Shown one piece after another: positions 1 to 64,000 of a DNA stretch of 64,000 nucleotides. The translations under genes and the position numbers were made by a program. How positions within the stretch are numbered: position 1 is the stretch's first letter; each line of letters starts with the position of its first letter. This stretch comes from Burkholderiales bacterium. GTDB taxonomy: Bacteria; Pseudomonadota; Gammaproteobacteria; Burkholderiales; Ga0077523. The stretch spans positions 129-64,128 of the forward strand of contig JAIESW010000024.1 in assembly GCA_019745565.1 (NCBI GenBank), read 5' to 3'. Under the pieces are notes generated by a model. The model was given only the letters and a program-made list of their open reading frames with translations. It did no database searches and was not told where the DNA came from.

Positions 1-216
1 GACGCCGTTCACGCCGCCGTCGCGCTCGTTGATGAGGGTGAGGTAATCGATGAAGCCGCCGAAGAACGCGGCGCCGTTCGCGCCGTAGGGGCCGACCCGG
101 TAGCTCGTGATGCCGATGAACTGGGACCCGGCCTGCTGGGCGAGGGCCGGAACCGTGGCCGCGACGCCGGCGGCGGCGAGAACCGCGGTGATGACTGCCT
201 GCTTCCAGGTCTTCAT
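1..216 (-). CDS. HAAT/LivK-family ABC substrate-binding protein (5' part only, continues off the left edge)
   Basis: ATG at 216 follows AGGAGG. Translates MKTWKQAVITAVLAAAGVAATVPALAQQ (signal peptide) ...YRVGPYGANGAAFFGGFIDYLTLINERDGGVNGV. Lies directly downstream of the permease genes on the same strand. Confidence 0.75.
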   Translation of the reverse strand, partial: MKTWKQAVITAVLAAAGVAATVPALAQQAGSQFIGITSYRVGPYGANGAAFFGGFIDYLTLINERDGGVNGV

Positions 217-305
217 GGTGCTCCTCCTTGATTTGTTCCGGTGGGCCGGGTATTCCTTAACGCCCGCTGGGCCGCGACCCGTTGACGCCGGGTCTCAAAG
301 TCGCG

Positions 306-1382
306 TCAGTGCGGGAACGGCCACAGTCTCAACTTCTCTTTCAGGATCTGCCAGAGTCGTGCGAGCCCGTGGGGCTCCACGATCAGGAAAAAGATGATCA
401 GCGCGCCGAACACCACGAGCTGCGCCATCGACGTCATGCCCGACGGCAGGTTGAGGTTGAGCGCGGCGGCGCCCTCCGTCAACAGGACGTCGAGGAAGAT
501 CGGCAGGAGGGTGATGAACGCGGCGCCGAGGAAGGATCCGAGGATGCTGCCGGCGCCGCCGATGATGACCATGAACAGGATGCGGAAGGACAGGTCGAGG
601 TTGAAGCCGTCCGGCTCCACGCTGCCGAGATAGGCGAAGGCGTAGAGCGCGCCGGCGACACCGCAGTAGAACGAACTGACCGCAAACGCGATCAGTTTGG
701 TGCGCATGATGCGGATCCCGATCACCTCCGCCGCCACGTCCATGTCGCGCACCGCCATCCAGGCGCGACCGATCGAGCTGCGCACCATGTTCTTCGCCGC
801 CAGCGCCATCAACGCGACGATCGTCAGTACCAGGAGGTACTTGCGTGGCGGGGAGTCGAATGCGAACCCGAGGATCTCGATGGGCTGCGCCGTAATCACG
901 CCGGAGGCGCTGTTGTTGGAGAACCACGAGACCTTGACCAGCAGCCACGGGATGAAGAACTGCGCGGCGAGCGTGGCCACCGCAAGATAGAAACCCTTGA
1001 TCCGCAGGCTCGGCAGGCCGAACGCGATGCCGATGAGCGCCGCGGTGAGGCCGCCGAGGATGAAGCTCACCAGGATCGGCATCCCCGGAATGCGGAGCTG
1101 GAAGTTGTATGCGGCTACAGCACCCACGGCCATGAACGCCGCGGTGCCCAGCGACAACTGCCCCGCATAGCCGGTGAGAATGTTGAGTCCGAGCGTGGCG
1201 AGCGCGAAGACCAGGAACGGGATCAGCAGGGCCGTGAGCCAGTAGCTGCTCGCGAACAGCGGGATGACCACGAACGCGACCGCGAGTAGCAGCCCGATCG
1301 CATACCGGTCCTGCCGGATCGGGAACAGCTGCTGGTCGGCGGCGTAAGTGGTCTTGAACTGACCGGATTCGCGGTAGAGCAT
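306..1382 (-). CDS. branched-chain amino acid-type (HAAT) ABC transporter permease, LivM-like
   Basis: 358-aa multi-TM ORF (…LNILTGYAGQLSLGTAAFMAVGAVAAY…), characteristic of LivM-family permeases. Operon context with LivH/LivG. Confidence 0.9.
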   Translation of the reverse strand: MLYRESGQFKTTYAADQQLFPIRQDRYAIGLLLAVAFVVIPLFASSYWLTALLIPFLVFALATLGLNILTGYAGQLSLGTAAFMAVGAVAAYNFQLRIPGMPILVSFILGGLTAALIGIAFGLPSLRIKGFYLAVATLAAQFFIPWLLVKVSWFSNNSASGVITAQPIEILGFAFDSPPRKYLLVLTIVALMALAAKNMVRSSIGRAWMAVRDMDVAAEVIGIRIMRTKLIAFAVSSFYCGVAGALYAFAYLGSVEPDGFNLDLSFRILFMVIIGGAGSILGSFLGAAFITLLPIFLDVLLTEGAAALNLNLPSGMTSMAQLVVFGALIIFFLIVEPHGLARLWQILKEKLRLWPFPH

Positions 1383-1417
1383 CGGACGGGATCAGTCGAG
1401 AGAAGTGGTGATGCTTG

Positions 1418-1512
1418 GCCCCCATCCCAACCTTCCCCCACGACTGCGTCGCGGGGAAAGGGGTGTACGGCTCCCTCCCCCGGCTTCGCCGGGGGAGGGT
1501 TGGGATGGGGGC
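1418..1512. repeat. REP-like nested palindromic element, copy 1
   Basis: GCCCCCATCCCAACC … GGTTGGGATGGGGGC outer stem enclosing two G5/C5 hairpins (TTCCCCCAC…GCGGGGAA; CCCTCCCCCGG…CCGGGGGAGGG). Sits between livH-like and livM-like. Confidence 0.9.
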
Positions 1513-1521
1513 AGCCGACGG

Positions 1522-2418
1522 CTAAACACGATCAATGTGCTTTTCACCGAACAGCCCTTCGGGCCGCACCAGCAGGAACAGCAGCGCCAGCATGTAAGCG
1601 AACCAGCCCTCGATGCCGCCGCCCAGATGGGGGCCGAGATAGACCTCCGCGAGCTTCTCCGCTGCGCCGATGATGAGTCCGCCGACGATCGCACCGAGGA
1701 TCGACTCGAACCCACCGAGGATCAGCACCGGCAGCGCCTTCAGCGCGACGAACGTCAATGCGAACTGCACACCGTTGCGCGCGCCCCATAGCAAACCGGC
1801 GACCAATGCCACGAAGCCCGCGACCGACCACACGATGGCCCAGATCTGCTTCAACGGGATGCCCACCGCGAGCGCAGCCTGATGATCGTCGGCCACCGCG
1901 CGCAGCGCTCGCCCGATACGGGTCTTGTTGAAGAACACGGCAAGCACGGCGACCAGGATGCCGGCTACCAGGGCCGCGATCAGATCGAACTTGCTCACCA
2001 GGATGCCGAACTGATCCATCAGCGCACCGATCGGTTCATCCTGCAGGCCGAGATCGAGGCGGCGTACCTCGGTGCCCCAGATGATCTGCGCCAGGCCTTC
2101 GATGAAGAACGCGAGACCGATGGTGGCCATGAACAGCGTGATCTGCGGCTGGTTCACCAGCGGGCGCAGCACCACGCGCTCGATGACGATGCCGAGCACC
2201 ACCATGACCGCGAGCGTCGCGGCGATCAGCACCCAGAAGGGCATGCCGGTCTTCTCCTGCAGGCCAACGAAGGTGAGTGCCGCAAAGAACACCATCCCGC
2301 CCTGGGCGAAGTTGAAGACGCCCGAGGCCTTGTAGATCAGCACGAAGCCGAGCGCCACGAGTGAATACATCACCCCCGCGAGCAGGCCACCGATAAGGAC
2401 TTCGAAGAAGAACTGCAT
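1522..2418 (-). CDS. HAAT ABC transporter permease, LivH-like
   Basis: 298-aa hydrophobic ORF (MQFFFEVLIGGLLAGVMYSLVALGFVLIYKASGVFNFAQG), the typical LivH N-terminus. Confidence 0.9.
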   Translation of the reverse strand: MQFFFEVLIGGLLAGVMYSLVALGFVLIYKASGVFNFAQGGMVFFAALTFVGLQEKTGMPFWVLIAATLAVMVVLGIVIERVVLRPLVNQPQITLFMATIGLAFFIEGLAQIIWGTEVRRLDLGLQDEPIGALMDQFGILVSKFDLIAALVAGILVAVLAVFFNKTRIGRALRAVADDHQAALAVGIPLKQIWAIVWSVAGFVALVAGLLWGARNGVQFALTFVALKALPVLILGGFESILGAIVGGLIIGAAEKLAEVYLGPHLGGGIEGWFAYMLALLFLLVRPEGLFGEKHIDRV

Positions 2419-2428
2419 CGCGCGGGCC

Positions 2429-3187
2429 CTAGTGAGCGACGCCGAGATAGGCGTCGATGACGGCTTGGTTGCTGCGGACCTCGTCCGGCGTACCGTCGCC
2501 GATCTTCTTGCCGTAGTCCAGCACCACCACGCGGTCGGAGATGTCCATCACCACGCCCATGTCGTGCTCGATCAGCACGATGGTGGTGCCGAACTCGTCG
2601 TTCACGTCGAGGACGAACCGGCACATGTCCTGTTTCTCCTCGATGTTCATGCCGGCCATGGGTTCGTCCAGCAGCAGCAGCCGTGGTTCCGCCGCCAGCG
2701 CACGGCCGAGTTCGACGCGTTTCTGCACGCCGTAGGGCAGGCGCCCCACCGGCACCTTGCGCACTGACTCGATCTGCAGGAAGTCGATGATTTGCTCGAC
2801 CTTCTCGCGCTGTTCCAGCTCCTCGCGGCGGTTCGGACCCACGTAGAACGCCTGGGCCAGCAGGTTGGCGCGCATCTTGAGGTTGCGCCCGGTCATGAGG
2901 TTGTCGAGCACGCTCATGCCCTTGAACAGCGCGATGTTCTGGAAGGTCCGCGCGATGCCCATGGTGGCCGCCTTGTGCGGGTCCATGGACGTGAAGGTCT
3001 GGCCGTCGAAGCGGATGCGGCCCTGCTGCGGCGTGTAGACGCCGTTGATGCAGTTCAACATCGAGCTCTTGCCCGCGCCGTTCGGCCCAATGATCGCGCG
3101 GATCTCGTGTTCCCTGACGTCGAAGCTGATGTCGGTGAGCGCCTTCACGCCGCCGAAGGCGAGGGAGATGTTGTCGACCGACAGCAT
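2429..3187 (-). CDS. HAAT ABC transporter ATP-binding protein, LivG-like
   Basis: Walker A GPNGAGKSS, signature and Walker B LLLLDEP. Start trimmed to MLSVDNISLAFGG because the track ORF (to 3319) reads through a REP element. Confidence 0.88.
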   Translation of the reverse strand: MLSVDNISLAFGGVKALTDISFDVREHEIRAIIGPNGAGKSSMLNCINGVYTPQQGRIRFDGQTFTSMDPHKAATMGIARTFQNIALFKGMSVLDNLMTGRNLKMRANLLAQAFYVGPNRREELEQREKVEQIIDFLQIESVRKVPVGRLPYGVQKRVELGRALAAEPRLLLLDEPMAGMNIEEKQDMCRFVLDVNDEFGTTIVLIEHDMGVVMDISDRVVVLDYGKKIGDGTPDEVRSNQAVIDAYLGVAH

Positions 3188-3221
3188 GGTGTCGCCGATG
3201 CGGCGCGCGGGGCTATGCACT

Positions 3222-3261
3222 CCCTCCCCCATCACAGATGGGGGAGGGCTGGGGTGGGGGC
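3222..3261. repeat. REP-like element, partial copy (one hairpin plus right arm)
   Basis: CCCTCCCCC-ATCACAGAT-GGGGGAGGG followed by CTGGGGTGGGGGC. No matching left arm. Confidence 0.8.
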
Positions 3262-3306
3262 CGGAAGTCACGCCACCTTCCTCCGATCGACACGGGTAAG
3301 CGCTTT

Positions 3307-3398
3307 GCCCCCATCCCAACCTTCCCCCACGCGCAGCGTGGGGGAAGGGGTGACCATCCCCTCCCCCAGCAGAGCTGGGGGAGGGCTAGGGTGGGGGC
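3307..3398. repeat. REP-like nested palindromic element, copy 2
   Basis: GCCCCCATCCCAACCTTCCCCCAC…GTGGGGGAAGGGGTGACCATCCCCTCCCCC…GGGGGAGGGCTAGGGTGGGGGC. Sits between the acyl-CoA ligase and livG-like. Confidence 0.9.
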
Positions 3399-3422
3399 AG
3401 CGGTGCAGACAGGTACGGTCGT

Positions 3423-5402
3423 TCACGCCGCCTTCCTCTCACGCTCTACCGGAAACGTCTTCGCATCCCGGATCTTCACGTCCGCCCGGATGGTCCCTGT
3501 GCGCCCATCTTCGAACTTGATCTGCCCCTCGATCTCGCAGTGCGTGTCGCCCGCGAACAGCGCGTTCACGAGCTGCGCATAGCGTTCCGCAATGAACCCG
3601 CGCCGCACCTTGCGCGTGCGCGTCAGTTCGCCGTCGTCGGCGTCGAGCTCCTTGTGCAGCACCAGGAAGCGCCGGATCTGCGAATTGCCGAGTTGCGCAT
3701 CGGAGGCCAGATCGCGGTTCACCTTCTCGACGCATTCCTGCACCAGGTCATACACGGCATCGCGCTGCGCAAGATCGGTGTAACCCGAATACGCGATGCC
3801 GCGCCGCTCCGCCCAGTTGCCTACCGACCCGAGGTCGATGTTGATGAAGGCGGTGCACATCTCGCGGTCGTGGCCGAAGGCCACCGCCTCCTTGATGTGG
3901 GGGAAGAACTTGAGCTTGTTCTCGATGTACTGCGGCGCGAACATCGTGCCGTCCTTGAGCTTCCCCACGTCCTTCGCGCGATCGATGATCTTGAGGTCGC
4001 CGTCGCGATCGAAGAAGCCGGCGTCGCCGGTCATGAACCAGCCGTCGGGCGTGATCGATTCCGCCGTGGCGTCGGGCCGCTTGTAGTACTCCTTCAGCAT
4101 GCCCGGTGACTTCACCTGCACTTCGCCGTTGGGCGCGATGCGGATCTCCACGCCCGGCAATGGCGGACCGACGCAGTCGAGCTTCACCTTGCCGGTGGGC
4201 TGCTTGCAGACGTACACGCCGGTCTCGGTCTGCCCGTAGAGCTGCTTGAGATTCACTCCGATGGAACGGTAGAAGTCGAACAGGTCCGGTCCGATCGCGG
4301 CGCCGCCGGTGTATGCCACGCGGATGCGCGACATCCCCAGCACGTTGCGCAACGGGCCATAGACCAGCAGGTCGCCGATGAAGTACAGCAGACGGTCGCC
4401 GAGGCTCACTTCAGCCGTGCGACCGTCCATGATCTTCGCGCCGCAACGCTTCGCCACGCCCATGAAGTAGTGGAAGAGCCGCTGCTTGAAGCGTGCTGCG
4501 TCCTCCATGCGGATCATGACCGTCGTGAGCAGGTTCTCGAACACGCGCGGCGGCGCGAAGTAATAAGTGGGTCCGATCTCGCGCAGATCGATGGGCACCG
4601 TCTCGCTCGATTCCGGACAATTCACGCAAAACCCGGCCACCAGCGCCTGCGCGTAGGAGAAGAGGTGGTCGCCGACCCAGGCCATGGGCAGGTACGACAG
4701 CACCTCGTCCTCGGCCGTGAAGCCGTCGAACGCGATGTCGCCGCTCGCGGCCGCGATCAGCGAAGCGTGCGTGTGACACACGCCCTTCGGATTGCCGGTG
4801 GTCCCGGAGGTATAGAGCATGACCGCCGTGTCGCGCGGCTGGCCCAGAGCAATCTCGTTGTCGTAGAAGCCAGGATGCGCGCGGTCGTGCTCGCGCCCCA
4901 GATCCTGCAGGCGGTCGAAGGACAGCAGTTCCGGGTCGGGATAGTTGCGCAGGCCGCGCGGGTCGTCGTAGATGATGTGCTTGAGGCGCGGATACTTCGC
5001 GCGGATCTCGAGCAGCTTGTCCACCTGCTCCTGATCCTCCACCACCGCGAACTCCACTTCGGCGTTCTCGAGGACGAACAGCATCTCCTGCGCGATCGCA
5101 TCCTGATAGAGCGGCACCGGAATGCCGCCCAGCGCCTGCGTGGCCGCCATGGACCAATACAGGCGGGGTCGGTTGTCGCCGATCACGGCGAGCGTCATCC
5201 CGCGCTTGAATCCGAGCGCGGCAAGTCCGCAGGCCGCAGCCCGCACTTCGTCCGCGACCTGGCGCCACGTCCATGACAGCCAGATACCGAGGTCCTTCTC
5301 GCGGATAGCGGTTCGGTCCCCACGGACTGCCGCGTGGTGCAGCAAGAGGCGCGGAAAGGTGTCCGCGGCGGCCGGATCGGTGCCGGGCTGGCTCAACTCC
5401 AC
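3423..5402 (-). CDS. AMP-dependent acyl-CoA synthetase/ligase (ABC-transporter-associated long-chain-fatty-acid-CoA ligase type)
   Basis: AMP-binding motif MLYTSGTTGNPKGV and GYxQTE-like LYGQTETG. Start uncertain (GTG 5402 or TTG 5396 after GGAGGAG; track ATG 5471 has no SD). Confidence 0.85.
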   Translation of the reverse strand: MELSQPGTDPAAADTFPRLLLHHAAVRGDRTAIREKDLGIWLSWTWRQVADEVRAAACGLAALGFKRGMTLAVIGDNRPRLYWSMAATQALGGIPVPLYQDAIAQEMLFVLENAEVEFAVVEDQEQVDKLLEIRAKYPRLKHIIYDDPRGLRNYPDPELLSFDRLQDLGREHDRAHPGFYDNEIALGQPRDTAVMLYTSGTTGNPKGVCHTHASLIAAASGDIAFDGFTAEDEVLSYLPMAWVGDHLFSYAQALVAGFCVNCPESSETVPIDLREIGPTYYFAPPRVFENLLTTVMIRMEDAARFKQRLFHYFMGVAKRCGAKIMDGRTAEVSLGDRLLYFIGDLLVYGPLRNVLGMSRIRVAYTGGAAIGPDLFDFYRSIGVNLKQLYGQTETGVYVCKQPTGKVKLDCVGPPLPGVEIRIAPNGEVQVKSPGMLKEYYKRPDATAESITPDGWFMTGDAGFFDRDGDLKIIDRAKDVGKLKDGTMFAPQYIENKLKFFPHIKEAVAFGHDREMCTAFINIDLGSVGNWAERRGIAYSGYTDLAQRDAVYDLVQECVEKVNRDLASDAQLGNSQIRRFLVLHKELDADDGELTRTRKVRRGFIAERYAQLVNALFAGDTHCEIEGQIKFEDGRTGTIRADVKIRDAKTFPVERERKAA

Positions 5403-5525
5403 TCCTCCATCTCGTTCTTCCGCGCCGCGGTCCCTACGGGCGGTTCTTCCCTTGCAGGCAGGGTGGGCCAAGCGTAGCAGAGTCGGGCACTATTGCACTG
5501 TCGCGATAACGACAATTGAAGCGCC

Positions 5526-6200
5526 GTGAACCTCGCCGAGACGCTCCATCTGCACGCCCGCTGGACCGCGGACCTGACCGCGGAACAGCGCTCGCGGGTG
5601 CTCGCCGATCTTGCGGTGCAGCAAGTCGTGGCGGGCGACCCGATCTGCGCGAAGGGTGAGGCTGTCGATGCATGGATCGGCATCCTGCACGGCCTGGCCA
5701 AGATCTCCAGTTCCGCGCCCGACGGGCGGACCTTGAGCTTCACCGGTGTGCCGCCCGGCGGGTGGTTCGGCGAGGGGTCGCTCTTGAAGTACGAACCGCG
5801 GCGCTACGACGCCTCGGCCTTGCGGGATAGCCTGGTGGCGCGATTGCCCCGGGCCACCTTCGACTGGCTGCTCGACAACAGCATATCGTTCAACCGGTTT
5901 CTTCTGATCCAGTTGAACGAGCGGCTGGCCCAGTTCATCGCCCGCCTCGAATACGAATACCCGCTCGAACCCGAGGCGAAGCTGGCCCGCTGCATCGCGG
6001 ACCTCTTCAACCCGATCCTCTATCCGGGCAGCGGTCCGCGCCTGGAGATCTCCCAGGCCGAGATCGCGTTGCTGGTGGGCACGTCGCGCCAGCGTGCCAA
6101 CCAGTCGCTGCAGGTGCTGGAGAAAGCCGGGCTCGTGAAGATCGAGTACGGCGCGATCCAGGTGCTGGACCTGGAGGGCCTGAGGAACTTCGGGCCCTGA
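5526..6200 (+). CDS. Crp/Fnr-family transcriptional regulator
   Basis: 224 aa. N-terminal cNMP-binding-like domain and C-terminal HTH (ISQAEIALLVGTSRQRANQSLQVLEKAGLV). Confidence 0.8.
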   Translation: MNLAETLHLHARWTADLTAEQRSRVLADLAVQQVVAGDPICAKGEAVDAWIGILHGLAKISSSAPDGRTLSFTGVPPGGWFGEGSLLKYEPRRYDASALRDSLVARLPRATFDWLLDNSISFNRFLLIQLNERLAQFIARLEYEYPLEPEAKLARCIADLFNPILYPGSGPRLEISQAEIALLVGTSRQRANQSLQVLEKAGLVKIEYGAIQVLDLEGLRNFGP

Positions 6201-6208
6201 GCGATCGG

Positions 6209-7060
6209 TCAGCCGTAGTTGTAGAAGCCGCGTCCGGTCTTGCGCCCGAGGTACCCGGCCTCGACCATTTCCACCAGCAGCGGGGCGGGGCGGTACTTCG
6301 AGTCCTTGAAGCCCTCGAAGAGCACCTGCATCACGGCCAGTTCCACGTCGACGCCGATCAGGTCGCACAGCGCCAGCGGGCCGATGGGGTGGTTGCAGCC
6401 CAGGCGCATGGCGTCGTCGATCTGCTGCGGGGTGGCCAGTCCTTCACCCAGCGCGAACACCGCTTCGTTGATCATCGGGCACAGCAGCCGGTTCACCACG
6501 AAGCCGGGCGAGTTCTTTACCTGGACCGGCGCCTTGCCGACCGCCTTGGAGATGGCCTCGGTGGCGGCATAGGTCTCGTCCGAGGTCTGCAGGCCGCGGA
6601 TCAGTTCCACCAGCTGCATCACCGGCACCGGGTTGAAGAAGTGCATGCCGATCACCTGGGCCGGGCGCTTGGTGGCCGCCGCGAGCTTGGTGATCGAGAT
6701 CGACGAGGTGTTGGACGCGATGATCGCGTCCGGCTTCGCGGCGGCGTCGAGCTTGGCGAAGATGTCGAGCTTGAGGGTAAGGTTCTCGGTGGCGGCCTCG
6801 ACGATCAGGTCGACATCGCCCAGGGCATCGAGCTTGGTGGAGGTGGTGATGCGGCCGAGCGCGGTGGCCTTGTCGGCGGCCGTCATCTTCTCCCTCTTGA
6901 CCAGGCGCTCGAGGCTGCCGTCCACGGTCTTCACGCCCTTGTCGAGGGCGGCCTGGGCCACGTCGGTCATTACGACGGCATGGCCCGCCACGGCGAAGGC
7001 CTGGGCGATGCCGTTGCCCATGGTGCCGGCGCCGACGACGCCGATGGTCTTGATCTGCAT
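6209..7060 (-). CDS. 3-hydroxybutyryl-CoA / 3-hydroxyacyl-CoA dehydrogenase
   Basis: 283 aa. Rossmann fold IGVVGAGTMGNGIAQ and typical HBD C-terminus (PLLVEMVEAGYLGRKTGRGFY). Confidence 0.9.
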   Translation of the reverse strand: MQIKTIGVVGAGTMGNGIAQAFAVAGHAVVMTDVAQAALDKGVKTVDGSLERLVKREKMTAADKATALGRITTSTKLDALGDVDLIVEAATENLTLKLDIFAKLDAAAKPDAIIASNTSSISITKLAAATKRPAQVIGMHFFNPVPVMQLVELIRGLQTSDETYAATEAISKAVGKAPVQVKNSPGFVVNRLLCPMINEAVFALGEGLATPQQIDDAMRLGCNHPIGPLALCDLIGVDVELAVMQVLFEGFKDSKYRPAPLLVEMVEAGYLGRKTGRGFYNYG

Positions 7061-7181
7061 AGGTCTCTACCTTCAATGAGGGGAATGGGCAGACGGAATT
7101 CTAATCGAGCGTTGCCGCCATTAACCCCGGTTCGGCCGGCGCCCCGTTTCAGTGGCTGCATCTCTCTTACAGGAGCCAGTC

Positions 7182-8003
7182 ATGAAACTTCGCCGCCTCG
7201 TTCTCGCCTGCGCGCTGATGGCCAGCGCCGTGCCCGCCTTCGCCGTCGGCAGCCTTGCCGACGTCACCATCTACGATCGTGCCTCCGGGCGCATCCTGCC
7301 GACGTACTTCAGCGACGGACGCTGGTATGTGGCGGGCAAGCCCGGGAACGAGTACGAGATCCGCATCCGCAACCAGTCGGGCGGCGATCTGCTCGCGGTG
7401 ACTTCCGTCGATGGCGTCAACGTCGTCACCGGCGAGACTGCTTCGCCCGGTCAGAGCGGCTACGTGCTGTCGGCCGGCAACTATCTCCCGATCAAGGGCT
7501 GGCGCAAGGACATGTCGAAGGTGGCGGCGTTCTACTTCACGCGCCTCGACGATTCCTATGCGGCCCGCACCGGCCGACCGGACAATGTCGGCGTCATCGG
7601 TGTCGCGGTGTTCAGGCGCAAGGTGGAGCCGCCGCTGGTCTACGAGGACGAACGGCAACGGCGCGAAGCGCCCATGGCCGGCGCCGCGAAAGACTCCGCC
7701 GCCGGCAGCAACGCCGACGCAGCACCCTCCAGCGTGCCCGCGCAACCGAGCGCCCGTGCGCAAAACGCCCCGGCGGAGAAACTGGAGAAGAGTCTTGGCA
7801 CGGGGCACGGCCGCATCCAGACTTCGCAGGTGCGCTACACGAGCTTCGAGCGCGAGTCGGAATCACCGAACGAAGTCATTGCGATCTGGTACGACAGCCA
7901 TGCGAATCTGGTCGCGCGTGGCGTGATTCCTCAACCGGTTCCGGTGCCACGCGATCCGCAGCCGTTTCCGGCGAGCTTCGTTCCGGATCCGCCGGTGCGG
8001 TGA
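7182..8003 (+). CDS. secreted protein of unknown function
   Basis: ATG after AGGAG. Signal peptide MKLRRLVLACALMASAVPAFA, a beta-rich N-domain, an Ala/Pro/Ser-rich linker and a conserved-looking C-terminal segment. Confidence 0.6.
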   Translation: MKLRRLVLACALMASAVPAFAVGSLADVTIYDRASGRILPTYFSDGRWYVAGKPGNEYEIRIRNQSGGDLLAVTSVDGVNVVTGETASPGQSGYVLSAGNYLPIKGWRKDMSKVAAFYFTRLDDSYAARTGRPDNVGVIGVAVFRRKVEPPLVYEDERQRREAPMAGAAKDSAAGSNADAAPSSVPAQPSARAQNAPAEKLEKSLGTGHGRIQTSQVRYTSFERESESPNEVIAIWYDSHANLVARGVIPQPVPVPRDPQPFPASFVPDPPVR

Positions 8004-8014
8004 TCGGCGCTGTT

Positions 8015-8068
8015 GCCCCCACCCTGACCCTCCCCCCACCTTCGGTGGGGGAAGGTTGGGATGGGGGC
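8015..8068. repeat. REP-like element, short single-hairpin form, copy 3
   Basis: GCCCCCACCCTGACCCTCCCCCCACC-TTC-GGTGGGGGAAGGTTGGGATGGGGGC. Sits between convergent genes. Confidence 0.85.
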
Positions 8069-8081
8069 CGGCCGTCGATCG

Positions 8082-9011
8082 CTACGCTCGAACCCCCATC
8101 CGCCGCTCCTTCGCCCGCACCAGCGCTGTGATCGTCGTATTCGCCGGCGTCGCAATTCCCAGTTCCCCACCGACCCGCACGATCGCCCCGTTGATCGCAT
8201 CGATCTCCGAGATTCGTCCGGCCATGTGATCCAGCAGCACCGACGGCCGCGCATTGGGAATCTTCGAACCGAAATCGCGCACGTAGCTTTCCGCGTCGGT
8301 GATATCCAGCTTCACACCCTTGGCCTTCCCCACCGCGAAGGCTTCGCGTGCGCAGTTCGCCGCTACGTTCCACGCATCGGGATCGTTCATCACTTCGCCG
8401 ATGGTGCGGTCCATGATGGAGCACGGCCCCGAGTAGGTGACGTTGCAGATCAGCTTCTCCCACACGAGCTGATCGATGTCGTCGAAGCACTTCACCTTGA
8501 ACCCGCCGGAACGCCAGACCTCCGCCACTGCTTCGAGCCGGGGCGTGACCGGCCCGGCGAATTCGCCTAGCCGCACGAGCTCCATCCCGTTGTGGTGCGC
8601 ATGCCCCGGCCCTTTCATGGAAGCGCCAAACCCGCCCACCACACCCACCAGTACGCGTTCGCGGCCGAGGATGCGCGCGCTGATGTCCGGTCCGCCCAAG
8701 CCATTCTGGATCGACAGCACCACCGTCTGCGGGCCGATCAATGCGCGCGCCGCTGTCGCGGCAGGCTCCACGTGCATGATCTTGGTGGCGATGATGACGA
8801 GGTCACTCGTGCCGACATCCGCCGCATCGGTGGTGGCCCGGATACGCACGATCCGGTCGCCGGAGATGCCTTCGAGCCGCAGACCGTGGGCGCGGATCGC
8901 ATCGATGTGATCGCGCCACGCATCGACGGCCCACACTTCGTGTCCGGCGCTCGCCAGCAGGCCCGCGTATACGCAGCCCATAGCCCCGCAGCCGACGATC
9001 GCGATTTTCAA
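8082..9011 (-). CDS. 2-dehydropantoate 2-reductase (ketopantoate reductase/ApbA) family oxidoreductase
   Basis: N-terminal KIAIVGCGAMGCVYAGLL Rossmann fold, about 309 aa. TTG start overlaps the upstream stop (TTGA). The track ORF to 9947 is an artefactual extension. Confidence 0.75.
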   Translation of the reverse strand: MKIAIVGCGAMGCVYAGLLASAGHEVWAVDAWRDHIDAIRAHGLRLEGISGDRIVRIRATTDAADVGTSDLVIIATKIMHVEPAATAARALIGPQTVVLSIQNGLGGPDISARILGRERVLVGVVGGFGASMKGPGHAHHNGMELVRLGEFAGPVTPRLEAVAEVWRSGGFKVKCFDDIDQLVWEKLICNVTYSGPCSIMDRTIGEVMNDPDAWNVAANCAREAFAVGKAKGVKLDITDAESYVRDFGSKIPNARPSVLLDHMAGRISEIDAINGAIVRVGGELGIATPANTTITALVRAKERRMGVRA

Positions 9012-9994
9012 GCGATTCTCTTCTCGAGGCTCGACGGGTTCACCACCCGGATCGGCTTGCCGTCGAGAAACGCGAGTACGTTCTCGATGGACTCGCCGTA
9101 GAACTGCTCGTACACCTCGCGGGTGCAGTAGCCCAGGTGCGGCGTCAGCACCACGTTGGGCAGCGTGCGCAGCGGATGCTCCTCGGGCAGCGGTTCCTGG
9201 TCGAAGACGTCCAGTGCTGCGATCAGGCGGCCTCGCCTCAGGTGATCCAGCAGCGCCTTCTCGTCGACGAGAGGTCCGCGCGACGTGTTGACGAGGATGG
9301 CGTGCGGCTTCATCCGATCGAGCTCCGTCGGCCCCACCACACCCCGCGTCCGGTCGGACAGGACCAGGTGCAGCGAGATCGCGTCGGCTTCGCCGAACAG
9401 CGTGGCCTTGTCCACGAGACGGGCATCGCACGCCACGGCCCGCTCGGCCGTCAGGTTCTGGCTCCACGCCATGACGTCCATGCCCAGAGCGTGACCGACA
9501 CGCGCGACGCGCGATCCGATCTTGCCCAGGCCGACGACCCCGAGCTTGCGGCCGGCGAGCATGGTGCCCAGCGGAACCTGATCCTGGAACCGCCCCGAGC
9601 GCAGCGCACGATCGGCTGCGGGAACGTGCCGCGCGGCGGCGAACAGCAATGCCAGCGCGATCTCGGCGGTGGTCGCGTTCGAGTGGTCGCTGCCGGTATT
9701 GCACACGACGATGCCGCGGGCCGTGCACGCGTCGAAGTCGAGCGTGCCCGAGCGCACACCGGTGAGGGCGATCATGCGCAGCCGCGGCAGGCGCGCGATC
9801 AGTCCCGCCGAGAACACGGTGCGCTCGCGCATCGCCACGACGATGTCGAAATTGACCAGGACACGGGCCGCCGCGTCCTGATCGGCGAAGGGCTCGGTGA
9901 GGATGACCACTTCCGCCCGACGCTCGAGGGCGGACCAGTCGGCGCACACGCGAGCGATGTTCTGCCAGTCGTCGAGGACGGCGATGCGGGTCAT
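9008..9994 (-). CDS. D-isomer-specific 2-hydroxyacid dehydrogenase family protein
   Basis: NAD site GVVGLGKIGSRVARVGHALGMDV and catalytic-region motifs (…NTSRGPLVDE…, …TPHLGY…). Start trimmed to MTRIAVLDDW. Confidence 0.8.
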   Translation of the reverse strand: MTRIAVLDDWQNIARVCADWSALERRAEVVILTEPFADQDAAARVLVNFDIVVAMRERTVFSAGLIARLPRLRMIALTGVRSGTLDFDACTARGIVVCNTGSDHSNATTAEIALALLFAAARHVPAADRALRSGRFQDQVPLGTMLAGRKLGVVGLGKIGSRVARVGHALGMDVMAWSQNLTAERAVACDARLVDKATLFGEADAISLHLVLSDRTRGVVGPTELDRMKPHAILVNTSRGPLVDEKALLDHLRRGRLIAALDVFDQEPLPEEHPLRTLPNVVLTPHLGYCTREVYEQFYGESIENVLAFLDGKPIRVVNPSSLEKRIA

Positions 9995-10101
9995 GGCATC
10001 GGGAAGTTCCGAATGAACGAGAACCGGATACTCCAGCATCCGCCGACGCGTGTCGACGGATGCCAACGTACTCTACGATGTCAGCTGCGCTGCGGTCGGT
10101 A

Positions 10102-10965
10102 TCAACCCCGGCCTTCGCGCACGAGCCGGAAATCGTAGACGGCTTCGCTGAACGGCCGCTCCGAGGACTGCCCGTCCGGAGTCCGGCCGGCCGGCAGATC
10201 GCGGAATTCGACGACCAGCGAATCCTTCACCCCGAACACGGCGTCCGATTCGAGGTACTTGTCCCCCTTGACGAACAGGTGCGTGATGATGGGTTCGTAC
10301 CCCGGCGCCGACACCTTCGTGTGGACGTGCGCAGGCCGATACGGATGCCGCCCCATGCCGAGCAGCATCTTGCCTACCGGGCCGTCGGTCGGGATCGGGT
10401 AGCTCACCGGCTTGGTGGTGCGAAAGCCGAAGCGGCCCTGTGCATCCGTGGTGAACTTGCCGCGGGCGTACGAGGCGCCGGGACGCTGCACGTCGTAGAA
10501 GCCTTCGGAATCGTTTTGCCACACGTCCAGTTCGGCGCCCTCGATCGGCTTGCCGTCCACGTCGAGCACGCGTCCATGCACGTACGCCGGCATACCCGGC
10601 AGACCCTCGGCGATGTCGGCCCACATCGGCAGTTGCTTCGAGCCGGCCACGTAGAAGGGCCCGAGCACCGTGGTTTCGGTAGCACCGCCGGGCTTGCGAT
10701 GGTTGATCGCGTCCACCAGCATCGAGACGCCGAGCGTGTCGGACAGCAGGATGTACTCCTGGCGCTTGTCGTCGCACTTCTGTCCGGTCGCGGTGAGGAA
10801 CTGGATGCCCGCGAACCACTCGGCCTCGGTCAGTTCGGTCTCACGCACGAACGCATGCAGATGACGGATGAGGCTCGTCATGATCTGCCGGAAGCGCTCG
10901 TCCGCCTGGCCCTCGATGCGGGCGAGGACGGCGTCGGTCAATGTCTGTTCCAGCGAACTGCCCAT
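10102..10965 (-). CDS. hydroxyquinol (1,2,4-benzenetriol) 1,2-dioxygenase, intradiol family
   Basis: 287 aa. Intradiol dioxygenase core (…LGPFY…, …RPAHVHTKV…) with the hydroxyquinol-type N-terminal domain. Clustered with maleylacetate reductase. Confidence 0.8.
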   Translation of the reverse strand: MGSSLEQTLTDAVLARIEGQADERFRQIMTSLIRHLHAFVRETELTEAEWFAGIQFLTATGQKCDDKRQEYILLSDTLGVSMLVDAINHRKPGGATETTVLGPFYVAGSKQLPMWADIAEGLPGMPAYVHGRVLDVDGKPIEGAELDVWQNDSEGFYDVQRPGASYARGKFTTDAQGRFGFRTTKPVSYPIPTDGPVGKMLLGMGRHPYRPAHVHTKVSAPGYEPIITHLFVKGDKYLESDAVFGVKDSLVVEFRDLPAGRTPDGQSSERPFSEAVYDFRLVREGRG

Positions 10966-10996
10966 GGCGGGTCTCCGGGAAAGGGTGAGAGCGACT

Positions 10997-11377
10997 CTAC
11001 TTCAACGATTCGAGGTAGCGGATCAGCTTCGCGCGGACCCGCTCCTCGTCCTGGAAGTAGACCATCTGTGCCTTCGGGGCCACGGCGAGCGTGTCGGTGA
11101 GCCACTGGTCGAGCAGTTCCACGGTCCACGTCTTGCCCTTCAGCGCTTCCTTGATGCCGTCGGAGAACACGAATCCGTCCACGGCTGCGGCGGGGCGGCC
11201 GATCAACCCGAACAGGTTCGGACCCTGCCCGTGCTTCTCGCCCTTCTCGAACGTGTGGCACTGGCTGCACTGGCGGATGACCAGTTCCTTCGCGGCCGCC
11301 AGATCATCGGCGGCGAGCGCGGGCGCACTGCAGAAGGCGGCCGCGATCAGGCCGCCCGTGATGAGGTTCGACTTCAT
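10997..11377 (-). CDS. monohaem class I c-type cytochrome (periplasmic)
   Basis: 126 aa. Signal peptide MKSNLITGGLIAAAFCSAPALA, haem motif CSQCH, distal Met (AQMVYF). The track ORF to 12745 is an artefact. Confidence 0.85.
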   Translation of the reverse strand: MKSNLITGGLIAAAFCSAPALAADDLAAAKELVIRQCSQCHTFEKGEKHGQGPNLFGLIGRPAAAVDGFVFSDGIKEALKGKTWTVELLDQWLTDTLAVAPKAQMVYFQDEERVRAKLIRYLESLK

Positions 11378-11442
11378 GACGTTTCTCTCCACATCCTGAT
11401 GGGGTGAAGGGACCGGCCGGGTCCGGCCGGTCCCGATCGACA

Positions 11443-13173
11443 TCAACCGCGCACCGGTTCCTTGTTCGCGGCATTGGCGGCGCGATACGCGAAGCCGATG
11501 ATCGGCCCGAGCGTGCCGCCGCCGGCCCAGTAGGCACGGCCGGACGCCGACGCGACGCAGTTGCCGACGCCGTACAGGCCGGGGATCGGCTTGTCCTCGA
11601 TGTCGAGCACCTGCCCCTCCGGATTGGTCTTCGGCCCGCCCTTGGTGTCGAGCGTGCCGCCGGTCACGAAGGCCGCGTAGTACGGCCCCTTGTCGCTGAG
11701 GGGCCACATGGTGGGGTTCTTCCGGTTCGGCTCCTCCTTCACGTTGCCGTTGAACAGCAGATCCACGCCGCGCTCGCCGCGATGGAAGTCGAGATCCTTG
11801 CCGTTGGCGGCGAACTCGTTGAAGCGCTTGATGGTGGCCTTGAGGTTCTGCACATAGTCGGCGGAGATGCGCATGCCGCCGTTGTGGCTCGCGTACTTCT
11901 GCAGACGTGCATCGATGTTCGCCGCCAGCTCCTCGAGTGTCGCGCCCTTGATGACGTGACGGTCGTCGGAGCCCGGCGGCACGATCAGGCGGCCGTACTC
12001 GTGACTCGCGGAATGGTCCTGGGCGCGCTGATCCCAGATGGAGGTGAGGATGAGATAGGGGAACTGGGCGTTGGCCCCGTCCCACTCGAAGAACTTCTGC
12101 GCGAGCTCGTTGTAGTGCAGCTTCTCGTTCACCACGCGCTTGCCGTTCTTGTCGACGAAGATCATCGAGTCGCCGGCCACCGAGAAGCAGCCGATCATCG
12201 ACGGATCCTTGGCGATCGCCTTCTCGAACGAGATGGGACACATCCAGGCGTAGTTCATGTTGCGCAGCTGCACGCCGAGCGTGCTGGAGATGCGGATGAA
12301 GTCGCCCTCGTTCGTCATGGCCGCGCAGCCGCCGTAGGCCGGGATGGACAGGAAGTTCTTGCGCAGCTCGGGATCGTGGGTGAAGCCGCCGGTGGCGAAG
12401 ATCACGGCCTTGCGCGCCTTCACGCGCAGCACGCCGTCGTCGTTCTTCACCTCTACGCCGATCACTTCGCGCTTGTCGTTGAGAATGACCTTCTGCACCC
12501 GATGGCTGGTGCGCACCGTGACCCCGTCGCGGCGGCACGCCGTGGACAGCGTGCGCGTCGCCACCTGACCGCCGTCGGACATCGAGGGTGCTCCGTCTTT
12601 GGGGAACAGCACGCGCCCGGTGGCACCGATAGTCTCCATCTCCGCGAAGTAGTCCGGCACCGGGGCCACGTGGCGGTAGGGCAGCGCGCCCTTCTCGGAC
12701 AGCAGCTCGGTGCCTACCGAAGAGCTGTCGTAGATCGCCTCGCACATGGCGTACTCCCAGTCGGAAAGACCGAGCTTGGGAGCGTTCGGATCGAAGCTCT
12801 GGGGCTGGGACAGCCGTGCGACGTAGCGGAGGAAGTGCTCCTTGGAGTCGGGGATGCCCGCCTTCTGCATCGCGGCATTGTTCGGGACCCAGTACCAGTA
12901 TGCGGCCTTGAACGACGTGCCGCCCAGCGTCGCGGCCTTCTCGTACACCGCGACCTTGTTCCCGAGCCAGCGCGAGAACAGCGCCACCGGCAGTCCTGCA
13001 CCGCCGCCGCCGCAGACGACGATGTCGAACTCCTGATCGAAGGTCGCGGCCAGCGCTTCCTTCGCACTCAGCGTAACCGTGCCGAACGTGGCTGCCGCAG
13101 TCCCCGCGGTCGCCGCCTTCAGAAAACCGCGTCTTGCCTTGTCTGCCTGCTGCTCGATCTCCTTGCCGGACAT
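11443..13173 (-). CDS. Tat-exported FAD-dependent oxidoreductase (FAD_binding_2 / flavocytochrome-c flavin-subunit / KstD-like family)
   Basis: Twin-arginine signal KARRGFLKAATAGTAAATFG and dinucleotide fold DIVVCGGGGAGL. 576 aa. C-terminal GLYGVGNC typical of the succinate dehydrogenase/fumarate reductase flavoprotein superfamily. Confidence 0.8.
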   Translation of the reverse strand: MSGKEIEQQADKARRGFLKAATAGTAAATFGTVTLSAKEALAATFDQEFDIVVCGGGGAGLPVALFSRWLGNKVAVYEKAATLGGTSFKAAYWYWVPNNAAMQKAGIPDSKEHFLRYVARLSQPQSFDPNAPKLGLSDWEYAMCEAIYDSSSVGTELLSEKGALPYRHVAPVPDYFAEMETIGATGRVLFPKDGAPSMSDGGQVATRTLSTACRRDGVTVRTSHRVQKVILNDKREVIGVEVKNDDGVLRVKARKAVIFATGGFTHDPELRKNFLSIPAYGGCAAMTNEGDFIRISSTLGVQLRNMNYAWMCPISFEKAIAKDPSMIGCFSVAGDSMIFVDKNGKRVVNEKLHYNELAQKFFEWDGANAQFPYLILTSIWDQRAQDHSASHEYGRLIVPPGSDDRHVIKGATLEELAANIDARLQKYASHNGGMRISADYVQNLKATIKRFNEFAANGKDLDFHRGERGVDLLFNGNVKEEPNRKNPTMWPLSDKGPYYAAFVTGGTLDTKGGPKTNPEGQVLDIEDKPIPGLYGVGNCVASASGRAYWAGGGTLGPIIGFAYRAANAANKEPVRG

Positions 13174-13267
13174 GTTCCTCTCCCCTTGTGATCTCTGGTT
13201 GAACGACTCAGGTTGAATGGGACGGTCTGGTACGGGGCACTGATGTGCCGTTCGCCGTCTTGGAACT

Positions 13268-14470
13268 TCAAACGCGCTCCAGCACCGCCGCGATGCCCTG
13301 GCCGACGCCGATGCACATGGTCGTCAGCGCATAGCGCAGCTTGCGGTGCTGCAGTTCGTGGGTGGCGGTCGCGACCAGGCGTGCGCCGCTCATGCCGAGC
13401 GGGTGGCCCAGGGCGATGGCCCCGCCGTTGGGATTCACGCGCGGGTCGTCATCCGCGATGCCGAGTTGCCGCAGCACCGCGAGACCCTGTGCCGCGAAGG
13501 CTTCGTTCAACTCGATCACGTCGAGCTGTTCCTGCTTGAGCCCGAGGCGCGCGAACAGCTTCTGCGAGGCCGGCACCGGCCCGATGCCCATGATGCGCGG
13601 TGCGCAGCCGGCGGTGGCGACGCCGACCACGCGAGCGAGCGGTGTGAGGCCGTGCTTCTTCGCCGCGGCCTCGCTGGCGAGGATCAGGGCGCAGGCGCCG
13701 TCGTTTACACCCGAGGCGTTGCCTGCGGTCACGGTGCCGTCCGGTTTCACGATCGGCTTCAGCTTCGCGAGTGCTTCCATGGAGGTTTCGCGCGGGTGCT
13801 CGTCCTGGCTCACGACCACCGGATCACCCTTCTTCGCCGGGATGGTCACCGGCACGATCTCCTGCGCCAGCCGGCCGTTCTTCTGGGCGGCGGACGCGCG
13901 GGCCTGGGAACGCAATCCGAACGCATCCTGGTCGGCGCGCGATACCCCGAAGTCGGCCGCGACGTTCTCCGCGGTTTCGGGCATCGAATCGACCCCGTAC
14001 ATCTGCTTCATCGTCGGATTGACGAAACGCCAGCCGATGGTGGTGTCGTACACCGCGGTGGTGCGCGAGAAGGCGTTGTCCGCCTTCGGCATGACGAAGG
14101 GGGCGCGCGACATGCTCTCGACGCCGCCGGCGATGATCAGCTCGGCTTCGCCTGCCTTGATCGCGCGTGCAGCGATACCTACCGCATCCATGCCCGACCC
14201 GCACAAGCGATTGATGGTGCTGGCCGGAATCTCCTTCGGCAGTCCGGCCAGCAGCAGCGCCATGCGCGCCACATTGCGGTTGTCCTCGCCGGCTTGGTTG
14301 GCGCACCCGAACACCACATCGTCCACGGCGCTCCAGTCGACGTTGCCGTAGCGCTCCATCAACGCCTTGAGCGGAACCGCACCGAGGTCATCCGGGCGCA
14401 CCGACGAGAGCGAGCCGCCGTAACGGCCGATGGGGGTGCGCACTGCAGCGCAGATGAAGGCTTCCGGCAT
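13268..14470 (-). CDS. pcaF: 3-oxoadipyl-CoA thiolase / acetyl-CoA C-acyltransferase
   Basis: 400 aa. Thiolase motifs (…[12 protein letters not shown]…, C-terminal …CIGVGQGIA…) and a PcaF/PaaJ-like N-terminus [19 protein letters not shown]. Sits in the 3-oxoadipate gene context. Confidence 0.8.
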
Positions 14471-14473
14471 GGT

Positions 14474-15496
14474 TCAGTCCTTGGGTGGTTCACGCAGCAC
14501 CAGGCGGCGCTGCACGGGGAAGAAATGGAGGTCGAAGCGGTGGGATACGTAGCCCCACAGCCCGCGCGGAAAGCGGATCGTGACGACGATGGCGAGCAGG
14601 CCCAAGCCCACGAGGTACCAGGTGCCGTACTCGGAGAAATACTTGTTGAGCAGCCAGAACAGCACGACGCCGACGATGGGCCCCTCGATCGTGCCGATGC
14701 CGCCGATCATCACGATGAAGATGGTGAAGGCGGTCCAGTTCACGGTGAACGCCGCGTCCGGCGAGATGCGCAGGTTGCCGAGGAAGTAGAGCGCGCCCGC
14801 GAGCCCGGCGCCGAAGGCGGCAACCACGTACACGCCGAGCTTCGTCGCGCGCACGTTGACCCCCTGGCTTTCGGAGGCGATCTCGCTGTCGCGGATGGCG
14901 AGCAGCGCGAGGCCCTGGCGCGAACGCAGGAACCAGTAGACCAGGGCCACCGACGCCACCGCCGAGATGAGACACAACCAGAACGTGACCGACACGCGCG
15001 TGGCCTTTTCGATACCACGCAGCGCCGTGAGGCTGGTGCCGGAACCGCCGCCCACCGCGGAGACGTTGGCGATGGACAGGCGGAACACCTCCGCGATCAC
15101 CCAGGTGCCGATGGCGAAGTAGCCGCCCTGCAGCCGGAAGGCGATCTTCGAGACCGGAATGGCCACCAACATCGTGAGCACCGCCGCGATCGGTACCGCG
15201 ACGAACGGATTCACGCCCATGAAGTTGCCCATCACCACCAGTGCGTAGCCGCCGAGGCCCAGAAACGCCTGCTGGCCGATGGACACCATGCCGCCGTAGC
15301 CGGCCAAGAGGTTCCACATCATGGCGAAGATGAGATAGCAGGCCATCTCGTTGAACTCGCGCATCCAGCCGTGATCGGCCCACCAGGGAAAGGTGGCGAG
15401 GAAGACGACGAACACCGCGGCCAACGCACCGCCCGTGCGGCTCGCACGCGTGGCGCGCGAGACCTCGAAGGCGATGGCGGGTGCGTTCGTGGTCAT
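14474..15496 (-). CDS. HAAT ABC transporter permease, LivM-like (second system)
   Basis: Starts MTTNAPAIAF. The ATG overlaps the upstream stop (ATGA). Multi-TM, with NLLAGYGGMVSIGQQAFLGLGGYA. Confidence 0.88.
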   Translation of the reverse strand: MTTNAPAIAFEVSRATRASRTGGALAAVFVVFLATFPWWADHGWMREFNEMACYLIFAMMWNLLAGYGGMVSIGQQAFLGLGGYALVVMGNFMGVNPFVAVPIAAVLTMLVAIPVSKIAFRLQGGYFAIGTWVIAEVFRLSIANVSAVGGGSGTSLTALRGIEKATRVSVTFWLCLISAVASVALVYWFLRSRQGLALLAIRDSEIASESQGVNVRATKLGVYVVAAFGAGLAGALYFLGNLRISPDAAFTVNWTAFTIFIVMIGGIGTIEGPIVGVVLFWLLNKYFSEYGTWYLVGLGLLAIVVTIRFPRGLWGYVSHRFDLHFFPVQRRLVLREPPKD

Positions 15497-16371
15497 CGCG
15501 TCTTCGGGAACAGGCCCGAGGGTCGGAACAGCAGCATCGCGAGGAACACCACATGGCCCGCCCAGATGCCCCAGCCCGGGTCGATGCGGAAGCCGATCGC
15601 CTGGGTGACGCCGAGTATCACGCCGCCGGCGAAGGTGCCGTAGAACGAACCCATGCCGCCGATGATCACGGCCTCGAACGCGTACAACAGGAGTGCCGGG
15701 CCGTCGGAAGGCGAAACCGTCGTCTTCATGCCGTGCAGCGTTCCCGCGATCGCCACGAGCGCAAAGGCAATCCCCGTGGCGAGCGCGTAGACGTGTCGAT
15801 GATCGAGGCCCATCAGCTCGGCGGCATCGCGATCGTCGCTGACCGCACGAAAGGCACGACCCAATGCCGTGCGGCCGAACAGCCATTGCATGGCGACCGC
15901 CATGACCACGGCGACGCCGAAGATGAGCAGGGGCAGCGTGCCGACCGCGAGTCCGCCGCCGATCTCGACGCTCGCGATGTTGAGTCCGCCCGAGTCGATG
16001 GAGCGTGGGTCGGCGCTGTAGACCTCCTGCAGGACGTTCTGGATGACGATCGCGAGGCCGAAGGTGACGACGAGCGAGGGCAGCGGATCCTTGCCGAGCG
16101 TGCCGTTGAGCACGAAGCGCTGGAGGCCGTAGCCGGCGGCGAAGGCGATCGGGAGCAGGACGCCCATGGCGATCCACGGCGCAGCGGCCGGCGGAAGTCC
16201 GAGCGCGAGGGCCAGGGAGAAGGCACCGAAGGCAGCGAGGATGATGAAGTCGCCGTGCGCGGTGTTGGTGAGGCGCATGACGCCGAAGATGAGCGATTGA
16301 CCCATGGCGAAGAGCGCGTACAACCCGCCGAGGAGGACGCCTTGGACGATGGTGTCGAGCCACGCGGTCAT
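15493..16371 (-). CDS. HAAT ABC transporter permease, LivH-like (second system)
   Basis: 292-aa hydrophobic ORF (…GGLYALFAMGQSLIFGVMRLTNTAHGDF…). Confidence 0.88.
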   Translation of the reverse strand: MTAWLDTIVQGVLLGGLYALFAMGQSLIFGVMRLTNTAHGDFIILAAFGAFSLALALGLPPAAAPWIAMGVLLPIAFAAGYGLQRFVLNGTLGKDPLPSLVVTFGLAIVIQNVLQEVYSADPRSIDSGGLNIASVEIGGGLAVGTLPLLIFGVAVVMAVAMQWLFGRTALGRAFRAVSDDRDAAELMGLDHRHVYALATGIAFALVAIAGTLHGMKTTVSPSDGPALLLYAFEAVIIGGMGSFYGTFAGGVILGVTQAIGFRIDPGWGIWAGHVVFLAMLLFRPSGLFPKTR

Positions 16372-16529
16372 GCGAGGACCTTGTTACCTATGCCGCGCGA
16401 GACACATCCCAAAGGAAAGCGCTCAACGCGGCGGAATGCCAAGGCGAAAGCCTCGTGCTTGGGCCAACGGTGGCTGGTCTCGCAGTGCGGGGGTTCCGCC
16501 GCGTTCTGTGTCTTCAGCTTGTCCATGGC

Positions 16530-17234
16530 CTACACCCCGAAGTAAGCCTGCGAGATCTGCTCGCGACTCAAGGCTTGCGAGGAACCCGACAGAGTCACCC
16601 GCCCCTCCTGCAGGCAGTACAACCGGTTCGACACCCGCTGCGCCACGCTCACGTCCTGTTCCACGATGATCACGGTCAAGCCTCCCGAGCACACCGCCGG
16701 CAGCGTGTCGTAGATCTCCTTCACCACGATCGGTGCGAGGCCCAGCGAGATCTCGTCGCAGATGAGCAGCTTCGGGTTGCTCATCAGTGCACGCCCGATC
16801 GCCACCATCTGCTGTTGTCCACCGGACAACGCCGTGCCGGGATTGCGCCGCTTCTCCTTGAGGATGGGGAACAGCCCGAACACGGTCTCGAGGTTCCACG
16901 GCCCGGTGCGCTTGGCATACGCACCCATCAGCAGGTTCTCTTCCACGCTCAGGCTCGGGAACAGACGGCGGCCTTCCGGCACCAGCGCCACGCCGCGCTG
17001 CACGATCCTGCCTGCGGGCAGGCCGCCGATCGCTTCGCCTTCGAACATCACGGCATCGCGCTTCGCCTTCAGCAGGCCGGCCACGGTCTTGAGGAAGGTG
17101 GACTTGCCGGCACCGTTCGCGCCGATGATCGCAACGATCTCGCCCTGGGCGATCTCGAAGTCGACGCCGAACAGCGCCTGGAAGTCTCCGTAGAAGCTTT
17201 CCAGGCCCCGGGTGGCCAGCAGCGGAGCGGTCAT
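16530..17234 (-). CDS. HAAT ABC transporter ATP-binding protein, LivF-like
   Basis: 234 aa. Walker A GANGAGKST, signature LSGGQQQM, Walker B LLICDE. Confidence 0.9.
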   Translation of the reverse strand: MTAPLLATRGLESFYGDFQALFGVDFEIAQGEIVAIIGANGAGKSTFLKTVAGLLKAKRDAVMFEGEAIGGLPAGRIVQRGVALVPEGRRLFPSLSVEENLLMGAYAKRTGPWNLETVFGLFPILKEKRRNPGTALSGGQQQMVAIGRALMSNPKLLICDEISLGLAPIVVKEIYDTLPAVCSGGLTVIIVEQDVSVAQRVSNRLYCLQEGRVTLSGSSQALSREQISQAYFGV

Positions 17235-17953
17235 GCTTCCAGACCCATGTAGACGCGCCGCACTTCGGCGTCATTCATCACGGCTTCCGGTTCCCCTTCC
17301 GCAAGCTTCTGGCCGAAATTGATGACGAACAACCGGTCCGCGACTGCGAGCAGCGCGTGCACCACGTGCTCGATCCAGACCATCGTGACGCCCTGGGCCT
17401 TGATGCGATGGATCTCCTCCACCAGTTCCTTCGCTTCGTGCTCGGTCAGGCCGCCGGCGATCTCGTCGAGCAGTAGAACCTTGGGGCTGGTCGAGAGCGC
17501 GCGCGCCAGTTCGAGGCGCTTGCGGTCCAGCAACGTGAGGCTGCCGGCGAGACGGTTCGCCTTCGACAGCAGTCCGGTCTCGCGCAGGATCTCGACGGCG
17601 CGATCGTAGGTGTCCTTCTCGGGTCGCTGCGACCCGAAGGACGCGGCGGCCACCAGGTTCTCGAACACCGTCATCGCGCCGAAAGGCTGCGGGATCTGGT
17701 ACGAGCGGCCGATGCCGAGGCGGCAGCGGCGGTGCGGCGGCTCGCGGCTCACGTCACGACCGTCGAACGATACGCGGCCGGCGTCGGTGCGCACATCACC
17801 GCTGATCAGGTTGAACAGCGTCGTCTTGCCGGCGCCGTTGGGACCGAGGATGCCGAGCGTCTCGCCGTGGTCGACCGCCAACGTGATGTTGTCGGTGACC
17901 TTGAGTGCGCCGAAGCTCTTGCTCACGCTGTCGAGCGCGAGTATCGCGGACAT
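17231..17953 (-). CDS. HAAT ABC transporter ATP-binding protein, LivG-like
   Basis: Starts MSAILALDSVSKSFG. Walker A GPNGAGKTT, Walker B LLLDEIAGG. 4-nt overlap with livF-like. Confidence 0.88.
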   Translation of the reverse strand: MSAILALDSVSKSFGALKVTDNITLAVDHGETLGILGPNGAGKTTLFNLISGDVRTDAGRVSFDGRDVSREPPHRRCRLGIGRSYQIPQPFGAMTVFENLVAAASFGSQRPEKDTYDRAVEILRETGLLSKANRLAGSLTLLDRKRLELARALSTSPKVLLLDEIAGGLTEHEAKELVEEIHRIKAQGVTMVWIEHVVHALLAVADRLFVINFGQKLAEGEPEAVMNDAEVRRVYMGLEA

Positions 17954-18014
17954 CCGGGTCTCCTGGATCGTTGTGGCGCGGAGCGAGTCGTTCGCCCTCC
18001 GCCGATCTCTCGGG

Positions 18015-18050
18015 GGCCTGCGCGCGGGATCTGAGCCCGCGGCGCAGGCC
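18015..18050 (-). other. intercistronic GC-rich hairpin after the binding-protein gene
   Basis: GGCCTGCGCGCGGG-ATCTGAG-CCCGCGGCGCAGGCC (14 bp, one bulge), located between the SBP stop and the livG-like start. No U-tract. Confidence 0.5.
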
Positions 18051-18057
18051 GCTGCCG

Positions 18058-19338
18058 TTACATCAGCTTCATCTTCCCGCCTGCCGGAATGGCCGGTGCC
18101 TGGGAGTTGTTGACGATCACAAGGTCGTACTTGTTCTTCGTCCCCTTGACCCACTGCCCCAGCACGAGCGGCGTCTTGCTCACGTTCTTGAACGGGCCCC
18201 CGCCGCCCCACTTCACGTCGCCGACTACGGTCTTCAGGTTGGTCGCGGCGACTGCGTCGCGCAGCGACGCGGCATCACCGGGATCCTTGGCGCGCTTCAA
18301 TGCGTCCACGGCTACCTCGAACAGCGCGTGCGCGAACCCGATCGGCTGGGTCCACTGCTTCTTGGTCGCGCCTTCATAGGAATCGGCGAGTGCCTTCGCA
18401 CTTTGCTTCGTGAGCGAAGAGGTGAACGGATGCGACGGTGACCACCATACTTCCGTGGTGAGTCCGTCGCCGAGATCGCCGAGTGCCTCGATGGCGGCGG
18501 GGAACAGCAGCGCCTTGCCGAGCGTCACCACCTTGGGCTTGAAGCCCTGCTGCTTCGCCTGGGTGAGGAAGGTCTTCGCATCCGGCGGGATCACGACGCC
18601 TGTGACGATCTCGACGTTGTCCTTCTTGAACGCCGCGATCTGCGCGGAGAAGTCGTTGTTCATGTTCTGGAAGCGGCCCGGGTCGGTGAGGCTGTAGCCC
18701 TCCTTCGACAGCGGTCCGGGGAAGCCGCGCTCCTTGTCGCCCCACGCGTTGCCGTCGCCGTCGTTGGGGAACAGGCCGCCCACTTTCTTGTTGGTCGGCA
18801 CCGAGTTCCAGCCGGCGAGGAAGTTGGCGATGACGTCCTCGAGACCCCAGAAGATGTGATAGGTCCAGGTGAAGCCCTTGGCCGGATCGCCCTTGCGGCC
18901 GAAGAACCACGGCTGCCACGGCACGACGGTGGAGATGCACGGGATCTCGTTCAGTTCGCACGCGTCCGACACCGGGTTCGCGGTTTCGGGCGTGGACGAG
19001 ACCAGCATCAGGTGGACCTTGTCCTTGAGGATGAGGTCGTTCGCCACTTCGCCGGCGCGGTTCGGGTTGGACTGGCTGTCCTTCTGGATGATCCTGACCG
19101 GTACCCTCTTGCCGCCGAGATCGAGGCCGCCGCCGAACAGCTTGTTCATCTGTTCGATCGTGAACTTGTCGGCTTCGCCGAAGGGTGCGAGCGGGCCGGT
19201 CTGCGGCGACACGAAGCCGATCTTGATCTCCTTCACGTCCGCGAACACGAGGTTCGGCATGCCGAGTGCTGCGGCGCCGGCGGCGATCCCGCCGGCCTGG
19301 ATCAGCGCGCGACGGCGCTGGAAGCTTGGGTTGCTCAT
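18058..19338 (-). CDS. HAAT-family periplasmic substrate-binding protein with twin-arginine-like signal
   Basis: Starts MSNPSFQRRRALIQAGGIAAGAAALGMPNLVFA. LivK-like fold length (about 426 aa). First gene of the transporter block. Confidence 0.85.
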   Translation of the reverse strand: MSNPSFQRRRALIQAGGIAAGAAALGMPNLVFADVKEIKIGFVSPQTGPLAPFGEADKFTIEQMNKLFGGGLDLGGKRVPVRIIQKDSQSNPNRAGEVANDLILKDKVHLMLVSSTPETANPVSDACELNEIPCISTVVPWQPWFFGRKGDPAKGFTWTYHIFWGLEDVIANFLAGWNSVPTNKKVGGLFPNDGDGNAWGDKERGFPGPLSKEGYSLTDPGRFQNMNNDFSAQIAAFKKDNVEIVTGVVIPPDAKTFLTQAKQQGFKPKVVTLGKALLFPAAIEALGDLGDGLTTEVWWSPSHPFTSSLTKQSAKALADSYEGATKKQWTQPIGFAHALFEVAVDALKRAKDPGDAASLRDAVAATNLKTVVGDVKWGGGGPFKNVSKTPLVLGQWVKGTKNKYDLVIVNNSQAPAIPAGGKMKLM

Positions 19339-19407
19339 GTCTGTTGCTCCTCCTTCTGGTTGTGACTGCTCTTGTTGCGGTGACAAGGCTTCTCTCGTTG
19401 CGGCGAG

Positions 19408-20469
19408 TCAGTTCGGACGCTTGCCCTCCCAGGCGTCTTGCAGCAGCTGGCGGATGGCGCCGCGTTCGATCGGGCGCGGATTCCAGTAAACGTTGGTGGT
19501 GGCGAGCTCGGCGGCGCGGTCCAGACCGTCCGCGGGCATGCCGATGTCCTTGAGCGCCGTCGGTGCACCGAGGCGTTGCGCCAGATCGAAGACGCCGCGG
19601 GCCGCGCTCGACTCGTTGCCCATTGCCGCGACGATCCGTGTCATCGCTTCCGAGGCAGCGGGCGCGTTGTAGGCGAGCGCGTGCGGCAGCACGATGGTGT
19701 GGGTTTCGGCATGGGGCAGATTGAAAGTGCCACCCAGCGTGTGACACAGCTTGTGGTGCAGCGACATGCCGACCGACCCCAACACGGCGCCGCACAGCCA
19801 GGCGCCGTACAGGCAGTGGCTGCGAGCATCGCTATCGCCTGGCGACGCGACGACCCGTGGCAGACCCGTCGCGAGCGCGCGGATGCCTTCCTCAGCGAGC
19901 AGCGAGTGGATCGGGTCCGCATCCTGCGCATAGAGACCTTCGGCGGCGTGGGCGATCGCGTTGATGCCGCTCGTCACGGACAGACCCACCGGGAGTCCGA
20001 GGGTGAGATTCGGGTCGTAGATCACCGTCTGCGGCAGCACACGCGGATCGCGCCCGGTCTTCTTGACCCCGCCTTCGGTGATGCCCCAGATCGGCGTCAT
20101 CTCCGAGCCGGCATAGGTGGTGGGAATGGCGAGAATCGGCAGCGTCGATTCCAGCGCGATCGCCTTGCCCAGGCCCGTGGTGGAGCCGCCGCCGATGGCG
20201 ACGGCGCAATCGGCGCCGACTTTCGTGGCTTCCGCGCGCGCGGCGCGGGCGGTCTCGATCGGCACGTGCATCACGGCGCGGTCGAACACGCCGGCGCAGC
20301 GGGTGCCGAGGCGCTCCGCGATCATCTCCGCGGACACGCGTTGCTCGGGCGTGGAAAGCACCAGCGCGCGCTTGGCACCGAGCAGATCCACCTCGCGCTC
20401 GAGTTGCTGCAGGCAGCCGGCACCGAACACGACGCGCGGGATGCGCGCCTGGAAGACGAAGGGGCTCAC
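19408..20469 (-). CDS. maleylacetate reductase (iron-containing alcohol dehydrogenase family)
   Basis: About 353 aa. Motifs AIGGGSTTGLGKAIA and HKLCHTLGGTFNLPHAETH. GTG start overlaps the pcaJ stop (GTGA). Confidence 0.85.
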   Translation of the reverse strand: MSPFVFQARIPRVVFGAGCLQQLEREVDLLGAKRALVLSTPEQRVSAEMIAERLGTRCAGVFDRAVMHVPIETARAARAEATKVGADCAVAIGGGSTTGLGKAIALESTLPILAIPTTYAGSEMTPIWGITEGGVKKTGRDPRVLPQTVIYDPNLTLGLPVGLSVTSGINAIAHAAEGLYAQDADPIHSLLAEEGIRALATGLPRVVASPGDSDARSHCLYGAWLCGAVLGSVGMSLHHKLCHTLGGTFNLPHAETHTIVLPHALAYNAPAASEAMTRIVAAMGNESSAARGVFDLAQRLGAPTALKDIGMPADGLDRAAELATTNVYWNPRPIERGAIRQLLQDAWEGKRPN

Positions 20470-21122
20470 GCAGGCAGCGCTTCGGAAGCGTGCAGCAGCG
20501 GCACGCCCGTCAGGCGTTGCAATTCGTCGAACGGGAGGCCGTCGACGCACTCCACCACCTTCAGCCCTTGAGGCGTGACGTCGATCACCGCGAGGTCGGT
20601 GTAGATGCGATTGACGCAGCCGATGCCGGTCAGCGGATAGGTGCAGCGCTCGACGATCTTGCTCTCGCCGCTCTTGGTCTGGTGCTCCATCATCACGTAG
20701 ACCTGCTTCGCGCCGATGGCGAGGTCCATCGCGCCGCCGACCGCGGGAATGGCGTCGGGGCCGCCCGTGTGCCAGTTGGCGAGATCGCCGGTCACCGATA
20801 CCTGGAACGCGCCGAGCACGCAGACGTCCAGATGGCCGCCGCGCATCATCGCGAACGAGTCGCCGTGGTGGAAATAGCAGCCGCCGGTGAGCAGCGTGAC
20901 CGGCTGCTTGCCGGCGTTGATGAGATCCGGGTCCTCCTCGCCTTCGGCCGGCGCGGGGCCCATGCCGAGCAGACCGTTTTCGCTGTGCAGGAAGATCTCG
21001 CGATCCTTCGGGAGGTGGTTGGCCACCAGCGTCGGCAGGCCGATGCCGAGATTCACGTAGGCACCTTCGCGGATGTCGCGCGCGACGCGGGCGGCGATCT
21101 GATCACGAGTGAGTCGCTTCAT
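20466..21122 (-). CDS. pcaJ: 3-oxoadipate CoA-transferase subunit B
   Basis: 218 aa. MKRLTRDQIAARVARDI… and SENGLLGMGP with the catalytic Glu motif of family I CoA-transferase beta subunits. Confidence 0.88.
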   Translation of the reverse strand: MKRLTRDQIAARVARDIREGAYVNLGIGLPTLVANHLPKDREIFLHSENGLLGMGPAPAEGEEDPDLINAGKQPVTLLTGGCYFHHGDSFAMMRGGHLDVCVLGAFQVSVTGDLANWHTGGPDAIPAVGGAMDLAIGAKQVYVMMEHQTKSGESKIVERCTYPLTGIGCVNRIYTDLAVIDVTPQGLKVVECVDGLPFDELQRLTGVPLLHASEALPA

Positions 21123-21147
21123 GTCGTTGCTCCTTCTCCGCGGGAAG

Positions 21148-21837
21148 TCACGCGACAGCGCGGGCGCCGGACGGCGCGGCCACCTGCACGACCCGTTGCA
21201 CGAAGATGCCGGGCGTGATCACGGTTTCGGGATCGAGTGCGCCGAGCGGTACCACTTCCGATACCTGCGCGATGGCGCACTTCGCCGCGCTGGCCATGAT
21301 CGGACCGAAGTTGCGCGCGGTCTTGCGATACACGAGGTTGCCCCAGCGATCGCCCTTCAGTGCCTTGATCAGTGCGAAGTCCGCGTGGATCGGGTACTCA
21401 AGCACGTAGGGACGCCCATCGATGATGCGGGTCTCCTTGCCTTCGGCGAGTTGCGTGCCGTAGCCCGTCGGCGTGAAGAACGCGCCGATGCCCGCACCGG
21501 CCGCGCGAATGCGCTCCGCGAGATTGCCCTGCGGTACCAGTTCGAGCTCGATGTCGCCGGCGCGGTAAAGCCCGTCGAAGACCTGCGAGTCCACCTGACG
21601 CGGGAACGAACAGATGATCTTGCGCACCCGGCGCGCCTTGAGCAGTGCCGCGAGGCCGACCTCGCCGTTGCCGGCGTTGTTGTTGACGATGGTGAGGTCC
21701 TTGGCGCCCTGCACGATGAGTGCGTCGATCAGCTCGGCAGGCTGCCCCGCGGCACCGAAGCCGCCGATCATGACGGTGGCGCCGTCGAAGACATCGGCGA
21801 CGGCGGCGTCGAGGGATGGGACGGTTTTGTCGATCAT
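21148..21837 (-). CDS. pcaI: 3-oxoadipate CoA-transferase subunit A
   Basis: Starts MIDKTVPSLDAAVADVFDGATVMIGGFG, the typical alpha-subunit N-terminus. The track ORF extends into a REP element. Confidence 0.88.
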   Translation of the reverse strand: MIDKTVPSLDAAVADVFDGATVMIGGFGAAGQPAELIDALIVQGAKDLTIVNNNAGNGEVGLAALLKARRVRKIICSFPRQVDSQVFDGLYRAGDIELELVPQGNLAERIRAAGAGIGAFFTPTGYGTQLAEGKETRIIDGRPYVLEYPIHADFALIKALKGDRWGNLVYRKTARNFGPIMASAAKCAIAQVSEVVPLGALDPETVITPGIFVQRVVQVAAPSGARAVA

Positions 21838-21874
21838 GGGTGCGAGAGTCCTGTTTGTCTTGCCGGGCCGCGTT

Positions 21875-21964
21875 GCCCCCACCCTAGCCCTCCCCCGGCA
21901 GAGCCGGGGGAGGGGATGTACGCCCCTTCCCCCACCGCAGGTGGGGGAAGGTTGGGATGGGGGC
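21875..21964. repeat. REP-like nested palindromic element, copy 4 (inverted orientation)
   Basis: Its reverse complement is near-identical to copy 2. Sits between the ALDH stop and the pcaI start. Confidence 0.9.
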
Positions 21965-21979
21965 AGGCGATATCAGGCG

Positions 21980-23449
21980 TCATCGCGGGTAGTAAGGCGG
22001 AATCTGCGCATCCACATTCACCCAGACGCTCTTCGCCTGGGTGTACTCCCGCATCACTTCGAACCCCATCTCCCGCCCGTATCCGGAACTCCCGGTCCCG
22101 CCGAACGGTGACGCAGGGTTCACCCGCTTGTAGCAGTTGATCCACACCATCCCGCTTTTCATCTCTCTCGCGAACTTGTGCGCACGCTGCAGGTTCGTCG
22201 TCCACAACCCGCCGCCCAGCCCATACTCGGTGCCGTTCGCGATGGCCAGCGCTTCCTCGTCGGTCTTGAACGTCGTGACGGTCACGAACGGCCCGAACAC
22301 TTCCTCCTGCGACACGCGATCGGTCGGCTTCGCGCGCACGATGGTCGGTTCGACGTAGCAGCCTTTCGACAGCTCGGCGCGCGCGGGCGGCTTGCCGCCG
22401 AGCAGCACCTGCCCGCCCTGCTCCTGCGCCACCTGTACGTATGACAGCACGCGATCGCGATGCCCGGTCGACGTGAGCGGACCCATCTCGGTGCCCGGCT
22501 CCACCGGATTGCCGAGCTTGATGGACTTCGCCAGCCCGATGAACTTCTCCAGGAACTCATCGGCGATTTTCTCGTGCAGCACCAGGCGCGAGCCGGCGAT
22601 GCAAGCCTGGCCCTGGTTGTGGAAGATCGCGAAGGCGGCACCGCCGACCGCAGCAGGAATGAACGCATCCTCGAACACGATGTTCGCACCCTTGCCGCCC
22701 AACTCGAGTTGCACCTTCTTCAGGTTGCCGGCCGAGGCCTGCACGATGCGCCTACCCACGGCAGTGGAGCCGGTGAACGCGATCTTGGCGATCTCGGGAT
22801 GCTCGGCGATGTATTGGCCCGCGACTTGACCGAGTCCCGGCACGATGTTGACCACGCCCTCGGGAAAGCCCACTTCCGCCATCAGCTGCGCGATCTTGAG
22901 ACTGGACAGCGGCGTGAGCTCCGCCGGCTTCATCACCACGCAGTTGCCGGCCGCGAGCGCCGGAGCCATCTTCCAGCTCGTGAACATGAGCGGAAAATTC
23001 CACGGCACCACCTGCCCCACCACGCCGAGCGGCTCGCGCAGCATGTAGTTGAGGAAGCCCGCTTCCACCGGAATCACGGAACCTTCCAGCTTGTCGGCCA
23101 TGCCGCCGAAATAGCGGAACGTCACCGCGGTCCGCGGCACGTCGAGGCCGCGGGTATCGCGCAGCGGGTGGCCGGTGTCGAGCGATTCGAGCAGCGCCAG
23201 TTCCTCGGCCTTCTCCTCGATCCTGTCGGCGAGCTTGAGGATGAGCCGGCCGCGATCCATCGCCGCCATGCGGCTCCACTTCGGGAATGCGGCTTTGGCG
23301 GCGGCGACGGCCTTGTCGATGTCGGCCTTGCCCGCCATGGCGACTTCGGCGAGCGTGCTGTTGTCGTGCGGGTTGACCGTCGCGAGCGTCGCACCGTCCT
23401 CGGCGGGAACGAACTTGCCGGCGATGAAGAGCTTGTCCTGGATTTCCAT
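21980..23449 (-). CDS. NAD(P)-dependent aldehyde dehydrogenase, probable 4-hydroxymuconic semialdehyde dehydrogenase
   Basis: 489 aa from MEIQDKLFIAGKFV. ALDH motifs ELGGKG and catalytic Cys region NQGQACIAGSR. Position between the hydroquinone dioxygenase genes and the maleylacetate-processing genes. Confidence 0.8.
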   Translation of the reverse strand: MEIQDKLFIAGKFVPAEDGATLATVNPHDNSTLAEVAMAGKADIDKAVAAAKAAFPKWSRMAAMDRGRLILKLADRIEEKAEELALLESLDTGHPLRDTRGLDVPRTAVTFRYFGGMADKLEGSVIPVEAGFLNYMLREPLGVVGQVVPWNFPLMFTSWKMAPALAAGNCVVMKPAELTPLSSLKIAQLMAEVGFPEGVVNIVPGLGQVAGQYIAEHPEIAKIAFTGSTAVGRRIVQASAGNLKKVQLELGGKGANIVFEDAFIPAAVGGAAFAIFHNQGQACIAGSRLVLHEKIADEFLEKFIGLAKSIKLGNPVEPGTEMGPLTSTGHRDRVLSYVQVAQEQGGQVLLGGKPPARAELSKGCYVEPTIVRAKPTDRVSQEEVFGPFVTVTTFKTDEEALAIANGTEYGLGGGLWTTNLQRAHKFAREMKSGMVWINCYKRVNPASPFGGTGSSGYGREMGFEVMREYTQAKSVWVNVDAQIPPYYPR

Positions 23450-23456
23450 GGTTCGT

Positions 23457-23855
23457 TCAGTCCGCGATGCGCACGCGGCCGTCCTCGATCGTGAGCGGCA
23501 CCGCCAACAGAGAGTCACCCTCGCAGGGACCATCCTCGCAGTAGCCATCTTCGAAGCGGAACGTCGCGCAGTGCACCGAGCAATAGAGGTAGCTGTGCTC
23601 GAACAGCGTGAAGCGATCGGGGGCCACGTTGAGCGGGACGCCGAAGTGCGGGCACTTGTTGAGATAACCCCACACCGCGTCGCCGGAACGCAGCACCACC
23701 AGCCGGAACGTGTCGTGCCCTTCGCCGAAGTTGAACTCGCGCGCGCCGCCGTCCGGCACGTGCTCGAGTGCGCACAACACCGTGCCCGCCGCCGGCGCGA
23801 AGGGGCGCTCGGTCCAGTGCGGCACGGGGTTCGGCAGTTCCATCGGGGCGTTCAT
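23457..23855 (-). CDS. small Rieske [2Fe-2S] domain protein
   Basis: 132 aa. Cluster ligands CPH(F) …21 aa… CSVH. No oxygenase catalytic domain. Confidence 0.8.
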   Translation of the reverse strand: MNAPMELPNPVPHWTERPFAPAAGTVLCALEHVPDGGAREFNFGEGHDTFRLVVLRSGDAVWGYLNKCPHFGVPLNVAPDRFTLFEHSYLYCSVHCATFRFEDGYCEDGPCEGDSLLAVPLTIEDGRVRIAD

Positions 23856-23923
23856 GGGGTGAGGGAGGGCGTCCGGACCGCTCGAAGCCGTGCGGTCCGT
23901 TCCTCCTGAGCTTGCGCGGTCGC

Positions 23924-24946
23924 CTAGAACTCGACCGGGTAGGGCTTGAGCTTCCCGCTCTCGTAGAGCTGGGGCAGGTCCATCCGCGCGTTCTCCCACA
24001 CCAGCAGCATCGAACGCTTGGTGGCGAAGCCCTGGTGACGGATGTCGGCCGGCATCGCGGCGACGTCGCCGGCTTTCATCAGCACGCGCGCGCGCGGCTT
24101 GCCGGTTTCCTTGTCCGAGACGTCCCACTCGATCTCGTCGGAGAGCTGGATGAACCACTCCACGCGATCGTTGCCGTGGATGATCGGCAGGATGTACTCC
24201 TCGGTGGTCGGACAGTACAGCGATTCGCGGCACACCGAAGTGACCGACGGATTCCACGTGACGTCGGACCGGCTGAGGTACTTGAACAGGTTGAAGCCGT
24301 GCAGCTTGCCTTCGAAGCCGGGCTCGACTTCGATCACCGGTTCGTCCTGAGCCACGTCGGCGAAGGCGCGATTCACCGGGAGATCATCGCGCAGCGGCGA
24401 ATCCCCCGGCAGGCCGGGCATGCGCTTGGTCGCGACGCGCGAGCGCTCGATCGCTTCGAGGTTGTCCCCGCTCTTGGTACCGGCCCACGTCTTGCCGGTC
24501 TCCTCCGGTGCGGCGAACGGATCGAAGCCGGCGTTGCACCAGTCCTTCAGGATCGCCTTGCAGGTCGCCATGGCGATCGGCGAGTCGAACTCCTCGACGT
24601 AGGAAAGACCGGCCTGGTGGTACGCCGGGTTGTAGCGACCGGCGAAGAACTCCACGCGGCCGTACAGGTTGCGGCTGCCGAACATGCCGTCGAAGTTGAC
24701 GAGGCCGTAGAAGAAGCCCCATGCGACGTCGCGCATCAGCGCGCGCAGGAAGGCATCGGCGGACATGCGATGCTGCATCGGCCCCTGCTTCGTGGGCCAG
24801 GTGACGGTGACGAAGTACTCGTCGCGCTGGAAATGGAACTTGCCCAGATCGAACTGGCGGAAGCCGGTCTTCGCATCGGGCTCGCTCGCCTGGACGGCGG
24901 GCTGCGGACGGGCGGCAGGTTTTGCAGCGGTTTCGAGCATGGCCAT
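23924..24946 (-). CDS. hydroquinone 1,2-dioxygenase large subunit (HapD/PnpD-type), putative
   Basis: 340 aa (about 38 kDa), directly after a 164-aa partner. Sizes and gene order match the two-subunit Fe(II) hydroquinone dioxygenases, followed by ALDH and maleylacetate reductase. Identity is recalled, not searched. Confidence 0.65.
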   Translation of the reverse strand: MAMLETAAKPAARPQPAVQASEPDAKTGFRQFDLGKFHFQRDEYFVTVTWPTKQGPMQHRMSADAFLRALMRDVAWGFFYGLVNFDGMFGSRNLYGRVEFFAGRYNPAYHQAGLSYVEEFDSPIAMATCKAILKDWCNAGFDPFAAPEETGKTWAGTKSGDNLEAIERSRVATKRMPGLPGDSPLRDDLPVNRAFADVAQDEPVIEVEPGFEGKLHGFNLFKYLSRSDVTWNPSVTSVCRESLYCPTTEEYILPIIHGNDRVEWFIQLSDEIEWDVSDKETGKPRARVLMKAGDVAAMPADIRHQGFATKRSMLLVWENARMDLPQLYESGKLKPYPVEF

Positions 24947-24961
24947 GGTTGATTGCTCCGA

Positions 24962-25456
24962 TCAGTGCGCGCAGATCTCGGCCCACTTCTGGACCGTGAG
25001 ATCGCCGGCGATGGTCTGCTGGATCATCACCGACGGCCTGGCCGCGGTGAACTGGTAGGCGGCACCCTTGGGCAGCAATGCCTGATGGCCGCGTTTGAGA
25101 TGAATGCGGCCCATCTTGCGACCCGACGGCGCACCGGACAGCTTCACGGTGCCGTCCTTGCCGGCGGGCACTGAAGCATCCGCGAGTTCCACGAAGGACA
25201 CGGTGACCTCGCCGTCCAGCACGACCACGAACTCGTCATGACCGGCCGTGAACCAGTCGGAGGTTCCTTCGGCGCGAATGGTCTCGATCACGTACTCGAA
25301 GTTCTTCGCGACCGCGACCTTCTCCCACGGCTTCGACTTCGAGGCGACCTCGAACACGTTCGAATAGCAGTAGTACTTCGGGTTGTCGTTGATGATGCTC
25401 AACTTCCCCTTCTCGAACTGCTTCAGGGACCCGAAGACGGTGGTGTATTGCGACAT
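24962..25456 (-). CDS. hydroquinone 1,2-dioxygenase small subunit (HapC/PnpC-type), putative
   Basis: 164 aa from MSQYTTVFGSLKQFEKGK. First gene after the divergent IclR promoter region. Track ORF trimmed. Confidence 0.6.
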   Translation of the reverse strand: MSQYTTVFGSLKQFEKGKLSIINDNPKYYCYSNVFEVASKSKPWEKVAVAKNFEYVIETIRAEGTSDWFTAGHDEFVVVLDGEVTVSFVELADASVPAGKDGTVKLSGAPSGRKMGRIHLKRGHQALLPKGAAYQFTAARPSVMIQQTIAGDLTVQKWAEICAH

Positions 25457-25571
25457 GCTGGCGTTTCCTCCCCATCGATCCCGGACTCGTACGCCCGGGG
25501 CGTTTTCGGTCTGGCCGGCCACCACGCCGACCGCGATCACGGCATCGCCATCGGCCGCGAATTGGTGCAGA

Positions 25572-25677
25572 GTTCGCATTCCGAACGGCTGTTCTTTATT
25601 TGAACGCAGTCTAGGCAGGCGCAAAAATGCCTGTCAAGCTGTTTTTCGATTAGAGAACACATGTTCGTAATTAGAAC
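25572..25677. promoter_or_regulatory. three GTTC-N7-GAAC boxes in the divergent hqd-operon/iclR control region (candidate IclR operators)
   Basis: GTTCGCATTCCGAAC (25572-25586), GTTCTTTATTTGAAC (25591-25605), GTTCGTAATTAGAAC (25663-25677), plus the overlapping GAACACATGTTC (25655-25666). This is the locally most AT-rich stretch of the window. Confidence 0.55.
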
Positions 25678-25714
25678 TTTTGGCGGGTGTCGCGACGCCT
25701 GCGGGTGAGGGGAC

Positions 25715-26536
25715 ATGATGGAAACGGGCGAAGGCCGGGCGGCCGAACTCGAGGAAGGCGGCGAAGGCGATCCGCGGCCGGGCGACGGCTACGTGCAGTC
25801 GTTTGCGCGCGGCCTCGCGGTGATCCGCGCATTCAATGCCGACCGGCCGAGCATGACGCTGTCGGAAGTGGCCGATGCCGCCGGTCTCACGCGTGCGGGC
25901 GCGCGGCGCATCCTGCTGACCCTGGTGCAGCTCGGCTACGTGGCGCTGGACGGCCGCCAGTTCCGGTTGACGGCGCGCATCCTCGATCTGGGCTTCGCCT
26001 ACCTGTCGTCCATGCCGTTCTGGAATCTCGCGGAGCCGATCATGGAGGAGCTCGTCAACGAGGTGCACGAGTCGTGTTCCGCTTCCGTGCTCGACAACGC
26101 GGACATCGTCTACGTCCTGCGCATCCCCACGTCGAAGATCATGACCATCAGCCTCGGGCTCGGCAGTCGGCTGCCGGCGTTCTGCACGTCGATGGGCCGC
26201 GTGCTGCTGGCCGGACTGACCGATGCTGAGATCGACGCGGTCCTGCGCAAATCCGATCTGCGGCCGCGCACCGATCGCACCGTGACCGATCGCGCGGAAC
26301 TGAAGAAGCTGATCTGCGAAGTCCGCGAGAAGGGGTGGGCCATGGTCAACCAGGAACTCGAGGAGGGCCTGGTCTCCATCAGCGCGCCGATCCGCGATCG
26401 CAACGGCCGGATCATCGCGGCTATGAACATCAGCGGCCAGGCGAACCGCACGCCGGCCGCCCAGATGGTGAAGAAGTTCCTGCCGCCGCTGCGCGCCGCG
26501 GCGGATCGGATCAGCGGGTTGTTGCAGCGGCGGTGA
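25715..26536 (+). CDS. IclR-family transcriptional regulator (PcaR/PobR-like)
   Basis: 273 aa. HTH (LSEVADAAGLTRAGARRILLTLVQLGYV) plus the IclR effector domain. Divergent from the aromatic operon. Confidence 0.88.
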   Translation: MMETGEGRAAELEEGGEGDPRPGDGYVQSFARGLAVIRAFNADRPSMTLSEVADAAGLTRAGARRILLTLVQLGYVALDGRQFRLTARILDLGFAYLSSMPFWNLAEPIMEELVNEVHESCSASVLDNADIVYVLRIPTSKIMTISLGLGSRLPAFCTSMGRVLLAGLTDAEIDAVLRKSDLRPRTDRTVTDRAELKKLICEVREKGWAMVNQELEEGLVSISAPIRDRNGRIIAAMNISGQANRTPAAQMVKKFLPPLRAAADRISGLLQRR

Positions 26537-26564
26537 TCGACGCGTCCTGAAAAGGGTTGCAGCG

Positions 26565-26683
26565 GCCCCCATCCCAACCTTCCCCCACGCATGTGCGTGG
26601 GGGAAGGAGTGCCTGCTGTTCGCGATATGCCGATCGGAGGCACTCCTTCCCCCGTCGCAGGCGGGGGAAGGCTGGGATGGGGG
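26565..26683. repeat. REP-like element, copy 5, with extra central hairpin
   Basis: Same terminal arms and G5/C5 hairpins, plus the inserted stem GGAGTGCCT…AGGCACTCC. Sits between the convergent iclR and SDR genes. Confidence 0.85.
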
Positions 26684-26700
26684 AAAACTCCTCCTCGATC

Positions 26701-27459
26701 TTACCCTCGACCCACGAACGGCATCTTGGTCGCCATCACCGTCATGGTGAGCACGTTCGACTCGAGCGGCAGGTTCGCCATCAGCAGCACCGAATCCGCG
26801 ACGTGCTGCACGTCCATCAGCGGCTCCACCGCGATCTCACCGTTGGCTTGAGGGACGCCTTTCGCAGCGCGCGCGATCATCGCAGTGGCGGCATTGCCGA
26901 TGTCGATCTGGCCGGCGGCGATGTTGTACTTGCGGCCGTCCAGCGCGGTGGACTTGGTGAGGCCCGTGATCGCATGCTTGGTCGACGTGTAGGGCGCCGA
27001 GTTCGGCCGCGGCGCATGGGCCGAGATCGAGCCGTTGTTGATGATCCGTCCGCCCTGCGGGTTCTGCTCCTTCATGATGCGGAACGCCGCCTGCGTGCAC
27101 AGGAAGGGGCCGGTCAGATTGATGTCGACCACGTTCTTCCATTGCTCGAACGTGAGGTCTTCCAGCAGCACGCCCGGCGCGCTCACGCCGGCGTTATTGA
27201 ACAGGACATCCACCCGGCCCCACGTCGCCTTCACTTTCGCGAAGAGCGCGTTCACCGAATCGGGCTGGGTGACGTCGGTAGGGACCGCGAGCGCGCGATC
27301 CGCGGCGGCGCCGGATTCCGCGATGGCCTCGGCCAGCGGCTCCGGCCGCCGGCCGGCCAGTGCGACCCGATAGCCGTTCTTCAGCAGGGTGACGGCGACG
27401 GCCTTGCCGATGCCCGTGCCGGCGCCGGTGACGACGGCGACTTTTCCTGATGCGGTCAT
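26701..27459 (-). CDS. SDR-family oxidoreductase
   Basis: Starts [21 protein letters not shown] (TGxxxGxG). Catalytic YxxxK region (PYTSTKHA). 252 aa. Confidence 0.88.
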
Positions 27460-27547
27460 GCTTCTCCCCCTCCATTGAACTTCAGTCCTGCGCGCATGGT
27501 AGCGCACGGCGCCGCGCTCACCCTTCCGCGCGGAGCACAACGCCCCT

Positions 27548-28522
27548 TCAGTGGAGGCGCGGTTTCTTGAGAAAGTCGCTGCGGTCGCCCGATTGCACCC
27601 GCATCCGGCTCAAGTTGCCGTCGCGGCTCAGGGTGAGCGCGACTTCGGTGCCCGCCGGGCCGAGCCGCCAGATCTTGCGCAACATGTCGGCGAGCGACAC
27701 GACGCGCTCTCCGGCCACCTCGGTCACGATATCGCCGGCGCGCATGCCGGCGCGTTGTGCCGGACCGTTGTCGGCGAGGCCCGCGACCACCAGCTGATTG
27801 TCGGCCTCCTGCGTATACATCCCGAGCCATGGGCGCGACGGTAGCGACGAGCGTCCGGTGTTCACGAGATCGTCGAGAATCGGTGCAAGCAGGTCCACGG
27901 GCACGAACATGTTGCCCTGCATGGTGTTGCCGTCCACCTCTTCCTGCACCAGCAACGAGCCGATGCCGATCACGCGCCCGTCGATGCTCACCAGCGGCGC
28001 ACCGCTCCAGTGCGGGTGCGCGGGCACGGTGAAGAGCGCCTCGTCCAGCAGGTACTCCCAGTAGCCGGCGAATTCGCGCTTGGCGTGCAGCCGCGCCCGC
28101 AAGGCATGTCCACGGCCCCCATGGCCGACGACGAAAACGTCGTCGTCGACGTTGACCTGGGCGCTAGTTCCGCGCGGCAGTGGCGCGACTCCGAGCTTGC
28201 CGAGCGGCAGGATCAGCCCGAAACCGGTCGCGAAGTCATAGGCAAGCGGATGCCCCGGCACCACCGTGCCCCGATTGCTGGTGAGCCAGATGGATTCGGC
28301 TTCCGTGATGAGATAGCCGATCGTGAGCGTGAGCCCGTCCTCCCGGATCACTACGCCGCTGCCGAAGCGCTCGGTGCCGAGAATGGAAGCCGTGAAGGCA
28401 TCCTCGGGGATCTCGGCGCGCAGCTTGACGACGCCGTCCAGCGCCGACGCAAGGTCGAAGCGCAGTTCACCGGCACTCGGTTGCAATTCGGGCGGAAACG
28501 ACCAGCTGTCGGGTTCGGCCAT
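27548..28522 (-). CDS. trypsin-like serine protease with C-terminal PDZ domain (S1C/HtrA-like), no signal peptide seen
   Basis: GSGVVI…, HWSGAPLV (GxSGxP-like Ser region), PDZ-like segment ([27 protein letters not shown]). Confidence 0.7.
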
Positions 28523-28625
28523 GACGTCGCGATCTTACTGGAGCCTGACGAATGTAGGGGCCGGCCTGCAAGGGCACAAGAGAAACTGTCAGAATCACCG
28601 TCGTGTTCCAGGAGGAATCTCCAGC

Positions 28626-29480
28626 ATGAAGATGGTGTCGTTGCCCTCGGGCGCGAAGGTGCCCGCCCTCGGCCTGGGGACGTGGCGCATGGGTGAGAAT
28701 GCGCGAGCGCGCAAGCAGGAGGTCGCTGCGGTCCGTTTCGCACTCGAAGCCGGCTACCGGCTGATCGACACAGCGGAAATGTACGGTGAGGGCGGCGCGG
28801 AAGAGGTGATCGGCGCCGCTCTGGCCGACGCGATCGGCAACCGCATCGTGCGCCGTGAGGAACTCTTCATTGTGAGCAAGGTGTATCCGCACAACGCCAG
28901 TCGCCAGGGTGTCGTCAGCGCGTGCGAGCGCAGCCTGAAGCGCCTCGGGATCGAGCACATCGATCTGTATCTGCTCCACTGGCGCGGACAGCATGCCCTG
29001 TCGGCCGCCGTGGAAGGGTTCGAGGCGCTCCGGGCGGCAGGGCGCATCCGGCACTGGGGTGTCAGCAATCTCGACGCCGAGGACATGGAGGAGCTGTGGC
29101 GAGCGAAGGGCGGCAGCGCCTGCGCCGCGAACCAGGTCTACTACTCCGCTTCGGAACGCGGTGTCGAGTTCGATCTGCTGCCCTGGCAGCGCCGGCATCG
29201 CGTGCCGTTGATGGCCTATTGTCCGATCGACCAGGGCGCCGCGGCGAAGGACCGGACCCTCGGCGCAATCGGTGCCGGGCGCGGCGCCACGGCGGCGCAG
29301 GTGGCGCTCGCCTGGGTGCTGCGGCATCCGGATGTGATCGCGATCCCGAAGGCGGTGCGCGAGGAGCACCTGCGCGAGAACCTCGCCGCGGCCGCGATCG
29401 AACTCACGGCTGAGGAACTCACCGAGATCGACCGCGCTTTCCCCCCGCCCAACCGCAAGCGCCGCCTGGCGATGGCCTGA
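28626..29480 (+). CDS. aldo/keto reductase
   Basis: Starts MKMVSLPSGAKVPALGLGTW, with LIDTAEMYG and IAIPKAV motifs. The track ORF start (28323) overlaps the protease gene and was trimmed. Confidence 0.88.
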   Translation: MKMVSLPSGAKVPALGLGTWRMGENARARKQEVAAVRFALEAGYRLIDTAEMYGEGGAEEVIGAALADAIGNRIVRREELFIVSKVYPHNASRQGVVSACERSLKRLGIEHIDLYLLHWRGQHALSAAVEGFEALRAAGRIRHWGVSNLDAEDMEELWRAKGGSACAANQVYYSASERGVEFDLLPWQRRHRVPLMAYCPIDQGAAAKDRTLGAIGAGRGATAAQVALAWVLRHPDVIAIPKAVREEHLRENLAAAAIELTAEELTEIDRAFPPPNRKRRLAMA

Positions 29481-29503
29481 ATCCGGAGTTCCAAAGCGAA
29501 TCC

Positions 29504-29983
29504 ATGCTCGACGCCATCCGCGATTTCTTCGAGAAGCATGTCGGGACTTCTCCGAAGCCCGGCACCGATCGTCGCTCCATCGAGGTCGCGACCGCCGCGC
29601 TGCTGGTGGAAGTGGTCCGCATGGACGGCGACATCGAACCGGCGGAGCGTGAAGCCGTCCTGCACGCGGTGCATGCGAGTTTCGGATTGTCGGGGACCGA
29701 GGCCGACGAGCTGATGCGCCTTGCCGAACAGGAGGCGCGGCAGGCCGCGGACCTTTACCAGTTCACCTCCCTGCTCAATCGTCATTTCTCCGCCGAGCAG
29801 AAGGAGCGGGTGATCGAGCAGCTCTGGCGCGTCGCCTTCGCCGATGCGGAACTGAGCGCCTGGGAGCAGCACCTGGTGCGCAAGGTGGCCGATCTGCTGT
29901 ACGTGCCGCACAGCGCGTACATAGCCGCGAAGTTGCGGGCTCGCGCGGCGGCCGGGCTCAAGCCCGGGGTTGCAGACGCCTGA
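29504..29983 (+). CDS. TerB-family (tellurite-resistance TerB / DjlA N-domain-like) protein
   Basis: 159 aa. Paired helical repeats with acidic metal-binding-type motifs (VVRMDGDIEPAEREAV…, VAFADAELSAWEQHLV…). Confidence 0.6.
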   Translation: MLDAIRDFFEKHVGTSPKPGTDRRSIEVATAALLVEVVRMDGDIEPAEREAVLHAVHASFGLSGTEADELMRLAEQEARQAADLYQFTSLLNRHFSAEQKERVIEQLWRVAFADAELSAWEQHLVRKVADLLYVPHSAYIAAKLRARAAAGLKPGVADA

Positions 29984-30160
29984 GGCGGTCGAACTCCACG
30001 ATCCCCGCGGAAGGAGCGGCCGCGGCAAGCACGAGGTTCGCAATCCCTTGGTGAACGATGCAGACCGTGGGCCGCTCGGACGTACCTTGGCTCGCGAGAC
30101 CGCCACAATGGTCGGGCAACCGTGCAGAATGCCGGGATAACGACGATGTGAGGAGTTCAG

Positions 30161-31381
30161 TTGGAGGAGACCGACCGGTCCGTCACGGACTCGGCTGTGG
30201 CGTGGTGGCGCTTGGCAGCGGCATTGATGCTATCCGCCGTCGGTGGTGTGGGTATGTGGTCCGTGGTGGTGGCACTGCCGACCGTCCAGGCGGAGTTCGG
30301 CGTCGCGCGCGGCGACGCATCGCTGCCGTACACGCTCACCATGATCCTGTTCGGATTCGGCAGCATCCTGATGGGCCGGTGGTCGGACCGGCGCGGGATC
30401 ATGCATCCGGTGATCGGTGGCGCCTTGGCTCTGGCCCTCGGTTACATGGTGGCCGGCAATGCCTCGAGCCTGTGGCAGTTCGCCATCGTGCAAGGCGTAC
30501 TGATCGGCGTCGGCAGTTCCGCCACCTTCGCGCCGCTGCTGGCCGACACCTCGCAATGGTTCGAGCGCCGGCGCGGCATCGCGGTGGGCATCTTCGCGAG
30601 CGGCAACTATCTCGCGGGCACGCTCTGGCCGCCGGTCGTGCAGCATTTCATCGAGTCGGTCGGTTGGCGCAACACCTATTTCGGGATCGGCATCTTCTGT
30701 CTTGCGGCCATGCTGCCGCTCGCCCTGGCGTTGCGTCGTCATCCGCCGGCGCACGCGCCAGCGGCCGTGACGGGCGGCGCCGGCTCGCCCGAAGGGCTGG
30801 GGCTGACATCGCGCTCGTTGCAGGGACTCCTGCTGGTGGCGGGCTTCGCCTGCTGCGTGGCGATGTCGATGCCGCAGGTCCACATCGTCGCGTACTGCTC
30901 CGATCTCGGGTACGGCCCGGCGCGCGGGGCGCAGATGCTCTCGGTGATGCTCGCGTGCGGCATCGTGAGCCGGCTCACCTTCGGCTGGATCTCCGATCGC
31001 ATCGGTGGTCTGCGCACGCTCATCCTGGGCTCGGCGCTGCAAGGCCTCGCGCTGCTGCTGTTCATCCCGTTCAACGGGCTGGTGTCGCTCTACGTGATCT
31101 CGGCGATGTTCGGCCTGTTCCAGGGCGGCATCGTCCCTTCGTACGCGATCATCATCCGCGAATACTTCTCGCCGAAGGAAGCCGGGACACGCGTCAGCGC
31201 GACCATCACGGCCACCATCTTCGGCATGGCTTTCGGCGGCTGGATGTCGGGCGTGATCTTCGACCTGAGCGGCTCCTACCGCGTGGCCTTCGTGCACGGT
31301 GTGCTCTGGAATGCGGTCAACCTCGCGATCGCCGGTTTTCTGCTGATGCGCCTTGGCCGGCGCAATCTCGTGCGCGCGTAG
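30161..31381 (+). CDS. MFS transporter (oxalate/formate antiporter-like)
   Basis: 406 aa, about 12 TM segments. TTG start 6 nt after GAGGAG. Confidence 0.8.
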   Translation: MEETDRSVTDSAVAWWRLAAALMLSAVGGVGMWSVVVALPTVQAEFGVARGDASLPYTLTMILFGFGSILMGRWSDRRGIMHPVIGGALALALGYMVAGNASSLWQFAIVQGVLIGVGSSATFAPLLADTSQWFERRRGIAVGIFASGNYLAGTLWPPVVQHFIESVGWRNTYFGIGIFCLAAMLPLALALRRHPPAHAPAAVTGGAGSPEGLGLTSRSLQGLLLVAGFACCVAMSMPQVHIVAYCSDLGYGPARGAQMLSVMLACGIVSRLTFGWISDRIGGLRTLILGSALQGLALLLFIPFNGLVSLYVISAMFGLFQGGIVPSYAIIIREYFSPKEAGTRVSATITATIFGMAFGGWMSGVIFDLSGSYRVAFVHGVLWNAVNLAIAGFLLMRLGRRNLVRA

Positions 31382-31384
31382 CCG

Positions 31385-32053
31385 TCAGCGCGCCTCGCGG
31401 GCGGCGCGCACTCGTTTTGCGAGGCGGTCGAGATGGCGATCGGCGATGCCGTGCTGCGCGAGCGCGGCCGCGGTTTCGAGCAGATAGTCGGCACACGCGC
31501 CGTAGTGGCCATGGGCCGCGAGCGCGACCGCGACGATCCGCTCGTCGTCGAGGCGTCCGCAGTACGCGGCATGACGTCGATCGACCACGAAGGCGATGGC
31601 ACGCACCGGTCCGCCGTCCGTATGCACGTCGAGCCAGCGCGGACGGTAGGCCCCGAGCACCATCTCGCGGCGCCACAGCAGGCGCAGATCGTCCTGGAGT
31701 CCCACCGGTTCGAGACGATAGACCACGCCGCCGCACTGTCCCCCCCGATCGAGGCCGAGCACCAGACCCGGCGTTTCGGGCGTGCCGCGGTTTACCTGCG
31801 ACCACAGATAGAAACCGCGATGGACGCCGAAGGCCCGCGCGACACGCCGCTCCGCGAACCGCAGCAACGGATTCCAGATGAGCGATCCGTATCCGAAGAT
31901 CCACACCGGCGCATCCGGCGGATGCCGTGCCATGGTGGCCTTCAGCGACGCATCGAGCGCGTCGTCGGGCATCAGCATGGCGCCGTGACCGGCTGCGTGC
32001 ATCGCCTTGCGTACGGCGTCGGCTTCCAGATGCTTGCGGTCGATGCGGGTCAT
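31385..32053 (-). CDS. chaC: ChaC-family gamma-glutamylcyclotransferase
   Basis: VWIFGYGSLIWNP… GLVLGLD…GG motifs. 222 aa. Confidence 0.8.
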   Translation of the reverse strand: MTRIDRKHLEADAVRKAMHAAGHGAMLMPDDALDASLKATMARHPPDAPVWIFGYGSLIWNPLLRFAERRVARAFGVHRGFYLWSQVNRGTPETPGLVLGLDRGGQCGGVVYRLEPVGLQDDLRLLWRREMVLGAYRPRWLDVHTDGGPVRAIAFVVDRRHAAYCGRLDDERIVAVALAAHGHYGACADYLLETAAALAQHGIADRHLDRLAKRVRAAREAR

Positions 32054-32282
32054 CAGCGCTTCTTCTCGACTTTTCCGGGCACGATCTCAAGCGGACCCAC
32101 TACCGCGCCGACGCTGCGAAAGCCACGTAGGGCTGCAAGCCCGCCATCACCGCCTCTCACTCGGCGGATTTCTGTCGGCAATGCTACGACATCGCGGGTT
32201 GTTCTCTCCACAATCGATCACGTTGAAACGGCAGCCCGGCGGCTCACCCCCGCCGCTGCCCTGGCGTTCGTGGCGTGGAGAA

Positions 32283-32318
32283 CCCGGGACCGCGTGAGGT
32301 ATGCTCTGCGGTCCCGGG
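32283..32318 (+). other. strong hairpin in the CBS 5' leader
   Basis: CCCGGGACCGC-(14 nt loop)-GCGGTCCCGGG, a perfect 11-bp stem 46 nt upstream of the ATG. Confidence 0.45.
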
Positions 32319-32363
32319 CGGCATGCGCGTCGCCGGGCTTCAGTTCACGTCCCGAGACCTCCC

Positions 32364-33731
32364 ATGCCCGCCAACGTCCACGACAGCATCCTCGGCACCA
32401 TCGGCCACACGCCGCTCGTGCGCCTGAACCGCATCACGCGTGACATCAAGGCCACGGTATATGCAAAGGTCGAGACCTTCAATCCCGGCCACAGCATCAA
32501 GGACCGCATGGCGCTCAAGATGATCGAGGATGCGGAGCGCAACGGACTCATCAAGCCCGGCGGCACCATCATCGAAGGCACCAGCGGCAATACCGGCATG
32601 GGCCTCGCCATCGCGGCCATCGTGAAGGGCTACAAGTGCATCTTCACCACGACCGACAAGCAATCGCGCGAGAAGGTGGATGCACTGCGCGCGTTCGGCG
32701 CCGAGGTGATCGTCTGCCCGACGGACGTCGAACCCGAGGACCCGCGTTCCTACTACTCCGTGTCCTCGCGGCTCGTGAAGGAGACGCCGAACGCCTGGAA
32801 GGCGAACCAGTACGACAACCTCAGCAACTCGCAGGCGCACTACGAGAGCACCGGCCCCGAGATCTGGGAACAGACCGAAGGCAGGATCGACCATCTCGTG
32901 GTCGGCGTGGGCACCGGTGGCACCATCTGCGGGACCGGGCGCTATCTCAAGGAGAAGAAGCCCGGCATCAAGGTTTGGGGCATCGACACCTACGGCTCCG
33001 TGTTCAAGAAGTACAAGGAGACCGGCGTCTTCGACAAGCAGGAGATCTATCCCTATGTGACCGAAGGGATCGGCGAGGACTTCCTGCCGGAGAACGTCGA
33101 CTTCTCGGTGATCGACCATTTCGAGAAGGTGACCGACCGCAACGCCGCCATCTGGACGCGCGAGATCGTGAAGCAGGAGGGCATCTGGGTCGGCAACTCG
33201 GCCGGTTCCGCCATGGCCGGCCTGCTGCAGCTCAAGGATCGGTTCAAGGCCGGCGAGACCGTCGTGGTGATCTTCCATGACCATGGCACACGCTACGTGG
33301 GGAAGATGTTCAACCCCGAGTGGATGCGCATGATGGGCTACGAGAACATCGGCGGCCCCACCGCGCGCGACCTCGTGAAGAACAAGAAAGTCACCGATGT
33401 GGTGGGCGTCGAGGACACCGACACGGTCGACCAGGCGGTGCAGCGCATGCGCGCCAACGACTTCTCGCAGATCCCGGTCCTGCGGCACGAACGCATCGTC
33501 GGTTCGCTGTCGGAGCTGCATGCCTACGCGTCCATCGTTAAGGATCCGAAGACGCACACGGCGCCGGTACGCTCCATCATGGGGCCGCCGTTCCGCTACG
33601 TGGACATCGAGACGCCGGTGCCGCTGCTGGCGCCGATGATCACGCCGGAGAGTCCGGCCGTGCTGGTGCGCGACTTCCCCGAAGGGAAGACCTACATCCT
33701 CACCGGGTACGACGTCCTGGCGGCGATGTAA
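32364..33731 (+). CDS. cystathionine beta-synthase (PLP fold-type II domain plus tandem CBS domains)
   Basis: Starts MPANVHDSILGTIGHTPLV, with the PLP Lys motif NPGHSIKDR and GTSGNTG. C-terminal CBS pair. Track start trimmed. Confidence 0.85.
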   Translation: MPANVHDSILGTIGHTPLVRLNRITRDIKATVYAKVETFNPGHSIKDRMALKMIEDAERNGLIKPGGTIIEGTSGNTGMGLAIAAIVKGYKCIFTTTDKQSREKVDALRAFGAEVIVCPTDVEPEDPRSYYSVSSRLVKETPNAWKANQYDNLSNSQAHYESTGPEIWEQTEGRIDHLVVGVGTGGTICGTGRYLKEKKPGIKVWGIDTYGSVFKKYKETGVFDKQEIYPYVTEGIGEDFLPENVDFSVIDHFEKVTDRNAAIWTREIVKQEGIWVGNSAGSAMAGLLQLKDRFKAGETVVVIFHDHGTRYVGKMFNPEWMRMMGYENIGGPTARDLVKNKKVTDVVGVEDTDTVDQAVQRMRANDFSQIPVLRHERIVGSLSELHAYASIVKDPKTHTAPVRSIMGPPFRYVDIETPVPLLAPMITPESPAVLVRDFPEGKTYILTGYDVLAAM

Positions 33732-34752
33732 TCCCGAGTTCGTACCAGCCACGCGTCGCGTTCACCACGCGAACCACGAGTAACATCAGCGGCACCTCGA
33801 TCAACACGCCGACCACCGTGGCGAGTGCGGCTCCCGACTTGAAACCGAACAGGCTGATCGCTGCTGCCACGGCCAACTCGAAGAAGTTAGAAGCGCCGAT
33901 CAGCGCGGATGGGCCGGCGACGCTGTGTTGCTCACCGGCCCATCGGTTGAGACCATAGGTCAGTGCTGCGTTGAAGATGACCTGCACGACGATCGGTACC
34001 GCGAGCAATGCGATCACCAGGGGTTGTTCCAGGATGGGGTCACCCTGGAAAGCGAAGAGCAGGACGAGCGTAAGCAGCAGCGCGCCGATCGACCAGGGTT
34101 GCAGTCGCGCGAGCAGAGAATCGAGGGCAGCCGGTCCTCCCCGAGCCAGCATGGTGCGGCGCCAAACCTGCGCTGCAACCAGGGGCACCACGACATAGAG
34201 GATCACGGACGTGAGCAGCGTCGCCCAGGGAACGACGATTGATGCCACACCGAGCAGCAGCCCCACGAGCGGTGCGAACGCGAAGATCATGATCGTGTCG
34301 TTGAGGGCAACCTGCGACAGCGTGAACAACGGATCGCCGCGGGTGAGCCGGCTCCAGACGAACACCATCGCCGTGCAAGGCGCTGCCGCCAGCAGGATCA
34401 GTCCGGCCACATAGCTGTCGAGCTGCTCGGCAGGCAGCCACGGCGCGAACAGTTGCTTGACGAACAGCCACGCGAGCAACGCCATGGAGAACGGTTTCAC
34501 CAGCCAGTTCACGAACAGCGTGACGCCGATGCCGCGGGCGTGACGACGGATCCGGCCAAGCGCACCGAAATCGACCCTGAGCAGCATCGGCACGATCATC
34601 AGCCAGATGAGGGCGCCGACGGGCAGGTTGACGTGCGCCAGTTCCATCGCGCCGAGGGCACGCACGGGACCCGGCAGTACATGACCGACAGCAATGCCGC
34701 CGACGATGCACAGCACGACCCACAGGCTCAGCCAGCGCTCGAACAGCGTCAT
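33700..34752 (-). CDS. acr3: arsenite efflux transporter ACR3
   Basis: 350 aa. MTLFERWLSLWVVLCI… and LLAAAPCTAMVFVW (conserved Cys) are typical ACR3 features. Last gene of the ars operon. Confidence 0.9.
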   Translation of the reverse strand: MTLFERWLSLWVVLCIVGGIAVGHVLPGPVRALGAMELAHVNLPVGALIWLMIVPMLLRVDFGALGRIRRHARGIGVTLFVNWLVKPFSMALLAWLFVKQLFAPWLPAEQLDSYVAGLILLAAAPCTAMVFVWSRLTRGDPLFTLSQVALNDTIMIFAFAPLVGLLLGVASIVVPWATLLTSVILYVVVPLVAAQVWRRTMLARGGPAALDSLLARLQPWSIGALLLTLVLLFAFQGDPILEQPLVIALLAVPIVVQVIFNAALTYGLNRWAGEQHSVAGPSALIGASNFFELAVAAAISLFGFKSGAALATVVGVLIEVPLMLLVVRVVNATRGWYELGITSPPGRRTR

Positions 34753-34768
34753 CGACTATGCGGCCGCT

Positions 34769-35227
34769 TCAGGTGCCGGTTGGCACCAGACGCTTGTGCA
34801 TGAACGTGGCGCTGGCCGGGCACAGTGATGCGAACTCGTACGTCCGCCGTATCGCCTGCGGCGCGGAGCTTCGGTCGGTGCGCGCATACCCGAGGCTTTC
34901 GAAGAAGGGTTCCGCGGTGCTCGTGAGCAGGTAGACGTCGCTCGCACCTGCGGATCGCGCGCAACGCTCGGCGGCACTCACCAGCGCCCTGCCCAATCCC
35001 CGGGAGCGGGTGAGCGGGGCGACGACGAGGGAGCGCAGCAGAGCGCTGTCGCCATGCAGTTCCACTCCGACCACGGCGTCGAGTGCCTCCGGCGACCCGA
35101 CACCGAAGAACGTCTCGAGATGGGCGCTGGTGAGATCGGTCGTGGGCAACCCCGCATTCGCCAGCAACCGCTCAACCGCGCCCAGCGCCGGCTTCTCCAA
35201 GATGTCGACGGCCGCGGCGGTGCTCAT
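34769..35227 (-). CDS. arsN: arsenic-resistance GNAT N-acetyltransferase, ArsN2-like
   Basis: 152 aa. GNAT core LRSLVVAPLTRSRGLGRALV and C-terminal EFASLCPASATFM. The ATG overlaps the arsC stop (ATGA). Confidence 0.7.
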   Translation of the reverse strand: MSTAAAVDILEKPALGAVERLLANAGLPTTDLTSAHLETFFGVGSPEALDAVVGVELHGDSALLRSLVVAPLTRSRGLGRALVSAAERCARSAGASDVYLLTSTAEPFFESLGYARTDRSSAPQAIRRTYEFASLCPASATFMHKRLVPTGT

Positions 35228-35721
35228 CGGCGACCGATGTCGCTCAGCCGCTGCGCGAGCGCGAGACGATCGAGCGACGCGAGCGGAAGGTTCACGAACA
35301 GTTGGATACGTGTGCGCAGGAGCGTGTAGGCGTTGAGGAACGCTCGTCTCCGGAGAGCTTCGTCGCCTTGCACGGCGGCCGGATCCTCGACGCCCCAGTG
35401 GGCAGTGATCGGCTGCCCCGGCCATACCGGGCACACTTCGCCCGCCGCGTTGTCGCAGACGGTGCACACGAAGTCGAGCGGCGGCGAACCAGGCTGGGAG
35501 AACTCCTCCCAAGGCTTGCTGCGCAGCCCTTCGGTCGCCAGCCGGTTCCTGGTGAGGATCTCGAGTGCCAGCGGATGGACCGCTCCCGTCGGATGGCTGC
35601 CCGCACTGAACGCGCGGAAGCGAGGCTTGCCGAGATGCGCCAGTAGCGCTTCAGCGAGAATCGAACGTGCGGAATTCCCCGTGCACAGGAACAGCACGCT
35701 CAGCGATGGGGCGTCGGTCAC
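35224..35721 (-). CDS. arsC: arsenate reductase, LMW-PTPase (thioredoxin-coupled) type
   Basis: P-loop LCTGNSARS (CX5R) with downstream Cys residues (CTVCD…CP). GTG start 4 nt after the arsI stop. Confidence 0.85.
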   Translation of the reverse strand: MTDAPSLSVLFLCTGNSARSILAEALLAHLGKPRFRAFSAGSHPTGAVHPLALEILTRNRLATEGLRSKPWEEFSQPGSPPLDFVCTVCDNAAGEVCPVWPGQPITAHWGVEDPAAVQGDEALRRRAFLNAYTLLRTRIQLFVNLPLASLDRLALAQRLSDIGRR

Positions 35722-35725
35722 CGGG

Positions 35726-36199
35726 TCATGCCTTGGCCGGTGCGCGAGGGCGCACTTCGATCTTCGCGGGTACCGCGACGGCGGGTGTGCAGCATGCACC
35801 GGGTTTCGCTTCTTCCTTGCGCGTGCCGTCGAAGGTGGGTACTTCGCCCAGCGTATGGAAGGTCTCCCAGGCGATGCCTGTGGGGTCGGTCACCCAGTAC
35901 TTGTTCGAGCGTGCGTAGCAGCAGGCCACATCCTGCTCGGCGACCGCCGCGACCTCCGCCCGCGCGAGCTGCGCCTTCAGCGCTTCCAGTTCCGCATCGT
36001 CGTCGGTCTGGATGCCGAGGTGATTGAGGCCCGCCGGGTTGCCCCGTTGCGAGATCGCGAAGTTCACGCGAGGGTCGTCGAGCTGCCACTTCGCGTAGTC
36101 GTCCTTCACGACGGTCGGGCTCGACCCGAACAGGGCGGAATAGAAGCGGGTGCTGGCGGCGAGATCGTCGACCGCTACATGGACGTGGAAGCGTTTCAT
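35726..36199 (-). CDS. arsI: ArsI/CadI-family glyoxalase-fold protein (candidate C-As lyase)
   Basis: 157 aa. VOC fold with vicinal Cys pair VACCYA, then DPTGIAWETF, and a second C-terminal CC, as in ArsI. Confidence 0.7.
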   Translation of the reverse strand: MKRFHVHVAVDDLAASTRFYSALFGSSPTVVKDDYAKWQLDDPRVNFAISQRGNPAGLNHLGIQTDDDAELEALKAQLARAEVAAVAEQDVACCYARSNKYWVTDPTGIAWETFHTLGEVPTFDGTRKEEAKPGACCTPAVAVPAKIEVRPRAPAKA

Positions 36200-36558
36200 C
36201 GTTTGACCTTTCGCGAGGTGTTGCGGGGTTTTGTTGCAGGCGCGCAAACGGTGCCCGGTGCGCAGGCCGTGCCGTCCGCCGCGCAACAGTTCTCGGTGAG
36301 GAACTCGAGCAACTGGTTCATGGCCGGGTAGTTCGCGGCGTAGTAGATGTACCGGCCGTCCTGGCGCGACGTTACGAGGCCGGCATGGGCCAGCTCCTTG
36401 AGATGAAAGGACAGGGTGGCGGGCGCCAAGCCCAGTCCCTGGGCGATCTCGCCAGCCGCCAGGCCGCTCTCGCCCTGCTGCACGAGCACCCGGAACACGG
36501 CGAGACGGGTTTCCTGGGCCAGTGCGGCCAGGGCGAGCACTGCGGTCTTGTTTTCCAT
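36196..36558 (-). CDS. arsR: ArsR/SmtB-family metalloregulator with C-terminal Cys cluster
   Basis: 120 aa from MENKTAVLALAALAQETRLAVFRVL. wHTH present, no ELCVCDL motif, C-terminal NCCAADGTAC. Stop overlaps the arsI start (ATGA). Confidence 0.88.
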   Translation of the reverse strand: MENKTAVLALAALAQETRLAVFRVLVQQGESGLAAGEIAQGLGLAPATLSFHLKELAHAGLVTSRQDGRYIYYAANYPAMNQLLEFLTENCCAADGTACAPGTVCAPATKPRNTSRKVKR

Positions 36559-36580
36559 ATTTCGATAATCATCGAAATAT
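36557..36580. promoter_or_regulatory. candidate ArsR operator (perfect 10-4-10 inverted repeat)
   Basis: ATATTTCGAT-AATC-ATCGAAATAT overlaps the arsR start codon, in an AT-rich patch upstream of the ars operon. Confidence 0.7.
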
Positions 36581-36671
36581 CGAAGTCTTGTCAAGCCTGG
36601 AATCCGGGACATGAGCCGGATGCCGGTACACTCGCGACCTTTTCGGTTTCCAGTCCAACGAGAGGTCGAGC

Positions 36672-37730
36672 ATGGGTGCAGCGAGGATCGCCGTCATCGC
36701 CGGAGACGGCATCGGGAAGGAAGTGATGCCCGAGGGTGTGCGCGTTGTCGACGCGGCCGCACGTAAGTTCGGCATCGACCTCGCGTTCGACCATTTCGAC
36801 TGGAGCTGCGACAACTACGATCGGCACGGCTGGTGGATGCCGCCCGACTGGCGCGACAGGATCGGCGGCCACGACTGCATATTCTTCGGCGCCACCGGCT
36901 GGCCGGCGAAGGTTCCCGACCACAAGTCGCTGTGGGATTCGCTGATCCTGTTCCGCCGCGGCTTCGATCAATACGTGAACCTCCGACCGGTGCGACTGCT
37001 GCCGGGCATTCCGTGCCCGCTGGCGGGCCGCAAGCTGGGCGACATCGACTACTACGTGGTGCGCGAGAACACCGAGGGCGAGTATTCGGCGGTCGGCGGG
37101 CGGTTGTTCGAGGGCACCGAGCGCGAGATGGCGATGCAGCAGTCGATCTTCACGCGCAAGGGCGTGGACCGGATCATGAAGTTCGCTTTCGACCTCGCGA
37201 TGCAGCGGCCGCGCAAGCTGGTGACGTCCGCTACCAAGTCGAACGGCATCTCCATCACCATGCCCTACTGGGACGAGCGCTTCGCCGCGATGGGCGGGCA
37301 GTACCCCGACGTGAAGACCAGCCAGTACCACATCGACGGCCTCACCATCCAGCTCGTGCTGAACCCGCAGCGCTTCGACGTGATCGTCGCCTCCAACCTG
37401 TTCGGGGACATCATCTCCGACCTCGGGCCTGCCACCGCCGGCACCATCGGTGTGGCTCCGTCGGGCAACATCAATCCGGAGCGGAAATTTCCTTCACTGT
37501 TCGAACCGGTCCATGGCTCGGCACCCGATATTTACGGCAAGAGGATCGCCAATCCGGTGGGACAGATCTGGTCGGGCGCGATGATGCTGGAGCACCTCGG
37601 GCACCGCCCGGCGGCGGCTGCCATCGTGAGTGCGATCGAGAAGGTGCTCGCCGATGGCCCGCGGACGCCCGACGTGGGCGGCACGGCGAGCACCGAGGAC
37701 ATGGGGAAGGCGATCGCGGCAAGCTTGTAA
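36672..37730 (+). CDS. tartrate dehydrogenase/decarboxylase-like (isopropylmalate/isocitrate dehydrogenase superfamily)
   Basis: 352 aa. IAVIAGDGIGKEV, VRENTEGEYS, NLFGDIISDL motifs. Length and N-terminus resemble TtuC. Confidence 0.75.
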   Translation: MGAARIAVIAGDGIGKEVMPEGVRVVDAAARKFGIDLAFDHFDWSCDNYDRHGWWMPPDWRDRIGGHDCIFFGATGWPAKVPDHKSLWDSLILFRRGFDQYVNLRPVRLLPGIPCPLAGRKLGDIDYYVVRENTEGEYSAVGGRLFEGTEREMAMQQSIFTRKGVDRIMKFAFDLAMQRPRKLVTSATKSNGISITMPYWDERFAAMGGQYPDVKTSQYHIDGLTIQLVLNPQRFDVIVASNLFGDIISDLGPATAGTIGVAPSGNINPERKFPSLFEPVHGSAPDIYGKRIANPVGQIWSGAMMLEHLGHRPAAAAIVSAIEKVLADGPRTPDVGGTASTEDMGKAIAASL

Positions 37731-37734
37731 AGCG

Positions 37735-37827
37735 GCCCCCATCCCAACCTTCCCCCGCGCTGGCGCGCGGGGGAAGGGGTGTACATCCCCTCCCCCAGCT
37801 TTGCTTGGGGAGGGTTAGGGTGGGGGC
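37735..37827. repeat. REP-like nested palindromic element, copy 6
   Basis: GCCCCCATCCCAACCTTCCCCCGCGC…GCGCGGGGGAAGGGGTGTACATCCCCTCCCCC…GGGGAGGGTTAGGGTGGGGGC. Sits between convergent genes. Confidence 0.9.
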
Positions 37828-37962
37828 TTCACGTGCTGCTTGATTTCGCAGACGGTATCTTCCCCCGGCGTGCCGGGGGAACGAGTGCCTGCGGTTACGG
37901 ATTTCCCGAGGGGGCTGCAGATGCCGTATCACTGCCGGCCGGTGACCCGACGGTGTTTCGCG

Positions 37963-39651
37963 CTACCGGATCAATCGCCCAGGCAATGCGCCGGTGTGCT
38001 CGTCGTTACACACCGTCTCCACCCCCGCCACGAACGTGTGCCGGTATCCCTGCGCGCGCTGCATCAGCCGCTTGCCGCCCGCGGGCAGGTCGTACACCAC
38101 CTCGTGCGGCATGACCTTCAGCCGGTCGAAGTCGATCACGTTCACGTCCGCGCGATAGCCGGGTTTCAACAGGCCACGATCGAGCAGCCCGTAGGAGTGG
38201 GCCGAGGCAGAGGTTTGCTTCCGCACCAGATACTCCAGCGGAATGCGTTCGCCGCGTTTGCGATCCCGTGCCCAGTGCGTGAGCACGAAAGTGGGCGCGC
38301 TCGCATCGCAGATGGTGCAGACGTGCGCGCCGCCGTCGCCGAGACCCATGACCGTGCAATCGTCGTCGATCATCTCGCGGATGACTTCGAGATCGCCCCA
38401 GTAGTAGTTCTCGAAGGTGTGGGTCAGCAGCCGCTTGCCGTCGTCGGCCAGCATGGTGTCGAGCGCCAGCGACCAGGGATCCACATTCATCCGGGCCGCG
38501 CGCGCGGCGATGCTGTCATTCGTGTTCGGTTCGTAGTCGTAGCTCGAGTCGAGCGAATAGGTGCGTGGGAGCGCTGCATCGATCATGCGTGTGTGATCTT
38601 CATCGGGTCGATCCTGCACGAGGACGCGCCGCAGATCCGGATCGCGCATGATGCGGTCGTAGCGCTCGCGCGGACTTAGGTTCGACAGGGCGATCCACGC
38701 CGGATGGGTCGAGAACGGATTCAAGCTCGTCTCGAGACCCCACATGACGCCGATGGGGCGGCTGCCCACCTGACCGGTGAAGTCCAGTCCGGCGGCGCGG
38801 GCGGCGCGGATGCGGTCGCGCGTGTCGCGCCAGAGGTCGGGCGCGTTGCTGACCTGAACCAGCAGGATCGACAGGGGCCGTCCGGCTGCGACAGCGGCGG
38901 CCTGCAGGATGTCGAACTCGCCTTCGCCGAAATCGGAGTTCACCTCGATCACGCCGCGTCCGGCGCGCTTCATCGCCGCGGCCAGTCCGAACAGTTCGCG
39001 TTCGCGGGCGGAGAGGCTCGGCGTCGAGCGGCCGTCGCGCGCGCGATGCTTGATGGTGCGGGATGTGGTGAAGCCCAGTGCGCCCGCTTGCAGCGACTGC
39101 TCCAGGAGTTCGCCCATGGTGGCGATCTCGGCATCCGTGGGTTGCGAGGCGTGATCCAGGCCGCGCTCGCCCATCGCGAAGTAGCGCAGCGCCGCGTGCG
39201 GCACTTGCGCGCCGATGTCCATTACCTTCGGTGTGCGGTCGAGAACGTCGAGGTAGTCGGGAAAGGATTGCCAGTCGAACTTGACGCCCTCGGCCAGCAC
39301 GGTGCCGGGAATGTCCTCGATGCCTTCCATCAGGTTGATGAGCGCCGGCGCCGTGCCCGGACGCACCGGCGCGAAGCCCACGCCGCAATTGCCCATCACC
39401 GCCGTGGTCACGCCATGGCACGAGGACGGCGTCAGGTACGGATCCCACGTGGCCTGACCGTCGTAGTGGGTGTGGATGTCGACGAAGCCGGGGGTGACCA
39501 GCAGGCCGCGCGCGTCGATCTCGCGCCGGCCGGGGCCGATGGTGCCGCCCACGGCAGTGATGGTGCCGCCGTCGATGGCGATGTCGGCTTCGCGACGCGG
39601 CGCGCCGCTTCCGTCCACGACGGTACCGCCGCGGATCACGAGCTGATGCAT
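37963..39651 (-). CDS. N-acyl-D-amino-acid deacylase (D-aminoacylase) family amidohydrolase
   Basis: 562 aa. [16 protein letters not shown]… [11 protein letters not shown] metal-binding motif. Confidence 0.8.
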
Positions 39652-39714
39652 CGAAACTCCCTCCTCAACTTGTTATCGGATCGTCGGAGGGTCCATGCCC
39701 TGCGCGATCGTCCT

Positions 39715-40368
39715 TCAGAACTCGGCGTCCAGCTCTTCGAGATCGTCCGGTTCGCCTTGGGCCGCCGCCAGCCATTCCTGCATGGCGGGAAGCGCAAGTA
39801 TGCGCTCGCAGTAGGCCTTGCCGGCGGGGTCGAGCGGCACTTCGTAGGTGTCGAAGCGCGTGCATTCGGGCGCGAACATGGCATCGGCCATGGACAGCGG
39901 CCCGAACAGGTACGGGCCGCCATACGCCGTGAGGCACTCGCGCCAGATGGTGACGATGCGTCCGATGTCCGCCTGCGCACCGGCCCAGACCTTGAAGCCC
40001 GGGTAACTCCCGCGCAGGTTCATGGGCAGCGCCGCGCGCAGGTTGCTGAAGCCGGAATGCAATTCCCCGCATACCGCGCGACAGTGCGCGCGGGCCTTGC
40101 GATCGGCGGGCAGCAGCCCGGCTTTGGGAAAGGTTTCGTGCAGGTATTCGGCAATGGCGAGCGTGTCCCAGACCGTCACCCCGTCGTGCTCGAGCTTCGG
40201 CACCAGGAAGGACGGGGACAGCGCGAGCAACTCGGCGCGCACCGAGGGGTCATCGCTGGGGATCACGCGCTCGGTGAAGTCGAGGCCGGCCATCCGGCAG
40301 AGAAGCCAGCCGCGGAGCGACCAGGCCCCGTAGTTGCGGCTGTTGATGGTGAGCGTTGCCTTGGACAT
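39715..40368 (-). CDS. glutathione S-transferase family protein
   Basis: 217 aa. Thioredoxin-like N-domain (…VPKLEHDGVTVWDTLAIAEYL…). Confidence 0.75.
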   Translation of the reverse strand: MSKATLTINSRNYGAWSLRGWLLCRMAGLDFTERVIPSDDPSVRAELLALSPSFLVPKLEHDGVTVWDTLAIAEYLHETFPKAGLLPADRKARAHCRAVCGELHSGFSNLRAALPMNLRGSYPGFKVWAGAQADIGRIVTIWRECLTAYGGPYLFGPLSMADAMFAPECTRFDTYEVPLDPAGKAYCERILALPAMQEWLAAAQGEPDDLEELDAEF

Positions 40369-40538
40369 GGTGGAGGGCCTGCTGGGCGATGACTGCTGGC
40401 GATGATGACAGGGGGATGTCGCTGCGGTGCATCAACTTGAGGCAGAATGGCGCTGCCGATCGGGACCTGCCTGACCTTTTTACCTTCGGCAAGGGTCGGG
40501 AGGATTATGACGCTGCGGTGCGGGATAGAACAACACGC

Positions 40539-41756
40539 ATGATTTATCAGGCCTACCAGACGCAAGCCGACCTCTTCGAGCCGATCCGGGCGCTGGCTCG
40601 TGACACTGCCAAAGCCCTGGCGCCCTACGGCGGCGCCGGGTCGGGCGCCCGGGTGGCGCGCCGCTGGGCCGCTGCCTGCGAACTGCTGTCGCGCGCGGCG
40701 TTGAGCCACCACCGCCCCGACTTCGGGATTCCCCAGGTCGTGTGCGACGGAAAGGACGTCGCCGTGACCGAGGAAGCCGCGCTGGTGACCCCTTTCGCGA
40801 CCCTGCTGCGCTTTCGCAAGGACACGACGATCGAGCAGCCGCGGGTGCTGGTGGTGGCGCCGTTGTCCGGCCATTTCGCCACCCTGCTGCGCGGAACGGT
40901 CCAGACGCTGCTGCCCGAGCACGATGTCTACATCACCGACTGGCACAACGCTCGCGACGTCGGAGCCGAGCACGGCAAGTTCGGCCTCGACGAATACACC
41001 GACCACGTCATCCGCTTCCTGGAGCATCTCGGGCCCGGTGCGCACGTGGTTGCGGTTTGCCAGCCCTGCGTCTCGACGCTTTCCGCAGTGGCCGTGATGG
41101 CGGCGTCGGGCAATCCGGCGCAGCCGCGCAGCATGACGCTGATGGCGGGTCCGATCGACACCCGCATCAACCCGACACGAGTCAACGAGCTCGCGACCGG
41201 AAAGTCGATCGACTGGTTCGAGCGCAACCTCATCTCCACGGTGCCGGCGAAGTTCGCAGGCGGTGGCCGCCGCGTATACCCCGGCTTCGTGCAGCTGACA
41301 GCATTCATGTCCATGAATCTCGACCGGCACATCAAGGCGCACGTCGAGATGTACGAGCACCTGGCCGCGGGCGACTACGACAAGGCGCAGGTCACCAAGG
41401 ACTTCTACGACGAATACTTCGCGGTGCTCGATCTCACCGCCGAGTTCTACCTCGAGACCGTGCGCACGGTGTTCCAGGAATGCGCGCTGGCGCGGGGCGA
41501 ACTCCGGTGGCGCGGGGAGAAGGTGGAGCCGAAGGCGATCCGTCGCACGGCCTTGCTGACGGTCGAAGGCGAGAAGGACGACATCTGTGCACTCGGGCAG
41601 ACCCTCGCGGCCCAGGATCTGTGCAGCGGCATCCGGCCGTACATGAAGCGCCACCACATGCAGGCCGGCGTCGGGCACTACGGCGTGTTCAGCGGCAAGC
41701 GCTGGCAGAACCAGATCTACCCGATCGTGCGCAACACGATCCTCGCGAGCGCTTGA
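40539..41756 (+). CDS. phaZ: intracellular polyhydroxyalkanoate (PHB) depolymerase
   Basis: 405 aa from MIYQAYQTQADLFEPIR, the characteristic PhaZ N-terminus. Track ORF trimmed. Confidence 0.8.
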   Translation: MIYQAYQTQADLFEPIRALARDTAKALAPYGGAGSGARVARRWAAACELLSRAALSHHRPDFGIPQVVCDGKDVAVTEEAALVTPFATLLRFRKDTTIEQPRVLVVAPLSGHFATLLRGTVQTLLPEHDVYITDWHNARDVGAEHGKFGLDEYTDHVIRFLEHLGPGAHVVAVCQPCVSTLSAVAVMAASGNPAQPRSMTLMAGPIDTRINPTRVNELATGKSIDWFERNLISTVPAKFAGGGRRVYPGFVQLTAFMSMNLDRHIKAHVEMYEHLAAGDYDKAQVTKDFYDEYFAVLDLTAEFYLETVRTVFQECALARGELRWRGEKVEPKAIRRTALLTVEGEKDDICALGQTLAAQDLCSGIRPYMKRHHMQAGVGHYGVFSGKRWQNQIYPIVRNTILASA

Positions 41757-41765
41757 AGCGGATGA

Positions 41766-41783
41766 GCCCCGCCCGAGCGGGGC
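41766..41783. terminator. short hairpin between convergent phaZ and the secreted-protein gene
   Basis: GCCCCGC-CCGA-GCGGGGC. No T-run. Confidence 0.35.
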
Positions 41784-41813
41784 CCGATGGTGCGATGGTG
41801 CCGAGTCAGGCGG

Positions 41814-42329
41814 TCACTTGTTCCAGGTGGCGTAGCCGCTGGTGGTGCCGTCGGACCAGTTGATCTGCGTGACGCCAACGAAGGTGTTGTTGGTGCCGAC
41901 GATACCCTTGTACTTGCCGGTGCCGGCCGTGAAGGTGAACGTGCCTGGTCCGCGGCCACCCGGGCCGGGCGTGCCGGCGTTCTTCCACGACAGGACGGCT
42001 TGATCGCCATCTACATCTTGCATCACGCAGTAGCCGCCGGCGTTGGTCTTGCCCGCATTGAAGTCTGCGTCGAAGTAGGCAGGGCAGCGGACTCCGGCCA
42101 GGTGCATCAGACCGCCCGCACCCTTGTCGCTGAAGAACGAGCCGCTGAACTCTCCCACCCAGTACCAGTGGCCCTTCTCCAGCTCGAGCGCCTTGCCGAC
42201 ACCGAACCAGCCGAACGTTCCGACGGGCTTCTCCTGCGCAACTGCGGTTCCGGCGAGCGCCATTGCGACGGCTCCGAGCAGCGCTGCGGCGGTACGGGCT
42301 CCTCCCGACGGTTTCTTGTTGCTGTTCAT
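41814..42329 (-). CDS. small secreted protein of unknown function
   Basis: 171 aa. Signal peptide …AAALLGAVAMALAGTAVAQ. Gly/Thr-rich beta-type sequence with two Cys. Confidence 0.5.
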   Translation of the reverse strand: MNSNKKPSGGARTAAALLGAVAMALAGTAVAQEKPVGTFGWFGVGKALELEKGHWYWVGEFSGSFFSDKGAGGLMHLAGVRCPAYFDADFNAGKTNAGGYCVMQDVDGDQAVLSWKNAGTPGPGGRGPGTFTFTAGTGKYKGIVGTNNTFVGVTQINWSDGTTSGYATWNK

Positions 42330-42488
42330 TCGATCGCTCCCAAGGTTCGTGAAGTGGGCGGTCCCCGTGCATGGGTCCCGCGACGGGGCGCGGTCAGAAC
42401 GGCGGTCCACACCCGACGCGGATTGTCGTGGGACGGTACTTACGAATGACTTACGAATAACGGTGGGATGGATCTGCCGCCGGCGGGG

Positions 42489-43439
42489 TCACGTCACCAG
42501 ATTCTGAGGCCGACCCGCAGCCCAGGCCTCGACGTTGTCGATCAACTGGTCGGCCAGCGCCTGCATTGCCGCGTTCGAGGCCCAGGCGACATGCGGCGTC
42601 AGGATGAAGTTGGGACGCCGGAGGTCGAGCAGCGGATGTCCGTCGCGCGGCGGCTCCGTGGTGAGCACGTCGAAGCCTGCCCCGGCGATCAGACCTTCGT
42701 CGAGCGCCTGGATCAACGCGCTTTCGTTCACCAATCCGCCGCGCGAGGTGTTGATGAGCAGCGCGCTGCGCTTCATCGCCCTCAACTGTTCGATGCCGAT
42801 GAGGTCTCGTGTGGCGGGCGTGAGCGGGCAGTGGAGCGACAGCACGTCGGACTCTGCCAGCACCTGATCGAAGGGCGTGAACTCGAGGCCTTCCATTTTC
42901 GGCGGCGCGTGGTCCGCGAACAGGACGCGCATGCCGAAACCGCGGCCGATCGCGGCGGTGGCCTGGCCGATCGCCCCTTCGCCGATGATGCCCAGCGTGG
43001 AGCCGTGCAGATCGCCGATGTCGTGCGTGAAGAAGCAGAAATTCTTCGACTGCTGCCAGACGCCGCTCTCCACGTCCCGGCGATAGGCCAGCAGATTACG
43101 ACGCAGCGCCAGGATCAGCGCGAACGCGTGCTCGGGCACCGTGTGGATCGCATAGTTGCGGATGTTCGCGACGGCGATGCCGTGGGCGCGGCAGGCCGCG
43201 ACGTCGACGACGTCGTAGCCGGTGGCGGACACCGCGATCATGCGAAGCTGCGGCAGCTGCGCGAGCGCGGGTTCGCGCAATTCAACCTTGTTGACGAGCG
43301 CGATGGTGGCGTCGCGCAGCCGCGGCACGACATCTTCCGGAGCCGTGGACGGAAACTCGTTCCAGGTGTGCTCGAAACGCGGGCGGCGGATGTGGGCCTT
43401 GATCGAATCGCGTTCGAGCAGGACGACGCGGTGGCTCAC
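42489..43439 (-). CDS. D-2-hydroxyacid dehydrogenase (glycerate dehydrogenase/hydroxypyruvate reductase-like)
   Basis: 316 aa. NAD motif GIIGEGAIGQATAAIGRGFGMRV, then NTSRGGLV and TPHVAW. GTG start overlaps the aminotransferase stop (GTGA). Confidence 0.8.
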   Translation of the reverse strand: MSHRVVLLERDSIKAHIRRPRFEHTWNEFPSTAPEDVVPRLRDATIALVNKVELREPALAQLPQLRMIAVSATGYDVVDVAACRAHGIAVANIRNYAIHTVPEHAFALILALRRNLLAYRRDVESGVWQQSKNFCFFTHDIGDLHGSTLGIIGEGAIGQATAAIGRGFGMRVLFADHAPPKMEGLEFTPFDQVLAESDVLSLHCPLTPATRDLIGIEQLRAMKRSALLINTSRGGLVNESALIQALDEGLIAGAGFDVLTTEPPRDGHPLLDLRRPNFILTPHVAWASNAAMQALADQLIDNVEAWAAGRPQNLVT

Positions 43440-44662
43440 CGGTGGTCGCCGGCAGCCGCCGTTGCGGTCGACACCACCTTCGTCTTCGCTGCCGCATCGC
43501 TGCCGCGCCAGTAATTCTGCGCGGCGGCGACGCCGCTGCCCGGTTCGATGCGCATGCCGGCGTCCTGCATCGCCATCTCCGCGCCGCCGAGCGCGCCCAG
43601 CAGCATCAGTTCGTTGAGATCGCCGATATGGGCGATGCGGAACACCTTGCCTGCTACTTTCGCGAGGCCGGTGCCGAGCGAGAGGTTGTAGCGGCGGAAT
43701 GCGATATCGATGATGCGGGCGCTGTCGATCCCTTCCGGCACCACGATCGCGGAGACCGTATCGGAGTACCACTTCGGCGCGCGTGCGCAGAGACCTAGCT
43801 GCCAGCCGTCGAGGATCGCCGCACGGACGCCGGCGGCCAGGCGACGGTGACGCTGGAAGACGTTCTCCAGTCCTTCCTCTTCGATCATCGCGAGCGATTC
43901 ACGCAGGCCGCGCAGCAGCATCAGTGCCGGGGTGTAGGGGAAGTATCCGGTGGCGTTCGACTTCATCATGTTGCCGAAGTCGAAGAAGTAGCGCGGCTGC
44001 GCCGACTTCTCCTGCGCGGCGAGCGCCTTCTCGCTGACGCAGACGATGCCGAGGCCGGCGGGCAGCATCAGGCCCTTCTGGGAAGCGGCGACGCAGGCGT
44101 CGATGCCCCATTCGTCCATACGTAGGTCGATGCTGGCGAGCGAGCTCACCGCGTCAACGAGCAGCAGGGCCGGATGCTGCGCGGCGTCGAGCGCGCGCCG
44201 CACTGCGGCAACGTCGCTGGTGACGCCGGTGGATGTTTCGTTGTGCGTGACGAGCACTGCCTTGATGGCGTGCGCCCTGTCCTTCTCCAGGATCTCGAGG
44301 AAGCGCTCGACCGGTGTGCCTTCACCCCATTCGGCGTCGAGGAGCTCGGCCTTGAACCCGAGGCGCTTCACCATTTCCACCCAGTTGTGGCTGAACTGCC
44401 CATGCCGCGCGGCCAGCACCAGGTCGCCGGGCGACAGGAGGTTGGTGAGCGCAGCCTCCCAGCCCCCGGTGCCGGTGGCCGGGAACACGATGGGCGTGCC
44501 CGATGTGGTCTTGAAAACCTTCTTCAGCCCACCGAGGACGGCGTGCCCGAGTTCGGGAAACTGCGGGGACCGATGGTCCTCCATCGCACCCAGCATCGCG
44601 TTCTGGACGCGGTCGGGCACGTTGGTGGGTCCGGGGATGAACAGGAAGTTGCGGCCGGCCAT
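43436..44662 (-). CDS. class V aminotransferase (serine-glyoxylate / alanine-glyoxylate type)
   Basis: 408 aa. MAGRNFLFIPGPTNVPDRV… and the PLP Lys context ASQKGLMLPAGLG. Confidence 0.8.
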   Translation of the reverse strand: MAGRNFLFIPGPTNVPDRVQNAMLGAMEDHRSPQFPELGHAVLGGLKKVFKTTSGTPIVFPATGTGGWEAALTNLLSPGDLVLAARHGQFSHNWVEMVKRLGFKAELLDAEWGEGTPVERFLEILEKDRAHAIKAVLVTHNETSTGVTSDVAAVRRALDAAQHPALLLVDAVSSLASIDLRMDEWGIDACVAASQKGLMLPAGLGIVCVSEKALAAQEKSAQPRYFFDFGNMMKSNATGYFPYTPALMLLRGLRESLAMIEEEGLENVFQRHRRLAAGVRAAILDGWQLGLCARAPKWYSDTVSAIVVPEGIDSARIIDIAFRRYNLSLGTGLAKVAGKVFRIAHIGDLNELMLLGALGGAEMAMQDAGMRIEPGSGVAAAQNYWRGSDAAAKTKVVSTATAAAGDHR

Positions 44663-44743
44663 TGAGGCATGCTCCAGGATGGGAGTCGCGCGAGTCGTGC
44701 ATGATACTAGGCCGCTTCCCGATCACTCCGGCAAAGGCCTGCC

Positions 44744-45157
44744 ATGTCCGACGTCGTCATCACGGTTGCCGACCTGCGCTTCACCGCCCGCTACGAGGCA
44801 GCGCTCGCCCCTGTCACGTGCCGGGTCTTTCGTAGCGCGCTGCCGTTCGCCAACAAGCTGATCCAGACCCGCTGGAGCGGCGAGGCGGCGTGGGTGCCGC
44901 TGGGCGATCTCGATCTGCGCATCCCGGTCGAAAACGCCACGAGCCATCCCTCGCGCGGCGACATTCTGTTCTATCCGCTGGGGGCGAGCGAGACCGAACT
45001 GCTGTTCCCCTACGGCAGCTGTCGTTTCTCCAGCAAGGTCGGGCAGCTCGCCGGCAATCACTTCCTGACCTTGACCTCCGGGCTGGAACTGTTGACCGAA
45101 CTCGGCCGGCGCGTATTGTGGGAAGGCGCTCAGCCGATTCGCATCGAAGCGGCCTGA
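44744..45157 (+). CDS. DUF3830-like (cyclophilin-like fold) protein
   Basis: 137 aa. MSDVVITVADLRFTARYE… WSGEAAWVPL… GDILFYP pattern as I recall for DUF3830. Confidence 0.5.
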   Translation: MSDVVITVADLRFTARYEAALAPVTCRVFRSALPFANKLIQTRWSGEAAWVPLGDLDLRIPVENATSHPSRGDILFYPLGASETELLFPYGSCRFSSKVGQLAGNHFLTLTSGLELLTELGRRVLWEGAQPIRIEAA

Positions 45158-45179
45158 ACCGCGCGCCGAGGTTTTCCGG

Positions 45180-45755
45180 GTGAAGAGCGCGCGCGAGTTG
45201 CTGGAACGCTATGTCGAAGCGAAGGACGACAACCGTCCGGCGTTGATGGCGCAGGTCTACCGACCGGACGCGGTTCTCAACTTCTCGATCGCCACCGACG
45301 AGATCCGCTTTCCCGGCGAAGTACACGGCGTCGAGGCGATCACCCGTACGCTCATCGTGGATTTCGGCGAGCGCTTTGTGCAGTGCAGAACGTACTACGT
45401 CAGCGAGGCGCCGCCGGCGGACGGCGACGACGGCACGGTGGTCCTGCCCTGGCTGGTGATCATGCGCGAGGCGGCGGGCGGCGCGCTGCGCGTCGGCAAG
45501 GGCCACTATCGTTGGCAGTTCGAGCGCGACGGCGCTGGCCGGCTGTGGGTCCGGGCGATGCACATCTTCATCGTGCGGATGGCCGCGATTCCGCCCGCGG
45601 ATGGCGAAGGGCTGATGACCGCGCGCCCGGAACTGCCCTATCCCTGGCTGCAGCCGGAAGAGTTGCGCCGCGTCGCCGATCGGCTGCTCGAACGCCAGCC
45701 GGAACTGCAGTTCCTGCGCGACTTTCGCGAACCGGTGGCCGCGCCGCACGCGTAG
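45180..45755 (+). CDS. hypothetical protein, NTF2/SnoaL-like N-domain
   Basis: 191-aa ORF, GTG start, high GC3, 22 nt after the DUF3830 gene. No recognisable catalytic motif. Confidence 0.45.
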   Translation: MKSARELLERYVEAKDDNRPALMAQVYRPDAVLNFSIATDEIRFPGEVHGVEAITRTLIVDFGERFVQCRTYYVSEAPPADGDDGTVVLPWLVIMREAAGGALRVGKGHYRWQFERDGAGRLWVRAMHIFIVRMAAIPPADGEGLMTARPELPYPWLQPEELRRVADRLLERQPELQFLRDFREPVAAPHA

Positions 45756-46073
45756 TGCCCTGGTTTTGCGTCGCTCAGATCGGGTGCGATTTATCGAGTT
45801 GACGCACCATCAGTGTGCGACTACCTTATTCCGCAGCAAGCACTAGAACTTGCGCGGCAACACGTTAGGCGCTGGCGCCCGCGTGGCACGTTGCGTGCGA
45901 ATTGCGCTCGTCGTTATACCGAAGGAGTCGGTGGAGTACTGTGCTTCGCGCGTGTTCATCCTCCGCGGGCCGGTTCCTCCCTGCTGGTCCGACTCCCCGG
46001 CTGTCCACCTCGAAGCAGAAAAATCAGCCGGCGTCGGTCGGTACTGAACAATTCGATCCAACGGGAGGGAAGC

Positions 46074-46955
46074 GTGGCGAAGGAAATCTTTTGCGCCTTC
46101 GGCGTCGACGTCGATGCCGTGGCAGGCTGGATCGGTTCCTACGGCGGTGAGGATTCGCCCGACGACATTTCGCGCGGCCTGTTCGCCGGCGAGGTCGGCA
46201 CGCCGCGTCTGGTCAACCTGTTCAAGCGTTTCGGGATCAAGACAACGTGGTTCATCCCGGGCCATTCGATCGAGACCTTTCCCGCGCAGACCGCGATGGT
46301 GGTAGAGGCCGGCCACGAGATCGGCATCCACGGCTACACCCACGAGAATCCGATCTCGATGACGCCGTCGCAGGAAGAAGAGGTCCTCGACAAGTGCATC
46401 GACCTGGTGACCAAGGTGTCGGGCCGTCGCCCGACCGGTTACGTGGCGCCGTGGTGGGAGTTCAGCACCGTCACCAACGAACTGCTGCTCAAGAAGGGCA
46501 TCAAGTACGACCACAGCCTGATGCACAAGGACTTCGAGCCGTACTACGTGCGCGTGGGCGACAAGTGGACGCTCATCGACTACTCGAAGAAGCCGAGCGA
46601 ATGGATGCGCCCGCTGACGCGCGGCGTGGAGACCGACCTCATCGAGATTCCCGGCAGCTGGTACCTCGACGACCTGCCGCCGATGATGTTCATCAAGAAG
46701 GCGCCCAACTCGCACGGCTTCGTCAATCCGCATCATCTCGAGGAGATGTGGCGCGACCAGTTCGACTGGGTCTATCGCGAGATGGACTACGCGGTGTTCA
46801 CCTTCACCATCCATCCGGACGTGTCGGGTCGCCCGCAGGTGCTGTTGATGCTGGAGCGCCTGTTCCACTACATCACCCGACACCCGGGCGTGAAGTTCAC
46901 TACCTTCGACGAGATCGCCAACGACTTCGCCCGCCGCAACCCGCGCAAGAAGTAG
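46074..46955 (+). CDS. polysaccharide deacetylase (NodB-homology/CE4) family amidohydrolase, PuuE/cyclic-imide-hydrolase-like architecture
   Basis: GTG start 6 nt after GGGAGGGA. 293 aa. [13 protein letters not shown]… [12 protein letters not shown] metal-site-like motifs. Track start 45813 trimmed. Confidence 0.7.
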
Positions 46956-46996
46956 CGCTGCGTCCCCCCGAACCGGCAGCTTCAGAAGCGCAAGGC

Positions 46997-48010
46997 ATGG
47001 AAAGCTGGCGCAATCGCAAGACGCTGATCCTGAGCCGTGCCGAGATGATCGGCCTGCTCACGCCCGCGGAATACAACGGGTGCGTCGAGCAGGCCTATCG
47101 CATGCACGGCGAACGGCGCTTCTACATGGATCCGAAGGGCCACATCGTGCTGGACAAGTATCCGGGCGAGTGGGAGGCGATGCCGTCGTACATCGAGGAG
47201 CCGGAAGCGGCGGCCTGCAAGTGGGTGTCGATCCGCGAGCGCAACCGCGAGAAGTTCGACCTGCCCACGGTGTTCTCGATCCTGATCTACACGCACCCGG
47301 AAACCGGTTTTCCGCTGGCCATCTGCGACGGCAGTCATCACACCGTGATGCGCACCGGCTCGGCCGCCGCGGTGTCGACCAAGTGGCTCGCCCGCAAGGA
47401 TTCGAAGATTCTCGCGATCGTCGGCGCCGGACACATGGCGGCCGGCGTGCTCGCCACCTGCAACGAGATCTTCCCGTGGGAGGAAGTGCGCGTCTGGAGC
47501 CGCTCTCAGGGCACGCTCGATCATTTCGTGAAGCAGCAGCAGCCGCTGTTTCCGAAGTTGAAGCTGTTGCCGTCCACCAACATCGAGCAGGTGGTGCGCG
47601 GCGCCGACGTGCTGGTGACGGTGACCCCGGCCCGCGCGCCGATCGTGAAGAACGAGTGGATCACCGAGGGCATGCACATCGCTGCGCTCGGCGCGGACAA
47701 GGGCGGCGATCAGGAACTGGAAGGCACCATCCTCCAGCGCGCCCGCATCTTCGTGGACGACATCCGGCAATGCCGTACCGACGGCGAGATCAACGTGCCG
47801 CTGTCGCAGAAGCTGATCCGGGAACAGGACATCGCCGGAGAGATCGGCGAAGTGATCGTCGGCAAGAAGAAGGGGCGCACCTCCGAGAAGGAGATCACCC
47901 TGTTCGACTCCACCGGCATCGCACTGCAGGATTCGGCAACCATCCCCCTCGAGTACGAGCGGGCCCTGGCCGCCGGAGTGGGTATCGAGAAGAAGATGAT
48001 TTCGACCTAG
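46997..48010 (+). CDS. ornithine cyclodeaminase / mu-crystallin family protein
   Basis: 337 aa. Rossmann fold ILAIVGAGHMAAG and family-typical DSTGIALQD near the C-terminus. Confidence 0.8.
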   Translation: MESWRNRKTLILSRAEMIGLLTPAEYNGCVEQAYRMHGERRFYMDPKGHIVLDKYPGEWEAMPSYIEEPEAAACKWVSIRERNREKFDLPTVFSILIYTHPETGFPLAICDGSHHTVMRTGSAAAVSTKWLARKDSKILAIVGAGHMAAGVLATCNEIFPWEEVRVWSRSQGTLDHFVKQQQPLFPKLKLLPSTNIEQVVRGADVLVTVTPARAPIVKNEWITEGMHIAALGADKGGDQELEGTILQRARIFVDDIRQCRTDGEINVPLSQKLIREQDIAGEIGEVIVGKKKGRTSEKEITLFDSTGIALQDSATIPLEYERALAAGVGIEKKMIST

Positions 48011-48039
48011 TCGTTGTGTGCCCCCAACAGGAGACGATC

Positions 48040-49374
48040 ATGACCGACAAACCGCAGGACGAAAGCTCGATCAACGCGACGACGACCGAGGCCGGCACGC
48101 CGGCCTCGGATGGACGCCGCAAGTTCCTCAAGACCGCTGCCCTCACCGCGGGCGCCGCGGGTGCGGGCATGATCGACGGTTTCCCGCTGGTGTGGTCGCA
48201 GACCACGAAGGACATCAAGCTGGTGCAGGTGGGCGGCTCCTACTCCGCGATCAAGGAGATCGCCGAGCAGGCCACCAAGGATCTCGGCTTCAAGGTCGAG
48301 ATGCAGACCGCGCCGCACGACGCGCTGCTCAACCGGCTGCTCACCCAGCCGCAGTCGATCGACATCGCCGACATCGAGTACTTCTTCCAGCATTTCCTCC
48401 TGCCCAAGGGCACCCTGCACCCGATGGAGGCGAAGAGGATCAAGCTGTGGGACAAGGTGGTGCCGATCTTCAGCAAGGGCGAGTACCCCGACGGGCGCAA
48501 GGTATCGACCCAGGGCGTGCTGCCCTTCGAGGTGCAATACCTCGAGAAGCCCGGCGACAAGAAGTTCGCCACCAAGCCCACCGAGTACATCACCGGCATC
48601 CCGACCGTGTACAACGCCGACACGCTCGGCATCCGCCCTGACCTCGCCAAGCGCAAGATCGAAAGCTGGGCCGAGCTGCTCAATCCGGAATGGAAAGGCA
48701 AGACCTCGATCGTGTCCGTGCCCGGCATCGGCATCATGGATGCTGCCATGGCCATCGAAGCGCGCGGCGACCTGAAGTACAAGGACAAGGGCAACATGAC
48801 CAAGGAGGAAATCGACAAGACCATCGAGATCCTCATCAAGGCGAAGAAGGCCGGGCAGTTCCGCGCCTTCTGGGGTACCTTCGACGAGTCGGTCAACCTC
48901 ATGGCCGCGGGCGAGACGGTGGTGCAATCGATGTGGTCGCCGGCGGTGACCGCGGTGCGTTCGCGCGGCATCCCCTGCTTCTATGCACCGCTCAAGGAAG
49001 GCTACCGTGCGTGGGCCAGCTGCATCGCGCCGATGGCGCACCTGAAGGGGCCCAAGCTCGACGCGGCCTACGAGTACATCAACTGGTACATGAGCGGCTG
49101 GCAGGCCGGCTTCATCGCGAAACAGGGCTACTACAGCTCGGTGCCGGAGATGGCCAAGAAGTTCATGACCGAGGACGAGTACGGCTTCTGGTACGAGGGC
49201 AAGGCCGCCAAGGGCGACATCAAGGACCCGTACGGCAACCTTATGGAGAAGGCGGGTGCGGTGCGCGACGGCGGCGCCTTCTGGGACCGCATGGGCAAGG
49301 TCGCCTGCTGGAACACGCTGATGGACGAGAACCGCTACATGGTCAGCAAGTGGAACGAGTTCCTCGCATCTTAA
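48040..49374 (+). CDS. ABC transporter substrate-binding protein (PotD/PotF-like family 1) with Tat signal
   Basis: 444 aa. Twin-arginine DGRRKFLKTAALTAGAAGAG. SD GGAGA upstream. Confidence 0.8.
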   Translation: MTDKPQDESSINATTTEAGTPASDGRRKFLKTAALTAGAAGAGMIDGFPLVWSQTTKDIKLVQVGGSYSAIKEIAEQATKDLGFKVEMQTAPHDALLNRLLTQPQSIDIADIEYFFQHFLLPKGTLHPMEAKRIKLWDKVVPIFSKGEYPDGRKVSTQGVLPFEVQYLEKPGDKKFATKPTEYITGIPTVYNADTLGIRPDLAKRKIESWAELLNPEWKGKTSIVSVPGIGIMDAAMAIEARGDLKYKDKGNMTKEEIDKTIEILIKAKKAGQFRAFWGTFDESVNLMAAGETVVQSMWSPAVTAVRSRGIPCFYAPLKEGYRAWASCIAPMAHLKGPKLDAAYEYINWYMSGWQAGFIAKQGYYSSVPEMAKKFMTEDEYGFWYEGKAAKGDIKDPYGNLMEKAGAVRDGGAFWDRMGKVACWNTLMDENRYMVSKWNEFLAS

Positions 49375-49468
49375 TGACCATCTGAAGCAGCAAACGCCGG
49401 CGGCCTCGCCCGATTCCGCGAGTGCTGCCGGTGCTTCACCCCAAGAGCACAAGAAGGGCATCCACGCA

Positions 49469-50329
49469 GTGAAGCTCTCCCGCAGTCAGACCTCCGCCCT
49501 GCAGGTTGCACCCATGGCGCTGGTGCTCCTGCTTTTCTTCGGCGTACCGCTGCTGGTGGTGGTCGCCTTCAGCTTCTTCGACTACGACGGCATCAACACC
49601 AACCCGGCATTCGTGTGGGCTAACTACGCGGAGCTGTTCGGCTCGAAGGTCACGCTGGCGCTGTACCTGAAGACGCTTTATTTCGCGGCGATCGTCTGGG
49701 TGATCACGCTGCTGATCGGGTTCACGGTCTCGTACTTCCTGGTCTTCCACGTGCGCAGCGTCCTGTGGCAGATGGGGCTGTTCCTGCTGTGCACAGTGCC
49801 CTTCTGGACCTCGAACATCATCCGCATGATCTCGTGGATCCCGTTCCTCGGGCGCAACGGCATCTTCAACCAGGCCTTGATGGGGGCGGGGATCACCCAC
49901 GAGCCGCTGGAGTTTCTGTTGTTCTCGGATTTCGCGGTGATCGTCGCTTACGTCCACCTGTTCACGCTGTTCATGATCGTGCCGATCTTCAACTCGATGG
50001 CGCGCATCGACCGGTCGCTGATCGAGGCCGCCCGCGACGGCGGCAGCAGCGGCGGGCGCATCATCTGGGAGATCGTGGTGCCGCTGTCCAAGACCGGCAT
50101 CGCGCTCGGCTCGATCTTCGTCATCACCCTGGTGATGGGCGACTTCTTCGTGGTCAAGGTCATGAGCGGCAGCCACAGCGCCTCGGTGGCGATGGCCATG
50201 TCGAACCAGATCGCGATGGTCCAGTATCCGCCCGCCGCCGCCAGCGCGGTGCTGTTGCTCATCATCGTGTCACTCATGGTCGCGGCGATCCTGCGCGTGG
50301 TCGACGTGCGCAAGGAACTCGCGAGGTAG
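49469..50329 (+). CDS. ABC transporter permease (PotB-like)
   Basis: 286 aa, 6 TM, EAA-loop region SLIEAARDGG. Confidence 0.85.
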   Translation: MKLSRSQTSALQVAPMALVLLLFFGVPLLVVVAFSFFDYDGINTNPAFVWANYAELFGSKVTLALYLKTLYFAAIVWVITLLIGFTVSYFLVFHVRSVLWQMGLFLLCTVPFWTSNIIRMISWIPFLGRNGIFNQALMGAGITHEPLEFLLFSDFAVIVAYVHLFTLFMIVPIFNSMARIDRSLIEAARDGGSSGGRIIWEIVVPLSKTGIALGSIFVITLVMGDFFVVKVMSGSHSASVAMAMSNQIAMVQYPPAAASAVLLLIIVSLMVAAILRVVDVRKELAR

Positions 50330-50333
50330 CCCG

Positions 50334-51209
50334 ATGGCCGGCCCTGCCCCCGCCCAGCCGCAGTTCGGCAAACGGCCGAAGAGTTTCTACTTCCTGGCCG
50401 GTTTCTTCGCCCTGTTCGTGGCTTTCCTGTACGGGCCCATGTCCGCCATCTACATCCTGTCGTTCCAGGGGCCCACCGGCGGACTGACCTTCCCCATGCG
50501 CGGTGTGTCGCTGCATTGGTTCCACGCGCTGTTCGCGCAGGAGCGAACCGGGGATTTCGCCGGCGCATTCGCCCGCTCGCTGTTGCTGGCGGCGCTGGTG
50601 CTCAGCGTGACGGTGGTCATGTCGATCCTCGCCGGCATGGCCTTCCGGCGCCGCTTCTTCGGTTCGACCTTCGTGTTCTACCTGGCGATCGCCAGTCTGA
50701 TCATGCCCGGCATCCTGGTCGGCCTGGGCATCGGCCTCACTTTCCAGCTGTTCGAGATCCAGACGTCCTGGTTCACTTCGGCGCTCGGCGCACAGCTCAC
50801 CTGGACGTTGCCGTTCGGCCTGCTGATCATGTTCGCGGTACTGAGCCGGTTCAACCGCGCCTTCGAGGAAGCGGGGCGCGACCTGGGTGCCAGCAACTGG
50901 CAGATCTTCTGGCTGGTGGTGGTGCCCATCCTCCTGCCCGGCATCATCGGCGTTGCGCTGTTCGGCTTCACGCTCTCCTACGACGAGTTTCCGCGCACGC
51001 TGCTGACCGCCGGTGCACAGAACACGCTGCCCATGGAGATCTGGGGGATGACTACCAACGTGACCTCGCCGGCTCTGTACGCGTTGGGTACCGTAACCAC
51101 CGTGGTCTCCTTCATCGCGATTACGCTGGCGTTGGGTTCGATCGCGTTGATCCAACGCCGTCGGGCGCGACGCCCGGCACCCGAGACGCAATCCGGCCCG
51201 GCCGCGTGA
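50334..51209 (+). CDS. ABC transporter permease (PotC-like)
   Basis: 291 aa, multi-TM, EAA loop FEEAGRDLGAS. Confidence 0.85.
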   Translation: MAGPAPAQPQFGKRPKSFYFLAGFFALFVAFLYGPMSAIYILSFQGPTGGLTFPMRGVSLHWFHALFAQERTGDFAGAFARSLLLAALVLSVTVVMSILAGMAFRRRFFGSTFVFYLAIASLIMPGILVGLGIGLTFQLFEIQTSWFTSALGAQLTWTLPFGLLIMFAVLSRFNRAFEEAGRDLGASNWQIFWLVVVPILLPGIIGVALFGFTLSYDEFPRTLLTAGAQNTLPMEIWGMTTNVTSPALYALGTVTTVVSFIAITLALGSIALIQRRRARRPAPETQSGPAA

Positions 51210-51246
51210 TGCGAACGCGACCGCCGCGCAAGTCACCGTTTGTGGA

Positions 51247-52386
51247 GTGAGCATGGAGCCAGGAAAGAACAGCGCATCTGCCCGTGGCGCGATCGAGTTG
51301 GTGAGCGTCACCAAGCGCTTCGGCGACACGGTGGCGGTGCGCAATATCGATCTCAAGATCCCGGGCGGGGCCTACTGCTGCCTGCTCGGCCCGTCCGGCT
51401 GCGGCAAGACGACCATCCTGCGCATGATCGCCGGACACGAGGATCCCACCGACGGCGATGTGCTGATCGACAACGAGAACGTGGTGGGCAAGGCGCCCGT
51501 GGAGCGCGGCACGGCGATGATGTTCCAGAGCTACGCGTTGTTCCCGCATCTCACTTGTCGCGACAACGTCGCTTTCAACCTCAAGGTGCGCGGCGTGGCG
51601 AAGGCGGAACGCCAGGAACGTGCACTGGAGATGCTGGCGCGGGTGCGCATGCGCGAATTCGCCGATCGCCTGCCCGCGCAATTGTCCGGCGGCCAGCAGC
51701 AGCGCATCGCGCTCGCCCGCTCGCTGATCACGAATCCGCGCGTGCTGCTGCTCGACGAACCGCTGTCGGCGCTCGACGAGTTCCTGCGCCTGCAGATGCG
51801 CGGTGAACTGAAACGGATCCAGACCGAGTTCGGCATCAGTTTCATCCACGTGACCCATACGCAGATGGAGGCGATCGCGCTGGCCGACATGGTTGTCGTG
51901 ATGGATCAGGGGCGCATCGAGCAGGCGGACTCGGCGCGCCACGTCTTCGAACGGCCGCGCACGCCCTATGTCGCGCGCTTCATCGGCGGGCAGAACGTGA
52001 TGACGGGCAAGGTGCTGGAGCGACGCTCGGGTGCGGTGCTGATCGATACCGGGGGCAAGCAGTTGCTGGTGAGCGCACCCGAGACGCTGCCCGAGATCGG
52101 TGCGTCGTTCGGCATCGCCGTCCGGCGCGACCGCGTCCGGCTGCAGCGCAGCGAGGGTGCACCCGCGGGCTCCACGCTGAACTCGATCGGCGGGCGAGTG
52201 AGCGCGCTGGAGTACCAGGGTTCATGGCTCAAGATAACCATCGAGGATGCAGGCGGCGAAGACTTCGTCGTGAACGAGGCCGATAGCACCTTCTTCGCCA
52301 CACCGGTGGAAGTGGGTGACATCGTGAGTGCCAGCTGGGCACCCGAGGAAGTGCACTACCTGTCCGCTGCATCGGTGTCACGCTGA
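51247..52386 (+). CDS. ABC transporter ATP-binding protein (PotA-like)
   Basis: Walker A GPSGCGKTT, signature LSGGQQQR, Walker B LLLDEP, C-terminal TOBE-like domain. True start may be ATG 51253. Confidence 0.88.
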   Translation: MSMEPGKNSASARGAIELVSVTKRFGDTVAVRNIDLKIPGGAYCCLLGPSGCGKTTILRMIAGHEDPTDGDVLIDNENVVGKAPVERGTAMMFQSYALFPHLTCRDNVAFNLKVRGVAKAERQERALEMLARVRMREFADRLPAQLSGGQQQRIALARSLITNPRVLLLDEPLSALDEFLRLQMRGELKRIQTEFGISFIHVTHTQMEAIALADMVVVMDQGRIEQADSARHVFERPRTPYVARFIGGQNVMTGKVLERRSGAVLIDTGGKQLLVSAPETLPEIGASFGIAVRRDRVRLQRSEGAPAGSTLNSIGGRVSALEYQGSWLKITIEDAGGEDFVVNEADSTFFATPVEVGDIVSASWAPEEVHYLSAASVSR

Positions 52387-52697
52387 TGTGCGGCCTGTGC
52401 GGCGTGTTCCTGACGGAAACGAGCTGGAGCGACGCCTCGGTCGGCTCGGTCGAGACCGGGGCGCGCACGCGCCGGCATGAACGCCTGCACCGCGTGGCGC
52501 TCGCCAATCGCGTCCTCAAGCCCTTCGGATCCAGGCTGTCGGACTGGAACGGCGTGTCCTATCTGGTGAGCGGTCCGACCGGACAGACGTCCATCGTTCC
52601 GAGCGTCGCGTCGGTATGGCCGGTGGTCGAGCAATTGCGCAAGGTGCGTCTCGATCCGCTCGACGAAGGTCTGATCGAAGCGCTCGAGCGCGACTGA
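52386..52697 (+). CDS. hypothetical 103-aa protein beginning MCGLCG
   Basis: ATG shares one nt with the potA-like stop (TGATG) and ends 8 nt before the COG0523 gene. GC3-rich codon usage throughout. No family recognised. Confidence 0.55.
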   Translation: MCGLCGVFLTETSWSDASVGSVETGARTRRHERLHRVALANRVLKPFGSRLSDWNGVSYLVSGPTGQTSIVPSVASVWPVVEQLRKVRLDPLDEGLIEALERD

Positions 52698-52705
52698 CCG
52701 CGACG

Positions 52706-53731
52706 ATGAGTTCCGCACGAACGCTCACGCCGGTAAACGTCCTCACCGGTTTTCTCGGGAGCGGCAAGACCACGCTGCTGCAACGCCTGCTGCGTTCACC
52801 CCGGCTCGATCGCACGGCCGTGCTGATCAACGAGTTCGGCGAGGTCGGACTGGATCATCTGCTGGTGCAGCGGGTCGACGATGCCGTCGTGCTGCTGGAG
52901 AGCGGTTGCATCTGTTGCACCATCCGTGGCGATCTGACCGGTGCGTTGCGCGGCTTGCTTGACCGGCGCGACCGGGTCGAGATTCCCGCCTTCGATCGCG
53001 TGGTGATCGAAACCACCGGCCTGGCCGATCCCGGACCGATCCTGTACACGCTGCTGAACGAACCGGTGCTGCAACACCATTTCCAGCTGGGCAACGTCAT
53101 CACGACGGTGGACGCTGTGAACGCCGCGCTGCACCTGTCGAAGAATCCCGAAGGCATGAAGCAGGTGGCAGCCGCCGATCACCTGCTGGTCACGAAGACC
53201 GACCTCGCCAGCGACGAGCAGATTGCCGCGGTGCGCGCAGTGCTCGCACAGGTGAATCCTTCGGCGCATGTACGCGACGCCATCGACGAGCCGCTCGATG
53301 TCGACGGCCTGCTCGACGTGCGTCCGCCGAAGTCAGCGCCGGCCTTCGTTCCTGCCGGTGACGCGGGCGCGACCGACACGCTGCACGCATTGCGCAGGCA
53401 CAGCCAGGACATTTCCAGTTTCAGCCTGGTGCTCGACGAGCCGCTGGACTGGACCGCCTTCGGCGTCTGGTTGAGTCTGCTGCTGCATCGGTACGGCGAC
53501 GACGTGTTGCGCGTGAAGGGCATCCTGAGCGTGCAGGGCAGCGCTGCCCCGGTATTCATGAATGCCGTGCAGCACGTGGTGCATCCGCCGCAGCATCTGG
53601 AGACCTGGTCGACCGAAGATCGTCGATCGCGGATCGTGTTCATCACGCGCGGCATCGATCATGGGCGGCTGCGACGATCGCTCGAAGCGTTTTGCCGCCT
53701 GCGCGTGGCGGAGCTGTCGGTCTCGGCCTAG
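52706..53731 (+). CDS. COG0523 (CobW/YjiA/ZigA-type) G3E-family GTPase metallochaperone
   Basis: P-loop GFLGSGKTTLL, metal motif GCICCT, ETTGLADP. 341 aa. Track start trimmed to MSSARTL. Confidence 0.85.
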   Translation: MSSARTLTPVNVLTGFLGSGKTTLLQRLLRSPRLDRTAVLINEFGEVGLDHLLVQRVDDAVVLLESGCICCTIRGDLTGALRGLLDRRDRVEIPAFDRVVIETTGLADPGPILYTLLNEPVLQHHFQLGNVITTVDAVNAALHLSKNPEGMKQVAAADHLLVTKTDLASDEQIAAVRAVLAQVNPSAHVRDAIDEPLDVDGLLDVRPPKSAPAFVPAGDAGATDTLHALRRHSQDISSFSLVLDEPLDWTAFGVWLSLLLHRYGDDVLRVKGILSVQGSAAPVFMNAVQHVVHPPQHLETWSTEDRRSRIVFITRGIDHGRLRRSLEAFCRLRVAELSVSA

Positions 53732-53765
53732 CGCCGTCCTTGGAACCCTGAGGAGATTCTGCACC

Positions 53766-55154
53766 ATGGCATCCGCGGACAGCACCAAGACGTCGGGCAT
53801 CCGTGCGAACCGCTTGCCCGAAGAGGTGTACGCACGCAACTTCGCTGATGCACATCCGGCGCTCACGCCGAACCAGGCGCTGGTGGAGAGCGACCGCTGT
53901 CTGTTCTGCTACGACGCACCGTGCGTACAGGCCTGTCCCACCGGGATCGACATTCCCAGCTTCATCCGCAAGATCGCCACCGGCAACATCAAGGGGTCGG
54001 CCCAGGACATCCTGAGCGAAAACGCGTGCGGCGCGCTGTGCGCGCGGGTCTGTCCGACCGAAGTGCTGTGCGAAGGCAGCTGCGTGCGTAATCTCCAGGA
54101 GCACAAGCCGGTGGCGATCGGTGCCTTGCAGCGCTACGCCACGGACTGGGTGTTCGATCGTGGCGTCCAGGTCTTTCAGCGCGCGGCCGACACCGGTCGT
54201 CGCATCGCTGTCGTCGGTGGCGGGCCGGCGGGGCTCTCCTGTGCGCATCGTCTTGCGACCCTGGGACACTCGGTGACCGTGTTCGAAGCGCACGACAAGC
54301 TCGGCGGCTTGAACGAATACGGCGTGGCCGCCTACAAGGTGGCGGGCGGGATCGCCCAGCGCGAAGTTGACTACCTGCTCGAAGTGGGCGGGATCGAGGT
54401 CCGGTTCGGGCAACGCTTGGGGAAGGAGCTGTCGCTGGCCGCGTTGCGGCGCGACTTCGACGCGGTGTTCCTCGGCATCGGACTTGGCGCGGTCAATGCA
54501 CTGGGCATCGACGAGCCGGCCATCGACGGCGTGTACGACGCCATCGACTACATCGCGGACCTGCGCCAGAGCCAGGCGCTGGCGACGCTGCCGGTCGGCC
54601 GCAGTGTGGTGGTGATCGGCGGCGGCATGACCGCCATCGACATCGCGACGCAGATCCGGCGCCTGGGCGCCGAAGACGTCACCATCGTCTATCGGCGCGG
54701 TCCGGAACAGATGGGTGCGAGCACCAAGGAACAGGATTGGGCTCAAACCAACGGCGTGCGCATCAAGCATTGGGCGCGGCCCACCGGTTTGCTGTCGGAT
54801 GGTGGCCATCTCGCCGGCGTAGCGTTCGAGTACACCCGACTGGACGACCAGCAACGCCTCGCCGGCACTGGCGAGCGCTTCGAGTTGCCCGCGGACATGC
54901 TGTTCAAGGCCATCGGCCAGGTGCTGGTGCGTGACTCGCTCGATGGTCAGGTCGGGTTGCTCGACACTGCGTCGGGACGCATCGCCGTGGATGCGGAGCG
55001 CAGGACCTCGCTGCCCGGGGTGTGGGCCGGCGGTGACTGTGTTGCAGGGGGCCGCGATCTCACCGTCGAAGCGGTGCAGGACGGCAAGCTCGCCGCGCTG
55101 TCGATCGACCGGGCCTTGCGTCCGGCGCAGGCTTCAGGAGTTCGCCATGGCTGA
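53766..55154 (+). CDS. preT: NAD-dependent dihydropyrimidine dehydrogenase subunit PreT (GltD-like)
   Basis: 462 aa. N-terminal Fe-S Cys motifs (CLFCYDAPCVQACP; CARVCP) and FAD/NAD folds VVGGGPAGLSCA and VIGGGMTAID. Confidence 0.85.
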   Translation: MASADSTKTSGIRANRLPEEVYARNFADAHPALTPNQALVESDRCLFCYDAPCVQACPTGIDIPSFIRKIATGNIKGSAQDILSENACGALCARVCPTEVLCEGSCVRNLQEHKPVAIGALQRYATDWVFDRGVQVFQRAADTGRRIAVVGGGPAGLSCAHRLATLGHSVTVFEAHDKLGGLNEYGVAAYKVAGGIAQREVDYLLEVGGIEVRFGQRLGKELSLAALRRDFDAVFLGIGLGAVNALGIDEPAIDGVYDAIDYIADLRQSQALATLPVGRSVVVIGGGMTAIDIATQIRRLGAEDVTIVYRRGPEQMGASTKEQDWAQTNGVRIKHWARPTGLLSDGGHLAGVAFEYTRLDDQQRLAGTGERFELPADMLFKAIGQVLVRDSLDGQVGLLDTASGRIAVDAERRTSLPGVWAGGDCVAGGRDLTVEAVQDGKLAALSIDRALRPAQASGVRHG

Positions 55155-56469
55155 TCTCAGCAGTTCCTTCGTCGGCATCCGCTCGCCCAATCCGTTCTGG
55201 CTCGCCTCCGCGCCGCCGACCGACAAGGCATACAACGTCAACCGTGCTTTCGAAGCCGGCTGGGGTGGCGTGGTGTGGAAGACGTTGGGCGAGGACCCGC
55301 CCATCGTCAACGTGAGCGGTCCGCGCTACGGCGCTTTGCTCGGGACCGCGCGCAACCTGATCGGCTTCAACAACATCGAACTGATCACCGATCGGCTGCT
55401 GGACGTGAACCTGCGCGAGATCCGGCAAGTGAAGCGCGACTGGCCCGACCGCGCGCTCGCGGTGTCGCTGATGGTTCCTTGCGAAGAGCGCGCGTGGAAA
55501 ACCATCCTGCCGATGGTGGAAGACACCGGTGCCGACGGGATCGAACTCAACTTCGGCTGTCCGCACGGCATGTCGGAGCGGGGCATGGGTTCCGCGGTGG
55601 GTCAGGTGCCGGAGTACGTGGAGATGGTGGTGCGCTGGTGCAAGGAAAACTCGCGCCTGCCCGTCATCGTCAAGCTCACACCGAACGTGACCAATATCCT
55701 GGCGCCCGCGCGTGCCGCGCAACGCGGTGGCGCCGACGCTGTCTCGCTCATCAACACGGTGAGCGCGATCATGAGCGTCGATCTGGACGGCATGACGCCC
55801 AGTCCGAGCGTGGGAGGCCGCGGTGCGCATGGCGGCTACTGCGGTCCGGCGGTGAAGCCCATCGCCTTGCGCATGCTGGGCGAGATCGCGCGCGATCCGG
55901 AATGCCGCGGTGTGCCCTTGTCCGGGATCGGCGGCATCGCCACGTGGCGCGACGCCGCCGAGTTCATGGCGTTGGGCGCATCCAACGTGCAGGTATGCAC
56001 TGCCGCCATGGTGTACGGCTTCAAGGTGGTGGAAGACATGATCGACGGTCTCGTGAACTGGATGGATGCCAAGGGTTATCGCTCCGTCCCGGAGTTCGTC
56101 GGCAAGGCTGTGCCCAACTTCGTGGACTGGGAGCAGCTCGATCTCAACTACACGGTCAAGGCGCGCATCGACCAGAGCCTGTGCATCCGGTGCGGCCGCT
56201 GCCACATCGCGTGCGAGGATACGTCGCACCAGGCGATCACGCGCGAGCGCGACGGCAAGCGGCATTTCGAAGTCATCGATGCCGAATGCGTGGGCTGCAA
56301 CCTGTGCGTGAACGTATGTCCGGTAGATCAGTGCATCACGCTCGAGTCGCTGCCGGTGGGTACGCCGGATCCGCGGACCGGTCAGCCGGTGCGCAGCTAT
56401 GCGAACTGGACCTCGCACCCGAACAATCCGGCGCAGCGCGCGCCTGCCGCGACGGCGCCGGTCAAGTGA
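55147..56469 (+). CDS. preA: NAD-dependent dihydropyrimidine dehydrogenase subunit PreA (DHOD-like plus 2x[4Fe-4S])
   Basis: 440 aa. ELNFGCPHGM and C-terminal ferredoxin motifs CIRCGRCHIAC and CVGCNLCVNVCP. 8-nt overlap with preT. Confidence 0.88.
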   Translation: MADLSSSFVGIRSPNPFWLASAPPTDKAYNVNRAFEAGWGGVVWKTLGEDPPIVNVSGPRYGALLGTARNLIGFNNIELITDRLLDVNLREIRQVKRDWPDRALAVSLMVPCEERAWKTILPMVEDTGADGIELNFGCPHGMSERGMGSAVGQVPEYVEMVVRWCKENSRLPVIVKLTPNVTNILAPARAAQRGGADAVSLINTVSAIMSVDLDGMTPSPSVGGRGAHGGYCGPAVKPIALRMLGEIARDPECRGVPLSGIGGIATWRDAAEFMALGASNVQVCTAAMVYGFKVVEDMIDGLVNWMDAKGYRSVPEFVGKAVPNFVDWEQLDLNYTVKARIDQSLCIRCGRCHIACEDTSHQAITRERDGKRHFEVIDAECVGCNLCVNVCPVDQCITLESLPVGTPDPRTGQPVRSYANWTSHPNNPAQRAPAATAPVK

Positions 56470-56526
56470 ACCCGTGGAACCTGGTGATGCGCGCGCCAGG
56501 CGCGTGACGAGTCGGAGGAAATCGAG

Positions 56527-57765
56527 ATGTCGCTCACCATCAATGCGGAACGGCTGTGGGACTCCCTCATGGAGCTTGCCAAGATCGGCGCCACGGACAA
56601 GGGCGGAGTACGCCGCCTGGCGTTGACCGATCTCGACCGTCAGGGGCGCGACCTGGTGATCCGCTGGTGCAAGGAGGCCGGTTGCACCGTCAAGGTGGAC
56701 GCCGTGGGCAATATCTTCGCGCGGCGTGCCGGGCAGGACGACAGCCTCCCGCCGATCATCACCGGGAGCCATATCGACACCCAGCCCTCCGGCGGCAAGT
56801 TCGATGGCAACTACGGCGTTCTTTCGGGCCTCGAGGTGATCCGCACGCTGAACGACAAGGGCGTCAAGACGCGGGCGCCGATAGAGGTGGCGGTGTGGAC
56901 CAACGAGGAGGGCTCGCGCTTCACGCCGGTGATGATGGGGTCCGGTGTCTTCGTCGGTGCGTTCCCGCTCGACATGGTGCTGCAGCGTCCTGACATCGAC
57001 GGCATCACGGTGGGCACCGCGCTGAACCAGATCGGTTATGCGGGCACCGAGCCGGTGGGTGGTCGTCCGGTCGGGGCCTATTTCGAAGCGCACATCGAAC
57101 AGGGGCCGATCCTCGAGGACGAGGACAAGGTGGTGGGGGTCGTGGTGGGTGCGCTGGGCTTGCGGTGGTACGACGTGGTGATCACCGGCCAGGATGCTCA
57201 TGCGGGTCCGACACCCATGCGCTTGCGCAAGGATGCGCTGCTGGTGGCGTCTCGCATCGTGCACGAGGTCAACGCCATCGCCTATCGCTTCCAGCCGAAC
57301 GGCCGCGGAACGGTGGGCTTCATGCAGGTGAAACCCAACTCGCGCAACGTCATTCCGGGCGAAGTGCGATTCTCGGTCGATCTGCGGCACGCGGAGGACG
57401 CCGAGCTCGAACGCATGGAACAGGAGATGCGCGCAGCCTGCGATCGCCTGGCCCAGGCGGAGCATTGCACGGCGAACGTCGAGCGCGTGGCCAACTACCC
57501 GGCATGCAAGTTCGACGAGAGCTGCGTGGCGCAGGTGCGCAAGGGCGCGCAGGATGCGGGATTCAGCCACATGGATATAGTCAGCGGTGCCGGGCACGAC
57601 GCGATCTACATGGCTCGCGTCTGCCCGACGAGCATGATCTTCGTGCCCTGCGAAGGCGGCATCAGCCACAACGAGATCGAGAACGCCAAGGCGGAACATC
57701 TGGCGGCCGGGTGCAACGTACTGCTGCACGCCATGGTCGAGCGCGCAGGCATCGCCCATCGATGA
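56527..57765 (+). CDS. M20-family Zn amidohydrolase: N-carbamoyl-amino acid / beta-ureidopropionase / allantoate amidohydrolase type
   Basis: 412 aa. GSHIDTQPSGGKFDG and WTNEEGSRF motifs of the AmaB/AllC group. Confidence 0.82.
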   Translation: MSLTINAERLWDSLMELAKIGATDKGGVRRLALTDLDRQGRDLVIRWCKEAGCTVKVDAVGNIFARRAGQDDSLPPIITGSHIDTQPSGGKFDGNYGVLSGLEVIRTLNDKGVKTRAPIEVAVWTNEEGSRFTPVMMGSGVFVGAFPLDMVLQRPDIDGITVGTALNQIGYAGTEPVGGRPVGAYFEAHIEQGPILEDEDKVVGVVVGALGLRWYDVVITGQDAHAGPTPMRLRKDALLVASRIVHEVNAIAYRFQPNGRGTVGFMQVKPNSRNVIPGEVRFSVDLRHAEDAELERMEQEMRAACDRLAQAEHCTANVERVANYPACKFDESCVAQVRKGAQDAGFSHMDIVSGAGHDAIYMARVCPTSMIFVPCEGGISHNEIENAKAEHLAAGCNVLLHAMVERAGIAHR

Positions 57766-58748
57766 AACCGAAGGTCGTCCTGCTCGCCACCGGCGGCACC
57801 ATCGCCTCGCGCTACGACCCGGCGCTGGGCCGAACCGTCGCCTCGCAACGCGCCGAGGATCTGCTGAAGATGCTGCCGCAGGCCGGCGAGGTCGTGGACC
57901 TCGAAGTCATCGATCATGCGACGGTGGCGAGCTTCGACATGACGGTGCAGTTCGCCTTCGGTCTGACACGGCGCATCAATGAACTGGCCGCGCGCGCCGA
58001 CGTCGCCGGGATCGTCGTGACCCACGGCACCGATACCATGGAGGAAACGAGCTATCTCGCGGATCTCCTGCTCGCATCCGACAAGCCCGTGGTGTTCACG
58101 GGCGCGCAGCGTGCCCACGACGATCCGCAGGCCGACGGACCGCTCAATCTGCTGAACGCGTTGCGCGTGGCGGCGGCGTCTGCGGCGCGCGGCCTCGGCG
58201 CGGTGGTGTGCTTCAACGGCACCATCCACGCGGCGCGCGACGTGACCAAGGCGCATACCAGCGCGGTGGAGACGTTCCAGTCGCCGGATCACGGACCGCT
58301 GGGTGAAGTGGATGGCGCGAGTGTCGTGGTGCACCGCCGGCCGGGCCTGCGCCGCAGCTTCACGGTCGACCGCCTCGAGGAGAGGGTCACGCTGTTCCGG
58401 CTGGCTCTCGGCGTCGATCTCGAAGACCTGCGCGCGATCGTCGCCCGCAAACCCGCGGGCATCGTGATCGAAGCCTTCGGACGCGGCAACGGGCCCAGTG
58501 CGCTGACCCCGATCGTGCGCCAGGCGACCGAGGACGACATCGTCGTATGCGTGGCGTCGCGCTGCGGTACCGGGCGCGTGAAACCCGTTTACGGCGGGGG
58601 CGGCGGCGGGCGCGACCTGGAGGATGCCGGCGCCCGCTTCGCCGGCGATTTGCGCGGACCGAAGGCGCGGCTGGCGCTGATGGTTCTGCTGTCGTCGGCC
58701 GACACCCGCACGCGCGTCAACGAAGTGCTCGCCCAACTCGCTCCCTGA
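57762..58748 (+). CDS. L-asparaginase family protein
   Basis: 328 aa. LATGGTIAS nucleophile motif and HGTDTMEET. ATGA overlap with the carbamoylase stop. Confidence 0.82.
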   Translation: MKPKVVLLATGGTIASRYDPALGRTVASQRAEDLLKMLPQAGEVVDLEVIDHATVASFDMTVQFAFGLTRRINELAARADVAGIVVTHGTDTMEETSYLADLLLASDKPVVFTGAQRAHDDPQADGPLNLLNALRVAAASAARGLGAVVCFNGTIHAARDVTKAHTSAVETFQSPDHGPLGEVDGASVVVHRRPGLRRSFTVDRLEERVTLFRLALGVDLEDLRAIVARKPAGIVIEAFGRGNGPSALTPIVRQATEDDIVVCVASRCGTGRVKPVYGGGGGGRDLEDAGARFAGDLRGPKARLALMVLLSSADTRTRVNEVLAQLAP

Positions 58749-58786
58749 CGGGAGCCTCTGCCTTTCGCTCGAACGAGGAGACCCAA

Positions 58787-60199
58787 ATGGCTGCAACCCT
58801 GATCAGGAACGGCAGGATCGTCACCGCGGTGGACGACTATACGGCGGACATTCTCGTGAAGGACGGCAAGGTCGAAACCATCGGTCGCAACGTCCAGGTT
58901 GGCGGCGATGTCGAGGTGCACGACGCAGCGGGACTGCTGGTGCTGCCCGGCGGCGTGGACGTGCACACCCACCTCGACTGGGAGTTCGGACCGACGTACA
59001 CCGTGGACACCTTCGGCACCGGCACCAAGTCCGCGGCGTTCGGCGGAACGACGACGCTCATCGATTTCTGCAATCAGACCGCCGGCTTCAGTCCGCTGAA
59101 GGGCCTCGAGAACTGGCACAAGCGCCGCGAGAGTGCGTGCGTGGACGTCGGCGCGCACATGATCATGCTGGACGTGAACGATCAGAGCCTGATCGACATG
59201 AAGACGCTCATCGCCAAGGAGGGGGTGACGAGCTTCAAGCTGTTCATGGCCTATCCGGGTGTGCTGATGGTGGACGATGGTGCCTTGTTCAAGGCCATGC
59301 GCGTGGCCGGCGGCAACGGCGCCATGACCTGCATCCACGCCGAGAACGGGCCGGTGATCCAGGTACTGGTGCAGGAGGCGGTCGCGCAAGGTCTGAAGGC
59401 ACCGAAGTACCACGCGAGCACGCGGCCGTCCATTCTCGAAGGCGAGGCGACGCACCGCGCGATCCGGCTCGCGGAACTCGCCGGAGCGCCGCTCTACATC
59501 GTACATCTGTCCGCGGGCGAAGCGCTGCATGCGGTGACCGAGGCGCGCGACCGCGGCATTCCGGTGCATGCCGAGACCTGCCCGCACTACCTGTTCCTCA
59601 CTGCGGAGGAGTACGAGCGGCCGGGTTTCGAAGGCGCCAAGTACGTCATGACCCCGCCGCTGCGCGACCACCACCACCAGCACCAGCTCTGGCGCGGCCT
59701 GAAGACCGACGACCTGCAGGTGGTCTCCACGGACCATTGCCCGTTCTGCTTCAACGAACAGCCCTACGGCATCAAGTACTCCAAGCAACAGGGCATCGAC
59801 AGCTTCAGCAAGATTCCGAACGGCGCGCCCGGCGTGGAGACGCGGCTGCCGCTGATCTTCGACGGCGCGGTCACCAAGAACGGCATGTCGATCAACCGCT
59901 TCGTCGAGATCACGTCGACCGCACCGGCCAAGCTCTTCGGGCTGTTCCCGCGCAAGGGCACCATCGCGGTCGGTTCCGACGGCGACATCGTGCTGTTCGA
60001 TCCGAAGGAACAATGGACCATCCGTGCCGCAGAGCAGCACAGCAGGATCGACTACACGCTGTTCGAAGGTCGCCCGGTCACCGGACGCGTGAAGAAGGTG
60101 TTCCTGCGCGGTCAATGCATCGTGGATGGGGCGAACTGGCGCGGGCGCGAGGGCATGGGCCAGTACCTGCGGCGGGCCGAGTCCGGCGCGATACGCTGA
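58787..60199 (+). CDS. dihydropyrimidinase / D-hydantoinase
   Basis: 470 aa. GGVDVHTHLD metal motif and SFKLFMAY (carboxylated Lys context). Track start trimmed. Confidence 0.88.
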   Translation: MAATLIRNGRIVTAVDDYTADILVKDGKVETIGRNVQVGGDVEVHDAAGLLVLPGGVDVHTHLDWEFGPTYTVDTFGTGTKSAAFGGTTTLIDFCNQTAGFSPLKGLENWHKRRESACVDVGAHMIMLDVNDQSLIDMKTLIAKEGVTSFKLFMAYPGVLMVDDGALFKAMRVAGGNGAMTCIHAENGPVIQVLVQEAVAQGLKAPKYHASTRPSILEGEATHRAIRLAELAGAPLYIVHLSAGEALHAVTEARDRGIPVHAETCPHYLFLTAEEYERPGFEGAKYVMTPPLRDHHHQHQLWRGLKTDDLQVVSTDHCPFCFNEQPYGIKYSKQQGIDSFSKIPNGAPGVETRLPLIFDGAVTKNGMSINRFVEITSTAPAKLFGLFPRKGTIAVGSDGDIVLFDPKEQWTIRAAEQHSRIDYTLFEGRPVTGRVKKVFLRGQCIVDGANWRGREGMGQYLRRAESGAIR

Positions 60200-60204
60200 A
60201 GGCT

Positions 60205-60229
60205 CGCCGCCGGCTGCCGGCCGGCGGCG
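60205..60229. terminator. hairpin between the convergent dihydropyrimidinase and small secreted-protein genes
   Basis: CGCCGCCGGC-TGCCG-GCCGGCGGCG. No T-run. Confidence 0.4.
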
Positions 60230-60241
60230 CGGTCTGCCCGG

Positions 60242-60592
60242 CTATTTCTTCTTCCAGCGGCTCGCGCACTGCACCGGCGAGTTGCGGATGAGCATCTTCG
60301 GCTCGCGCGCATCGGCCCAATGGATGACGTCGTGGGATGTGCCCGAGGTGCTGTTCTTCACCGTCGGCTCCTGGGCGGCCTGCACGTCGCCCTCGATTAC
60401 GTCGTCGACCTTCGGCACCGGCGGTGTCTTCACCGAGAACAGCCCGTAGGCGTAGTTGGGGTCGCCGTCGGGCAGCTTAAGGACGAAATAGCCGCAAGTC
60501 GGGTCAGCCCAGCTCACCACGCCCTCGGCCGCGAATCCCGCGGCGGGCAGCAGACAAGCCAATGCACCAGCACACAGCAACCGCTTCTTCAT
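60242..60592 (-). CDS. small secreted protein of unknown function
   Basis: 116 aa. Signal peptide MKKRLLCAGALACLLPAAGFA. Lys-rich C-terminus. Confidence 0.5.
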   Translation of the reverse strand: MKKRLLCAGALACLLPAAGFAAEGVVSWADPTCGYFVLKLPDGDPNYAYGLFSVKTPPVPKVDDVIEGDVQAAQEPTVKNSTSGTSHDVIHWADAREPKMLIRNSPVQCASRWKKK

Positions 60593-60975
60593 TCGCGTTC
60601 TCCTCCCTCCGGACCACCGCGCCGCAACATGGACGCGCCGTGAATCCTACCTTGACTTATGTAGGTGACATCGAAAGAATTCGGCGCAGCAGGCGTGAAC
60701 AAAGTGCACCCGACGTCAGATCGGCAAGCACGGGCAGGCATCGAGGGGAGGTTCAGTACTTTTTCCTGGACCGGTCGGCGATCCGCCGTGCATGCGGCTG
60801 CCGCCGCGTCGGTTCGTCGCCGCTACGACGGCGGGCGGACCCCTTCTTGACCTGAGCCCTAGGCGCAGTGCGATGACGCGCGCGGGCACGCGTGCCCCGG
60901 GGGACCCGCAGGCACCGACCCGCTCGACCAGGCCGAAAGTCCGTGGTTCGAGTCAACTCAGGAGGGGTCGTCAAC

Positions 60976-62664
60976 ATGCATATCACGTTGAAAACGATGG
61001 TGGTCGCACTCGGCTTTGCAGGGATGGCGAGTGCGGCGTTCGCAGGACCGGTGAGCGAACAGATGCTCGCTCAGGATCCGAGCGATTCGTGGCTGCACAC
61101 CAACGGCAACTGGGCGGGCCACCGCTACAGCGTGCTGTCGCAACTCAACAACCGCAACGCCAAGGACCTCAAGGTCGCCTGGACGACTTCGGTCGGCGCG
61201 AAGACCGATTCGCAGGCCACACCGCTGTATCACGACGGGCTCATCTACTTCCCGCAGGACAACAAGGTGTTCGCGATCGACGCCGACAACGGCAAGATCG
61301 CGTGGAAGTACGAGCACAAACTGCCGGACGACTGGGGCGGCTACAACGTGCCGTTCTTCACCGGCAAGCACCGCGGTGTCGCCATTCTCGGCGAGAACGT
61401 GTACTTCCTGTCGAACGACAACAAGCTGCATGCCCTGAACTACAAGACCGGCAAGCCCAAGTTCGTCGCCGACTACCAGAAGGACGGCATCGTCTATCCG
61501 AAGGACTTCGCCAAGGCCGGCGACGCGAACGGGTACATCAGCACGGTGGGTCCGATGGCAGTGCCCGGCGCCATCATCCTCCCGATGAACGGCACCGACA
61601 CCGGCGGCCTCGAAGGCTTCGTGCTCGGCGTGAGCCCCGAAGACGGGAAGTTGCTGTGGAAGGCCAACATGATCCCGCGGCCTGATGAGCCGGGCGGTGA
61701 CACGTGGCCTGCAGGCAGCCAGAAGTACGGTGGCGCCGGTCCGTGGATCGCGGGTTCCTATGATCCGGATCTCAAGATGTACTTCACCGGAACGGCCAAC
61801 GCCTACGAGTGGAACCCGAAGAACCGGGGCGGCGGCGAGATGGACAATGTCGGTGCGGCGAGCATCGTCGCGGTCAGCACGGACAGCGGCAAGGTCAACT
61901 GGCGCTACGTCGGCGTGCCGGGCGATCCCTGGGACTTCGACATCCCGCAGACGCCGATGGTGATCACCATCGACGGCAAGAAGACGATCGTGCAGCCGAA
62001 CAAGACCGGTTACATCCATCACCTGGATGCCAAGACCGGCAAGTACCTCAAGGCCGATCTTTTCATCGACAAGATCAACTGGATCAAGGGGTACGACAAG
62101 AACGGCCGTCCCATCGACATGATTCCGCTGCCGAAGGAAGGCGGCGATCCGGTGGAGATCGCTCCTGCGTTGCTCGGCGGGGTGAACATGTACCCCAACG
62201 CCTACAACCCGAACACGGGCAACCTGTATCTGGCCGCCACCGAGTCGTCGATGAAGTACGGCTTCGAGGACATCAAGCTGATCAGCAACGTCCGTCACTT
62301 CGGCGCGTATCAGGAGTTCAACTTCGGCGACGAAGTGGACAAGGCCGTCAACGTGAAGACCGGCAAGGAAGTGTGGCGCGACACGCAGGTCGGCAAGCCC
62401 GGCTATGCGGGCGGCATGCTGACCACCGCGGGCAATCTCGTGGTCTACACGACGCAGGGTGGCCGCTTCACCGTGGCGGACGCGCGTACGGGCGAGAAGC
62501 TCTATGAGCTGAACACGGGCATCGCCGCCAAGTCGGGCCCGATCACGTTCATGCACAAGGGCAAGCAGCTCATCGTGCAGCCTCTGGGCGGAACGCCCGG
62601 CTTCGGTCGCGACGAAGCGAACGGGGTCGAGTTCGGCCACGCGATCATCGCGTTCACGCGATAG
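60976..62664 (+). CDS. PQQ-dependent dehydrogenase, methanol/ethanol (quinoprotein ADH) family, divergent
   Basis: ATG 7 nt after AGGAGG. Signal peptide MHITLKTMVVALGFAGMASAAFA. 8-bladed propeller-type repeats align by eye with ExaA/XoxF (…KLPDD…HRGVAILG…, …DPWDFDIPQ…, …GGMLTTAGNLVVYT…). Confidence 0.8.
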   Translation: MHITLKTMVVALGFAGMASAAFAGPVSEQMLAQDPSDSWLHTNGNWAGHRYSVLSQLNNRNAKDLKVAWTTSVGAKTDSQATPLYHDGLIYFPQDNKVFAIDADNGKIAWKYEHKLPDDWGGYNVPFFTGKHRGVAILGENVYFLSNDNKLHALNYKTGKPKFVADYQKDGIVYPKDFAKAGDANGYISTVGPMAVPGAIILPMNGTDTGGLEGFVLGVSPEDGKLLWKANMIPRPDEPGGDTWPAGSQKYGGAGPWIAGSYDPDLKMYFTGTANAYEWNPKNRGGGEMDNVGAASIVAVSTDSGKVNWRYVGVPGDPWDFDIPQTPMVITIDGKKTIVQPNKTGYIHHLDAKTGKYLKADLFIDKINWIKGYDKNGRPIDMIPLPKEGGDPVEIAPALLGGVNMYPNAYNPNTGNLYLAATESSMKYGFEDIKLISNVRHFGAYQEFNFGDEVDKAVNVKTGKEVWRDTQVGKPGYAGGMLTTAGNLVVYTTQGGRFTVADARTGEKLYELNTGIAAKSGPITFMHKGKQLIVQPLGGTPGFGRDEANGVEFGHAIIAFTR

Positions 62665-62688
62665 GGGCAGGCCCAAGCGCAGCAAACC

Positions 62689-62720
62689 GGGCGCGCGCGC
62701 GAGCGCGCGCCTCTTTTTTT
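62689..62720 (+). terminator. rho-independent terminator after the PQQ dehydrogenase gene
   Basis: GC hairpin GGGCGCGCGCGC-GAGC-GCGCGCGCC followed by a run of 7 T. Confidence 0.75.
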
Positions 62721-62764
62721 CGCGGGACCGTGCGAGGTCCCGCCGGCTACAGGGAGTCTGCAGC

Positions 62765-63178
62765 ATGCAAGGCATTTCGAAGAAGCGGTGGGGTCGCTGG
62801 GTGGTCGCGTTGTCGTTCGGTTTCGCGGCCGGCGCGGCGCTCGCGGACGACGCGATTCCCGAGTCCAATCCGTATTCCGGTGACGAGAAGGCGATGCGCG
62901 AGGGCAAGTCGTGGTATCGCGGCGTGTGCGCCGCCTGCCACGGCGGTCGTGCGGACGGGGCCGGCGAGCGCGGCAACGGCGCCGACCTGCGCAAGTTCGA
63001 GCTCGGCTTCAAGGGCTTCGTTCACGTCGTGCTCGAGGGGCGCCAGCAGCCCGGACGCACCATGGCGATGCCGGCCTGGAAGGGCGTCCTCAAGAACGAC
63101 GACATCTACAAGATCGGCGCCTACCTTGAAACCATGGCGATCGAGGGTGCCAACTGGAAGGAGGGCAACAGGCACTGA
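62765..63178 (+). CDS. monohaem class I c-type cytochrome
   Basis: 137 aa. Signal peptide, haem motif CAACH, distal Met context TMAMPAW. Confidence 0.82.
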   Translation: MQGISKKRWGRWVVALSFGFAAGAALADDAIPESNPYSGDEKAMREGKSWYRGVCAACHGGRADGAGERGNGADLRKFELGFKGFVHVVLEGRQQPGRTMAMPAWKGVLKNDDIYKIGAYLETMAIEGANWKEGNRH

Positions 63179-63397
63179 GGTGCGCGGGACGATGCGCGTC
63201 CCGCGGCCGGCGGCTTTGCCTGCGGGAACTCCCGCGGGCATTGCTGATCTTCATCGTATGGATCGACTTGGGCGGCGGGAGCAAGCTGCCCTCGCGGTCG
63301 GGTGAGCGCCTGGCCTGCGAATTGCTGTAGAGAAGCTCAAGAAGCCGCCGAAGGGTCCGAAACCCGAGGCAGGGGGGAGTCGAATGGAGATGTCGCC

Positions 63398-63817
63398 ATG
63401 GACGCTGCCCCGCTTTCCTCGTTGCTCACCGAGCTCTTCACCGCGATCCAGCTCGTTTCCGGTTACGGAATCCCGGAGCGCATGCCGGAGGTGCATTTCG
63501 TGCCCCAGCAGATCATCCAGGAGAAGTTCTGCAACGGGCCGTGTCGCATCCGGGCGGTCTATCAACCGGAGATGGGTGTCTACATCGACGAACGGCTCGA
63601 CGTGGTGCACAACACCTTCGAGCGGTCGATCCTGGTGCACGAACTGGTGCACCACCTCCAGGCCACGTCGGGCATGTTCGGCGCCAGCGTGAGCGAATGC
63701 GAGCGCGCCACGCACGACGAGCGCGAGGCCTACGAGATCCAGAACCGCTACCTCAGCAGCATGAAGGACGAGCACCGCATGCCGCTGCCGCGGTTCGCGC
63801 GGGCCTGCAGCGGCTGA
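63398..63817 (+). CDS. small HExxH-motif protein of unknown function
   Basis: About 139 aa from MDAAPLSS. HELVHH putative zinc motif. Start uncertain (track 63302 is a GTG). Confidence 0.45.
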   Translation: MDAAPLSSLLTELFTAIQLVSGYGIPERMPEVHFVPQQIIQEKFCNGPCRIRAVYQPEMGVYIDERLDVVHNTFERSILVHELVHHLQATSGMFGASVSECERATHDEREAYEIQNRYLSSMKDEHRMPLPRFARACSG

Positions 63818-64000
63818 GCGCTGGACGCGCAGCGTGGCAGTCTTCCTGATCCGGCCGCCCGGGCGGCGGCCGCTCCCGGACCGGATGTCGCACCGACATT
63901 GCGGGGCGATGCGAAGCGCATGAAATGCTGAAGGGAAGGAGTTCCCGGTCGATTACTACGAGGTATGGAGATTTCTCCCGACCCTGCCGGCAGCCTCCTC

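Follow-up and report, generated by a model that had tools for sequence, protein, structure and literature searches.

A cysteine-free PQQ-family dehydrogenase with a conserved cytochrome c gene partner in a clade of uncultured bacteria

We analysed a stretch of 64,000 nucleotides (the window) from contig JAIESW010000024.1 of a Burkholderiales bacterium, in which an open reading frame on the + strand (60976..62664) encodes a 562-aa PQQ-family dehydrogenase that contains no cysteine. This is a real gene with a strong ribosome-binding site: direct reading of the sequence places a Shine-Dalgarno AGGAGG (60960..60965, +) 10 nt 5' of the ATG at 60976, and GC3 of the reading frame is 0.87, like that of other genes in the window. 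The start at 60976 was preferred over an upstream GTG at 60892 because the AGGAGG and the N-termini of homologues agree with it. The protein begins with MHITLKTMVVALGFAGMASAAFA, followed by GP, and carries Lys6, a hydrophobic core and then A-F-A before the G, consistent with a Sec signal peptide spanning residues 1-23 (60976..61044, +) with probable cleavage after AFA. This layout recurs in homologues in an alignment of 28 sequences (A1). Together with the family matches described below, the predicted signal peptide supports the proposal of an earlier note on this DNA that the gene encodes a periplasmic PQQ-family dehydrogenase.

The next gene, starting 100 nt 3' of the dehydrogenase on the same strand (62765..63178, +), encodes a class-I monoheme cytochrome c of 137 aa, also with a predicted signal peptide, which is the presumed electron acceptor. 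It has the heme motif CAACH (C55-A-A-C58-H59) and Met102 within MPAW, and matches Pfam Cytochrome_CBB3 (E 1.2e-10). Its best NCBIfam match was c550_PedF (TIGR04494; 54.5 bits, under the cut-off of 122), and its PDB matches were CcoP domains and cytochromes c6. A consensus scan of the region between the two genes located a GC-rich hairpin (62689..62722, +), a pattern match only, with a 10-bp stem containing 9 GC pairs followed by the T-run CTTTTTTT. It may act as an incomplete terminator, or it may stabilise the mRNA.

Divergently transcribed on the other side of the dehydrogenase is a gene for a small secreted protein of 116 aa (60242..60592, -) with two conserved Cys and a Lys/Arg-rich tail. 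It had no Pfam or NCBIfam match; only 66 homologues were found, none of them named. Its AlphaFold2 (AF2) model is a small beta-barrel with helices, and gave no significant fold match in the PDB. Downstream of the cytochrome c, a protein with an HExxH-like HELVHH motif (63302..63817, +) matched Pfam DUF6647 at E 0.002, under the cut-off. Upstream in the window lie a pyrimidine/hydantoin-type catabolic cluster and an ABC transporter, which are probably unrelated to the dehydrogenase.

The dehydrogenase matched Pfam PF01011 (PQQ; E 5e-54), and its best solved relative was PedH (6zcv; E 4.5e-69 over residues 15-539, 31-32% identity). An AF2 model (pLDDT 81.7, pTM 0.85) predicts an eight-bladed beta-propeller spanning the full length of the protein, and the top Foldseek matches to this model were all PQQ alcohol or methanol dehydrogenases (TM 0.71-0.80; PedH 0.79). 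TM values to BamB were 0.42-0.48 of query length, as against 0.71-0.80 for the dehydrogenases, and a BamB-like non-enzyme was rejected. We also rejected a type II/III quinohemoprotein alcohol dehydrogenase because the 562 aa contain no fused C-terminal heme domain and no CxxCH, the cytochrome being the product of a separate downstream gene. The score against TIGR03075 (PQQ-dependent dehydrogenase, methanol/ethanol family) was 327.7 bits, under the cut-off of 480.05. The catalytic Asp (D320), the Asn ligand (N275), the PQQ-stacking Trp (W257) and the lid Arg (R133) of that family are retained as aligned, invariant residues; its vicinal Cys-Cys ring over PQQ is not.

The earlier note had drawn attention to this loss. 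The lid loop LPDDWGGYNVPFFTGKHRG (residues 116-134; 61321..61377, +) was aligned with PedH using HMMER, and by L-INS-i with the PDB-verified sequences of MxaF, XoxF, ExaA, PedH and ADH-IIB. It aligns with LPDDIR----PCCDV(I/V)NRG such that Phe127 and Phe128 fall on the two Cys, and is four residues longer than in PedH, which bears out both the absence of the hallmark disulfide and its replacement by a longer loop. Since the protein has zero Cys, no Cys pair can be hidden elsewhere in the lid loop. Among the 120 closest homologues CC occurs nowhere, and the equivalent positions are FF, FI, FV or FL in all 120; the invariant lid WGGYNVPF(F/I/V)TGKHRG is peculiar to the clade. F127 and R133 are invariant in A1, the latter being the conserved Arg for the PQQ carboxylate (equivalent to MxaF R109). 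Model confidence for the lid loop was only about 66 pLDDT.

The motif W319-D320-F321-D322 (61930..61941, +) contains the aligned catalytic base, Asp320, and a lanthanide-type Asp322. It aligns gap-free with W322-D323-F324-D325 of PedH, WDYD of XoxF, WDYA of MxaF, WDFS of ExaA and WDFT of ADH-IIB, such that D322 corresponds to PedH D325 and XoxF D301. The second Asp is thus homologous to the lanthanide-coordinating Asp of these two enzymes, a residue essential for lanthanide use in XoxF1 and ExaF and replaced by Ala, Ser or Thr in solved Ca enzymes. The metal ligands of PedH are Glu199, Asn281, Asp323 and Asp325 (PMC11845868), which map to D208, N275, D320 and D322. Asn275 (61798..61800, +) is thereby the counterpart of PedH Asn281 and MxaF Asn261, and Asp208 (61597..61599, +) occupies the position of the metal-binding Glu (PedH Glu199, MxaF Glu177). 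D208, D320 and D322 are invariant in A1; among the 120 closest homologues all have D-x-D and at least 118 have Asp at the Glu-equivalent position. [quoted passage not shown] A recent computational study describes 3D-1N as a possible non-canonical lanthanide site that reaches the tier of lanthanide references. The alignments also contain a clade-specific insertion of one residue directly after Asp208, which could reposition it.

These results qualify the lanthanide-type signature proposed earlier: D322 is homologous to the lanthanide Asp, but D-x-D is not diagnostic on its own, and the exchange of Glu for Asp208 had been overlooked. D-x-D discriminates weakly because it is also present in 100 of the 119 nearest 50%-cluster representatives outside the clade. 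The three carboxylates and one Asn would favour a trivalent lanthanide over Ca2+ with about even odds, since a shorter Asp stands where the canonical site has its bidentate Glu.

Other active-site positions are largely retained. Invariant in the clade are Gln80, Arg133, Thr190, Trp257 (MxaF W243), Asn275, Asp320 (D303), Asp322, Lys343 (R331) and Asn404 (N394). Two Trp that neighbour PQQ in methanol dehydrogenase lack conserved counterparts in the alignment: W476 and the C-terminal one in the WGG-type segment. Lys343 (62002..62004, +), invariant in A1, takes the place of a PQQ-contacting Arg, with NKTG of the dehydrogenase aligning to DRNG. The substitution had been noted before and is confirmed by alignment, but it is ordinary: Lys is also found at this position in ADH-IIB (1kv9) and in 43 of the 119 outside representatives. 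As for the cofactor, tblastn with PDB-validated PqqC and PqqE found no match in the window, as had been reported for pqq biosynthesis genes, and none up to 10 kb from the gene across 80 related loci. Separation of pqq genes from a dehydrogenase gene is normal, and PQQ can be scavenged.

We examined how the protein is related to other PQQ enzymes in a neighbour-joining (NJ) tree. The clade is tight (100% bootstrap), has no more than 36% identity to anything outside it, holds no reference enzyme and falls outside every reference group. Its lanthanide-enzyme references were a single type II XoxF and a single PedH, and relative to these the dehydrogenase was placed in neither the XoxF nor the ExaF/PedH clade; the tree, with no named representative of XoxF1, XoxF3-5 or Keltjens types 4-9, covers part of the reference set that the earlier note had suggested. 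The 80 best genomic matches were all metagenome-assembled genomes (MAGs), from Burkholderiales, Rokubacteria, Entotheonella, marine Alphaproteobacteria and SAR324. A homologue with 90% identity is encoded on the MAG chromosome OZ257154.1. The clade has no characterised member and comes from uncultured bacteria only, and in this sense the description of a little-explored clade stands. The combination of features does not set it apart, however. Absence of Cys-Cys together with D-x-D was found in 58 of the 119 outside representatives, and quinoproteins with DYD or DXD and no Cys-Cys have already been published, as have many predicted lanthanide-type eight-bladed clades. With both features common among environmental relatives, the protein is unsurprising, though it makes a sensible target for biochemistry.

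We then considered which genes accompany the dehydrogenase across the related loci. In 64 of the 77 loci with at least 500 nt of downstream sequence, across several phyla, the dehydrogenase gene is followed immediately, in the same orientation, by one for a homologue of the cytochrome c. Clustering of neighbours within 7 kb on either side over 80 loci returned as recurrent neighbours of interest only the cytochrome c, the small secreted protein and the HExxH protein; Pfam scans of the remainder gave TPR, MotA/ExbB or nothing. The gene for the small secreted protein adjoins the dehydrogenase in 18 of the 80 loci and on two further independent contigs, and its product could serve as an accessory to the module. 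The HExxH protein is nearby in 7 of 80 loci, and its membership of the module is uncertain. Conserved neighbours in the 80 loci offered no clue to substrate, PQQ synthesis or lanthanide uptake, and no lanmodulin-type gene was recognised among them. A megablast search of plasmids with the two-gene module gave no match.

The closest known system is the lanthanide-dependent quinoprotein ethanol dehydrogenase of the PedH/ExaF type (P. putida PedH, 6ZCV/6ZCW), the best match in both sequence and structure. PedH is likewise a soluble periplasmic eight-bladed propeller; the Asn ligand, the PQQ-stacking Trp, both Asp of WDFD and a lid framed by LPDD...RG are common to the two proteins, and the partner of PedH is also a small class-I cytochrome c (PedF, cytochrome c550). 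The dehydrogenase differs from PedH in having Phe-Phe for Cys-Cys within the extended lid, Asp for the metal-binding Glu and Lys for Arg, a clade-specific insertion of about 10-15 residues within approximately 166-185, and a deletion of about 16 residues after blade 3; in the tree it is placed apart from the PedH/ExaA group, and its TIGR03075 score is under the cut-off. ADH-IIB (1KV9) was the third-best PDB sequence match (E 7.6e-56) and shares the Lys (PKNG versus NKTG), but has Cys-Cys, WDFT and a fused C-terminal heme domain, none of which is present in the dehydrogenase.

The fold (TM 0.71-0.80) is also shared with type I PQQ alcohol or sugar dehydrogenases that lack Cys-Cys, namely the Pseudogluconobacter PQQ-ADH (4CVB), the DON dehydrogenases 7WMD, 22VI and 9M2C, and the sorbose dehydrogenase 4MH1. 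Identity to these proteins is only 22-25%, and phmmer aligned the N-terminal half alone for 4CVB, 7WMD, 9M2C and 4MH1, and nearly the full length for 22VI. Rozeboom et al. (2015) reportedly found that 4CVB is without a vicinal disulfide and proposed direct electron transfer to cytochrome c; three of its four Ca ligands are said to come from non-canonical positions, whereas the present clade retains the canonical ones. Among environmental proteins, quinoproteins of marine heterotrophic Thaumarchaeota have been described with DYD/DXD, no Cys-Cys and no cytochrome c partner, and predicted PQQ-8beta-Ln clades have been described from uncultured soil MAGs. Such propellers combine the same features as the dehydrogenase, which nevertheless belongs to a separate clade with its own lid and, unlike the thaumarchaeal proteins, has a cytochrome c gene in close linkage.

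The analysis shows the fold and homology of the protein, which of its residues correspond to those of known enzymes, their conservation in the clade and the linkage of the genes. Together these point to a periplasmic, soluble eight-bladed quinoprotein dehydrogenase in a two-gene module with the cytochrome c. From these features we infer how it would bind PQQ, which metal and substrate it would use, and by which path electrons would leave. PQQ would sit over Trp257 and beneath the lid loop, with Phe127 and Phe128 in place of the Cys-Cys ring, and Asp208, Asn275, Asp320 and Asp322 would bind a single metal ion together with PQQ. With Asp320 as the catalytic base, a substrate of alcohol, aldehyde or sugar type would be oxidised, and PQQH2 would give its two electrons singly and directly to the co-encoded cytochrome c, which would pass them to a terminal oxidase. 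No disulfide relay would take part, as is said to be the case in 4CVB. The earlier suggestion of a different electron-exit path was correct in that the Cys-Cys relay is missing, but it was overstated: because the PedF-like cytochrome c is kept downstream in 64 of 77 loci, electrons probably leave by the usual route, with a conventional acceptor and only the relay absent. We put the probability of this module and mechanism at roughly 0.6.

The competing explanation with the strongest claim, though a clearly less probable one, retains the same enzyme-cytochrome module and replaces the metal with Ca2+ or another divalent ion. Asp208 may be too short to replace a bidentate Glu, and the site would then act like 2D-1N and offer 5-7 oxygens for coordination. 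All members of the clade examined in A1 carry the Glu-to-Asp change, and the study that places 3D-1N sites at the lanthanide-reference tier also computes 2D-1N sites, which lack a coordinating Glu, as Ca2+-preferring and finds that Ca-preferring proteins arise within lanthanide-type clades. The conserved neighbours, with no recognised lanthanide-uptake or lanmodulin-type gene, fit this explanation as well. Against it stand that computed tier for 3D-1N, the invariance of Asp322 where all solved Ca enzymes carry Ala, Ser or Thr, and the invariance of Asp208 itself, followed by the insertion that might reposition it.

Two further explanations would change the nature of the protein rather than its metal. 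It is improbable that it is a cofactor-less, non-catalytic propeller with a binding or structural role, akin to the acido-empty-quinoproteins. TIGR04528 (acido-empty-quinoprotein group A) does match at E 2.7e-89, but its 300.2 bits are far under the cut-off of 650; NCBI labels the relatives only "PQQ-binding-like beta-propeller repeat protein", yet the catalytic Asp, metal ligands and PQQ-stacking Trp are invariant across phyla and a dedicated cytochrome c is conserved alongside. The lack of linked pqq genes would suit an empty propeller but is also the normal arrangement for active enzymes. A divergent XoxF-type lanthanide methanol dehydrogenase, which the D-x-D motif and adjacent cytochrome c might suggest, is more improbable still, and we rejected it on phylogeny, percent identity and cytochrome type: identity to XoxF structures is about 25%, the score is 160 bits against XoxF and 237 against PedH, the protein has no Cys-Cys and lies outside all reference groups in the NJ tree, in which XoxF was represented by one type II sequence, and the cytochrome is PedF/c6-like rather than a cytochrome cL (MoxG score 25 bits versus a cut-off of 148).

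Beyond the quinoprotein-cytochrome module that we favour, we tentatively raise a more specific and rather doubtful proposal: that the clade is lanthanide-dependent through its all-Asp 3D-1N site, reduces cytochrome c directly beneath a Phe-Phe lid, and in Burkholderiales employs the small secreted protein as a new type of accessory subunit or as a chaperone for the metal or cofactor.

Uncharacterised clades of this kind are numerous, and none of the results is at odds with current understanding. If the dehydrogenase is active, a type I quinoprotein with a canonical site would be able to pass electrons to a soluble cytochrome c without the Cys-Cys ring. The protein would also be a clean test case for lanthanide binding by a 3D-1N site, and the outcome would bear on the rare-earth dependence now claimed for most PQQ enzymes. 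Members of the clade are encoded by uncultured Burkholderiales, Rokubacteria, Entotheonella, marine Alphaproteobacteria and SAR324, so that knowledge of the substrate would inform periplasmic carbon oxidation in soils and oceans. Were the all-Asp lanthanide reading true, the locus would represent a previously untested periplasmic oxidation module of three parts, distributed among abundant uncultured bacteria of soil and sea and among sponge symbionts.

The start of the cysteine-free dehydrogenase gene is best placed at the ATG at 60976 (60976-62664, + strand) rather than at the listed GTG at 60892, because AGGAGG lies 10 nt upstream of this ATG and homologues begin at the same place. The N-terminus of the 562 aa product reads as a typical Sec signal peptide (MHITLKTMVVALGFAGMASAAFA preceding GP), and its GC3 of 0.87 is in line with other genes in the window (65% G+C). 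Pfam identified the PQQ propeller PF01011 (E 5e-54), and the solved structure with the best HMMER match was that of PedH, a lanthanide-dependent enzyme from P. putida (6zcv; residues 15-539 aligned, E 4.5e-69). An AlphaFold2 model (28 clade members as input; pLDDT 81.7, pTM 0.85) retrieved with Foldseek a top 30 composed entirely of PQQ alcohol, methanol or sugar dehydrogenases (TM 0.71-0.80), with PedH first and BamB-type propellers ranked far below.

We assigned residue equivalences from an L-INS-i alignment of five reference enzymes and eight clade members; MxaF (1h4i), XoxF (4mae) and ExaA (1flg) sequences were checked against the PDB, and PedH and ADH-IIB sequences were taken from HMMER output. 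An earlier note had reported loss of the Cys-Cys pair, a second, lanthanide-type Asp and Lys in place of the PQQ-contacting Arg, and each of these observations was confirmed. Phe127 and Phe128 occupy the positions of MxaF Cys103/Cys104 and ExaA Cys105/106, in a loop four residues longer than in ExaA and PedH; this loop holds no Cys pair elsewhere, which the note had named as a refuting outcome, and the whole protein contains no cysteine. Asp322, two residues after the catalytic Asp320 (MxaF Asp303, PedH Asp323), aligns with XoxF Asp301 and PedH Asp325, where MxaF has Ala, ExaA Ser and ADH-IIB Thr. Lys343 aligns with MxaF Arg331, a substitution shared with ADH-IIB, which differs in its Thr at the +2 position. 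Trp257, Arg133, Asn275 and Asn404 correspond to MxaF Trp243, Arg109, Asn261 (PedH Asn281) and Asn394. The note had missed that the canonical Glu (MxaF Glu177), a metal ligand in PedH (Glu199; PMC11845868), is replaced by Asp208, with a one-residue insertion after it. The interpretation given in the note is supported in part.

A secreted class-I monoheme cytochrome c of 137 aa (62765-63178, + strand; CAACH and MPAW motifs) is encoded 100 nt downstream of the dehydrogenase. Pfam assigned it to Cytochrome_CBB3, its best NCBIfam match was c550 PedF, under the cut-off, and its PDB matches were CcoP domains and cytochromes c6. A homologue lay directly downstream on the same strand in 64 of the 77 related loci with enough downstream sequence, and this linkage spanned all host phyla found in the genome scan. 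This conserved linkage is the strongest functional evidence, and suggests a redox role for the propeller, with a cytochrome acceptor of its own, in the manner of PedE/PedH with PedF and MDH with cytochrome cL. A pattern match within the 100-nt gap (62689-62722, + strand) revealed a strong GC-rich hairpin, 9 of the 10 base pairs in its stem being GC, with a T-run after it; this element could dampen read-through or make the mRNA upstream more stable. In marine Alphaproteobacteria MAGs (L054-L058, L061-L065, L067; e.g. L055 11702-12739) the downstream cytochrome c carries a further ~220 aa at its C-terminus, a fused extension that matches no Pfam family. A TPR protein, a MotA/ExbB-like protein and several membrane or secreted proteins without names are also common to these loci.

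A word-indexed search found 4796 relatives, and the best 120 were all at least 65% identical. None of these 120 had a CC at any position, and 66 had no Cys at all; the residues aligned with the Cys pair were FF (76), FI (32), FV (11) or FL (1). Every one of the 120 had D-x-D, and at least 118 had Asp in place of the Glu. When 1.84 billion 50%-cluster representatives were searched exhaustively, just two full-length sequences grouped with the protein (51% and 49% identity, scoring 576 and 523 bits); the next full-length hit fell to 250 bits at 34-36% identity. A neighbour-joining tree (133 sequences, 496 columns, 100 bootstraps) supported the clade at 100% with no reference enzyme inside it, its sister relationships receiving no more than 50% support. 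Scanning 185,579 species genomes with a pattern yielded 98 relatives, of which the best 80 all came from MAGs: those of Burkholderiales and other Betaproteobacteria, marine Alphaproteobacteria and Rhodospirillaceae, Steroidobacteraceae, Rokuibacteriota, Entotheonella and SAR324, and one MAG each of Pelagibacterales, Acidobacteria and Latescibacterota. The closest (98%) was Burkholderiales MAG JAIEQG010000084. Database names were generic ("alcohol dehydrogenase (cytochrome c)" or "PQQ-binding-like beta-propeller repeat protein").

Tandem paralogues occur in some Burkholderiales and Entotheonella MAGs (L008, 181-1848 and 2119-3795), with the second copy ~870 nt after the first, past the cytochrome c, in L038, L044 and L048; Entotheonella genomes carry at least three copies, some without an adjoining cytochrome (L040-L043). 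At six loci (L004, L066, L072, L074, L077, L080) tblastn recovered the gene in two to four fragments whose frames differ, reflecting either frameshift assembly errors or pseudogenes. The divergent clade member P0122 (49% identity), a cluster representative on a 4.2-Mb contig, no longer has the lid Arg (KHLG), the Lys (TRQSGD) or the Trp that precedes the catalytic Asp (QSDLDT). It may be a paralogue that is inactive or has taken on another role; one partial sequence in its cluster bears the name Tectomicrobia.

A divergent upstream gene (60242-60592, - strand) encodes a small secreted protein of 116 aa with two invariant Cys, invariant DPTCGYF and IHWA motifs and a basic tail, without Pfam or PDB fold matches. 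Its 66 homologues are all unnamed. Of the 80 fetched loci, 18 have it beside the dehydrogenase, and it recurs in the same divergent order next to dehydrogenase and cytochrome c on two further independent contigs (L081, L082). An HELVHH (HExxH-like) protein downstream of the cytochrome (63302-63817, + strand), with sub-threshold similarity to DUF6647 and putative metallopeptidase families, recurs in 7/80 loci, downstream or upstream. The region immediately upstream (52616-60199, + strand) holds a reductive pyrimidine/hydantoin-type catabolic cluster. PreT/PreA-like dihydropyrimidine dehydrogenase subunits were recognised in it by eye, and an M20 amidohydrolase, an L-asparaginase and a dihydropyrimidinase-type amidohydrolase by Pfam; a CobW-family GTPase and an ABC transporter come before it. 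The cluster has no apparent link to the quinoprotein. PDB-validated PqqC and PqqE baits had no match in the window or any related locus, which agrees, for these two genes, with the note's statement that the window lacks pqq biosynthesis. The remaining neighbours in the window and related loci pointed to no particular substrate, nor to PQQ synthesis or the uptake of lanthanides.

The protein departs from the methanol/ethanol family in two defining respects, the Cys-Cys pair and the curated NCBIfam score (TIGR03075, 327.7 against a cut-off of 480), and from the canonical lanthanide site in one, the Glu; it also scores under the cut-off of the acido-empty-quinoprotein family TIGR04528 (300 against 650). 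It is nevertheless predicted to work in the way of type I quinoproteins, paired with a cytochrome, and we put the probability of an active PQQ dehydrogenase feeding its cytochrome c at about 0.8. The analysis establishes the fold, the homology, the equivalent residues, their conservation and the gene linkage; beyond this we infer that PQQ would most probably be held in the periplasmic enzyme between Trp257 and the Phe-Phe lid, with a metal bound by Asp208, Asn275, Asp320, Asp322 and PQQ; Asp320 would act as catalytic base on the substrate, and electrons would pass from PQQH2 directly to the co-encoded cytochrome. An empty or non-catalytic propeller is very improbable given the retained residues and the conserved cytochrome gene. 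A divergent XoxF would share Asp322, and is the least probable reading, with XoxF falling outside the clade.

The metal is more evenly balanced. Good et al. found that lanthanide function requires the second Asp, Ca enzymes having Ala, Ser or Thr there, and Voutsinos et al. (2026 preprint), who predicted 15 Ln-type eight-bladed clades, argue that PQQ enzymes are mostly Ln-dependent. A second 2026 preprint reports that metal preference is mispredicted when read from sequence motifs alone; it takes 2D-1E-1N as the canonical Ln site, computes a Ca preference for 2D-1N, and counts 3D-1N and 3D-1E among candidates for non-canonical Ln sites. By alignment the site here is 3D-1N, and the choice between Ln and Ca turns on whether Asp208 comes within reach of the metal. 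A lanthanide has about an even chance; a Ca-dependent enzyme, which 2D-1N coordination would favour and Asp322 speaks against, is the less likely.

These features are not very unusual. The 119 closest full-length representatives beyond the clade included 65 whose lid lacks CC (58 of these with D-x-D); 100 had D-x-D overall, 36 had Asp at the Glu site and 43 had Lys at the Arg site. Aylward and Santoro (2020) described thaumarchaeal quinoproteins that likewise lack Cys-Cys and keep DYD/DXD, and together with the studies cited above this ground is already covered. The protein would hold little surprise for specialists. It is worth expressing, and offers a tidy case in which to test both what the disulfide does and the 3D-1N site.
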